Shown: positions 1 through 64,000 of the stretch, piece after piece
Numbering within the stretch: the stretch's first letter is position 1
Layout: every line of letters begins with the position of its first letter
Notes under the pieces: model-generated
The model's database searches: none
The model's input: the letters and a program-made list of their open reading frames with translations, nothing else
Told to the model about the DNA's origin: nothing
Program-made: the position numbers and the translations under genes
DNA from: Octopus vulgaris
Taxonomy: Eukaryota
Assembly (NCBI GenBank): GCA_951406725.2
Contig: OX597829.1
Location: 6,944,001 to 7,008,000, forward strand
Length of the DNA: 64,000 nucleotides
Reading direction: 5' to 3'

Positions 1-255
1 TAAGTTGTTGAGCCTGAGATGACTAAAGCGATTTTGGATGATTTTGGATGACACTGTAAGATTATTTCTTAGGCGTAATTTCTGCTTCATATATTCATAT
101 ACAGTAGTTTCTGAATTATATAATCATTTTATTAGACACGAATGTATAAACATGTGCTTGTGCGCACGCGTGTTTATGTACGTGTATATATGTATGTAGA
201 CAAAAACAAACACACACACACACACACACACACTAACACACACACACACACACAC

Positions 256-326
<71 letters not shown>

Positions 327-989
327 TACAAAATGAATAACAGAAAAACAACAAAACTCAATAAAACAGAGTGAATGATATATTTGATTGACGCTCCATG
401 AAAAATAGGAGTTTAAGTGACGTTTCGAGCATGGCTCTCCGTTGGAAAGAGGAAAATTGTAGAGAGAAAGGAAAAAGGGGGCAGGTAGTCTGAAGAAAAT
501 CACGAAGAACTATATATGGCCAAGAAATGAAAGGTAGTTGTTTTTTTTAAAGCAGAAGACAGCAAAAATGGTTATTGTGTAAATGTGTGTGTGAGAAAGA
601 GTGTGTGAGTATGTAGGATACTTGTGTGCGTGCAGTGTATATTTCTAAATATGATTTTTAACTGTGTGAGTGCGAGTTGTGACTGGCGTGTTTGTGGGGG
701 ATGGTAGTGTATGTATATGTACGTTTGAGTTTGCGTGAAAAACTGAATCTAACAAGTTAGTAAAGCAGAGCAATAGTACGAGTTAGCGGTATACGGACGC
801 GGGATCGAGAGGATCTGCGTGTACGTCAGTGTTTGTGAATTGGTGCATATGTGGGAAATAACCAGCCAGTATAGACTAAACCTATGCAGATACTCTAACG
901 TCAATTTGAAATAGTTTCATATATTAAAGTCGAGTCGAAAATTTCGCTGCTACACACCACTTCTAAGCGTGACACGTGATGTATGTATG

Positions 990-1023
<34 letters not shown>

Positions 1024-1424
1024 TGTATGTATGTATGTATGTATGTATGTATGTATGTATGTATGTATGTATGTATTTGTATATGTCTTTATACGTATTT
1101 TTAAACCAGTGCTTACTATTTCACAGCAATATTGCAATTGAATACTAGGTATGGGTGGGCGTAAATTGGAAATTTACTTAGGATTTATAAGGCAAATAAA
1201 AAAAGTGAGAGGATATAAAATCGACAAACATCAGCCAGTAAACATTCCATTATATCTACTTTTTAAATGATAACAAACATGTGTTTAAGTGGTACAAGTA
1301 AACGAATGAAAGCAGCCGATAAATACGTAAACATATATATATATATATATATATATAGGTGAGATGTATATGGGGGGGATGTAGAAATGAAGGAATAATA
1401 ATAAATGAGTGCACTGATACAAAT

Positions 1425-1553
1425 CACTTACGGCCGTTTCTACCATGCCTCAGAATCTTCCAAGTCATCCTCATCCCGTCAGCGATATACAGGGATGAAC
1501 AAACATTGGACAGAGATTGGATGATGGTTGAGCCTCAAGAGATCTTCAGAGTG
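1425..1553 (-). ncRNA. Degenerate type-I hammerhead-like motif with long stem II region
   Basis: Minus strand: cact-CTGAAGA-(~100 nt)-GAAA-cggccg-TA-agtg; 4-bp stem I, palindromic stem III (CGGCCG); stem II base pairs poorly. Confidence 0.4.
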
Positions 1554-2140
1554 TACATGTGGAAACTAACATGTGGAAATTCAATTAGAATAATAGAGCA
1601 GGGTAAAATAGAATAAGATAGAATAAAATAGGTGAAAATGAAAATAATGTAATGTAATTTAATAGACATCGTAAGGAAAGGTAAGAACTGCATTTCAAAT
1701 TGTTATTATCATCCATGATATTCCATTTGGTAGTAAGTAAATAAAATCACTCTCAGGAGAAACGTCCCTAGATTACGGTTTACATCGTGTTTCCATTATA
1801 CTGAGGGAAATAGTATTATGTGGTGGGTTTAATGGTAAGGTACATGTTACAGGGATCAGAAATTAGAGGCTAACCGTAGGAGATTCCGAAGTTGTCTGGA
1901 GGCCGAGGCTGAAGCCAATTTTATTGAACGAATTTACTCTTTAATATGTCGAGGTATTTTTATGTAATTTTTGTAAATATACTTTTTAAAATGCGATGAC
2001 AGTGTTATTTTCATTTTTGCGTAATTACAACGAGAGTTTATTCTATAAATTATTTTATATTTTATGTATTTTATGTATTTTATGTATCTTTCTTTGTTTG
2101 ATTTGCATAATAGTGGTTTTGTCTCTAATTTATTATAATA

Positions 2141-2176
<36 letters not shown>

Positions 2177-2178
<2 letters not shown>

Positions 2179-2448
2179 AACAATTGCAGCGTGGAAGGTG
2201 TTTGTAAGTCATTTAAGAAACACAGAAAAGCCGTTCGATTCACTTCAACATTTAAATTTAATTCGTCAAAATATTTTCATTGCGACTGACAAAACTTCAT
2301 GCAGCACGAAGCTTTGTCAGTGAAGAGGTCGCGGTCTGAAAGCGAGGAAAATATTTTGACAAATTAAATTTAAATGTTGAAGTGAATCTAACGGTTTTTG
2401 TGTGTTTCTTAAATGGCTTATAAACACCTTCCACGCTGCAATTGTTTT
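2177..2448. repeat. Long imperfect inverted repeat (foldback) with internal hairpin
   Basis: Arms ~2177-2279 and ~2348-2448 (aaacaattgcagcgtggaaggtgttt... / ...aaacaccttccacgctgcaattgttt); spacer contains ctgacaaaacttc/gaagctttgtcag. Confidence 0.8.
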
Positions 2449-2978
2449 CGTTTCAGCACACGATCTCAGATCAGGTCACTCGCTATGCAAGTACATCTAC
2501 GTAACATATATATACGTCCTTGCTTCGGATCGAACTAGATGGCAAACAAAAGTGTCAAGTGGAGTGAGAGCGTGTGAGGAGGCTGACACATGCACGACCC
2601 AAGAGAGATTTAAAGAATGTTATGATCGAGAAGGTGAACCTTTCGTGTGAAGAGTTTGTGAATGACCACGCCTTTCTTTTCTTGGGCTGAAATCTCATTC
2701 GTGGGCCCATGAAAACAAACCTCGACTAACTTCTCTGCCTATATATCTGTGCAAACCTTTCAATGCCGTGTATGCTACAAGGTTTGTAAATCTAACGGAG
2801 GCCTCAAAAGACATTTTAAGATCCACAAAGATCAGAACGTAACTGCAGCTCTTGGTGGTCGAAATCGGATATGCAATTTACGTGGGTGCCTTTCCAATTC
2901 ATTGTCTGGTTTAAAAAAGCCACATTAGACGCCATGATGGATCTAAAGTGTAAGTACCAGAGCTAGTCAGACTCTGCA

Positions 2979-3055
<77 letters not shown>

Positions 3056-3381
3056 CATATATAAAAGTAGATAAATGGTACAACAAGGCACCGATATTTA
3101 CTGGAAAATAGCAATCGATATAAATACGACGCTATTGTATAGCTTCACTGCGTATTTACTAGCAAAGACGTGTGTATGCAACAAACATGAAAACATTTGT
3201 CTTACCTCTAGGGAGAACATTCGATAAATAGATAACCTAGAATCGGATATATATATATAAATAAATGAATACATAAATACATATATTTATACATACGGCC
3301 ATATATGCATATATTCATACATAAGGCTGTACATACATATACTCATACAAGCATCCATCCTTCCATACATACATACATACA

Positions 3382-3412
<31 letters not shown>

Positions 3413-4771
3413 TGGTGACCGGTAATAACGACCGATAATAATGATGCCTCAGTCCTATACTCGGATGTGTGTAACTAGTGCTCATATGATAGCAGATATA
3501 AAAAAATTTCAAGCAAAGCATTCCCTAAATCATCTCTAAATTCACATCACAGCATAATTCAGAATTCTCCATGAAGGTCTGGGGAGAAAACAGATGTGAA
3601 ATATGCAGTAATAGTGCCTTAAAATATTTGGATATTACCTCTCATATAAAATTTAAAAGTGGATTCTCCTTCCAAATGATGTCATTATGAACTGTAAAAC
3701 ACAGAAATTATGCCGTATAATCCACCCGAATTTGCAAAAAAGTATTATACTAGCGATACTAACAATTTTCATTATTAACTAGGAAATATCTATAGACGAC
3801 ACATCACCAAAAATAAATACGTAAGATTCCACTAAGCAAACATTTTTAAAAAATGCAGAAACAACAAATTCAAGATCTTTCTTTTTCTAAAAATACCCAA
3901 GGGATTAACCAAAATATCGAAAGTCAATGGAGCTACATTTTATAAAAGAAAATGTCTACTAAAATTGAACGTGTAAAAACTATATATATAAGATGTGGAA
4001 ACTTCTTTTAAAAAATTACTTTCCGAGACGAAACTAAACTAGATTAATATTATTATTAATAATGTTCTCATTGCTGCTAATAAAGTAACTGGGAAAATTC
4101 ACTTAAACAACAAATACACACACACACACACATACACACACGCATGCGCTTAAACACATTTAAAAGCTTTCTCAAACAATTTAATAGATTGTCTTTCCTA
4201 CAGCTGGCTAACATGACAACTGACCTAAAATGTTGTCTGTCACACAATGACTAAAAGAAATTTATTGCAAATGTTAAAAAAATTTACCTCTTTGACTTGT
4301 CGTCAATTTCACTCTTCTCAGAAAACTCCCATTTCTTTCTTTCTTTCCTTCTTTCTTTCTTTCTTTCTGTCTTTTTCCTTTTCCCTCTAACCAAGCATCC
4401 AACGATCTGCCATTTACACTGTGTTTAAAAATTCATCAAATACACATGCCTATACACACATATAGTATTAAAATGACAAAGAACATTTCAAATAACCACT
4501 CTTAAAATATCCATTTTCCAAAACCCAAGAAAATAAATTCAACTCCAATTTTTTTTCCAATTAAGTGATATATATAAATTTTAAGAATTTTCTATAGAAA
4601 AAACATTCAAGATGAACCTCTCAACGAGATGAAATTACTTAACAAGTAATTCTCCAAATCCTGACAAGCTTCTTTTGATTTACACACACACTCACACAAA
4701 CACACACACATACACACACACACACACACACACATGCACACACGTACACGCACGCACATACACACACACAC

Positions 4772-4817
<46 letters not shown>

Positions 4818-5228
4818 TAAAATTATACATATATATATATACGTAGGCGGGTGGTTCTGGGTTCAGTCTTATTGTGTGACACCTTGGCCATGGTCTTCGC
4901 CTCGGAGTGACCAAAACCTTGTGAGTGGAAAATGGAATCGTATACGCACAAACAAACGCACACATGCACATATAACCTTACTCTCGCTAAATATTCTAAA
5001 TGACCTGAGATACTCATCCTTCCTTGTTTTTTTTTTGTCCATTTTCCTGTAATATAATATATACCTGCTAATTCGGAAGCCCACTACAGATCCCCAGCTC
5101 CCGCCTCAGCTGTGAAATTGGAACCCAACGGATGACAAATTATAGCATTTACGCACCTATTGGTTTACATCATCAGTGACGTAAAACCCTTAATATTCCC
5201 TATCTGTCTGTCTGTTTCTCTCTCTCCC

Positions 5229-5296
<68 letters not shown>

Positions 5297-5776
5297 CATA
5301 TATATATATATACGTACGTGCAGGCCTGGTTCTATAGTAAGAAGGCTGTTTCCCTATCACATGGTTCCGGGTTCAGTCCTATTGTTTGAAATAATCTTGA
5401 ACAAGTCTTTTAGTCTCGGGTTGACCAAAGCCTTGCGAGTGGATAATGAAATCGTACACGCGCACACACACATGCACGCGCGCGCACACACACATGCACG
5501 CGCGCGCACACACACACATACATATGTATGTACATATAATATTGTTGGTTGTAGATAGTTACACAGTGACCAATGTTTTGCAATGGATAGAGAATGCAGC
5601 AACAAAACACGTGATTTGTGGAATTATGGAAACGTACATAGAAACGCTTTAAAGGATTTATGAATTTCCATCAAAACGTTCACGTTATTACTATATTAAT
5701 ATATTTATATATATATATTACGTTTATATATTTGTTGTGCAAAATTTTTTATGTGAAGTCGGGCGTTGAAACAGAC

Positions 5777-5916
5777 ATTGTTGTATTTCGGAATGGTCAT
5801 TTTGCCAGTTTAGCCAATAAAAACACACGCACTATATATTTGGTGTTACTTTGCTTCAGTGTTATTTATTTTTTACATTAAACTTAATCTTATTACGGCC
5901 AGAGTTCTTTCGTCAC
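5777..5916. repeat. Interspersed repeat shared with 56291-56447 (HHR-bearing family)
   Basis: attgttgtatttcggaatggtcattttgccagtttagcc...gagttctttcgtcaca near-identical at both loci. Confidence 0.85.
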
Positions 5917-5940
5917 ACTCCTGTGACCGCATCAGTGGTC
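5897..5940 (-). ncRNA. Minimal hammerhead-like motif (variant core)
   Basis: Minus: gacca-CTGATGC-G-GTCAC aggagt GTGAC-GAAA-gaac-TC-tggcc; 5-bp stem II, stem I 4/5 bp, A9 replaced by C. Confidence 0.5.
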
Positions 5941-6083
5941 CTTTGTTTTCTTCTCTCTTATTTCTGTCTCTCCTTACTAATCGTCAGCCATTTTGTATTT
6001 CTATTGTGTGTATAAGTCAAAAACGGGAAATATGTCTGCCGGTTAGAGAACATGGCTATTTAAATTTAAATTTATATCTATAT

Positions 6084-6124
<41 letters not shown>

Positions 6125-6502
6125 TGAATGTATATTGTGATGTATAATTTAAAGAATCTAGTTATGTAAAACCGAAACAATGCGAAAAAATACAAAGTAA
6201 TTGAAAAGAAAACAACAAATTTGCAGTTTTGCCTTGTATTTCTATATTTCGGAGTGAAGAGCGGCGGCGCTTGTTTGGAACATTCGGGAAAGCGATGGCT
6301 GGAAAGAGATTCTTGCTAAGTAGTGTGGTAGCGGAATGTGAGTCCAAAATCTGAGTCTTTTAAATTATCATTTGCTAATTTCTTTCAATCATCTCGTATT
6401 AATTATAATTCAAAAAACAAATTATCAGTACGTAGGCTTCCAAACTAGGAAACGAAAATAAGAGTAAGGAGAAGTTCCATCTACCTTCCATTAGAAAGCT
6501 TT

Positions 6503-7061
<559 letters not shown>

Positions 7062-7436
7062 TATATATATAAGAGCAGCTGCATTTACATAGTTGAGAAC
7101 CTAATTTTTGTAGCCAATAGCAGTAGCTTTTGAAGTTACTTTACGATTAGACGATTAATGGTTTATATAAATTTAATATTTGTAATATCACAATTTTGCA
7201 AATCAGTAAATAATATCAAGTAAATTTTAGTTGGCAGATTGAACAGCGACATTAATATGCACAGTGTAGAACTACATTCTTTGTGTTTTGTTAATTACAC
7301 GATTATATTTATTTTATATGTCCATCCCTGAACGCTCTTTCATTTCACAATTATAAAATGAATTTCACAAATGTAATTATTGAATAAGAACGAAGCAACA
7401 AAATATAATGCGTGTATGCGTATGGATATGTGTGTG

Positions 7437-7513
<77 letters not shown>

Positions 7514-8236
7514 TTGTGTGTGTGAAATTCTCGTATCTTTCATCTTCTGTTTGTCATTAACCAGATACATAATCGAACACAGTGAAAGTGATGGTGCTTT
7601 ACCAAAAAGCTACCAGGTATAACACATTCGATGTATTATCTAGTAATGTATACACGCAATCTTTTAGGCTTATGAGTATATGTCAATTAGTGTGTTGAGT
7701 AAAGCACGTTCACAGTTTGGATTACCTGGGGGGTCATCCACGGGTGAGGTACATATCTGCTGGGTTTACGTCAGGGATTCTACAGTGTTACTTGAGGTAA
7801 TAATAATTGAAGTAAACCGAAGATAAATTTTGCACTAGCATTTATTCAGTATGGCGGTCGTTTCGACCCATCCTACAGCTGTCTTTTGTGGAGAGGATTT
7901 TGTGTATCTAACTGTGTTGCATCATTCTGTGCAGTTTGTGTCAGATCAGGTACATTACATAAAGAAGATGCCCCACATGATATACTGCGATGTCCTAGTT
8001 ATGGTTTTAATCCTAGGTTATATATCCGCGGACAACAGGAGCAAGTAACAACGCAAATAGAGCAGGCAAGAACACGTATGTGTGTGTGTGTATATATATA
8101 TATGTGTGTATGTATGAGTGTATGTGTGTGTGTATATATATATATGTGTGTGTATGTATGAGTGTATGTGTGTGTGTGCATGTATGTGTGTGTGTGTGTA
8201 TAATTATATACATGTATATATATATATATAAATGTA

Positions 8237-8304
8237 TATACTAATACATTTGTTTGTTTATACTCCACTTGCCTCCGTCTTTTGTTTATTTTCGTAAACT
8301 TCCC

Positions 8305-8335
<31 letters not shown>

Positions 8336-8404
8336 CGGGAAAGTTTACGAAAATAAACAAAAGACGAAGGCAAGTGGAGTACAAACAAACAAATGTATTA
8401 GTAT
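8237..8404. repeat. Inverted repeat around a (TA)n spacer, at the end of an HHR-bearing element
   Basis: atactaatacatttgtttgtttatactccacttgcc...gtaaactt mirrored by aagtttacg...ggcaagtggagtacaaacaaacaaatgtattagtat. Confidence 0.85.
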
Positions 8405-8431
8405 GGCGCTCAGGAATAGAAATAGAACAAG

Positions 8432-8469
8432 TCTTTTAAGTTTCGAGCCTACACTCTTTGACAGAAAGA
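8432..8469 (-). ncRNA. Degenerate minimal hammerhead-like motif (A6U family)
   Basis: Minus: tcttt-CTGTCAA-A-GAG tgtagg CTC-GAAA-ct-TA-aaaga; paralogue of 21698-21735. Confidence 0.4.
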
Positions 8470-8992
8470 TACACAGATAAAAAAAACAAGGAGAGAAAAA
8501 TATGCGTGTAGGAGCTAATGATATATATATATATAAATAAAGTACGTTCTCCCCCATCGTTAGATGACGTATAAGGTACGAAAATGTCTTATTGAACAAC
8601 CACACAGATGATTTGTTTATAGTGATCCTTCCCTCAGTTCGACATTACCTGTACAGGTGCAACGAGTGTCACATGTCAGATGTCGAAGAGAGAACGTGAA
8701 ATGAAATGTTTAGCTCAAGAACATAACGTAACGCCGTGTCTGGAATCGAACCCACTATCTCGCAATCGTGGGTGTAAAACCCTAGCCACTCAGCCAGGCG
8801 TATCACATGAATGTTATAATACTTAATTCATTAAAATTATTAGCTCATTAAATTAGTTAGCCTCATTTTTGATATTTTTAGTCGCCTTAATCTTGATAAT
8901 ACATTTGTCTTAATAATGATAATACTGTTATCGTAATTTTCTCTTTTTTAATAATAATAAATAAGTACTGTAAGTGTATTTTTGTTTCATAA

Positions 8993-9046
<54 letters not shown>

Positions 9047-9088
9047 ATATATAAAACATACGCACACACCCACACACTCACTGATACC

Positions 9089-10113
<1,025 letters not shown>

Positions 10114-10300
10114 GTGAGAGAGTGAGTGAGTGAGTGAGAGAAGATGTTTGAATGATTCGATATTGGAATCTCCTTTTCTGATATCGTTTATGTCTTAATG
10201 AGTGAAATATATATGATGGTTAGGAGTCAGTTTGTTGGATTTCTAGTATGCATATTACTCGTATGCACATATGATTAGTAGCAGCCCAGACACAAATGTG

Positions 10301-10335
<35 letters not shown>

Positions 10336-10987
10336 GTGCATGCGCGTGTTGGCACACATATTAAATTTTTTTTTTTATTATGTGTCAATGTCTAAAGATA
10401 TTACGTGGTACTTTTTATCTGATAACCATTTCTATTTTTCCACTAGCCTTCGTAACCGTGCTTCAGTCATTTACTAATCTTCGTTGAAAAATGTTTTTTT
10501 TTTTTGTATTTTTCTTTCTTCATAATTAGGCAAATCTGTCCTTAAATCAATTGTTATGTTATCACCCGGACTTTGCTCGATGGATCCATACAGGATTCAT
10601 GCAGAAGTTAACTTGGTACATCTCAATCCTATTCATACAATTTACCATAAAAGATAACCTGAATGTGTGCGGGGGAAAGAAAAATGCTGCCAATTGGTTT
10701 GAGAATTTAAGGTCAGAAAAACATTTCAACAAGACCGTGAAATGTTGATCAAAGGAAAATATTCGATATTATTAGCAATGCTGAACATATTCAACACATT
10801 TTCTTTTCTTATTACACACATAATTAAACAATAACATAAGAATTTTGGGAACTGTTTGGGTTCGATTATGTTTGAAAATAAATTTCCAAATTAACATAAG
10901 ATATTTTAGATTTCTAATAAACAGAACTTACCGAAATTTATATAAAACAAATACATTGTATCCTCTCGAAATGTCTTGATTATTTCT

Positions 10988-11370
10988 GGATGGAAGCACT
11001 CCGTCGGTTACGACGACGAGGGTTCCGGTTGATCCGAATGAACGGAACAGCCTGCTCGTGAAATTAACGTGTAAGTGGCTGAGCACTCCACAGACACGTG
11101 TACCCTTAACGTAGTTCTCGGGGAGATTCAGCGTGACACAGAGAGTGACAAGGCCGGCCCTTTGAAATACAGGTACAACAGAAACAGGAAGTAAGGGAAA
11201 GTTGTGGTGAAAGAGTACAGCAGGGATCACCACCACCCCCTGCCGGAGCCTCGAGGAGCGTTTAGGTGTTTTCGCTCAATAAACACTCACAACGCCCGGT
11301 CTGGGAATCTAAACCACGATCCTATGACCGCGAGTCCGCTGCCCTAACCACTGGGCCATTGCGCCTCCAC
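10988..11370 (-). mobile_element. tRNA-derived SINE family C
   Basis: Minus head GTGGAGGCGCAATGGCCCAGTGGTTAGGGCAGCGGACTCGCGG (A box, tRNA-like); related copies at ~8690-8805(-), ~37330-37475(-), ~53812-54045(-), ~55313-55520(+). Confidence 0.85.
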
Positions 11371-11765
11371 AAGATTATTTCTAAAACTTATCTCATAGTT
11401 TAACAATACCTACCTCTTTATTTAACTTACCAATATATAGTTCAGCTAGCATTATTGTGCAGGATGCATCGATTCCCATTTATATATTCTTTGGTCCGGT
11501 GAATACATTTTATGTGAAACTCACTTTATAAATAATATTTTCAGCAGCAAATCTAAGTGAATATATCAATCTGCTAATAAATCTAAATTATGAAATAAGA
11601 AATTTGCTTCAGTGTATCCTAAATCTAATAAACATTTACTTGTTATAAGTCAAAGTACCAGTCATTTATAAAGCAATCAAATTACTCTTAGTGAGCAGCC
11701 TCGGTTCTCTTCGTGTCACACAAATCAAATCCTACCGAGAAAGGTGCATGTAGTCCTTCATATAT

Positions 11766-11991
11766 ATTTTTCTTTACTACCCACAAGGGGTTAAACATAG
11801 AGGGGACAAACAAGGACAGGCAAACGGATTAAGTGAATTACATCGACCCCAGTGCGTTACTGGTACTTAATTTATCGACCCCGAAAGGATGAAAGGCAAA
11901 GTCGACCTCGGCGGAATTTGAACCTAGAACGTAACGACAGACGAAATGCCGCTACGCATTTCGCCCATGACGCTAACGTTTCTGCCAGCTC
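11766..11991 (-). mobile_element. SINE family B
   Basis: Reverse complement of family core gagttcaaattccgccgaggtcgactttgcctttcatcctttcggggtcgataaattaagtacc. Confidence 0.85.
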
Positions 11992-12934
11992 ATTATTGAA
12001 AAGCAAATGGAGTAGACGTGGTCGCAAGAATATTGATCATAGGTTTGCTAAACAACGACAACAACAACAGACGCAGCAATAACGGCAGCAGCAACGAACT
12101 ATACAACAACCGGTATCTATCTATTCTTTTCCCTGTTTCCAACACCTTTTTATGTTTATCTGTTATTTTTTTATTCATCTTTTTCCCTGTTTTTCCTCTT
12201 TTCTTTATGTTTGTTTCTTTTTCAACACTTCCTCGCTACCTTACCAGTGAAGTTTCCAATACATATTGAGTGCTCTTTCAGACTGCACTTTTGGAACACA
12301 CTCAGTCACGCTTTAAGATGCTTTCTCATATATTAACGTTTTTTTTTTTCTTTTCTGTTTAAAATTCTAAAATTTTAAAAATAAATTTTAAAAATACATT
12401 CGAAATAATGAACAATCTCCTTGACCACTAAATTCTTCATACTTTTTTTACGATTTGTTCGATCTAAATGATGTATTACAGTATCCCTGTTTTCATTTAT
12501 CATGGCTAACCAAACATTAACGAGAAAAACGGCATTTTCTATATTCATTGCTTGCAAGTCATTAAAATTTGGCAATTATGAAAACGAAGGTACACAGAAA
12601 TACTGTAAACTATCAGACTCTTTTGGGTGTTTTTTTTCTTTCAAATTTAATTTGCGCGGCTGCCAAACTCCACTTAATGAATCTTAAGAGCGTTTTTAAC
12701 TTTATTAATCCGGAGAGTGATTTCAAAACACGACAATTGTCTGATAAACTATTCTTCGTGTTGGCAGGCATAAACATAAACTGTTCACTGAAATTTCGGA
12801 AGGAAAATACATATGCAGAAAGCTGTAGCGGACTGGACTGAAGGTCTTATAGGTTTCCGTTTCGTTCATATATTGTATAAGTTCATATTTCACCGGATCA
12901 AAGAAACAATATCGACTAATTTCAATTTCAAATT

Positions 12935-13352
12935 TTGGTACAAGGCCAGGAATGTTGGGGGGAAAAGATAAGTCGATTACATCAAGTCCAATACACAACT
13001 GGTACTTATTATATCAACACCGAAAGGATGAAAGACAAGTCCACCTCAGCGAAATTTGAAATCAGAAAGAAGAGACAAACGAAATACGCTAAGCATTTTT
13101 TCCGGTGTCCAAACAATTCTGCCAGTTCCTTAATATATTGATTAATATTGGTGTCAAATTTTAAGGCGGCGAGGTTGCAGAATTGTTAGCAGACCAGCGA
13201 GATTTCGTCTGTCTTTTCGTTCTGAGTTTCAAAATTTCGCTGAGGTCGACTTTGCCTTTCTTCCTTTCGGTCTCGTTGAAATAAGTACCAGGTGAGTATT
13301 GGGGACAATGTAATCGACTTACCCCCCCCCCCAAATTGCTGGCCTTGTGCCT
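12935..13352. mobile_element. Head-to-head pair of diverged family B SINEs
   Basis: Minus copy ~12935-13128 and plus copy ~13163-13352 (ggcggcgaggttgcagaattgttagc...gaggtcgactttgcc). Confidence 0.75.
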
Positions 13353-15109
13353 TCTCTACAATTAGTTTTCTAATCACGAGAGACAAAACCAAGTTATTAG
13401 TTTGATAGAAATATTGCTTCATTTTACAAACTGAATCCAATTTCCTTAGAAATTTCTTTTATCATCATCCTTCCAAATTCAAGATATCATATATCTGGAA
13501 CACTTACAGCGCAACAAAAACATGTAGTAAAGTATTTTGAGTTGCAATCAAGGGTTTCTTGGTTCGATTCCTCTCTGTAGCAGGTAACTTCTACCAAAGT
13601 CTTGGGTCGACTTTATGCTTTTGAGAGAAATTCAATCTACAGCACTGTATGGGAGCATCTCAAATGGAGTATGTTTATGGCATAGGTTATTTGCATAATC
13701 GGAAATATTTGTTATATGATATTACTATGATCTCTTTCTTCAAAAGCATGTCACTGACTATTCTGACTTACCGCATCTTCCTTTAAATTAAGCAAATCAT
13801 CAAATTTAAGATTATTTTCTACTTTCTTTTTTCTGTGTGCAAGGGTCGAAGTAGAACAAATGCTGTGCTGATAAAGACTGTTGATGTAGAAATACGTTTA
13901 GCAGGTATTCTCTTGTTACCAAATTATTAAATGCCTCTTTCTTGATGGCATGGCAGCTTAAGAGGGTTTAATGCTAAAAGCATGAAATCATCTTCTCCCA
14001 TTTGAATTTGTTCCCACTTGCCAAACAGTCGACTATTTTAATTTCTCTGGGAGCATAAATAATTTCAATGAATCAAGAACGCATGGTGTATGGTATATAA
14101 TATAATACTATTTGTCTATGCTTTACAAATATATGCCACTGGCTACTATATGGTATTTCTCTTAGCTCATTTTCTTTCAAATATATCTATATAAGGCTTT
14201 CTTCTCAAAGGAACATACAATTGGTTATATTCTACTTTAATCCGTTTTATGGAAGATTTTTCATATCTCCTATTTCGTCTACTGTATTCAGTTTGGAAAA
14301 TAATATTCATAATTTCACTAATGCATATTTATCCACTACTTCCCACTTCTGCTAGAAGCATTGAAAACGTTCATCGTCTTGCTCCACGGGATTTTCTTAC
14401 TTCTTCTTTGTATTAACTTTCTTTCATACTACCATTCCATAATACCTCTCCAAGAAACCGGAAATTCAAGATCTAGAGTTATTGCTTATCATAAACCACC
14501 AAATGTGTATACGAGGGCTTTCTCCTGGTCCTTCTGTTCTTCTTAGATATTTACTGCATTCAGATTTCTCGTTCCTGATTGTTTATGCTCGGTGTTGCAA
14601 TTCTTACCCTGTAAGGTGTAGTACGTCAGCAAGGATGTCTTTTAATCATAAGGTGACATGTATGCCGCAAAAACATGATACAGCAAAGCATGACTTCCGA
14701 GTCAATAACAGACTGTAATGCCATTTCAGCCCTACCGCCTTATTCTAGAGAGGTTAGATGATCACATTTCATTTACACATCAGTGTAAGTCTGTTCTATG
14801 AAGAGCTTTATAAAACATGATAACCATTTTGCAAATGTCAATATATTATGTGTATGTGTATTGAGGTTCTATCACCTTCAGTTTCTCCATTACATTTAGT
14901 TGATCAAGCAATCTAAATGCATCAAGCTAAACCTGCATACACAAGATGAAAAGAGACCTTGGCGAACATTCATGAATAATAGTTATACCACAGTGTCTCC
15001 TTTAGCTGCACAGAAACGCTATTAATGAACAATCAGGATAATTTTACCGGTCCCCCTCCTACTAACTTCCCTTTAAGTATGAACAACATGCACTAGAAAT
15101 CTCAGGATC

Positions 15110-15360
15110 ACTTCTAATCTAGGTGTCGGTATAATAGTAAAGCTTTCCTGTCAGTCATACACCCTCAACATTGCGAAACTCCTTGAAAATGAGTGAATTA
15201 TGTCTTCGGAGCCAGAAAATACTTGAATCCGCAACAGCTACTAACATTCTACTAGCGTTCTATATATTTCAGGAACGACGCACATCTCGAAGGGTGTTGC
15301 TGGCAATCTCAAAGATGCCTTAGACAACATACAGGGGACGGCCACTCGACTGCTCAAAAA
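15110..15360 (+). pseudogene. Decayed LINE (CR1/L2/Jockey-group) RT C-terminal fragment
   Basis: Manual translation gives GARKYLNPQQLLTFY and LDNIQGTATRL, resembling post-RT motifs RxRKYF..QLL.LY and LEKIQRRATRL. Confidence 0.45.
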
Positions 15361-15371
15361 AATTAACTAAT

Positions 15372-15652
15372 GAGTGGTAAGAATCTTGCTTCCCAACCAC
15401 GTGGTTCCGGATTCATTCCCATTCCGTGGCATCTGTGCAATTCTCTTCTACTATAGCCTCGGGCCGACAAAGCCTTACCAGTGGATTTGGTAGACGGAAA
15501 ATTAAAGAAGCCCGTCGTATTTGTGTGTGTGTCTTTTAATCTGTGCATCCGCCCCTCCCCAAACACACACACCGCTTGATAATCGATGCTGATACGTTTA
15601 CGTCCCTGTAACTTAGCGATTCGTCAAAAGTCTAATCACTGAAACAAGTAGA
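15372..15652 (+). mobile_element. Diverged family A SINE
   Basis: gtggtaagaatcttgcttcccaaccacgtggttccggattc...ggatttggtagacggaaa...gaaacaagta. Confidence 0.75.
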
Positions 15653-16348
15653 ATAATACTTCAGATATAGGAGACGTTTTGTCTGCTATACCTTCAGTTA
15701 TTGCAAGGCATCTGATATTTGAAGCTTGTTTCTCTCATGCTTTACCCATTCAAGTATGCACAACAAACTCCCATCATTTGGATTTACAAAAATGTATCCT
15801 TTACGCAGTTCAGATACTACATGTTCATTAATCTCTCTTATACTATCTGTTCTCTGGAATTACGTGCGAGATCGTTTCTCTTCCAGACCCCGACATGCAG
15901 CTGTTCAAGTATAACATTAATATTATCATTACCGCGCGCCGCGACCGACCTCCTTCTCAAGATTAAAAAAAGGATATATGAAAAAATAATTTCAAATGCA
16001 CGGAAAACACAGAAAGAATATCAATAGAAATATTAAGCATTTATAAAAGTAATTTCTGTATCAAATATAACCTTCTTTCAACGCAAACTCTCGGATGCTG
16101 CGGAGATGTTGCGATTCCTTTTATACTACGGATATTTATAACACTGTGATACTGATTTCAAATTTGGCTCAAGACAAGCAAATTCGGAGGAGTCGAGAAA
16201 GAACGAAAAGCAAAATCAACCTCGGCAAAATTTGAAATCAGAACGTTTCAGATGGACGAAATACCCCAAACATTTGCATATGAAAGAAAATAAACCTCCA
16301 AATTTTTATCGTAAATTTTACTTTATCAATATTACACACAAACACACA

Positions 16349-16393
<45 letters not shown>

Positions 16394-16600
16394 TACTACA
16401 CACATACACACATACACGAGCACACACACATGCTACCAAACATACGCGAGCACACACTCAAATATATATGAAATTAAATATTAAAATCATTTGTTTTCAA
16501 AACAGTATCGTTTAGAAAAAGCAAACACACACACACACACACACATATGTGTATACACACACACACGCGACCTTAAACTCGCACATATGCATACATTCAT

Positions 16601-16701
<101 letters not shown>

Positions 16702-16724
16702 TACGTGTGTGCGTGTGCGTGTGT

Positions 16725-16756
<32 letters not shown>

Positions 16757-17359
16757 ATGCCTGCGTGTGTGTGCGAGTGTGTAAAGTGAGAGAGACGGAA
16801 ATAACATATGAAGAACAGATAAAATGTAAAGTGATTTTTATTAATCACTATGATCCTTTCGACCCTTCGTGAATCGGTCGTTTGCGGAAGAGATTCTGTA
16901 CAACTGGTTGTGGTGCATTATTCGGCGCAGTTGTGCCTCGTCAGGAGACATTTCAAGAGGTGCCTCGCCCATTGATTCCAGTTTTGCTTATAATTCATGT
17001 CGCCATTTGCCTACAGCTTATAATATATACGTATATATTGTGCATATAGCTGCTGCACACACTCGTTAAGATGTCACGCATTGGTTGAAAGAATACTCAT
17101 GAGTGTAAGAAAAAGTACACATATGTACACACTCCTATGTATATGTATATGTCTAAGTATGTATGCTTATGAATGTCTATGTATGTGTTTATGTGTGTTA
17201 GTGTGCAGTATGTTTGTATATAACTTCGTGGTTAAACGCTTTCTGCTAAACGACATGTTCCGTCCCACTACGTGAAATTTTGTGTTCGTCCACCATACAG
17301 TGAAAATATTCTTGTTACCGGATATACATCAGGGATAATACTACACTATGCGTAGAGTA

Positions 17360-17414
<55 letters not shown>

Positions 17415-17432
17415 AGAGTGAAAGAGAGATTA

Positions 17433-17912
17433 GCTGTATACTGTCAACATAATGTGATAGTCCTATGAAGGGAATCACATCACTGCTATTTATCCCAAAG
17501 AAGCATCAAGGCTTCCTGTCGGCCATGACACATTTCGTGTCTCCTTATGTTTACAAAGGGGAGACAGCTAAGCCTGCATCCAGAGATATGTTTCTGCATC
17601 TTTGCTCGTCATCAGTCTGGAGTAGCATGGCCTACTTGTTGGAGATGCCTGTTTAGCCCTTGTAAATATATAAGAATTCTAGTGAAATAAATCCACCGAT
17701 TACGAAAATAGAAATATTACATTTGTAAATATCTCGGAGATATAAGCAGTAGTGGTACGATAGAGTAGTTGTATACTGTCAACTTAATGTGACAGTCCCG
17801 TGAAGGAAATCACACCACCGCTATTTAGCCCTAGGAAGCATCAATGCCTCCTGTCGGCCTTGACACATTTCCTGTGTACTCATGTTTACAAGCTAAGCTT
17901 GCATCCAGAGAC
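17433..17912 (-). mobile_element. Partial-tandem non-coding repeat with one HHR (~337-bp unit)
   Basis: tgtatactgtcaac...gcatccagaga at ~17433-17586 repeated at ~17770-17911. Confidence 0.7.
17580..17620 (-). ncRNA. Minimal type-I hammerhead-like motif
   Basis: Minus: ccaga-CTGATGA-cga-GCA aaga TGC-A-GAAA-cata-TC-tctgg; perfect stem I; stem III decayed. Confidence 0.6.
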
Positions 17913-17914
17913 GA

Positions 17915-18062
17915 TTTTTGTAATTTTTTCAATACTTATACACATCCTGATAACCTCGGTATGTACATATCAAACTTGAGCGCAATCAGATGGGGGATGC
18001 CCGAGATCCTAGAAGACACACAGACAGACAGACAGAACGGATTTTATTTAATATATATAATT
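17915..18062 (-). mobile_element. Helitron-like 5' fragment
   Basis: Minus strand begins tatatattaaataaaatccgttctgtctgtctgtctgtgtgtc, resembling non-autonomous Helitron 5' ends; no 3' end seen. Confidence 0.35.
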
Positions 18063-18162
18063 ATTTTATTTATTAGGGAATAAAAAATTCCAGCATCACA
18101 GGGATTCAAATAAAATGAATTGTTCTCGATAAGGAAATATATTTTATTTAGAGATACAAGTC

Positions 18163-18284
18163 CCCATGCAATTCATCAAATCCTAACAGACACCACACCA
18201 TATCATAGAATTTTATCTTAATACTTTAAAATGAAATTCTATGATATGGTGTGGTGTCTGTTAGGATTTGATGAATTGCATGGG
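18163..18284. repeat. Perfect 51-bp inverted repeat with 20-nt loop
   Basis: 18163-18213 is the exact reverse complement of 18234-18284; imperfect extension to 18147/18301. Confidence 0.9.
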
Positions 18285-18302
18285 AACATCTATCTCTAAA
18301 TA

Positions 18303-18394
<92 letters not shown>

Positions 18395-18472
18395 GCATAT
18401 ACATATATGTATACGTATATAATTGAATAAGATAGAATAAAAAAAGGTATACAGTTGAACAGTTATTTTTTA

Positions 18473-18577
18473 TTCACTACTTATGTTTCCATGCAACATA
18501 ATTCTTCATATACACAGAATTTGATTAAGCAACAATTTACCTGCATAATGGGAACCAGTTATTTTTCTTCAGATGAT
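18473..18577 (-). ncRNA. Hammerhead-like motif, left arm of an inverted duplication
   Basis: Minus: atcat-CTGAAGA-A...gttgcatG-GAAA-cataag-TA-gtgaa. Confidence 0.5.
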
Positions 18578-18641
18578 ATTCAATTCACATGTGTTAGCAT
18601 CGAAGTCGAGGGTTTTGTAATTAACGGTACAGCTACTGAAT

Positions 18642-18747
18642 ATCACCTGACGAAATACAACTAGATCCCATTATACAGGTAAACAGTTGCATAATCAAAT
18701 TCCTGTATATATGAAGAACTATGTTGTATGGAAACATGTGTAGTGAT
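18642..18747 (+). ncRNA. Type-I hammerhead-like motif, right arm
   Basis: atcac-CTGACGA-A-atacaac...gttgtat-G-GAAA-catgtg-TA-gtgat; perfect 5-bp stem I, 7-bp stem II base, GUA site. Confidence 0.7.
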
Positions 18748-19143
18748 TAAAAAAATAACTGTGCAACCGTATTCCTCTTTGTTTACTGTTTCTTATTCAA
18801 TTTTATTTTCATACAGGACGAATAACGAAATCTAGACTCAGGAAGTATATCGTAATACTACCTGCTGTTCGGTATTTCTAAGGGTGAATCATCTCTATTC
18901 TATACTCTGCTACGTTTTTAACGGAATATACATCATATATATATATATATTTACATATATATATATATTTACATATATACACCGAAGGCTGTGTGATTTC
19001 ATTGTTTTTCTTCTTTTTTTGCCATATTGTTGTCGGCGGAGACTTATTTTTGTAGTAAAGGGAAATAGTAGTCTTTTGGCTGCTATTTCTAAATTTTTCG
19101 GTATGTGCTTTAAGCAACTTGTTGCAAAACACCCATATTATTA

Positions 19144-19198
<55 letters not shown>

Positions 19199-19428
19199 AG
19201 AGGCAAACAACTACTTTTAAATCACTGAGCAGGAAATATGAACTAACAGTACCACATATTAAAGTCTATTGCCAACACAACGTGACACTCCTACGCAGTA
19301 CAAATCTAGGTTTTCCTGCGGCTAAAAAGTAATAACATCGTTCCGCATTGGACTACCACGTTGCGTTGGTAAATACGTTTTACTAGATACATACATATAT
19401 ACATACATACATATATGCATACATACAT

Positions 19429-19501
<73 letters not shown>

Positions 19502-19505
19502 CAGG

Positions 19506-19565
<60 letters not shown>

Positions 19566-20347
19566 CAGAGAGGCAGATAAAATAGAAAATGGATTGAATG
19601 TCATTCTTTATTTTAAATCACTACTATTGTTTCGATACATTTTTACACCAATATAATATAATTGCTATCCTTTATGATATAATTTCTATCCTCCATTAAA
19701 GGGACAAGATGCATTTCTTCAGGTGATTGCTTTACATAATCCCTTCGTTCGATCTAACGAGAACCATACTATCATTTCACACAGTGTGAGAATGAAGTCA
19801 CAAAACAACGTACTATGTTTAACAATTTCTTTAAAAATTTGCAGACAAAACATAACCCAGAGATATAGCGAGAGACAAGATACAATTGTAATCAAATGTA
19901 ATGAAACAAAAAAGTTTAAAAAATAACACAGATAAAAATTTGTCGAGTTGACTATAAATTACAACTCTGTCTTTATCTGCAGATTATAGGAAATAAAAGC
20001 AAAAGTGAATAAAGATCAACGTTTAGAGATAATAATGTGATACATAGAGAATACTAGGGTGCACATATGGAAACGCTACTCTAAACGAACAAACTGAATA
20101 ATGAATGGTTTTCCTGAAGAAAATTAAATTCGTTAAAATTTTACAACCGAACTACGATAAGCCTACGCAGACGTATAAGTGATTAGGAACCCATTTCACT
20201 AATGATTTGAAGGTTGAACAACAAACCAGGAGAAGAGTACACATGCATATGAGTGGTTGGGGGAGCATGTATGAAGGGTTCATTGATATTCATGTTTTAA
20301 ATAGGAAAGGATAATATTTTGCCCTATTTTGTTTTTCTAAAAATATC

Positions 20348-20880
20348 ATGGATCGACAGGATCGCTTGAGAAAATCAATTACCATATAATATAAAAGAGA
20401 AATATGTAAACATAAAATCAGAACAAGTGTAAGCAACATATCGAAAAACCACTCTAAATTACAAGGTATTCTGGTAGCTAAGGGAATTACCGCACTTCGT
20501 AAATACGATTAAATTTTATTGATGAGAAGAAAAATTTACTTTGGCGTAGTTTAAAGAAAAATTAATTGTATGTAATAATATCATTGGAACTATAATTTGT
20601 GCAAAAGCCAAACCGTTGTCCAGAAAAGAAATGGACTACATAGCGCCGTGAAGAATAATAAGTTTGCAAGTACACATCATAAAATAGTATGAGAGTACCG
20701 CGTTGTTTTCAAGCATTATTAAGAATAGCATCGATTCGCAGCACATTTTAAACTGTAATGAAATGGGGCTTTTGTGGGAAAATATTTTTCTTAGAAAATG
20801 TATCACAAAGGAAGAGTTCAGTACCAGGTGACAAGCCGATGAAGTACCTGCTAATCTTACTTCTTTATACTAATGCTTCA
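20348..20880 (+). pseudogene. Tigger/pogo transposase remnant
   Basis: Fragments across frames: RKSITI*YKREI, IICAKA, RNGLHSAVK, NCNEMGLLW (cf. NCDETGLFW), KSSVPGDKPMKYLLILLLYTNAS (cf. PGHKPMKDRLTLLLCANAS). Confidence 0.65.
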
Positions 20881-21021
20881 AATACACACTCAGCCAGATC
20901 CACATGTAAATCTAACTGCCTGTATATACTAACTTTTCAAACCACTGCGCAGACGCAGATTATACCCGCGACAGAGAGGATGCCGGTAAAAATTTCGAAC
21001 AAATTTGAAATCGAAAGGCTG

Positions 21022-21090
21022 TCCCACTGATGAAACAGGCCTTCAGCAAATATTTTTTTGCTGGAAATAGCTAGAAACCATGGGCTGGGA
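21022..21090 (+). ncRNA. Hammerhead-like motif with mutated U16.1
   Basis: tccca-CTGATGA-A...ttcagcaaa/tttgctgga...A-GAAA-ccatgg-GC-tggga; perfect stem I, palindromic CCATGG. Confidence 0.55.
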
Positions 21091-21300
21091 AATAATTGAA
21101 ATGATAAACGATTTTAATTTACATTCCTTTCGATAATTTATCCATTTTTGTGGTTTTCAGTTTTCTACTGCTGTTTCTAGCACAAGGCTTTCCTATTTGG
21201 AAGCATCTTATTGTATTTCTATGTGAATAATATATAGTCTAATGACTATTTCGTTTTTGTGCTAGGTCACTGTTAATAATAATTTCTTATTACCCTATTG

Positions 21301-21345
<45 letters not shown>

Positions 21346-21415
21346 TGTGACCTCGTGTGTGCCGTTGGCGATTTTTTTCCCTCTGTCTTCCCTTCTCTGG
21401 ATCTTTCCTTCTCCT

Positions 21416-21450
21416 GTTTCCGACGAAGAGCTCCGCTCGAAACGTTAAAC
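21416..21450 (+). ncRNA. Minimal hammerhead-like motif (U4C, extra A)
   Basis: gttt-CCGACGA-A-GAGC tcc GCTC-GAAA-cg-TT-aaac; palindromic AACGTT. Confidence 0.6.
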
Positions 21451-21546
21451 CCTCCTTCTTTCCTTCTTTCCTGAGCGCACAATAATACCATATTTGTTAT
21501 ACGTCCTCGCGTTGTTGTGTTTCTTTGTTCTTTCTTGTTTGGATTA

Positions 21547-21590
<44 letters not shown>

Positions 21591-21697
21591 TAACGGGCAG
21601 GTTTACGAAAATAAGCAAAAGACGAAGGCAGGTGGAGTACAAGCAAACAATTGTATTAATATATTAGTATGGCGCTCAGGAATAGAAATAGAACAAG

Positions 21698-21735
21698 TCT
21701 TTCACGTTTCGAGCCTACGCTCTTCGACAGAAAGA
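21698..21735 (-). ncRNA. Minimal hammerhead-like motif (A6U, extra A)
   Basis: Minus: tcttt-CTGTCGA-A-GAGC gtag GCTC-GAAA-cg-TG-aaaga. Confidence 0.5.
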
Positions 21736-22216
21736 TACGCAAAAAAAACAAGGGGTGAAACAAGAAGAGAATAAAATGCGTGCAGGAGCTAACGATCTAT
21801 CATATATATAAAGATAGATATATAAAAGAATATATATATATATATATATATATATACTGTTTTCTTCTCCCAGCGTTCAATATTTCCCTCTTTCTCTCGT
21901 CTAACGACCCTCTGTGTTTGTTTTCGTTTGGTTTCCTTGTATGTCTCCACTGTCCTGTTTTTGTTCCCAATTTTGACTCTCCATAAATCCGAAATTTAAT
22001 TTTGGAATTTGTGGGAGGAACTGTCTTCGAAGACTCATATTGTCGTTGAATGCTCGAAATAAGGAGTAGATATACAGCCGACAACTGATGAAGGGTCGTC
22101 CTCTCTGTGTTTACTTGTCCTGTTTTCCATTTTTTCACTTGTTGTGTGCGTATTTAACTCGTTTGTTTTCGTACTTCATGTTGTTTGCACAGTTGGTAAC
22201 TTTCTGTAGCAATATA

Positions 22217-22277
<61 letters not shown>

Positions 22278-22282
22278 GTATA

Positions 22283-22324
<42 letters not shown>

Positions 22325-22512
22325 CATACATATATATATGTATATATATATATATATTTATATATATATGTATATATATACATATACATATATATATATA
22401 TACATATATTTATACATATATATACATATATATTATCATTTAAATAAACGCCACTCATCCATTTCCAACTGGGTATACACACACATACACATATATATAT
22501 GTAGGTTTATAC

Positions 22513-22544
<32 letters not shown>

Positions 22545-23973
22545 GCATACATATGTATATGTATGTATGTATGCATATCTAGGCTAATAGATAGACAGAT
22601 AGAAAAGATATAGTCAGACTCACAACCTATGCTAGTGACTACAGTGTTCAGAAAGATAGAAGATTACTATACGATGAAGCTGCATGCCATATTTGGTTTA
22701 CTACGCAATACATACACATCTCTCTGACTTGCCAATTACTTTGATAATCTTTGCCAAGTTGCTGCTACTCTACACTGTCGCAACCAATTTAATAATTCTC
22801 TTTTCCTTCTTTGCCAATTTGCTAGTTGTCCAAACTTGTTTGGCAACTTGCCGGATCTCCAAATGAATTGTGCATTGATGTATCAAGAGAATACATGCAT
22901 ACATACAAACATACTTACACACACACATACATAGATGCATACAAATATACATACACACATGCATACATTCAAACATATGCACACACACACATAAACTTTT
23001 TTTGTGTGAGTGCATCTATTTTATGGATGTACATATATACAAAGACACACACAGACAAATACACGAACACACACACATCCACAGTCATATATATGTGTAC
23101 ATATACAAACATACGTACACACATACATACACACAAATATATATATGTATCTCTATGTGCGTATGTATGTGTGTATGTATAGATCTGTGCATCTGCATAA
23201 GCACATATGTATGTATACATATAATGATTTTTGTATATGTATATAAATATGTGAGTATGTACGTAGAATTGGATGGATGGATAAATACGTGTATGTATAA
23301 ATACTCACGGTGCAGTGTGATTATTAGCAGGTAAAGATCTACCCAATCACCGTTTCTTAAAAAAAGTACTGATCCGATGTTGTCGTTTGGCGAAAGTTGC
23401 AGAAGCATTACGGCATTTATGCTGGATCTTAGTTTTCTGTTCTGAACTCCCATTTCGCTACTGATTCAAACTATTTCTGTCCTAACACCGCACCACATCG
23501 AATATGTTTCATGGCGTTTAGATAAGAGCTTTGCTGGTGTATGGGCTATTGCTACTTTCCATAATGCAATCTCTGACTACATCTCAGCAGGCAGTAGCCC
23601 ATACATAACAAACACAGACTAAGAGAGTTTGGAGGGTCGTGGATGTAAATTCATCAGGTAGAATCTCCGTAGGTTCCCATCAGAAGCAACCGATATTACG
23701 TTTTCCGGCTTGTTTCTAAAACGCGACCAACGGAGACTATGGATATTATCAGTCATCTAGTTCTTTGTCTGTCTTTAAAATTCCTACCGATTGTCTTAAG
23801 CTTGAAGGATTCTTTCTAATCAAATGTCCGTGGTACCGGAGCCATCACTTATTAATGCGGAGAAGTAGCAGTTCAACATGTAAACTCTCACTGATCTCGG
23901 AGCTATACACTCTGTCTAGTAACGTTATTTCAGAAATCCTTCGGAAGAACCTCATTTTGGTTGCTTATATTCG

Positions 23974-24100
23974 TGACACCATCAAGAGTGATACCGGAAT
24001 GGACATAGCCAATCTGAAAGAAGCGGCCCAGGATAGAACTGACTGGAGGACACTGATCCAACGAGTAACCGAGAGTCGACTTCGACTGAGCGGATAAATA
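23974..24100 (+). mobile_element. RTE LINE 3' end fragment
   Basis: [40 protein letters not shown], matching the end of the 27332 element. Confidence 0.85.
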
Positions 24101-25526
24101 GATAGATATATTCGTGATCATGCGTTTCTGATCATTACCCAAAATTCATAACCGTAAGGATAAACAACAATAAAAAATAAATCGAATTGAAGATAGCGTG
24201 ATTGACTTTTTTAAGAAACTGAGGATCGAATGCTGAAGCTGGCTCATTGCTGTGCGTCCATTAGCAATTCTATTATCTTATTCAACCTCCTGCTTTCTAT
24301 AATGTTTTGCATATCTCACATCTCTCAGCATCGATGCATTAAAACCTTCGAAGTCTAACACCTGACTCGCTACAAGTCATCAAACTTCGTTCACTACCTT
24401 TTTAGCAACAGGTTATAAAATCCGAAACATTTTTCCACGCTCAGAATTATCGAAACCTAAACTAAACTACCCACGTCGGTTAATAGTTGATAGGACATGA
24501 TATACCTTCCAAAATATATGCTTCTCAAAATTCAACTGTATCTCGTACCTGAATCTTCTATGCATCCTAAGAGTGCATAGATGCTCTACTTGTGTTCACA
24601 TCTCTGCTTTTATATTTTACCTGTACGTGCATAAAACACACACACACACACACACATACACGCACATTTCGTTTTTGTATTTCGTTTGAAAGATTCTTTA
24701 TGTGAATTCGTGTGTTGAAACATATTTTATTGTGTCTCGGGAGAGTCATTATGTTTTAGTGCCTTATTACTTAAAACACTTGCAGGTTCGATTTCCACTC
24801 ATTTACTTGTTTTTTCCAAAATTTCCGTTGCGTCTTGCAACATTTTCAATAGTCGTTGACTCTACCCGTTTACACAGGTGTGTTCTTTTTGTTTGTTTGT
24901 TTGTGCGAATGCGTGTGCGTCAGTGTGCGTGTGTACACATATATGTATGTATATATGTATGCATGCATCGGGCTAGTTCTCCTAGCTAAATTTTAGCATA
25001 AAAAATTGTGATTTGATCCAGTAGGAAAGCGTGTACATCAACATTTGTTTCAACGTTATAGGACAGTAAGTAGCGCCACCACTAAAGTTTAGATCTAAAT
25101 AACTTTTTTATTTTAAAAGTAAAATATATTTATCTTAACTTCAATGATAGGAAGCATGAAGAATTTCATAGTTATTCAAAAAGTTGTGAAGTAAAATATC
25201 ATGAAAAAGATATAAGTAAGGCAAAAATTGGATTTAAGTATAATCAACATTTTTATATTTTAATTAGGAGCTCAATTCGATGAGTTTCAAGGTATGAATC
25301 TAATGCAATGAAGTTTAAAAAGAAAAAGTTATGAATTTTTGTTTCTCAAATTTGAGGGTGATAATTATAGTTCTATACTTTTTTATGAATATAGTTCTAT
25401 AAGGGACATTTAATATGTCACCGGTGTCATTGAGGTAAGAAAATATTATCAGCGACACTTCTAATTGACACATTGGACATTATTAATTAGCATAATAGCA
25501 TAACCTGGAAAAAACATTGATTACCT

Positions 25527-26372
25527 GGGAAAATGCGAGCAAGAGAAATATTATTCTTAAGATTATAAACTTGGAAAGTTACAGGACAAGTTTTTATAGC
25601 TGGAAAAGTTCAGGGCAACTTAATACACCTTACAAAGTACAGAATAAGAAACATTTTACTTAAAATATTGCAGCTAACGATAAAATTTTAATATTAAAAA
25701 TTAATTGATTTTAATTTACAAAGTAATATTATAAATAAGAAAGGTACCATTATTTTGTTAAAATATCCATAAGAAGTACCAATATAACTAAAGTTTTATG
25801 CTAAGTAAAATATTATATATGGTAGTCAAGTTTCATTATGTAAAAAATAGGCATTAGGTCAAGACTAAAACTGTGAAGACTTGGCAATAACTTAGGCAAT
25901 AACCCAAGCAAATTTTACAGTGAAGTTTTTGTTATAGGTAGATTTTACTGTAATATTTAACTAATTTCTTTATTCCTATATTTATTGTACTAATTGTGTA
26001 CTACTATTATTTTTATAACCTGTTTTCAGATTTCTAATTGTTAATCAATAATTAAAAAATTGAATTATTTTAAATTGCAAAATATATCTTAATTGAGGTA
26101 CATTTTATTTTTAATAGAAGTAAGAAGTAATAACATGTAGAAATAATTACTTGTAATAGAATTTTTAGTTTTAATAAAAGCTAATATTTTCTAAATCTAA
26201 ATATTTTATTTGAAATTTTATCCTCAGCTGCAATATTTTAAGCAAAAAATTTCTTATTCTGTACTTTACCAGATGTAATAACTTGTTCTGAACTCTTCCA
26301 AGTGTTATAACTTGTCCTGTAATTTTCCAGGTTTATAATCGTAAGAATATTATTTCTCTTGCTCACATTTTT

Positions 26373-26374
<2 letters not shown>
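25527..26374. mobile_element. Non-autonomous long-TIR (Mutator/foldback-like) element
   Basis: ~165-bp diverged TIRs 25527-25691 and ~26210-26374 starting GGGAAAATG; AT-rich interior; no clear TSD. Confidence 0.6.
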
Positions 26375-26467
<93 letters not shown>

Positions 26468-26925
26468 AATGGATATGTAACGAAACAGATAGATGAATAG
26501 ACAGATAGGTACACAGGTAATATTGACAGACAAGCACACACACACACATACATACGCAAATGAAGGCTGAAACACAACCATATACATAAACACTCATATT
26601 TCACGTACACAGTGACACATGGAGATACAAATTCATACTTATCATACGCACAAACCCATGCGCATAAATACACACAAACAAGCAAAAAGAAACGCAGCTT
26701 TGATAACAGACAGATTCAACAACTACTGAGAAGATGGCAACACGCAACAAAAATGAATATACGCATGCTATAACAGAATCCTAACATGGATCCTTTGATC
26801 CAGCCTTAGCTGTGGTCTTGGGACCTAATGGTCGATCAACTATAACACTTACCCAGTGTAGATCTCAAATGAACTAGAACCTTAATATTCTTTATGTACA
26901 TATGTATGTATATATATATATATAC

Positions 26926-27056
26926 ACTAGCAATGCATCCCAGAGTACCCAGGTGTTATGACCTACAAGCACATTTCTATACAACATATTTTATTTTTTA
27001 CTTCCAATACGTAAGGGAAATTTCATTCCCGGGCAACGCCGGGTGCCTCTGCTGGT
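26926..27056. mobile_element. Two Helitron-type 3' ends in opposite orientation
   Basis: Plus: cccgggcaacgccggg tgcctctg CTGG t; minus: cctgggtactctggg atgcattg CTAG t. Confidence 0.5.
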
Positions 27057-27278
27057 ATGTATGCATATATGTATACACAAACACACATATATACGTTATT
27101 AATAAATCTGCAAAGACATCAGTTTCGAACAGTTTTGGCTGGGAATGGAACAAAAAATAAGGTCATATGTATAAATACACAATACATTGATAGACACATA
27201 TTTGAAATTGGTTTGTTTCATTGGTCGTTTCAACCAACGGTCTTTTCAATAACACTGGTTATATCAAATTAAAATTAG

Positions 27279-27331
<53 letters not shown>

Positions 27332-27333
<2 letters not shown>

Positions 27334-28322
27334 TGACAAGTTATGGAAATGTCTGGAGGAAATGGGAACACCTTTACACCTTGTCCAGCTTATTAGTTCA
27401 CTCTATCGAAACCAAGAGGCTACAGTACGGACACCATATGGCGACACTGATTGGTTTGAGATTGGAAGAGGCACTCGGCAAGGTTGCATCCTGTCACCAG
27501 CAGCCTTCAACATGTACACTGAAAATGTCACGAGGAATGCAGGCCTGGAGAATAGCAGCATTGGAATGAGGATTGGAGGAAGAAATACTAATAACCTTCG
27601 CTATGCAGATGATACAACCCTGCAGGCAGAAAATAATAAGGATCTAGAGAATCCTGCTAGTCAAGAAAACGAAGATCATGTCAAAAGCAGCCACAACAAA
27701 CATCAGCATCAAGATCGATAATGAAGAGATCGAAGTGGTTGATGATTTCATCTTCCTTAGCTCCAAAATAAATCGAGATTGTGACTGCACTCCAGAAATA
27801 AGACGGCGGATAGCACTAGGCAGAGAGGCAATGGTCAGCATGAGCAAGATCTGGAAGAGTAGAGACATCAGACTCACTACCAAATGCAGATTGGTGAATG
27901 CAATCGTCTTCCCAATAGCAACATATGGATGCGAGACCTGGACACTAAGGAAAGCTGACCAAAAGATAATTAATGCATTCGAGCTTTGGTGTTGGAGATT
28001 TTTACGGATTCCATGGACAGCGAGGCTCACCAATGGAGAAGTTCTTAACCAGATCAAGCCGAAATTGTCGCTAGAAGCTAGGATCACCAAGCATAGATTG
28101 ACATATTTTGGTCATATTATGCGGAGAAAATCCCTGGAGAAGGATATCATGCTCGGAATGGTCAGTGGCAACAGAGGAAGAGGCCGACCAAGAACCCGCT
28201 GGCTTGACACCATCAAGAGTGATACGGGAATGGACATAGCCAATCTGAAAGAAGCGGCCCAGGAGAGAACTCGCTGGAGGACACTGATCCACCGAGTGAT
28301 CGAGAGTCGACTTCGATTGAGT

Positions 28323-28326
<4 letters not shown>
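27332..28326 (+). mobile_element. RTE-clade LINE, 5'-truncated and frameshifted
   Basis: GTRQGCILSP and NNLRYADD RT motifs; [31 protein letters not shown]-terminal motifs; flanked by (TA)n. Confidence 0.92.
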
Positions 28327-28401
<75 letters not shown>

Positions 28402-28423
28402 TATATATATATACATACATAAT

Positions 28424-28470
<47 letters not shown>

Positions 28471-28489
28471 ATACACACACACACAGATA

Positions 28490-28521
<32 letters not shown>

Positions 28522-28529
28522 CATACATA

Positions 28530-28590
<61 letters not shown>

Positions 28591-28598
<8 letters not shown>

Positions 28599-29340
28599 CA
28601 ACAATTGAGGGTAAAATTAATTAATTATTAATCAATTTCACCAAGTATTCAGTATGTAAAGGGACCATTTTAGGCGAATTCAAAATATTACATCATATAT
28701 AGGGGCTTAGTAAAATAAATTACTTTGCCACATACTGAACTCATTAGAAATAGCAGCTAAAGAAATTTCTTCAGTTATTTCTAATACTTAAAGAAGATCA
28801 CTCTCAGATAGTGTTTGCCTAAACCAACTCACAAAGGTATGGGGGAAAAAACATTAAAAAATCAAGTGCAAAGGTTATTTGAGAACGTACGTTTCTAGAT
28901 TAGTCAATTCGACATTTCTTTCGTCAGCTCAGAATTCCTTGAATCGTATTTGGGAACACTGAAAGTTGGGAGCATACCCTTTCGGCTTCTCATCACCTCT
29001 AGAATTCTGCTCGAACTAAAAGTGCTATCAAATCCGAATATGCAAGCGAAGAATTTCTGCTCTCCCCTTTCCACCAGCGTGGGTTAAAATTGACAAACAC
29101 CATGTATTAACGGTGAAAACCGCAGTATTTAACAGAGAGATGAATTATAATTTCAACAATTGAGGGTAAAATTAATTAATTATTAATCAATTTCACCAAG
29201 TATTCAGTATGTAAAGGGACCATTTTAGGCGAATTCAAAATATTACATCATATATAGGGGCTTAGTAAAATAAATTACTTTGCCACATACTGAACTCATT
29301 AGAAATAGCAGCTAAAGAAATTTCTTCAGCTATTTCTAAT
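28591..29340 (-). mobile_element. Non-coding Penelope-like pLTR / retrozyme-like element (555-bp unit plus 195-bp repeat)
   Basis: 28591-28785 repeated almost exactly at 29146-29340; related to the 9205 element; one HHR. Confidence 0.75.
28880..28931 (-). ncRNA. Type-I hammerhead-like motif
   Basis: Minus: tgag-CTGACGA-A-AGA aat GTC gaatt GAC taa TCT-A-GAAA-cgtacg-TT-ctca; palindromic AACGTACGTT. Confidence 0.65.
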
Positions 29341-29379
29341 TGACGAAAGAAATGTCGAATTGACTAATCTAGAAACGTA

Positions 29380-29848
29380 CCCAATAGCAACATATGGATG
29401 CGAGACTGAAGAAATTTCTTTAGCTGCTATTTCTAATGAGTTCAGTATGTGGCAAAGTAATGGATTTTCACTAAAGAAAGCTGACCAAAAGATAATTAAT
29501 GCATTCGAGCTTTGGTGTTGGAGATCATTACGGATTCCATGGACAGCGAGGCTCACCAGTGGAGAAGTTCTTAACCAGATCAAGCCGAAACTGTCGCTAG
29601 AAGCTAGGATCACCAAGCATAGATTGACATATTTTGGTCATATTATGCGGAGAAAATCCCTGGAGAAGAATATCATGCTCGGAATGGTCAGTGGCAACAG
29701 AGGAAGAGGCCGACCAAGAACCCGCTGGCTTGACACCATCAAGAGTGATACGGGAATGGACATAGCCAATCTGAAAGAAGCGGCCCAGGATAGAACTCGC
29801 TGGAGGACACTGATCCACCGAGTGATCGAGAGTCGACTTCGATTGAGT

Positions 29849-29852
<4 letters not shown>
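29380..29852 (+). mobile_element. Duplicated RTE 3' segment with templated inverted insertion
   Basis: Near-identical to 27911-28326 and followed by the same compound microsatellite; 29406-29461 is an inverted copy of the neighbouring element. Confidence 0.85.
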
Positions 29853-29915
<63 letters not shown>

Positions 29916-29937
29916 TATATATATATACATACATAAT

Positions 29938-29988
<51 letters not shown>

Positions 29989-30472
29989 GCTATCGATGTT
30001 GACGATAGAAAAATCTCCGTTCCCCAGTATCACTGTATCCGTTTCTATCGTAATGTGGGGTGGGAGTCAAATTCTTCATTGATCAATAACAAGAAAATAC
30101 AGTGTATTTAGACAGCTTCTTTTCTTTTCCTTCTTTTCATCTTGTTAATTTATTGATTTATTGGCTTATATATTTTCGACACATTCTAGGCCTTGACATC
30201 CAGCCAGCCATTTATCTATCTGTTTGTATCTGTATTCTTTTGGGTTTTTTTTATTTTTTAGCTTTTTATTTGTTTTATTTATTTGACCGCAGCCATGCTG
30301 GTGAACCGCCTTGAAGGGTTTTAGTCGAAAAAATCGACATTACCATTTTTTGAAGCGTAGCATTTATTCTATTGGGATCTTTGGGCGTAAAGATAGCTTA
30401 CGAGGAGGTAAACTCACCAACACAGGTTGTCAAGCGTGGTGGGGAACAAATACAAACACACACACACATATA

Positions 30473-31710
30473 TAGAAGGGTTGGCAAAATAGTGGAAACA
30501 GCTAGCATCATAGCATAATCATTTTGAAATATTCGCCAAACGCTTGTTTATGTTTTTATTTATTATTGGGTTGCTTAATATGTTTCGCTAAAATTACTTT
30601 CCGGATATCATCAGAAAAAGGTAATTAAAATTCATTAAAATGACAAATCTATTAGACTTTCAAAGAGGTCAAATTATTGGTGCACGTATGGCAGGCGCTA
30701 GCGTAACGAAACTAGCTGAAATGCTTGGTGTATCGAGAAGCACTGTCTTGAATGTAATGACAGCCTTTGAGAAAGAGGGAAAAACCTTCTCGTCGAAACA
30801 AAACTCCTGAAGAAAACCAAAACTTTCAGATAGGAACCGCCGGACTCTTACGCGAATTGTTAGAAAGGATCACAAAAGTATAGCTCCCAAAATGACTGCA
30901 GAACTTCATGGCCACCTCAAGAATCCAGTTTCCACAAAAATTGTTCGCCATGAGCTGCACAAAGCCGGATTTACCGGGAGGGCTGCAATCAGAAAACCAC
31001 TACTTTCAAAAACAAACGTTGCAAAGTTGCGAAGTGTTTAGGGTGGAGTAAAACCTACAGAATTGTGCCTAGAGTAGTGGAAGAATGTTACTTTCTCAGA
31101 CGAGTCATCCTTTACCTTACTTCCGACCACCGGCCGAGTATACGTGTGGAGACAGCCAAAAGAAGCATTTGACCCAAATTGCCTTCTTCCAACTGTTAAA
31201 CATGGAGGAGGATCTGTAATGATCTGGTGTTGTTATATATTGGGAATCCGTCGGTCCAATGATTTCCCTTCGTGCCTGAATTAATAGTTAAGACTATTTA
31301 AGCATTTTATTTGATCAAATTCATTCTATGTTTGCAGAACTGTTTCCGGAGAGAAGCGCAATCTTTCAGGATGATAATGTACCAATTCACGCAGCTAAAG
31401 TTGTTACTGAATGGCTCGTGGAACATTCTAGTGAAGTTGAACAATTTATCTGGTCATCACAGTCCCCAGATCTCAATATTATTGGACATTTATGGTGTAT
31501 TTTAGAAATCCTCCACCATCATCATTACAAGAACTGAAGACTGTTTTAGCTGAAGTATGGAGAAAATTCCTTTGGAAACAATTCAAACTTTGTACGAGTC
31601 CATACCTCGTAGTATTCAAGCTGTAATTACTGCCAAAGGCGGTCCTACCCTGTATTACAATAAGTTTGCTTGACATTTTAAGATGTTTCCATTATTTTGT
31701 CCAACCCCTG
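30473..31710 (+). mobile_element. Tc1-like DNA transposon, full length, decayed (DD36E spacing)
   Basis: TIRs agaagggttggcaaaatagtggaaaca / tgtttccattattttgtccaacccctg, TA flanks; transposase from ATG 30640 with FSDES, VKHGGGSVMIW, FQDDN...SPDLNII; stops and frameshifts present. Confidence 0.92.
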
Positions 31711-31714
31711 TATG

Positions 31715-31808
<94 letters not shown>

Positions 31809-31989
31809 TGCCAAATCTACTCACAAGGTGTGGTCGGTCCCAGGCTATAGTAGAACACACTTGCATAAGGTGGCACACACTGAGACTGAACCTGGAAATG
31901 TGGTTGGGAAACAAGCTTCTTACCATACGGCCACGCTTGCGCTTATACATACATACATACATTCATACGCACATACATACATACATACA

Positions 31990-32022
<33 letters not shown>

Positions 32023-34576
32023 GCATGCATACATACATACAAACATACATACATACGTAAATACAAACATATGTACATACATACATACATACATACACAC
32101 ACACATACATACATTCGCACATACATACATACATACATTTATACATACATACACACATACATTCATACATACATATAACATACATACAAACATACATACA
32201 TAGATACATGCATACATACACACATACATACACACATACATACATACATACATACATACATACATACATACATACATACATACATACATACATACATACA
32301 TCGCGGAAACTTTTGTGGTAGACAATAAATGTGGGTCCTTCAAAGTTTTACTGAAAAATCTGCACAGACGATTCATTTTTAGTCATCAAACATTAGTACC
32401 TCACATTACTTCACCCTCTCCATCAACTCAATATTACCTGCACAGGTGTACCTCAAATTAAAAATATTAGTGTTCTCTCTCATTACGCCTGATATTATAA
32501 CTTTTTCTAGATCCTTTTTTACGATTATGAAATAGTAGGCCGTATCTATTATGGGTTAAATATAATGCAACATATATAAATAGTTTTGGGTTTAATGAAT
32601 AAATTTAGTTTTGGGTGGGTGTCAAAAAGTATCTTACAAGTTGATCAACTTAGTTTTGTCAAGTCCCCAACGCCACAGGACATCGAAAATTTCGGCGACA
32701 TTCCTTTCAGTTCAAAGTGAATCATCCCAGTAAAGAATAGATTTTCATTTGTCCATTACAGCATCAATATTGAAAACACTGACAGTTGTTAGTCTAACGT
32801 GAAATATTAATATTTTAACTACAAGAAGGTAAATTTTCACATTGTCTAATTGTAAAAATGTAATTAATTATAGCATACACGACAATGAAGCACGCGCAAA
32901 CACACATAAAAACATACACACACTCGCTCGCGCATATGATTGTCCGGTCAGAAGCTTGCCTTCCGACCACATGGTTTCGAGTTCAATGTCACTGCGTGAT
33001 ACCTTGGGCAACTATTTTCTACTATATTTCAAAGCTGACTAAAGCCGTGTCAGTGGATTTCGTACACGAAAACTGAAAGAATTACGCTCGATATATATGT
33101 GTATGTGTCTATATATGTGTCTTTGTGTTTGTGATTGTCCCAACATCACTTGGTAACCAGCGTTGCTTTCTTTGAATCCTCCATTACGTAGTTGTTCGTC
33201 AAAATGTAGCGACAGAATAAGCACCAGGTTTTAAAAACATGTAAAAGTGTGGATTTGCTCAAGTAAAACCTTCAAAGCGGTACTCCAGCATGGCCACAAT
33301 CCACTGGTAGGAAGAAGTAATATATATATATATATATATATAATATACATTATGTGGTAAGGCTTCAGCAAGTCCAAAAGCACTCGATCACCTAAGAGAA
33401 TAAAGATAATCTCTTATTATAAAAGGCAGATTTTATCTGCCTCCCTTTGGGAGTTATACAAATCTACAATATAGGATTTCTTCAATTACAATTTACCTAG
33501 CATTTTTAAGAGTACAATGCATAGCGTCATGCCAGGTCCAGTTTTTAAAATTTAAACTCCAATTAAGCAAAATTTACAGAAAACTCACATTCTGGTGTGT
33601 GTGTCAAATGCTTTTCTTAGTCTGGTTTACACCACACGCAAACGCACACACACAGTGTGCAACGAATAAAATGAAAGTAAATAGCGACAGAGTGATTTGA
33701 GGAAGACTAAACTGAAAGTATTTAAACCACTACTCAAAAACTAAAAAAACACAGCAAACAGAAACAAATAAATACATAACCATTTACTCCTCACACAATT
33801 TCTTGAATTAGAATTTACCTAAGATTTTTCAGAGTACTTCAGTGGGTGATGCCATAAAAAATTTCTTTCAATTTTACCACCAATTAAGACAAAATTCGAG
33901 AAAACTCAATATTTTAACATATCACTCCGAAAGCATTGATGTACATGTGTGCGTGCGTGAGTGTGTGTGTCATTCCTCACACACACGCATACACATACAT
34001 ATACAACTACATACAACTACATACACATACAACTACATACAAACACGTGTGTGTTTGTTATTAGTAAAAATGGCGCAAAACTCAACTCACTTATCATTCC
34101 AACACATTTGCAAAGACACACGGACGGACAGAAAAGGTAAATTGGTTTTTATTTTACTCTGTATATATTTTATTATATAATATTATATATAGATATATGT
34201 ATATATAATTGCAGTATGAAACAGTGTTTATGTATAAACAGACGACACTTATATATAGTTACCAAGCCGCCCGAATTTACCTATTCATATTTAAATGAGA
34301 ATATCAGAGCAAATCTTTTTAGTACATTCGTGAAAACACGTATTATACTTCGTAAACACTTCAACTACAGTTTTGTACAAAAATCGAAGTGTAATTTTAA
34401 TTCCGTGAATTATGGGAGATTTTTTTCCGAAATTTGTTCCTATTGTGTTTTCAAAATTTGTAATTCTGACAAAAAATGGATACGAATTTCATTATATCAA
34501 GCAGCGAGTCAGAATTCGAAGGATTTTCTACTGAAGACCTTCATAAATCTAACTCTATGACTGAAAAAAAAAAGCA

Positions 34577-34970
34577 TCTTTATATAAGAGTGAAGTTGTG
34601 TGTCTGTCTCCTACGATTTAGATTCCTAACTACTCCCACATTTTGCGGTGCAGTTTAACCAAAAGCGGGTATCTTATAGTCGTGATTCATATCGAGCCCT
34701 TCTGGGTATTAGCGTTCGTCTACGATGAGTCTACGATTTAAAAAAAATTTACCATCATATTTTTCCATTTTAATGCATTTTTTTCGCTTTTATATAAGGG
34801 AAGTAACTCTCTAAAAATATCTACGATGTGTCAACGATTTAAAAAAAAATTACCTTAATTTTTTTTCAATTTTTAATGCATTTTTTTGCTATTTTTTGGC
34901 TATAACTCTCTAAAAATGCTTATATATTTAATTCCCTTACCACCCGAGCAACGCCGGGCGATACTGCTAG
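34577..34970 (+). mobile_element. Non-autonomous Helitron
   Basis: A|TCtttatataag 5' end, 3' GC hairpin cccgagcaacgccggg then CTAG|T, no TSD; a second A|TC-type start at 33410 may extend it. Confidence 0.75.
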
Positions 34971-35158
34971 TGTTATAATAATAAAAAACCCCAGAAAAGC
35001 CGTCTTGGAAACCCTGGGTAGCAGTATTTCACGAGACTTGTGGTTTTCGTAGTAATATTGTGTGTGTGTGTGTGTGAGTGTGTGTGTGTGTGTGAGTGTG
35101 TGTGTGTGCATATACATATATATATATACATACACATATTTGGCAAACAGCTTAATAG

Positions 35159-35204
<46 letters not shown>

Positions 35205-36364
35205 GTGTGTGTAGGCGTGCATTTCTTTTGTTTCTAAGTTTGTATATGCAAATATTCATGTACGACTAAATATGAGAGACGAATAAACATTTGCCAATGC
35301 AGTCTTGCACTTCGCACGCACTAAACACACGTTAACGTCTACATGCACGCATGTATATAAGTAAACACGCTTGCATACATGGTTTTATAAATGTTTTAGC
35401 CCTTTTACAAAAGCCATAAGTTCTACAATGGGTATGTATATCATATTTATTTCTACAATGCATACCATCTTTGAAGCCTTTTCAGAAAGCAATTAACTAA
35501 TGTTATATTAAGCTAATGAAAATAGTTGTTGTATGAGAAATATACATAAATCTACTCGAAGCTATATGTCGAAAATTGTTACAACTTATCCTCCACACCA
35601 AAACAAGCAAATAAAAGTAATCAGAATTTCGTAGTCAAGTTCTCCATTTGCTTTTATTAATTCTTCAATTCAACAATGGCTTAGAATTGATAAGTTCAAC
35701 TTTTAATGTCAGAAAAATATAACTTTTTCGTATTCTTAGAATTTCTTCTCCTTTAAAATATTCCGCAATTTCTGTATAGGTTTTTAATATAATGAATTAC
35801 ATGGTCATGTCATCGGAATGATTCCATTATCAGAAAGAAATTATTTTGTATAGTTCTCGACTTGGCATAGTACATTGCCTTGTCGCTGAAATATCAACTC
35901 ATCAATGCTAATTTTTGCATCGGCGCAATCTAACGTCAAGGTAATCTTGCTGTAAAGAAGAAATATACTTTTAGTGTCTCTAGGGACTCTAAACATGATT
36001 GATATAGGACACTTAACAGAATTGATTGATTGTATCATGGAAATGTAAAGGGATTTTCTTTAAATATTTCCTGTCCAGGGTTTCAAGAAGAAATTCCGAT
36101 CTTGGGTTATTAAGTTGGTCTTTAAATGTTTATATTTCTAGTGTTCCTAAATGTATTAGATGAGCAAGAGCTATAGGAGAAGTTCGTCTCTCCTACATGT
36201 CTTATAATATTTAATTACTGCTTTTTACTTTCCGAGTTCAAATCTAGTCAAAGCTGTTTCAAAGCAAATACTCATAATGTGCTGCTGTCGATATTCCCCA
36301 ATAATAAATGAACATTATTTTTATTTGTATTACTTTGTTGGAGATGGTATCACGATGATGATTT

Positions 36365-36400
<36 letters not shown>

Positions 36401-37929
36401 ACCCTGCGTTGTAATATCAGTCTGTATTAAAAGTTTGATTTTGGGTACCATCTCATGGGTTCCTGGTGTAATATGTTTTGCTTTCTGCTCATAAGTCAAG
36501 TCTTTCGTGTTTTCTTAATTTTGTTGGCAGGTATTTGATGTTTATATAACGTTTGGCAAATTAAGTATGGCTGGAATAAATATCAGATTTTCCTATTAGT
36601 GAGGAATTCGCATGATAAACTATTAAACTATCCAAGATGAAATATTTTACGCTTTAAAATTTAGACTTATGTACTTGCCCTGTATTCTCTAATTATTTGT
36701 CGACAATGTTTACTTAAATAATACGTTAACTTAAATAAGATGTAAAAAATAGATTTTTTTCATAACATCCTTGAAAATAACTTATAAATGTTATATAATA
36801 TCTATTAAATTTCACTCAATATATTCTCATTTATTGACATTATTGATGTACAGAGTCTAGTTTTCTGTTGGCTTACGGAGAAAAGGAAACCAAAATAGAT
36901 TTATGGAAGGCTATTTCAAGTTATTGACTTCAAGTTTTTGGATGAGTAAATAAAAAACATGTTCAATTTATTTTATATATCTTTTATTTATGGATACTTA
37001 TATACATACACAGGTATATTTGTGTGTGTGTGTTTGTGTGCGTGTGTTTGTGTGTGTTAATGTTTAGATGGATAATGGAGAATTTTTAATTTAATTCATT
37101 TCGATTTAATTCAGGTTATCCACTCAAATCAAACTTCACCGACTTAAGAATGGAATTGCACATTATATAAAAGACCTCCTTCAGTGATGAGTGACCATAC
37201 GATTGCACCCAGAAAGTTATCTTCCGAGACAAAAGTCCGGGTAAAGTTGTTTGTGGAAGACCGACAGTTTCTCAAGCATACCTCTCTCCACACCACTGTT
37301 ATCCAAGGGAAAGGCAAAAACCGATACAAATTGGCACCAGTGATGTCGCAACTTATTTCTACAGCTGAGTGAACTGGAAGTGAAACAAAGTGTCTTGCTC
37401 AAGAACGCAACACGCAGCCGGGTTCGGGAATGGAATTCACAGATTCATGATTGCAAGCCCAACGCTTAAACAATTGAGTAATAAAGAGACTGAATCTTTG
37501 ATAGGTTATTGCCTGTAACTGTGGTCGCACGAGATCTGGTTGACCTGAAATGAACCAACGACTAACTAGTGTCAGACTGCGATTTGCGGGTAGTTCTCAA
37601 ATTAGTCAGAAACCGTCGGATTTGTTGTACTTAATATTTCTCTTCTTAAATTAGGAGGAGAATTTTTTGTGGGGAAATGATTCCAAAGTTTTGTTAGAGT
37701 GAATCAAAAATCTTAGCCTCTGTAGAAATATATTTCTTAAGTTGAAAAGATTATTAGGTTTCGTAGAGTGTTTTATGTTTACATGTTTTTTAAAACCGAC
37801 TTAATGATTTATTCCGGATACTATCTAAATTATACAGACATACATACTTTAACGTAAACCGTTATAAGTTTTCCATTTTAACTTATTTATTAGATGAAAT
37901 GTTTAGAAAAGAGAAACTAAAAATTCATA

Positions 37930-38340
37930 GGCGCAGGAGTGGCTGTGTGGTAAGTAGCTTGCTAACCAACCACATGGTTCCGGGTTCAGTCCCACTGCGT
38001 GGCACCTTGGGCAAGTGTCTTCTGCTATAGCCCCGGGCCGACCAATGCCTTGTGATTGGATTTGGTAGACGGAAACTGAAAGAAGCCTGTCGTATATATG
38101 TATATATATATAAGTGTGTGTGTATATGTTTGTGTGTCTGTGTTTGTCCCCCTAGCATTGCTTGACAACCGATGCTGGTGTGTTTACGTCCCCGTCACTT
38201 AGCGGTTCGGCAAAATAGACCGATAAAATAAGTACTGGGCTTATAAAGAATAAGTCCCGGGGTCGATTTGCTCGACTAAAGGCGGTGCTCCAGCATGGCC
38301 GCAGTCAAATGACTGAAAAAGGTAAAAGAGTAAAAGAGTA
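37930..38340 (+). mobile_element. SINE family A, full length
   Basis: A box TGGCTGTGTGG, B box GGTTCAGTCCC, tail gtaaaagagtaaaagagta. Confidence 0.9.
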
Positions 38341-39127
38341 ATACGTACATATATATGTACAAATATATATATATATATATTGATATGTATGTATGTATGT
38401 ATGTGTATGTATACTTATATATATATATGTATGTATTCTTATATATATATATGTATATATATATGTACATATATATATATATAACATATAACAATACAAA
38501 TCATGAACAGTATCATGGAGCCTGCTATAATGAATATAAAACATCCAAGGAGATATTTTTTCCTCTGAAGATATTATGCTCAGGTCATATAAAATTAATT
38601 TTACTTCATATTTATTGACGATTAATTGAAACAGCTGTAAGGGATGATAATTAATTAGCTGTTAATAATAAACAATTATTAACTTGCCAATCTCCATTTT
38701 CTTTTTTATATGAATATAAACTAAATGTTTTATATATATATATATACAACATTATTTTAAGGAAATTAATTCCCCCAAAATGTGCATTGAACTAGAATTT
38801 CCTTGGATGAAACCAGACATTCCTGAGGTTAACACAACCTCTAATCGAGATTATATATATATATATTCATATATATATATACTGTAAAATAACTGTATAT
38901 AATATATATCGTAATGATATTTATACTCAGATTTTGAAACGACAACTTTTAGATATAAACAAATGACCGAAAAAAAAAAGAATATATATATTTATACTCT
39001 CTTTCTCTTTTACTCTTTTACTTGTTCATGCTGGAGTACCACCTTTAGTCGAGCAAACAGACCCCAGGACTTATTCCTTGGAAGCCTAGTACTTATTCAA
39101 TCAGTCTCTTTTGCCGAACCGCTAAGT

Positions 39128-39169
<42 letters not shown>

Positions 39170-39233
39170 TAGATAGATAGATAGATAGATAGATACATAC
39201 ATACATACATACATACATACATACATACATACA

Positions 39234-39269
<36 letters not shown>

Positions 39270-40140
39270 CATACATACAGACAGACAGACAGGCAGACAA
39301 ACAAGAAAAAGAAGAGTGAGAAACTTTATGCCCCTGAATGTCTTCAGCCAAATCAATAAATAATATAACCGATGTATCATTTTCCCTAATTTTCTCCTTC
39401 AATGACTCGTCATTCACTTTATTGTTGCTCTTAAATCTTTTACCTTAGGCTTTTGGAATTAGTTACGAGATTCTGGAGAATCAGGAAACTCAGAGTATAA
39501 ACAAAGAGTAGTCTTAGTACTATACTTTAATCAAATATGCACCGTTATTGCACCTGCAATCGGCTTCACCCGGGAAAGCTTCTATAGCTTCTGTGCTTCA
39601 CGTGGCGCCCTCGTACTCGATCGGACACTAGATAGCTACCTCACCGGCGATTGCACAGCCTAGAGTTTTCGGGTTCAATAAGGATAGCACAGCAAATCCA
39701 TTACTCTCTCCAAACTACTGTTATGATTCAGAGAACAAAGCAGGGCAAGATATTTAGTGTTAGTGTTACCATAGAATCTACAACAACTTATTGCATGGTG
39801 GGTGGTTGTCGTTGGCGAGTAGATTGGTACCCACTAGGCTTGCCTGGCGATGAAGATTGCTACAAACACAGCAGGACTAAAAAAGAGGAAGGACCTGTCT
39901 AACAATAGCATGAGCCCTCAGAAATTTCCGGTTGGTCTCCGGCGTGTTGGAAAAGCACTAGGAGTGAGGTACTACTTAGCCCTTTTGTTAAAGTACATCC
40001 CTAGCAGAAGAACACTCTCATATAAAGCCAGATATGCAGGGAGTGGCATTAAATATTTGAGGAATGTTCTACTTCCGCTTGAGATTATGGCGCTCTGACA
40101 CTCCTGAGTCTGCGACCCATATACAATGTGTATATATATA

Positions 40141-40553
40141 TATTTCTTTATTGCCCACAGGGGTTAAACATAAAGGGGACAAACAAGGACAGACAATGGA
40201 TTAAGCCATTTACATCAACCCCAGTGCATAACTGGCACTTATATAATCGTCCCCGAAAGAATGAAAGGCAAAGTCGAGCTCGGCGGAATTTAAACCAAGA
40301 ACATAATGGCAGATGAAATACCTATTTCTTTACTACCCACAAGGGGCCAAACACAGAGAGGACAAACAAGGACAGACAAACGGATTAAGTCGATTATATC
40401 GACCCCAGTGCGTAACTGGTACTTAATTTATCGACCACGAATGGATGAAAGGCAAAGTTGACCTCGGCGGAATTTGAACTCAGAACGTAACGGCAGACGA
40501 AATACGGCTCCGCATTTCACCCGGAGTGCTTACGTTTCTGCCAGCTCGCCGCC
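40141..40553 (-). mobile_element. Tandem family B SINEs (one lacking its head)
   Basis: Two consecutive reverse copies, ~40141-40320 and ~40321-40553. Confidence 0.85.
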
Positions 40554-40554
40554 A

Positions 40555-40628
<74 letters not shown>

Positions 40629-40710
40629 TGATAGAAATGGTAAGACAACAAAAGAAAGAAAGAGACCTCGATATTATGTAAATAAAGGAATTTATCGGTA
40701 AATGTAATAT

Positions 40711-40801
40711 GTGATAATTATTCGGTAGCCATGATAAAACTCGAGTTTCCACCTCGGCATCCGAAACTCAGAGTTTTATCATGGCTACCGAATAATTGTC
40801 A
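40711..40801. repeat. Inverted repeat containing the 3' half of an HHR
   Basis: gtgataattattcggtagccatgataaaactcgagtttc / gaaactcagagttttatcatggctaccgaataattgtcac; GAAA-ctcgag-TT is palindromic. Confidence 0.7.
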
Positions 40802-40805
40802 CACA

Positions 40806-40861
<56 letters not shown>

Positions 40862-40916
40862 CATATATATATACATATATATTTATATTACATATTAAAA
40901 TACCTTTAAATTTAAA

Positions 40917-41477
40917 GGTTATCAGCATATTAGCATAGAAATAATTTTCTTTTGCCCTTGTTTATAAGTTGTTTATAATTTTAACCTTTAAAGATAATTT
41001 GATATGCTACCACTTTTTTGATGAAATTTTTTTCTGTAAAAAAACTTCATCCTATATTAGTAATAGACTTATTACTATTCGCTATAGGGACTGGTAACCA
41101 TTATAAGCTGTGGTGGGGAACAGTTCACACGTGTGCAGGGGCTGACCAAAGGATTTTATATTTAGATATATCTGGGGGTACTTATATGTACTCATGACTT
41201 TTGCTTCGGCTTTTTTCTTTCCATGGGTACATGTATTTCATTTATTTTTTTTTTCGTATTTTCTACTGAAGAGGAAAAAGTTATGAAATTATAACCGAAA
41301 TTGATTCGATATAGAAATAACGAACTTTAATAAAAAATTCTGTTGGCTAGCTTTCATCGATTTCAGCACAACGTATTTCTGTAATGGGTATAATAATATG
41401 TGGAAACTGACGATTTAAAAGTCTGTTATCAGCATATTGTCATAGAAATAATTTCTGTAGCCCTTGTTTATAAGTTA
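40917..41477 (+). mobile_element. Penelope-like pLTR / retrozyme-like element (507-bp unit)
   Basis: atcagcatatt...gcccttgtttataagtt at 40921 and 41428; contains the HHR at 41260; related to the 56450 element. Confidence 0.7.
41260..41317 (+). ncRNA. Type-I hammerhead ribozyme candidate
   Basis: tttcta-CTGAAGA-G gaaaaa GTTAT gaaatt ATAAC C-GAAA-ttg att cga-TA-tagaaa; 6-bp stem I, AUA site. Confidence 0.7.
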
Positions 41478-41490
41478 TATATATATATAT

Positions 41491-41620
<130 letters not shown>

Positions 41621-42216
41621 GGAGTGAGTGGTAATTAGGCTGATGCAGTCATCGATTTTTCTCAAATTCCCCTCAGACAGAAAACTGCGTGTGGAGAAGG
41701 AAGTGCTTTCCTCTTTAAATGGATTCACCAACAGGTAGATAGCTGGAGCGAAAATGATTAGAGGGAAAGAGAATGCTCTAGGAATGCGCATGTGGACTGT
41801 GGTGCAACAGTTAGGCAAACACTTGTGCCGTTGGGTGCGTGGGCTCGCTTGATTGGTTCAGTTGAAGGCACTCCTCTCTCAGACGCGCTACCTCATCCTT
41901 GTATTTATGTACTTTTCACGCTACGTATACCTTTCTCTCCACTCTAGACTCGCTTTACGTAAACCCTAGCACAAACTGCAACCTATCTTATTTTTGTTCT
42001 TCACAATTATACGCCTTTTTAGCAAATAGAAATGCCATTATTATTATTATTACAATTATTATTGTTGTTGTTGTTGCTGCTGTTGTTGATACTGTTATTA
42101 TAAGGTATATCGAAGCAACCACAACGGCAACCGTAGCAACCTGATGTAGTAGCACTACTAGAAGTAGTAGCAGTGGTGGTAGTAGTAGTGGTGGTGGTGG
42201 TGGTGGTGGTGGTGGC

Positions 42217-42267
<51 letters not shown>

Positions 42268-42547
42268 AGTGGTAGTGGTGGTGGTGGTAGTAGTAGTAGT
42301 AGGAGGAGGTGGAGGAGGAGTACACTTTCTTACCACGACTACCAGGCAACCACACTGTTTTATTCTCTATCCTTCATTGGTTTTGCCAGTTTATATACAA
42401 ACGCAAACAATTCTTCTTATAACGCCAAAGCAAAACAAAAGTCTAAATAAAAGTAAATAAACAAATAATAATGAAGTAAAGCACTAAAAAAAAACACCTC
42501 AAAATGAAATCAAAGAAAAATGATGACAGTAAAAACAGACAACAGCA

Positions 42548-42598
<51 letters not shown>

Positions 42599-42617
42599 GT
42601 AATAAATAATAATAATA

Positions 42618-42650
<33 letters not shown>

Positions 42651-42658
42651 TAATAATA

Positions 42659-42696
<38 letters not shown>

Positions 42697-42702
42697 GTAA
42701 TA

Positions 42703-42754
<52 letters not shown>

Positions 42755-42760
42755 GTAATA

Positions 42761-42859
<99 letters not shown>

Positions 42860-42889
42860 TAATAATAATAATAATAATAATTAATAATG

Positions 42890-42945
<56 letters not shown>

Positions 42946-42957
42946 TAATAATAATAA
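42548..42957. repeat. ~410-bp (AAT)n microsatellite within a cluster of (GATA)n, (GTA/GTG)n and (GA)n tracts
   Basis: Directly visible. Confidence 0.95.
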
Positions 42958-43198
42958 AAAGGAAAACAAGAAGAAAAAAATGAATGATAAAAGGAGAAAA
43001 GGGGGAGGGAAGTATAGCAATATACATTTTGTAAGTCGATGTTTCTTCAAAACCAGCTAATTTGCGTTAACTTAAATGTCTTCTGATACCTTATAAAGAG
43101 AGCGATTTTAACCAAGTTTTCTTTATTATATGGCCAAACCCCTCCGGGGGCCGAAAATACGCGGGCTACAACTTACAATAGATGCCAAATGAAAACAC

Positions 43199-43247
<49 letters not shown>

Positions 43248-44422
43248 TGGAGATAATAGTGTGCGTAAATAAGAAAGAGTAATAGAGATAAAGACAAGAG
43301 AAGTGAGAGAGAGAGGAAATATGAGCGTTTTTTTTAATATTTTTGTTTGTTTTTTTTTTAAGGTAAGAGGAAGGACACAGAAAAGATTGTCACTGGAAAC
43401 GAAAGCAAGCAAGGAAAGATAGAAGAAAGAAAGGAAGAAAGAAAGAAAGAAAGATTTGTATGAAGAAAGGGTAAGAAATAGAGAAATAGAGAAAGAATCA
43501 ACGAAAGAAAACTAGAAAGAGAGGAAGGGAGAGAAAGAGAGCCCTAATAACATATTGTCCCATAAAATTAATTGATAGTCGAAAAAATCAATATCTAATA
43601 AGGTTCCAGAAGATAATGAAAGAGTCAGATCTTTTGTTCGCTTGCTGCTCATCATCCGCTGATTCAACGATAAGAAGATTAGCAAACGCGAGGAGGAAAA
43701 ATATGATTGAAACTGACTGCTTCTGTGGTTAGCGAAGGGATCGCGCCAGTGACGGGCGGAGACGGAAGGGAGAAGAAGAAAAATATGAACAGTTTGCGGG
43801 CTTGCTGCTGCTGCTGCTGCTGCTGCTGCTTGCCTGTGTCGCCTGTTCGCCTGCTTCCCTGATTGCCTGTTCATTTGCCTGCATGCTTGCATGCCTGCAT
43901 GCTTGCATGCCAGTATGCCCATCTGTCTGTCTGCCTGCCTGTCTGTCTGCCTGCCTCTTTCTCTCTTTCTTTGTCTATCTCTCTGCGTGTCTGTCTGCCT
44001 GTCTTTTTTGGTTTTCTTGTTCCAGTTGTTGTTGCTACTTTTGATGTTGTTCCCTGCTGCTAGTTTTGCTTTACTTTAGCCTAAGGTCAACCTTGGTCAA
44101 TGAAACTTATGATCAAAAATCATCCAGCTATGCTTGTGACCATCCTGTCTTTTTTTTTTTTGGTATCGAGAATTACTTAAAACTCGTGCCTCGTACAATT
44201 TTTTCTTACCTCTATAACAACAGCGTAATTTGATCGAGATTTGGCTGTTAATGCTAGTAAGTCAAGCAACGACATACTCTCATTGTTACCTATCGATATA
44301 TAGAAAGATACAAATATAAAAACAACAGACTCACACAAACACACTCACACACACAGATGGATAGATAGACGGATAGACAAGCAGAGAGATAGACAGACAG
44401 ACAAATAGATAGGCAGACTGAC

Positions 44423-44500
<78 letters not shown>

Positions 44501-44505
44501 GTAGG

Positions 44506-44597
<92 letters not shown>

Positions 44598-45485
44598 GAT
44601 AGGTAGATGGATAGATGGATAGATAGATTGATATATGTATTTATATAGATAGAGAGAGAGGGAGAAACAGACAGACAGACAGCGATAGACAGGCAGACCG
44701 ATTTCTGGCTGTTTGTGAGAGATAGAAAGATTGCAGGACAAGTGGGGAAGACGGCTTCCTGTTTGAAGTTAGCTCGTTGAAAATTTGGTTGATTGGTTAA
44801 TTTATTTGGCTGTTTAACTGTTCACTTGCTTGTTCAGGTTGATGGTTGGTAGATTTATTGCTTGATTGGCTATTTGATTGGCAGATTGGTTTTTGGTTGA
44901 TTAAATGGTCAGATAGACTGATTTCTTGCTTGATTGCTTTGTCAGGTTGTTGGCTGGTTGGCTGGTTGGCTGGTTGGTTGATTGGATCTCAGAGTAATTT
45001 CATGATTGATTAATAACTTGATTGAATAGCTGATTGGAGGGCTGCTTGGTTGATCGATTAATATGTTGATTGGTTCGTCGTCTAGTTGTTTATCAAATAA
45101 GTTTGTTGGTTCATCACTGACGTGGGTGATATGGTGTTGTTGCCTAGATTTCATGCAGTACAGTCCTATACAATGCGAATCGAATGCTCTGCAGTGTGAC
45201 CATCTGAAAGTACTCTCTTCCTGTCAACATCAGATTTTATTTCTGCATGATTAGACTTGGTAGAAGCCATGGCAGAGGCAGTTAGTGAGGACTGAGTGGG
45301 AGCATAACAATTACCGTAGTACCTATCAAATGTGGGGAAAGCAGACCGTTATAACAGCATGTTACTTTACCCAAGTACGTACCCTAAATTTTTCATCATT
45401 TAACAAGCAATTCAGCCGTGATTTTGGAATATATAAAAAAAATTTTTTCTCTGATATAATATAGTTCAAACTTGGTTATCTAGAA

Positions 45486-45672
45486 CAGTGCACCGCAATC
45501 TTTTTTAACTTGCGGTACACTTATATTTCTGTTCAAAATTCGGCGGTACACCTGAACTAAAGATATAACTAAAAGTATAGGGGAAAAAATTATATTCAAG
45601 TCACACCTCAGCACACATAACATCGTCTCGTGGCAGACCAGTGTTCCGCAGCATAGCGGTTGCGGTGCACTG
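45486..45672. mobile_element. hAT (Charlie-like) MITE
   Basis: Perfect 13-bp TIR CAGTGCACCGCAA/TTGCGGTGCACTG; 8-bp TSD atctagaa/atctagta (NTCTAGAN-like). Confidence 0.85.
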
Positions 45673-48289
45673 ATCTAGTATATTAATCCAAAGAAGATGT
45701 CGTCAAAATACCACTGGAAGATTTGACTGCTATTTGAAGCAGGATAAGTAGCAACACAGTTTCCTTCATTGGCGCGTATTCAGTTGTTTGCTTACTTCCT
45801 TGGGTTGATGGTTGATCATTGGAACTGACTGTAATATATCATATTGGTGTGACTTGTTTATCCAGTTCTCTAGTGAAAGGTAATTTGTATTGTTGTTGTT
45901 GTTGTTGATTATTGTAACGGAGGCGGTGGTGAAGTTAGTGATTATGGTGATGATGTTTAAGTTGTTGCAGCTTATTTGTATGTATTTCATGAGCAAAATG
46001 TAAACCCTTTTGAACCTTGTCTTGCTTGTTTAAGCCTTTTATAGTTCATTTATAGTTCTGTAGGACTATATTAAGCAAGACATCGATTCTTTTTTAAATA
46101 GTAAGATTTAATTTCAGGTAGATTTCGTTACTAATATTAGCAGGTTGAATGACCGCATTTGTAAAAATTCTCTCGTAGCATCTTGGAGTTGGTGTAATTG
46201 GATGATTGGCTAGTAGAGTTAATCGGTGAGGGTTGAATAATGGAGTTATTTGGTCTGCTAGTAACTAGCTAATTATCTGGTTGGTTGAGTTGTTGGTAGA
46301 ATAGTTACTTGTTTGTCAGGTTTGGTGGTGGGTGAAATACACGTTTTATTTAGCTTCACTATTCTGTAGTTATTTCGTTTACTGCTGCTTCAATCATTTA
46401 CTCCACGTAATTGGTTTTCCTGTTGCAGCCGATTGCTATCGCACATTTTGTATGTATCTATGTGAGGGTGTGTCTAATACAAATACACAGACACGCACGC
46501 GCGCGCGCACGCTTCATGGCACCTTGGGCAAGTGTCATCTACTATAGCCTCGGGCCGACCAAAACCTTGTGAATGGATTTGCTAGACGGGAGAAGCCTGA
46601 TGTATATGGGTGTATGTGCGTGTGTGTATATACGTATGTGCGTGTCCCTATGTGTTTATACAGCACCGGTAATTGATAACCGGTGTTGGCGTGTTTATGT
46701 CCTCGTGACCTAGCTGTTCAGCAAAAGAGATAGACAGAATAAGCACCAGGCTTCGAAAAGAAATTATACGAAGTGACCCATGTACTTATGCTTTTTAAGG
46801 TTGGGACTATCGACTTTTTTGTCGAATCGCTAAGTTACAGAAACATAAATAGCAACTGGTGAGTGAGAAACGCAGACACAAAGACACAAACGCACAACAC
46901 ACACAAATACATACCTATATAAGCACATACACACACACACACGCGCCGCGCGCGTGTGTGTGTGTGTGTGTGCATATCGAGAGAGGTTAACGATATAGTT
47001 TGACATATAGATAGATAGAAAGCATGACACGCAGTTTGATAGGTAGGTAGGTAGGTGGGTGGGCAGGTAAGTAGGTAGGTAGGTGTGTGGGTGGGCAGGT
47101 AAGTAGGTTGGTAGGTATGTAGTTAGGTAGGTGGGCTTGTAGGTAGCTCTGTAGTTACAATCTCTTGTAAGTTTTCGACAAACACAATTTGTTGTTCATG
47201 TTTCACTGGCTAGGATTGTGGGATAGGATTTTGCTTCTTCTTTCCTTCCTTCTCTTGATTTGCATCTGTATCTAGGAAACCTAAGAGAGAGAAGAGGATT
47301 CGCTAGGCTGACTTCCTTTTCACACATTACATCAAGGAAAGTTCTTTCAGTGTTAACGCAACCATCCATTAATGGTTTCAAAACATTCTGCAGTAAACAA
47401 TGTTATTCTTGCTTTATATATTCCCTAAATGCTTCTATCGTTGTACTTTCGATGATGTTTTTCTACCTTCATATTCCATTTCTGAAATTCTTTCCACTTA
47501 TTGTTTTGGTTAGGAAAGATTACATCTATAATTTTAACGGGAGACATTGCTATCTGTTTTTACCTTTAATTACTTTCTTTATGAATGCACTGGAGAAGGA
47601 CGTGAATCTCAACTTATCTACTGCATCCCCCGCAAAAAAATCGTACTTCGTAACTGAATAAAAGTAATCTCTATTGATAAGGAAATACCATGATCTTCAA
47701 AGTGACCATCGTATGCCTGAATTAGTCTACGAAATGCGAGTTGAACAGAAATAGATAGATATGTTGTAGCTCTTGTAGAACTAATGTAGTCTATTCTATC
47801 GGCAACGCAGTTCCTTTAGGGATGTTCGATTGATTCTAGAAACAAAAGGTGTACTTACAATATGCAAACAGTTGTTATATTAATGAAAGGTGATTACTTT
47901 TTGTAAAATAGTGAAAGTGGGACCTCGTAATACATCTGAATACATACATTTTCATATATGGAAAACTACCCTTTTTTTTTTAAGACATAATGAGTTAAAA
48001 ACAAGATTGTGTTTTTCTCGGTTTCTAAACTTTTCACTGACATATTTAGAAAACATTGGTGATGGAAATTTACTGTTCCAAAAAGTGAACGGGCGTTATA
48101 TAAAAATATCCTTTTTATTTATTTGTTTTGTTAAAATATGTGAATGTTTCATACATATATTTATATAGATATGCTTATGTACGCATTCATTTATGTATGT
48201 ACGTGTATCTATGTGAGTGTGTATATACACACTTACAAACATATATCTACGATTGTATATATGTATGTATATAGATGTGTATGTTTTAC

Positions 48290-48353
<64 letters not shown>

Positions 48354-49570
48354 GGAAAGAGAGAGAGAGACAGACAGAGAGAGATAGTCAGAGAGTCTGA
48401 AGCAGCTCGACAAACAGAGTGAACTACATGGTGCATGTCTGAAGCCATATCATTCTTCCTCTGGTCTCGTTCGTTAGCAATTTTAGCTAAGGTAAAATAA
48501 GTTCTGTTTCAGATGTATAAGAATAAAAGCACAACTAACACGAAAGTAATATTGATCAATAACAGTCTTTTGAAATTATTCGTAATATTATGACTTCATT
48601 ATTATCGCCCACTGTAGTTAGCAGAATTGCTACCGCTGTTTAACCTCTGCAGCAGCCCAGATTAAACTTAATGATTAAAAGACATTCCACGTTTGATCAT
48701 ATGGCATTTACCATGGAACTATGTTATATAATTTTTGGTTTTTGTTTAAACATAACAGAGTGTGATTTGAGGAAATCTGGTTACTATTTTTACTATTTCA
48801 ATCTAACATGCAGATGCTTGTCATTGGCCCGTTCTCCTACAATTACACAGGTAAGTTCTCATTTGTGCTGAAGTGCCTAATCTAACAGTTAGCCTGCTGG
48901 ACTCATGACGCCAGCCCATTAAACTGAAAATGGTTTACGACTACTGCGGATTGGCGCCTTATTAACTATAGTCAAAGGCAAGACATCAAAGTCCGTTGAA
49001 ATTTTACTGCACAGTGGCTGATTATGATGTTTTCTTTCATATTTGTGCCAAATATTGATTTTACTTAACTTGGGTGATTGTCAGAGAATGTATTTAATGA
49101 ATATAAATGATTGAAATACTCTCAGCATATTACCAATATCAAAAGGTAAGGAAAAGTTATGCCTTTAAAAAACAGAAATGCTTGTTTATCACGTGGAACA
49201 GAAGACTAGTTGTTTCTTAGAACTTCGCACATACAGGTATATTTCAATGAATTTAAGATATGGGCTTTTAGCTTTTAGCTTCAAGCCACAAGTAACAACA
49301 GAGTGAAGCAGAGCAAAGATCTGGATGGCAATGTCTTGAAGAACGGTTCCAATTGTAGATAAGTGAACTGAAATGACTCGACTGGAAATTTCTCATTGTA
49401 GCCAGTTACTCAAGAATTTTCAATTGTGGACATGACTCTATTCACTCGATTACACATACATGTATATATATATATATATGCATATATATATATACATATA
49501 TATGTACATATATATATGTAAGTATATGTATATATGCATACATATATATATGTATGTATGTATATATATA

Positions 49571-49689
<119 letters not shown>

Positions 49690-50477
49690 GTGTGTGTGTT
49701 TACATATTTATATACATGGATACATAATACACATTAATCAATAAATAATGGCATTTAAATATTGGGTTGAAAAAAACCTTTTGGATGGAGAAAAGACAAA
49801 ACTGCCTGTGGGAAACGAACACACATTTCATGTAGATATGACAAGTATTCTAACTATTGGACCAAACAAATCTGTCGTGTTTCTCTATCCATTTTATAAA
49901 CTTTATTTTAAGTAATATTGACATGCTTTATAGCTTCAGGTGTGCTTTGAGAGTCACTGTTCCCAAAAAATGTGTGGGCGTGTGTGGGCGCACGTGTCTG
50001 TGTGTGTGTGCGTGTGTTTGTATACATATATGTTTTCTAGTTTTACTTTCTATATCTTTATCTATTGTTACACACACACACGCACATACACACACATACG
50101 GTTGCACTCACATATACATACATACATGCATGCATACATACACACACATACATACATACACACATACATACATACATACATACACACACACACATACATA
50201 CATACATACATACATGCATGCATGCATGCATGCATGCATGCATGCATACACACACACACACATACATACATACATACATACATACATACATACATGCATG
50301 CATGCATACATACACACACACACACATACATACATACATACATCCATACATACATACATACATACTGCAATATATTTTAACTGAGATCATAAACCAGCTG
50401 TTCCACATGTTCATTAATGATGATAAACCTATATTAAAAATGAAACCGATATGGTATTATTGAATTTTGAAATAGAA

Positions 50478-50712
50478 TATATTTCTTTACTATCCACAAG
50501 GGTCTAAAAACAGAGGGAACAAACAAGGACAGACTAAGGGATTAAATCTATTACATCGACCCCAGTGCGTAACTGGTACTTAATTTATCGACCCCGAAAG
50601 GATGAAAGGCAAAGTCGGCCTCGGCGGAATTTGAACTCAAAACGTAATGGCAGGCGAAATAGCGCTAAACATTTCGCCCGGAGTGCTAACGTTTCTGCCA
50701 GCTCGCCGCCTT
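50478..50712 (-). mobile_element. SINE family B
   Basis: Full reverse copy ending ctgccagctcgccgcctt. Confidence 0.88.
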
Positions 50713-50759
50713 ACGATTTTGAAGCAGTATAATTTCATTGTGAAAGCATGAGCTCCGAT

Positions 50760-50985
50760 TAGTCTTTAAGTGGCTACAAACTTGAATGATCCACGATGTC
50801 TAAATGAACTGGTCCAAGTTAAAGAACACTGCAACAGTATTGCTAACCTCTGATAATGTTAAACAGCTCAAAGAACTCGACTGTATTTTAAAAATCGCCC
50901 GTAAAAGTATACGCTTGCGACACCTATATTACAATCAGTGGAAGCATGTTGGGTATATATCGTGGAGGTGTGCAGATCTTCTGGA
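50760..50985 (+). pseudogene. Possible mariner transposase N-terminal remnant
   Basis: Fragments such as DPR, DNVKQLKEL and MLGIYRGGVQIF loosely resemble the mariner HTH region; heavily decayed. Confidence 0.3.
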
Positions 50986-51099
50986 CAATACATACATGCA
51001 CACACAGACGTACACACAGATGCACATGCACGCGAGCACTCGCGCACACACGTATATACAATGTATGTATATATTATAAATTAACATACCTATGCAGTA

Positions 51100-51511
51100 G
51101 GCGCAGTAGTGGATGTGTGGTAAGTAGCTTGCTAACCAACCACATGGTTCTGGGTTCAGTCCCACTGCGTGGCATTTTGGGCAAGTGTCTTCTGCTATAG
51201 CCCCGGGCCAACCAATGCCTTGTGAGTGGATTTGGTAGACGGAAACTAAAAGAAGCCCGTCGTATATATGTATATATATATGTATGTGTGTGTGTTTGTG
51301 TGTCTGTGTTTGTTCCCCTAGCATTGCTTGACAACCAATGCTGGTGTGTTTACGTCCCCGTTACATAGCGGTTCGGCAAAAAGAGACCGATAGAATAAGT
51401 ACTGGGCTTAGAAAAAGAATAAGTCCCGGGGTCGATTTGCTCGACTAAAGGCGGTGCTCCAGCATGGCCGCAGTCAAATGACTGAAACAAGTAAAAGAGT
51501 AAAAAGAGAGT
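51100..51511 (+). mobile_element. SINE family A, full length
   Basis: Matches the 6603 and 37930 copies end to end. Confidence 0.9.
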
Positions 51512-51864
51512 ATGCATATATATATATAGTAATATATGTATGAATATATATACATATATACACACATTCATATATGCCTGCACACACACACATACACAAA
51601 TATCTTTCATATTATGATCATTGCGTCAATGCTATTCTTTGTTAACTTCCGGCCGACACAAGCCTATGATCAAAGGTATATAGGCGTTGACCATCTTGAT
51701 TTGTTCCAATGCACCAGAAACCCATGATGGCAATATTAAACGTGAACTTTTTATCATAAGACTGCAAGATATGACATGAGGAAAATTTAGTTGCTACTTC
51801 TTGATGGCCTAGTCATATCCTCGTCACCCCTTTGTATTATAGCTATGATAGATGCTGAAGTGAG

Positions 51865-51918
<54 letters not shown>

Positions 51919-52564
51919 ATATTGGGTATTCCTAAGTGATGTGTCATATGGTAAGTTTTATGACGAATTATTTTAGTCATGACTTCAAATTTCTATCAGT
52001 CTTATAGATTTTAATATAATCACCAATATGTAAATTATTCTCATTGTCCCAGAAACGCTCGTTCTCATTCTCATTGTTCCTCTTCAGCCTTGCACTTACA
52101 CACTAACAGAATCTTTTCACTTCTATCTCCCATTCTCCCCCTCTTCGTTTTCCCCTCTCTTCCCATCTCCCCTTGTCGTTCTCTTAGTTTCTGCATAACT
52201 TGTCTCATTAAGTTTCACATAATCATATCGTTCTCTTCCTAATCCTCTCCCTTCCTGTCAGTCTTGCAACCTATCAGTTGCCTCCTTCTTTCTCTCATTA
52301 TCACTTACTTCTCTCAAACCCAATTTCGTTTTCTCTATTCCCTCTTCTTTTCTACTTTCTCTTACATTATCCTACTCTTACTTTTATTCACCCACGCTCA
52401 TTTCTCTCTCTGTCTTTTCCTTTATAGTCATTTTCATCTCTATTACAAATATAAATCAGGATTTTCTGCGTCCCTATCTTGAAACTCTGACTCACTTTGA
52501 TTCCCACCCTAGTCTTCTAATGCTCCGTTTCACAATCACTTTCTCCCTACCTTTACATTTTGAT

Positions 52565-52624
<60 letters not shown>

Positions 52625-52710
52625 AACGTTTTCTTCATTTCTTAAATTCTCCTGCTTTTTCTTTCATATTGCTAACGTCTTCTTTCCCCAACATCCCAAC
52701 ATTCTCCATT

Positions 52711-52749
<39 letters not shown>

Positions 52750-52877
52750 ATGTCGTCAAATCTACTCACGTGCATCTATTTTGACTGTTAGAAATTAATG
52801 GTTCGCTTCCTGTGCAATAGTGTAAAGTTATTGTAACATTCACTGGGTTTAGCTATACTCACACACTAACACACGTA

Positions 52878-52923
<46 letters not shown>

Positions 52924-55000
52924 AACACACCAATACATACACACACTGCTACATATACTTGTTCCCACGTAGAGACACACACTAACACACATAGCCTTAC
53001 ATATTCGAAGCGCTTTATGAAACGGTGAGTTTTAAAACACAAATATGGAGAAAAAAATAAAATAAAAATCAAAAATCAAAGAGACTATTCTAGCAAAAGG
53101 GAATGGAACTTAAACAATAAATCAACGACTAGAGAGTGCGCTTTTAGGCATTAGGGACTGTGCTTTCTCTCGAATTGCATGTGGAATATTATTAGAAATA
53201 AGGGCATCCAGTCATAGAAATCATACCACAGTAGAGAGTAGAGTTTGGCACAGTCGTCTGGTTTGTATTAGCTAACTTTAGGGGTCGTCATTTGCTTTGG
53301 TGCAGTGTAACTAATTTTTGTCATGTAAAATAGACAAGTATGCACAGATTAATTCGGATGTTTAACTTAATCACTGAGAGAGACATGAGTACAACTGTTT
53401 TGTCCTTTTTACTTCTTTTCTTTTTACGATTCTGGAATCCTGCTTCTCTGTAACAGTTCCATCATAATCTGTGAGATATCATAGTGCTATCGACTCATGA
53501 GGAGCCTATGAGATTTCCAGCAAGAGAGTCGCTATACAATCGTTCGATCTGCTATAAATAGCAGCCAGAACTATCGGAATCACAAGACATCCTTTCTTTC
53601 CTTAATCAAAAGACAGAATACATTATATAATGAAGTCTCAGGTACACTTGTATCTGAAACACATCACTTACGGTGGGTAGAATGACTCTGGTTGTCGATA
53701 TGGAAGATTACTAGTGACCTAGAGTGAAACAACAGTAACTATCAATACAGCAGGAGCAAAAATAAAGAGCAACAACTAATTGTGCATATATATATATTAA
53801 CGCACAAGACGATGAGCACTTCACCGACATGAACGTGGTTCCCAGGGAGATTTAGCGTGATACAGAATGTGACAACGATGGCCCTTTGAATTAAAGGTAC
53901 AACTCATTTTTGCCACCTGAGTGTGGACTCGAGCAACATGGAATAAAGCGTCTTGCTCAAGGACACAATGCACCGCCGGGAATCGAACTCACGGCATTAA
54001 GATCATGAGCTGAATACACTAATTACTAAGCCACGCGTCTTCACCATATATATATGTATGTTTGTATATGTGTGTAAGTGTGGGTGTGTACCAATACATA
54101 CATACACCAGCACCGTAAGTATTACATTCAGTTTCCCGTCCCTATAATTATAAAAAGGTTAAGCCGACCTCTCATAACTTTCACTTGAACGCATGGCATT
54201 ACAGTTATATCAAATCACTGCGAATTCACATTACTTCTTTCTATTGAATCATCTAATCGTTATTAATAATACTGAATATTCATGGGGTTTTTCTCAGTTC
54301 TTTTTTTATAATAACTCATCCTAAATTATGTCAATTTACTTTTAAAATATCAGCGATGCAATTAATATGCAATATTAATTGAATCATTGTGATATATATG
54401 AAAAAAAAAAACCAGGAAAAGCAAGTAAAAACTAAGTATTTCACTCGAATTCTGTTTTCCGTATATATTTTTTTAAATTTCACTCTATGGAAGTATCATG
54501 ATAAAGTTTATCGCTTGAGTTGCTTAACTCGTTCATAATACGGACAATTTCTTTCTCTGTGTTTATCTTTCTAAAGCAAACTCTGCTTCTCACAGCAACA
54601 CTGTCATTGCACAATACTCCAAGAAATATTCTGAGCTAACCATGTAGCTACTATATGGGTGTTAGATTTAATACAGATAGAGAGAAATCTCCCTGAACTC
54701 AAACGTTTCTGTGTTTCAAAAAGGAAAAAGTCGGTGAGATATATTGGATTTGAAAAAGCATATGAGACAATAATGGCTAGAACACATTTAATCATCGGTC
54801 AACTAAATCATGGCAAATCTGGAGCTAAAATACATGAAATGCGGTGGCAAACGAGGAGTTTACCTGTCACTTGTTTAAGTATTTGTAGGTTAAGATATAA
54901 AACCACATTTCTTCTCATTATCTCCCTTTTCCTTCCTTCTTTTTGTGTGTGTGTGTGCGCGCGTGCGGTGAAGACAACTGGTTTATATATATATATAATT

Positions 55001-55083
<83 letters not shown>

Positions 55084-55086
<3 letters not shown>

Positions 55087-55314
55087 CGAGCTGGCAGAAT
55101 CGTTAGCACGTCGAGCGAAATGCTTAGCGGTATTTCGGCTGCCGTTACGTTGTGAGTTCAAATTCCGCCGAGGTCGACTTTGCCTTTCATCCTTTCGGGG
55201 TCGATAAATTAAGTACCGGTTAAGCACTGGGGTCGATATAATCGACTTAATACCTATGTGTGTCCATGTTTGTCCCCTCTATGTTTAGCCCCTTGTGGGT
55301 AATAATGAAATAGG
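55084..55314 (+). mobile_element. SINE family B abutting a family C SINE
   Basis: ggcgagctggcagaatcgttagc...gagttcaaattcc (B box)...ccttgtgggtaataatgaaatagg, followed directly by a tRNA-like head. Confidence 0.88.
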
Positions 55315-56161
55315 TTTAGTGGTTAGTGTATTCGGCTCACGATGTTCAGGCCGTGAGTTCGATTCCCGGCGGTGTATTGTGTCCTTGAGTAAGATGCTTT
55401 ATTTCATGTTAATCCAGTCCAAACTCAGCTGACAAAAATGAGACATACTTATGATTCAAAGAGCCATCGTTGTCACATTCTGTGTCATCCTGAATCTCCC
55501 ACTCCGTGCATGGGTGCACGCGCGCTTCTTTCTTAACTTTTAACATTTTAAATATCTACTCATCACAGTAAAAGTTTAATAATCTGAGCTACTCCAGCTC
55601 AGTTCTTATAACAGAGAATCAGATAAACTTTCAATAATAACCCTTGTCAATGCATTTACATCGATTGGACTCACAACACTTCTAATGGAGCAATGCACAG
55701 CAGAAATAGTAGAGGGCAGGTAGAAAATCCTTTGCAAAATCTAGTTATAGCCTGTGCTACACTTATAGAGTACATCTGTTCTTTCATCTCTTCAGGGTTA
55801 ACAGCAGAACTACTGATAGTAGTTATGAGTGTAAGAGTCAAGTATTTCTGCTTTTGCACATACTCAATGACTAGTTATCTCATCCTAACATGATTTGTAA
55901 ATTGTATACATTATTGCAAAGATATGATTTTGAGATGTATACATTCCAAAACCTGAAATAATGCCTTTCACTCTTATTTCATAGCAATTCCACAGTTATT
56001 GTGATGTAAACGAAATTATATAAAGGCTTAGTATCATCTAACATATGTTTGGGCATTACCCATGTGTAATTCAATTTCAAGTATTACGTTGCGTCGAAAT
56101 AATTGGAGCGAATCATTAAGAATTGGCCAACCGTAATCATTCTTCATGACACCAATTCCTT

Positions 56162-56229
<68 letters not shown>

Positions 56230-56449
56230 ATAATATATATGTATGTATGTATCTATGTATTTATATATAGATACATATATATATATATATATTGTTATAT
56301 TTCGGAATGGTCATTTTGCCAGTTTAGCCAATAAAAACACACGCACTATATATTTGGTGTTATTTTGCTTCAGTGTTATTTTGCTTCAGTGTTATTTATT
56401 TTTTACATTAATCTTAATCTTATTTCGGCCAGAGTTCTTTCGTCACATA

Positions 56450-57089
56450 TAATTTATATCTAATGTAGGATAACATTTTTTTCGAAAAAAATTCTATCAA
56501 TGGCCAGCATATTAAAAAATACTTTTAAAGGTTAAATTATAAACACCTTATAAATAAGGGCATATTTGGCATTAGAAATTTTTTCGTTTGCCCTTATTTA
56601 TAAGTTGTTTATAATTTAACCTTTAAAGGTATTATTTAATATGCCGGCCATTGATAGAATTTCTTTTCCGAAAAAAATTTTATCCTACATTAGATATAAA
56701 TTTAATAGTGTTCACTTCCGAACTCTCCCACTCTGTGAGTGCCTCAGTTCAAATCGCATGTGTCTTGAATGGGCTGGAGTATATCTATTTTGGATTTATT
56801 TGGGGCACTTAGTTGTGCTCATGACTTCGTGTTTGCTTCTTCCATGGGTATGAGTAAGTATCTCATTTACCTCTTGGCCACATGTATCACTGACGAAGGG
56901 AGGGTTCTTTATGAACTAACCCTGAAATCGGTCCGATATGGTAATAATGGAATTTTTTAGAGATTTCTGTCGGCCTTTTTTCGAGTAGCGTGCGTACTGG
57001 GGAAAAAAATATATGGTAATGGACAATATGTCCAATTTTCAGCATATTTGGCATTAGAAATTTTTTCGTTTGCCCTTATTTATAAGTTG

Positions 57090-57090
<1 letters not shown>
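56450..57090 (+). mobile_element. Penelope-like pLTR / retrozyme-like element (482-bp unit with inverted 5' arm)
   Basis: gcatatttggcattag...ttataagttgt at 56560 and 57042; 56450-56561 inverted relative to 56589-56702; intact HHR. Confidence 0.8.
56885..56943 (+). ncRNA. Type-I hammerhead ribozyme candidate, intact core
   Basis: tatca-CTGACGA-AGGG ag GGTTC tttat GAACT aa CCCT-GAAA-tcg gtc cga-TA-tggta; all three stems pair; predicted cleavage after A56938. Confidence 0.8.
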
Positions 57091-57164
<74 letters not shown>

Positions 57165-57630
57165 ATGCATGTATATATATATATATATATATGTATGTAT
57201 ATCATTTTTTGTCAGACGAGTAGGCGGACCCCATGACCCGCTACAAGACCTCCGAGACTAGTAGGAGAGGAAGGATATAGAGAAGTATCCTTGAACTCGA
57301 AACAGGGCTCCCCTATGGCGCCCGTGGTGCCAGACAATGGTATTAGCGTGGATGTCAAGGGATGTCAATAACGCTGATAGGCCATGACATAATTTGATCT
57401 CAGAATACAAAGAGCCGTATAGAAAGGGCATCCGGTCCGACTCAAATATGTACACAAACACTCACACACACACACATACACACTCACACGCACACACACA
57501 TACATGTACACACACACACACACATAGGCACACAAGTACTATATAGATACAAGAGTATGTTGTTATGCATGTGTGTTTAGCCCCAGAAACCTCTGAAACC
57601 GAGCATCCTTGAGAAAAACAATGTTTCCGT

Positions 57631-57713
<83 letters not shown>

Positions 57714-57819
57714 CAACAACAACAATAATAATGAAAAAACAATAACAATAATAATAATAACAACCACAAGAAGAACAACAACAACAACAATAATAATAAT
57801 AATAGTAATAATAATAACT

Positions 57820-59030
57820 CCTTAGCAGTTCCAGTTGTTACTTATAGCTACAATGTGTTGAACTGGAATATGAGTGAAGTAAAGAATATAGATAGAAAAA
57901 TACGCAAGCTGCTGAGTTGTAATAGGATGCACCACCCAAAGGCAGACGTAGATCGCCTTTACCTTCCCAGAGCCCAAGGAGGTCGAGGCCTGATCCAATT
58001 TGAACTAGCTTACAAAACAACCACAATTGGACTGGCCAAATATCTCGAAATAACGAATGACTGGATGCACGAGCAATTGGCTGATAGGTGGGAGGAGAAA
58101 CCTCTGCACGGCAAATATGTGGCCCGTAACAAACAAGCTGATGTTGACCTGAAGCAAACCCATCAGTGGCTACGGAGCTCAGGGCTAAAAACAGAGAGCG
58201 AAGGTTTCATCCTGGCTGCTCAAGATCAAAGCCTATTAACCCGGAACTACCAGGCCAATGTGATGAAAAATGAAGCAGACCCAAAATGCCGATTCTGCAA
58301 CATGATTGAAACAGTGGACCACCTAATCTCTGGATGTAAAGTCTTAGCACCAGTGGAGTATAAATTAAGACATGACAGAGTTGGCCAATATCTACACTGG
58401 CTAATAAGTCGGCATTACAATATCAAAACTGCCGACAAGTGGTATAATCACCACCCTGAAGCTGTAACTGAAGGAGAAAATGTAACGATTCTGTGGGACT
58501 TTCCAGTACATACAGACCGAACCATCAAGGCCAATAAACCAGATATTGTTGTGAAAGACCAAAACAATAAAGTTTGCTTATTGGTCGACATGAGCATCCC
58601 CTGTGATCATAATATCTCGGCGAAAGAGTTTGACAAGCTCAGAAAATATAAAGACCTGCTCATTGAAATTGAGAAAATGTGGCATCTCAAGGCGGTTACA
58701 ATACCAGTGAATGTAGGAGCACTAGGAATGATCAAGAAGAGAACCGAAAATTATATGAGAATGATCCCTGGCTTACCATCCCTGCAAGAAGTGCAAAAGA
58801 TTGTCTTAACTGGTACATCACACGTATTGAGAAGAGCATTGTCGATGTGAGAACTATTACTACCCATGTATTTTAATTTAACTTAAAATTTTGTTTTTAA
58901 ATGAACGAACTAGTGAGTTTAGTTTAATGGCCTACCAATGTATACTATGAGTTCCTTTGCCCTAGGAGTCGGGAAGACACTCGGCAAGAAATGGAAGCAA
59001 ATTTGAAAGAAAAGGAAAAAAAAAGATAAC
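57820..59030 (+). mobile_element. R4/Dong-like non-LTR retrotransposon 3' part (REL endonuclease) inserted in (TAA)n
   Basis: ORF 57855-58850: HHPKADVDRLYLPRAQGGRGL, CCHC knuckle CRFC...HLISGC, RHD, KPDIV...D...KLRKY; TAA arrays on both sides. Confidence 0.88.
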
Positions 59031-59036
59031 AAAATG

Positions 59037-59079
<43 letters not shown>

Positions 59080-59659
59080 TAATAATAATAATAATAAAAT
59101 GCCCTGATGCAGTACCAGACAGTGGCTTCTTGGCTTCTGATTTTAACTGATTGGAAGTGTTATCATGTATAATATTTTGTCTTGGTATAAAAGATGGGCT
59201 ACAGCAAATGTTCTGCTCAATACCACAGATTTGCTTGTCAGTTGTTTGACAACCAGTTGACCATGTCATTGGTGATTGATATGTGCAACTCTGATCACGA
59301 GCAGAAGTAGTGGGGGAGCATTATAGACATTTGTTGACAGGAATTCTTTTGGGTTTGGATAATTCACCTCTGGTAACATGTGTGTTTCGTTCAACTATTA
59401 TTCAAGGACCTTTTGAGCGGGATGGGCTAGTAGACCCGAAGAAAATTTTAGCCTGCGAAATCAAGTGCTGTTAATCTTGATATGAGACCGCCATATCAAG
59501 CACATATGGTTGTGATGCATATGCCTGGTATAACCCTTATCAGACGTGTAGTCATGATGGGTATACTGGGCTTCGTATATTATACGCCAGTGTCACTTTG
59601 ATGGCATGCACTGTTCTCTCATTAATAAATTTATAAATTTTCGAAATTTATATAAAATT

Positions 59660-59728
59660 TTCGTTGCGTCTTGCAACTTTTTCAATAGTTTTGAAAACTA
59701 TTCAAAAGGTTGCAAGGCGCAACGAAAA
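59660..59728. repeat. Palindrome belonging to a repeat also present at ~24680-24855
   Basis: tttcgttgcgtcttgcaac...gttgcaaggcgcaacgaaa; cgttgcgtcttgcaac also at ~24826. Confidence 0.7.
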
Positions 59729-59963
59729 CTTTTAGGAAAATAAAAATAAGAAATAAGTGGAAATTTTACCGGTGAACTCATATAAAGAAATTTTACACAC
59801 GAACTCATATAAAGAATCTTGCAAACCAAATCCAAAAACGAAGTATATATATATATATAGATATATATATATATGCATATATATATATATCAATATATAT
59901 ATACATAAACATATATGTGTATATATATATTTATATATATATATATAAATGTATATATATATA

Positions 59964-60030
<67 letters not shown>

Positions 60031-60199
60031 TTAAATCTCTCAAAGTGAGACGAGACATTCAGTGACAGTTCTTTGAAGTAAAGTCTATTTGGCAACATAA
60101 TGTGCCTGTCTTGTAAGGGACGATGTTACTGTTGTGTAGTATAGCCAACTAGAAGCAATATATAATGAGAACCAAAGGTTGGGTTCAAAGTTCCACAAG

Positions 60200-60245
60200 A
60201 ACACCTGATGAAGGCTGGAGTGTAAATTACCCGAAACGTTGTGGT
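60200..60245 (+). ncRNA. Degenerate minimal hammerhead-like motif near a Penelope-like 3' end
   Basis: aacac-CTGATGA-A-GG...CC-GAAA-cg-TT-gtggt, followed by (tgtaaataa)2. Confidence 0.55.
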
Positions 60246-60398
60246 AACAACAAACAAGATGAGGACACATATCCGTCCAATGTAAATAATGTAAATAATG
60301 TAGAAATTAATATTATTAGATGATATTAATTTAAACCATTGGCTAGCGTACTTAAAAAATGTCCTCGGACTATGAAATATATTACATATACAAATAAT

Positions 60399-60724
60399 AG
60401 GGATAGCCACCAAGGTGGATTCCTAGTACGCCAGAAGAAGACGCCAAAACGCCTTACGAAGAATATGTTCTCAATTTTAGCAAACGCCTGAATGTATGCG
60501 AGCGAGACAGGTGAATGGAGACGAAATAAAGCAATTAACTTCATACGACTTCAAGGGCGAGCTACAGATGTTTACGTTAATAATAAATAATAGCGAAATC
60601 TTAACGTATTAAGTTAATTGTTTTTATTTTGTCTCCTCTCATTTGTTTTGCTCGAATGCATTCTGGAGAACATATAAGGCGTCTTTTTCTAGCGTACTAA
60701 GAATTCACCTCGGTGACTATTCCT
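60399..60724. repeat. Diverged ~150-bp-arm foldback
   Basis: agggatagccaccaaggtggattcctagtacgccagaagaagacgcc...ttcatacg mirrored by cgtattaag...ggcgtctttttctagcgtactaagaattcacctcggtgactattcct. Confidence 0.75.
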
Positions 60725-60725
60725 C

Positions 60726-60759
<34 letters not shown>

Positions 60760-62386
60760 TGTGTATGTCTGCATAGAGATGCATCAAGAAGATAATATAA
60801 CTTTTCTTATTTGTCTGACCAGCAAGAAAAAGTATTGTTTATCCGATTCTCCTAGAGTAACTGAATGACCTTAATAATATTAGTATTCTACTGGCTTTAT
60901 GTATATATGTACGTACATACACACATACATAAATATATGCATGCATACCTAATACATACATACATGCATGCATACATACATACATACATACATACATACA
61001 TACATACATACATACATACATACATACATACATACATACATACATACATACATACATACATACATACGTACGTACATACATAAATACACCGTCATTTTGA
61101 AAGATATACTCCCAAAAGTAGCCATGGAATATTTAGAGTAATTGTTACTTCTAATACCTCTAAACGTTCACAGTAAAGATGAGTAGGAAAGCAAAGAAGT
61201 GGAACCATTTTAGCGTTTACAATGCAATAGGACTGGTTTTCTTGAATTGAGTATATTACTCTATATGCTTGTAGGCGATAGGTATGATGGGTATACTTGT
61301 ATGGTGTTTGAAACGTTAGAGCCTCTTGAAAATTTGAATTAGAGGCATGAAAGTGCCATAATACCTTCTGCAGTGATGTTCTTGTGTCAGAGGAAAACTG
61401 TGTGCAAGAGAAATGAATTAGAAAGCAAACTTTTACATGGTTTAAAACTCCATAAAACTGGATATAATTTAATATGGATACCAGAGAGAACACACAGTTC
61501 TAAGGGTCGCCAAATACGAAAGATAATCTGTTAAAAATCATTTTAATAATATATTGGAAGGCTTCATTTTAAACACACTTGAATATACTCCAGGTCAAGT
61601 GATCAAAGGATGTACAGTATCCTATTTATGATAGATGTTTGCTTCATATCATAATATACTATACTAGGACGAAAAGTGAATGTCAATTCTGGAGGATGTG
61701 AATATAGCATATTTGTAAATATGAAATATCAAGGAGAGATATAACGGGATTGTTATTGATGCACGCAAAGGCAAGTCAATGGTTTAGATACAAATGCATA
61801 AATGTTATTGAGCTGTATAAGACTAATCTGTCTGCGTCAAAATGTTAAGTAAATGTATGAATTTTAATGTCATATCTAGACAATGAACTATAAACAGATC
61901 CATATGTACACAACAATGAGGTAGAAACAAGTACAGTAATAACTGAATCATATGATACAGCAATTGTAAACTTTATGTATGCGCAATTATAGAAATTTTC
62001 TTAATGTAATTTCCTTACAGAGATCCTTCACTTCAAACCCTGGCTGATATCAACAAAAAAACAATTACTCTCATATCATTCAATACCACCTTTTCTTAAA
62101 GAGAAAACAAATAACACATTGAATGTTGCAGTTCAAGATACACGAAGTGTGAAAATAATTCTAGATAGTGAAGATTGGAACTGAATGGACTGTGTTTCTG
62201 CTCGACTTATGGTAATCTGAAGTTAAATAACAACAACAACAACAACAACAACAACCACGACGATGACGACGTCAGCAACCACAAGACTACCGCATCAACA
62301 GGAACAATAATAAGTGCTTTTATCTAATGGAATAGACAACAAACTTCTACAACAGTCGGTTATATTCTTAAGTCCAATATATATAT

Positions 62387-62455
<69 letters not shown>

Positions 62456-62606
62456 ATTTATATATACAACGCATATACTCATATACATATATACTCACAC
62501 ATATATACGCATAAACTGAAACGCACACGCTCATATATACATATATACATACTCACAAACAACACACATATACAACTAATATAAATATAGGTTATGTATA
62601 CTTATG

Positions 62607-62667
<61 letters not shown>

Positions 62668-64000
62668 GTATATATTAGTTATTGTTCACACGCTTTATTA
62701 AATTCCATGATTTGTCGATTCTATGTACTGTGTAAGCTTAATTCTAATTTACGTTTTAAAGCCTGGGTTTTGTCTTCAAATTCTAATAATGATTTCTTGA
62801 ACGGTATTGATAATTTTCTTTGTTTTCTTAAATTTATGTAACAACTTAAAAAAGACATTTAAGAGTAACGCGTTCATCTTCGCTTTATTGTGTGAGGCTT
62901 TTATTAAGAAAAAGAAATTCTTCGATAAAATACACATGTTAAGCAGGCAATGTAGGGTTAGGTGCGAAAACCGAAAAAGTTTAACATTCGGAAATACAAA
63001 CACTCATCTAAATATATGTATTGCTTGAGTTGTACGTTATTAGTCCTTTGTTTATTATCGTTCCAAGAGATTGTCAGATTTTAATGTTTTTCCTAGTGAA
63101 GCTTTTAGTCTATAAAAGTTGTTTTTATTTTTTTGTTTTCGGTGGGAGCAGGGATGTGATCCCTTACTTTTGTGTAACAAGCGTTGTCTCGTGGATTCAT
63201 GAATTAAGTTCTATGTTTAATTAATAATACTTGTAGAACAAGTTCAACAAATTTGGAACTTCTACCTATTTAGTTATTTTATTGTAGTTGTAGTCTGTAA
63301 AGATTTTTGCTTTTATTTATTTATTTATTTTTTTTTGTAGGCTTGTATGTCTATTCTATGAGTATGTGTGTATGTGCGTGTGAGTGCGTTTGTTTGTGAA
63401 TGCATTTGTACCAGAATTATTTGTTTATAGTATCTCTAATTCTTCTATGTAAATTTCGATATTTTTATCAATTAGTCTGTTGAAGTAGCTGATGCTTATT
63501 ATGGTTTAATTCTATCCAATTAATAGCTAAATAGCTAAAGGCTTCTTTTTGTTTGCAATAAATTTAAAGGCTCATCGTCGTAAGTTGTAATAATAGAGAT
63601 TTTATAGAGTCTTCTAGGATTTCTAATTCTCAAGTATGTGTTAACAAATATATCACGAACTCTTTACACAGGAAAAAAAAAGTATATAATCATTTGCTAA
63701 AACTCTCGGATAGAGAATATTTATTTTGTATGAGTTTGTGTTGCATTTCTTTTTCAATGTTTATTCGCAGGTTAAACTTTAATAAAGGAGAGAAAAAAAA
63801 AGTTATTCGAGTATTTGAAATCACGGTCGCGTTCTCTTGATCTGTCTTTTATTATATTTTTCACCATTGGAATGTTATTCACTTATTGACAATGCATGAT
63901 TAATATATACTGTGTTACAAAGAAAATTTTATTGTCACAATTATGTATACACAATGTGACCAAACAAATCATGTGGTGGGAACCACATTGCAATGACACC

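Follow-up and report, generated by a model that had tools for sequence, protein, structure and literature searches.

A dispersed hammerhead-bearing repeat of Octopus vulgaris as a probable non-LTR retrozyme copy, likely inserted by a Penelope-like enzyme supplied in trans

What kind of element occupies positions 56451-57089 of a 64,000-nucleotide stretch of Octopus vulgaris DNA (contig OX597829.1; the whole stretch is called the window here), and what brought it there? An earlier note, made from the letters of the sequence, had described a hammerhead ribozyme in a partial tandem repeat preceded by an inverted arm. Our analysis showed that 56451-57089 is one ordinary dispersed head-to-head copy of an abundant protein-less mobile repeat with a predicted self-cutting RNA motif. 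A full non-coding unit of 482 bp is located at 56560-57041 on the plus strand, the longest ATG frame in 56560-57090 having 70 codons, and it is followed on the same strand by the start of the next unit (57042-57089), which stops after 48 bp at a short end site. The claim of a 482-bp unit repeating its first ~50 bp was borne out, since the segment 56560-56613 recurs directly at 57042-57095 with a spacing of 482, of which 48 bp, up to 57089, are element and the remainder is TA tract. This (TA)n tract, read from the sequence at 57090-57114, adjoins the short end and is presumably the insertion target. The ~110-bp inverted copy said to precede the unit was also found, as a 112-bp arm on the minus strand (56451-56562) that is about 93% identical in alignment to unit positions 30-143 and that has a long end on its outer (3') side, where it enters a short TA stretch of the flank. 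The two arms meet head to head at 56559-56562, where the letters and the overlap of the alignments give 3-4 nt common to both (microhomology). An 86-nt tail at 56608-56693 (plus strand) is bounded by two fixed 3' end sites, and we infer that it is the region of enzyme binding and initiation. The left flank (56296-56450) is another repeat, present also at 5784-5917 and in several of the fetched loci, and the insertion at 56451 appears to have struck a short TA stretch at its edge.

The unit contains a type I hammerhead with an extended stem I at 56878-56950 (plus strand), the core and three stems of which span 56885-56943. The core is composed of CUGACGA at 56890-56896 and GAAA at 56924-56927. 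Stem I pairs 56885-56889 with 56939-56943 in the descriptor (5 bp including one wobble), stem II pairs 56897-56900 with 56920-56923 (4 bp) and stem III pairs 56927-56930 with 56934-56937 (4 bp counting the A15.1-U16.1 pair, with a 3-nt loop), and the AUA triplet gives a predicted cut after 56938. The complete core (CTGACGA, GAAA, AUA) and the three pairing stems, of 5, 4 and 4 bp, were therefore confirmed as the note had given them, and the marks of the type I class are present, i.e., a CUGANGA plus GAAA core, an NUH site, three helices and an open-ended helix I. A strict hammerhead descriptor matched the window only at 56885-56943 and gave 0 matches in 100 composition-matched random windows, and a loose descriptor gave 3 matches in the window versus a mean of 0.06 in composition-matched random windows. 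Rfam returned no hammerhead for 56700-57085 at E values up to 10, so the hammerhead call here rests on the descriptor and on covariation; for the whole window, no hammerhead was among the best 150 of 225 Rfam matches. A weak match to the hammerhead model at 50397-50468 (E ~0.1), missed by the DNA profile, is either due to chance or a very old copy.

The note had also taken the 4-bp stem III as a route to monomeric cleavage, and in that form the claim did not hold. The predicted energy of stem III by itself is 0.0 kcal/mol, and the active fold of the subfamily A ribozyme, at -15.5 kcal/mol, lies 5.2 kcal/mol above the predicted minimum of -20.7 kcal/mol. The near-palindromic stem III can pair with that of a second copy, in a duplex predicted at -13.9 kcal/mol, and these three values together make dimeric cleavage as plausible as monomeric cleavage. 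Self-cleavage of the monomer is thus only possible, and is not indicated by the folding models. According to the excerpts available from PMC4209133, metazoan hammerheads mostly have a stem III of 1-2 bp, unlike the 4 bp found here.

Is the fold kept across the family? A diverged relative with a 507-bp unit had been reported at ~40917-41477, and it does exist: the copy at 40918-41476 (plus strand) belongs to the diverged 507-bp subfamily B, shows a spacing of 506-507, has a single arm that ends at the short site, and possesses its own hammerhead at 41260-41317, with a stem I of 6 bp, a stem III of 4 bp and a predicted cut after 41311. Our survey of the family covers three subfamilies distinguished by unit length, namely A (482 bp, the 56-kb copy), B (507 bp, the 41-kb copy) and C (469 bp), all of which keep the fold. 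Among eight hammerhead sequences (A, an A variant, B and C), 10 of 18 pairs were changed on both sides, across all three helices, and 93.8% of cells were paired versus 35-46% in slid-partner controls; these eight sequences represent 3-4 lineages and the structure was drawn from them, so the counts amount to a handful of independent compensatory events, yet these fall in every helix. The core-plus-three-stems test was passed by 26 of 35 A ribozymes and 25 of 40 B ribozymes in the top-similarity samples. The covariation seen by the note within the window is stronger genome-wide, but the 41-kb copy fits it poorly at one helix, where stem II has decayed to 2 bp while most of subfamily B has 4 bp. 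As this copy lost half of a stem that its subfamily keeps, single copies decay and selection acts on source copies. Compensatory change in all three stems shows selection on the fold among those source copies.

The tail is the best-conserved region across subfamilies: 61 of 87 columns were invariant in five copies from the three subfamilies, compared with 85/190 and 33/98 in the flanking body regions. It folds into predicted hairpins with one clear compensatory pair, in an alignment of seven rows of which one (L011) is partly flank. A lone copy of the tail region (unit positions 54-145) occurs at L196:1357-1452.

Other repeats are present in the window. A second hammerhead-bearing family lies on the minus strand at 28650-29474 and 9200-9953, with cores near 28927 and 9467 and a short palindromic stem III, and in its copy at 28.7 kb a direct repeat of 555 bp is accompanied by an inverted arm. 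Several reverse transcriptase (RT) fragments at 27206-30082 and 23720-24097 resemble RTE-type LINEs. A 341-aa C-terminal fragment of a non-LTR retrotransposon at 57825-58850, beside an (AAT)n tract, had only a weak zf-RVT match in Pfam and is taken by us to be R4/Dong-like. The long near-perfect DNA hairpins at 18164-18283 and 8259-8383 gave spurious Rfam microRNA matches and are possibly MITE-like.

The family is large. A 24-nt piece from the 3' half of the ribozyme had 504 exact matches in the 2.8-Gb assembly versus 0 for the reversed control, and the DNA searches gave 2,893 (A), 1,417 (B) and 2,678 (C) first-look candidates, of which 40 were scored in each search and among which the three sets may overlap. 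At 17 of 441 clean sites (3.9%) the window copy departs from the majority of subfamily A, the family mean being 4.2%; it is therefore an average-aged copy and not a specially preserved one, and its description as the best-preserved unit stands within the window only, not family-wide. The longest ATG frame is 70 codons in A and 58 codons in B, so the unit is without protein-coding capacity, and in the copies examined no ORF was found upstream of the unit, because the unit itself recurs there. An autonomous Penelope-like element (PLE) was considered and rejected on the ground that neither the unit nor the sequence upstream of long copies has an RT/GIY-YIG ORF. A tRNA-derived SINE was likewise rejected: ARAGORN found 0 genes in all 15 loci searched for a tRNA-derived head, and the B-box-like 9-mer at 56748-56756 is shared by A and C and not retained in B. 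In assembled contigs from four runs guessed to be RNA, family variants occupied 27-30 of 30 bins, contigs being blind to strand, level, ends and circles, and the count having no silent-stretch control, so that it speaks neither for nor against expression.

The ends of the insertions speak most directly to how the unit moves. For their analysis we used 120 fetched loci of A, at 97 distinct places, and 30 of B, all chosen by similarity and not at random. The 5' ends are scattered, and the 3' ends cluster at two sites 86 nt apart, a short one at unit position 48 and a long one at about position 134. Single-armed A copies ended at the short site in 23 cases, at the long site in 15 and elsewhere in 7. 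Among 57 head-to-head A insertions, 45 combined one short with one long end, none was short plus short or long plus long, and 12 had an unclassifiable end; 45 of 45 would have a probability of ~4e-15 if the two ends were independent. The window insertion obeys the same rule, its inverted arm providing the long end and its main arm the short end. The 12 head-to-head B insertions were divided into six short plus long, one long plus long and five unclassifiable. The terminal short-end motif was followed by a TA tract in 47 of 57 cases, and the terminal long-end motif in 22 of 37. The family thus bears the marks of PLE insertion, i.e., 5' truncation, partial tandems, an inverted 5' copy and a tail at one end only, and the Penelope-type signature that the note had recognised at one locus is better supported genome-wide, all 45 classifiable two-armed A insertions being short plus long. 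Microhomology at the junction was rejected as a rule of the family, since 13 of 45 junctions overlapped by at least 1 nt, 3 abutted and 29 had unaligned gaps.

An inverted arm with a partial tandem could also have been formed later than the insertion, or through twin priming of the LINE type, an RTE or R4-like LINE being the mobiliser; remnants of both are located nearby in the window, and the short overlaps at some junctions would agree with this. In LINE twin priming, the inverted part lies upstream in one transcript and does not overlap the rest, whereas both arms of the unit start at its 3' region, overlap each other and use two different fixed ends 45 out of 45 times, and neither poly(A) nor a simple-repeat tail of its own was seen beyond the TA target. 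We consider this origin very improbable. A closed repeating unit with variable 5' ends, two fixed 3' ends on TA and short-plus-long pairing is best read as Penelope-type copying, and in our judgement the locus is, with good probability, a copy of a non-LTR retrozyme that owes its insertion to a Penelope-like RT-endonuclease provided in trans. In this mechanism, a resident Penelope-type protein would bind the tail region of the unit RNA and make a nick in each strand of a TA tract. The two nicks would serve as primers for reverse transcription, one from the short site and one from the long site, and the far ends of the two cDNAs would then be joined into a palindrome such as that at 56451-57089. 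Excerpts of PMC11167929 describe a PLE protein that nicks and extends both strands and starts at two internal RNA sites bounding the tail, and those of PMC8557442 report partial tandems, inverted 5' copies, an often one-ended tail and TA targeting for PLEs.

Candidate enzymes are encoded in the same genome. The search for GIY-YIG elements gave 6,136 candidates, and 16 of the 150 scored lay in 781-aa open frames; intact elements with an RT and, downstream of it, a C-terminal GIY-YIG domain do exist. The 62 loci around GIY-YIG matches, taken from these 150, comprise at least four PLE families. In two families the ends are again fixed at two sites on TA, separated by 32 and 38 nt; the PLE at L097 is itself a head-to-head insertion with one short and one long end. 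One family carries a minimal hammerhead with a 4-nt palindrome, 128-170 nt upstream of its ends; the corresponding distances of the unit hammerhead are 151 and 237 nt. A young family with many intact copies (L094:1244-6460, also L091-L096) has a 479-aa ORF1 overlapping the 781-aa RT/GIY-YIG frame and terminal repeats of 456-504 bp, in which a scan found no canonical hammerhead. Unrelated hammerhead-bearing repeats were seen inside PLE loci as well (L100:7137-7224, L100 near 4034, L069, and L201 near 2361). Both kinds of element use the same targets, as is seen at L092:6547-6992, where an intact 781-aa element has, in the TA tract at its 3' end, a head-to-head copy of subfamily C.

Two observations here speak against the reading as a PLE-mobilised retrozyme: no autonomous partner was found in the 62 sampled GIY-YIG loci, and the 86-nt tail is more than twice as long as the tails of the sampled PLE families. 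None of the 62 loci showed homology between a PLE 3' region and the unit, the sole matches being separate inserted copies. An end motif common to the unit and one PLE family was examined and was not convincing. The end architecture of the unit is the same as that of PLEs, and its size is near that of the terminal repeats of the 781-aa family, so one may ask whether the unit is instead a terminal repeat (pLTR), truncated at its 5' side, that belongs to an autonomous Penelope-like element, rare full-length copies of which could have been missed with 40 candidates scored per search. We hold this to be improbable, as all sufficiently long copies run upstream into the same unit, up to three units, the unit has no homology to the sampled PLE ends, and the local PLE ribozyme is of the minimal type with its 4-nt palindrome and lacks a 4-bp stem III.

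What RNA did the enzyme copy? Every sufficiently long copy extends upstream into the same unit, the longest arm measuring 954 bp and a single array of three units 1,516 bp. The arms continue across the cut site to lengths of 1.5-3 units, which argues for a template that is circular or longer than one unit. None of 51 5' ends fell within 5 nt of the cut, where ~1 would be expected if they were uniform, in a set picked by sequence downstream of the cut, and no pile-up at the cut site was found in the biased set of all ends either (0 of 159); the template was thus usually something other than a cleaved linear monomer. Derived variants are common to both arms of one insertion at 27%, as against 6% between loci (at most 12% in 200 draws); for tandem units the values are 31% and 8%. 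Such sharing would fit one template molecule, and also a common source gene or gene conversion in the palindrome. Sharing of rare variants was seen at 8 of 42 and at 7 of 38 loci, and most rare variants were unshared (15 shared of 120 in inverted arms), which counts against our reading. For an editing signature there were 15 and 15 shared rare variants, which are small sets.

Two core-intact ribozymes one unit apart were present in 14 of 97 places, all from similarity-chosen sets enriched for long copies, and in 0 of 45 places chosen regardless of length, when direct tandems were sought within 3 kb. The rarity of long arrays, together with the one long-plus-long B insertion, is a further point against the retrozyme reading given above. 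The window locus has one ribozyme and so cannot release a unit-length RNA or a circle by itself; circles, if there are any, would have to be made by tandem source copies at other loci. With a single ribozyme and no downstream long site on the same strand, the window copy is likely a dead-end daughter, and as a single locus it is ordinary, a neutral one-ribozyme copy. Most likely, hammerheads in tandem source copies would excise the template RNA, which would then be ligated, and we lean towards a hammerhead-made circle over an uncleaved multimer. If the template were an uncleaved linear read-through of tandem copies, with the hammerhead serving another step or cutting with the aid of protein, the missing pile-up at the cut site and the active fold lying 5.2 kcal/mol above the predicted minimum would be accounted for. 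In the excerpts of PMC11167929, hammerhead cleavage was dispensable for PLE insertion in vitro, uncleaved RNA being the dominant substrate and ribozyme mutants still being inserted, and the part available of Li et al. (10.64898/2026.07.22.740005) reports 8 of 9 tested retrozyme dimers as uncleaved. Against this linear template stand the need for source loci longer than any product while long arrays look rare, the compensatory changes in all three stems, which point to selection on the fold among source copies, and the circles reported for coral, mussel and axolotl retrozymes in excerpts of PMC7229834. We give it a minority share of the probability. In its most specific form our proposal is tentative and less likely than not: a circle made by a self-sufficient hammerhead would be copied round from both nicked TA strands by a Penelope-type enzyme unrelated to it in sequence, through a structured 86-nt module with two starts. 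If true, this two-start module would act as a transferable signal through which any small circular RNA could be integrated by a Penelope-type enzyme.

How does the unit compare with known systems? As described in excerpts of PMC8557442, PLEs that carry the endonuclease (EN+) share with the unit 5' truncation, partial tandems, an inverted 5'-adjacent copy, a one-ended tail and TA targeting, and the EN+ PLE Poseidon-Ac likewise has a hammerhead upstream of its RT start sites in the excerpts of PMC11167929. The one-sided tail is thus already known for PLEs themselves. The unit differs from EN+ PLEs in having no ORF, a tail of 86 nt instead of 30-40, a canonical and not a minimal hammerhead, and no sequence match to the sampled PLE families. 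Non-autonomous Chlamys elements (such as MRC1) are, like the unit, non-coding and, as proposed for the unit, PLE-dependent, with pLTR-like and head-to-tail insertions; in the excerpts of PMC8557442 they generally share 3' sequence with an autonomous partner, while no partner was found for the unit in the 62 sampled loci, and most Chlamys elements have no hammerhead, while the unit has one. A full-text literature search, outside subscription journals, Repbase entries and preprint supplements, found no paper on cephalopod retrozymes or on retrozyme insertion ends.

Metazoan non-LTR retrozymes, as far as the excerpts of PMC7229834 and 10.64898/2026.07.22.740005 describe them, are similar to the unit in being non-coding and AT-rich, with one type I hammerhead per unit, tandem copies, thousands of copies per genome and co-occurring PLEs, and the unit matches them in all features that can be tested from DNA. 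Its size falls within the retrozyme range of 51-972 bp given in the part available of Li, Clavereau and Pollet 2026 (10.64898/2026.07.22.740005) and exceeds the 170-400-nt circles in that of Cervera and de la Pena 2020 (PMC7229834). Unlike metazoan retrozymes, the family consists mostly of dispersed copies of less than two units and is known here from DNA alone, and the insertion-end signature is not among the retrozyme features in the excerpts of PMC7229834 and 10.64898/2026.07.22.740005. In the same excerpts, the proposal that PLEs mobilise animal retrozymes is built on the ribozymes they have in common, on their co-occurrence and on the similarity of pLTRs. Where those earlier proposals, so far as excerpted, do not draw on insertion ends, the strict pairing of a short with a long end reads the PLE route from the insertion sites themselves, and the two end sites are the nucleotides at which the existing in vitro PLE assay, as excerpted from PMC11167929, should start on the unit RNA.
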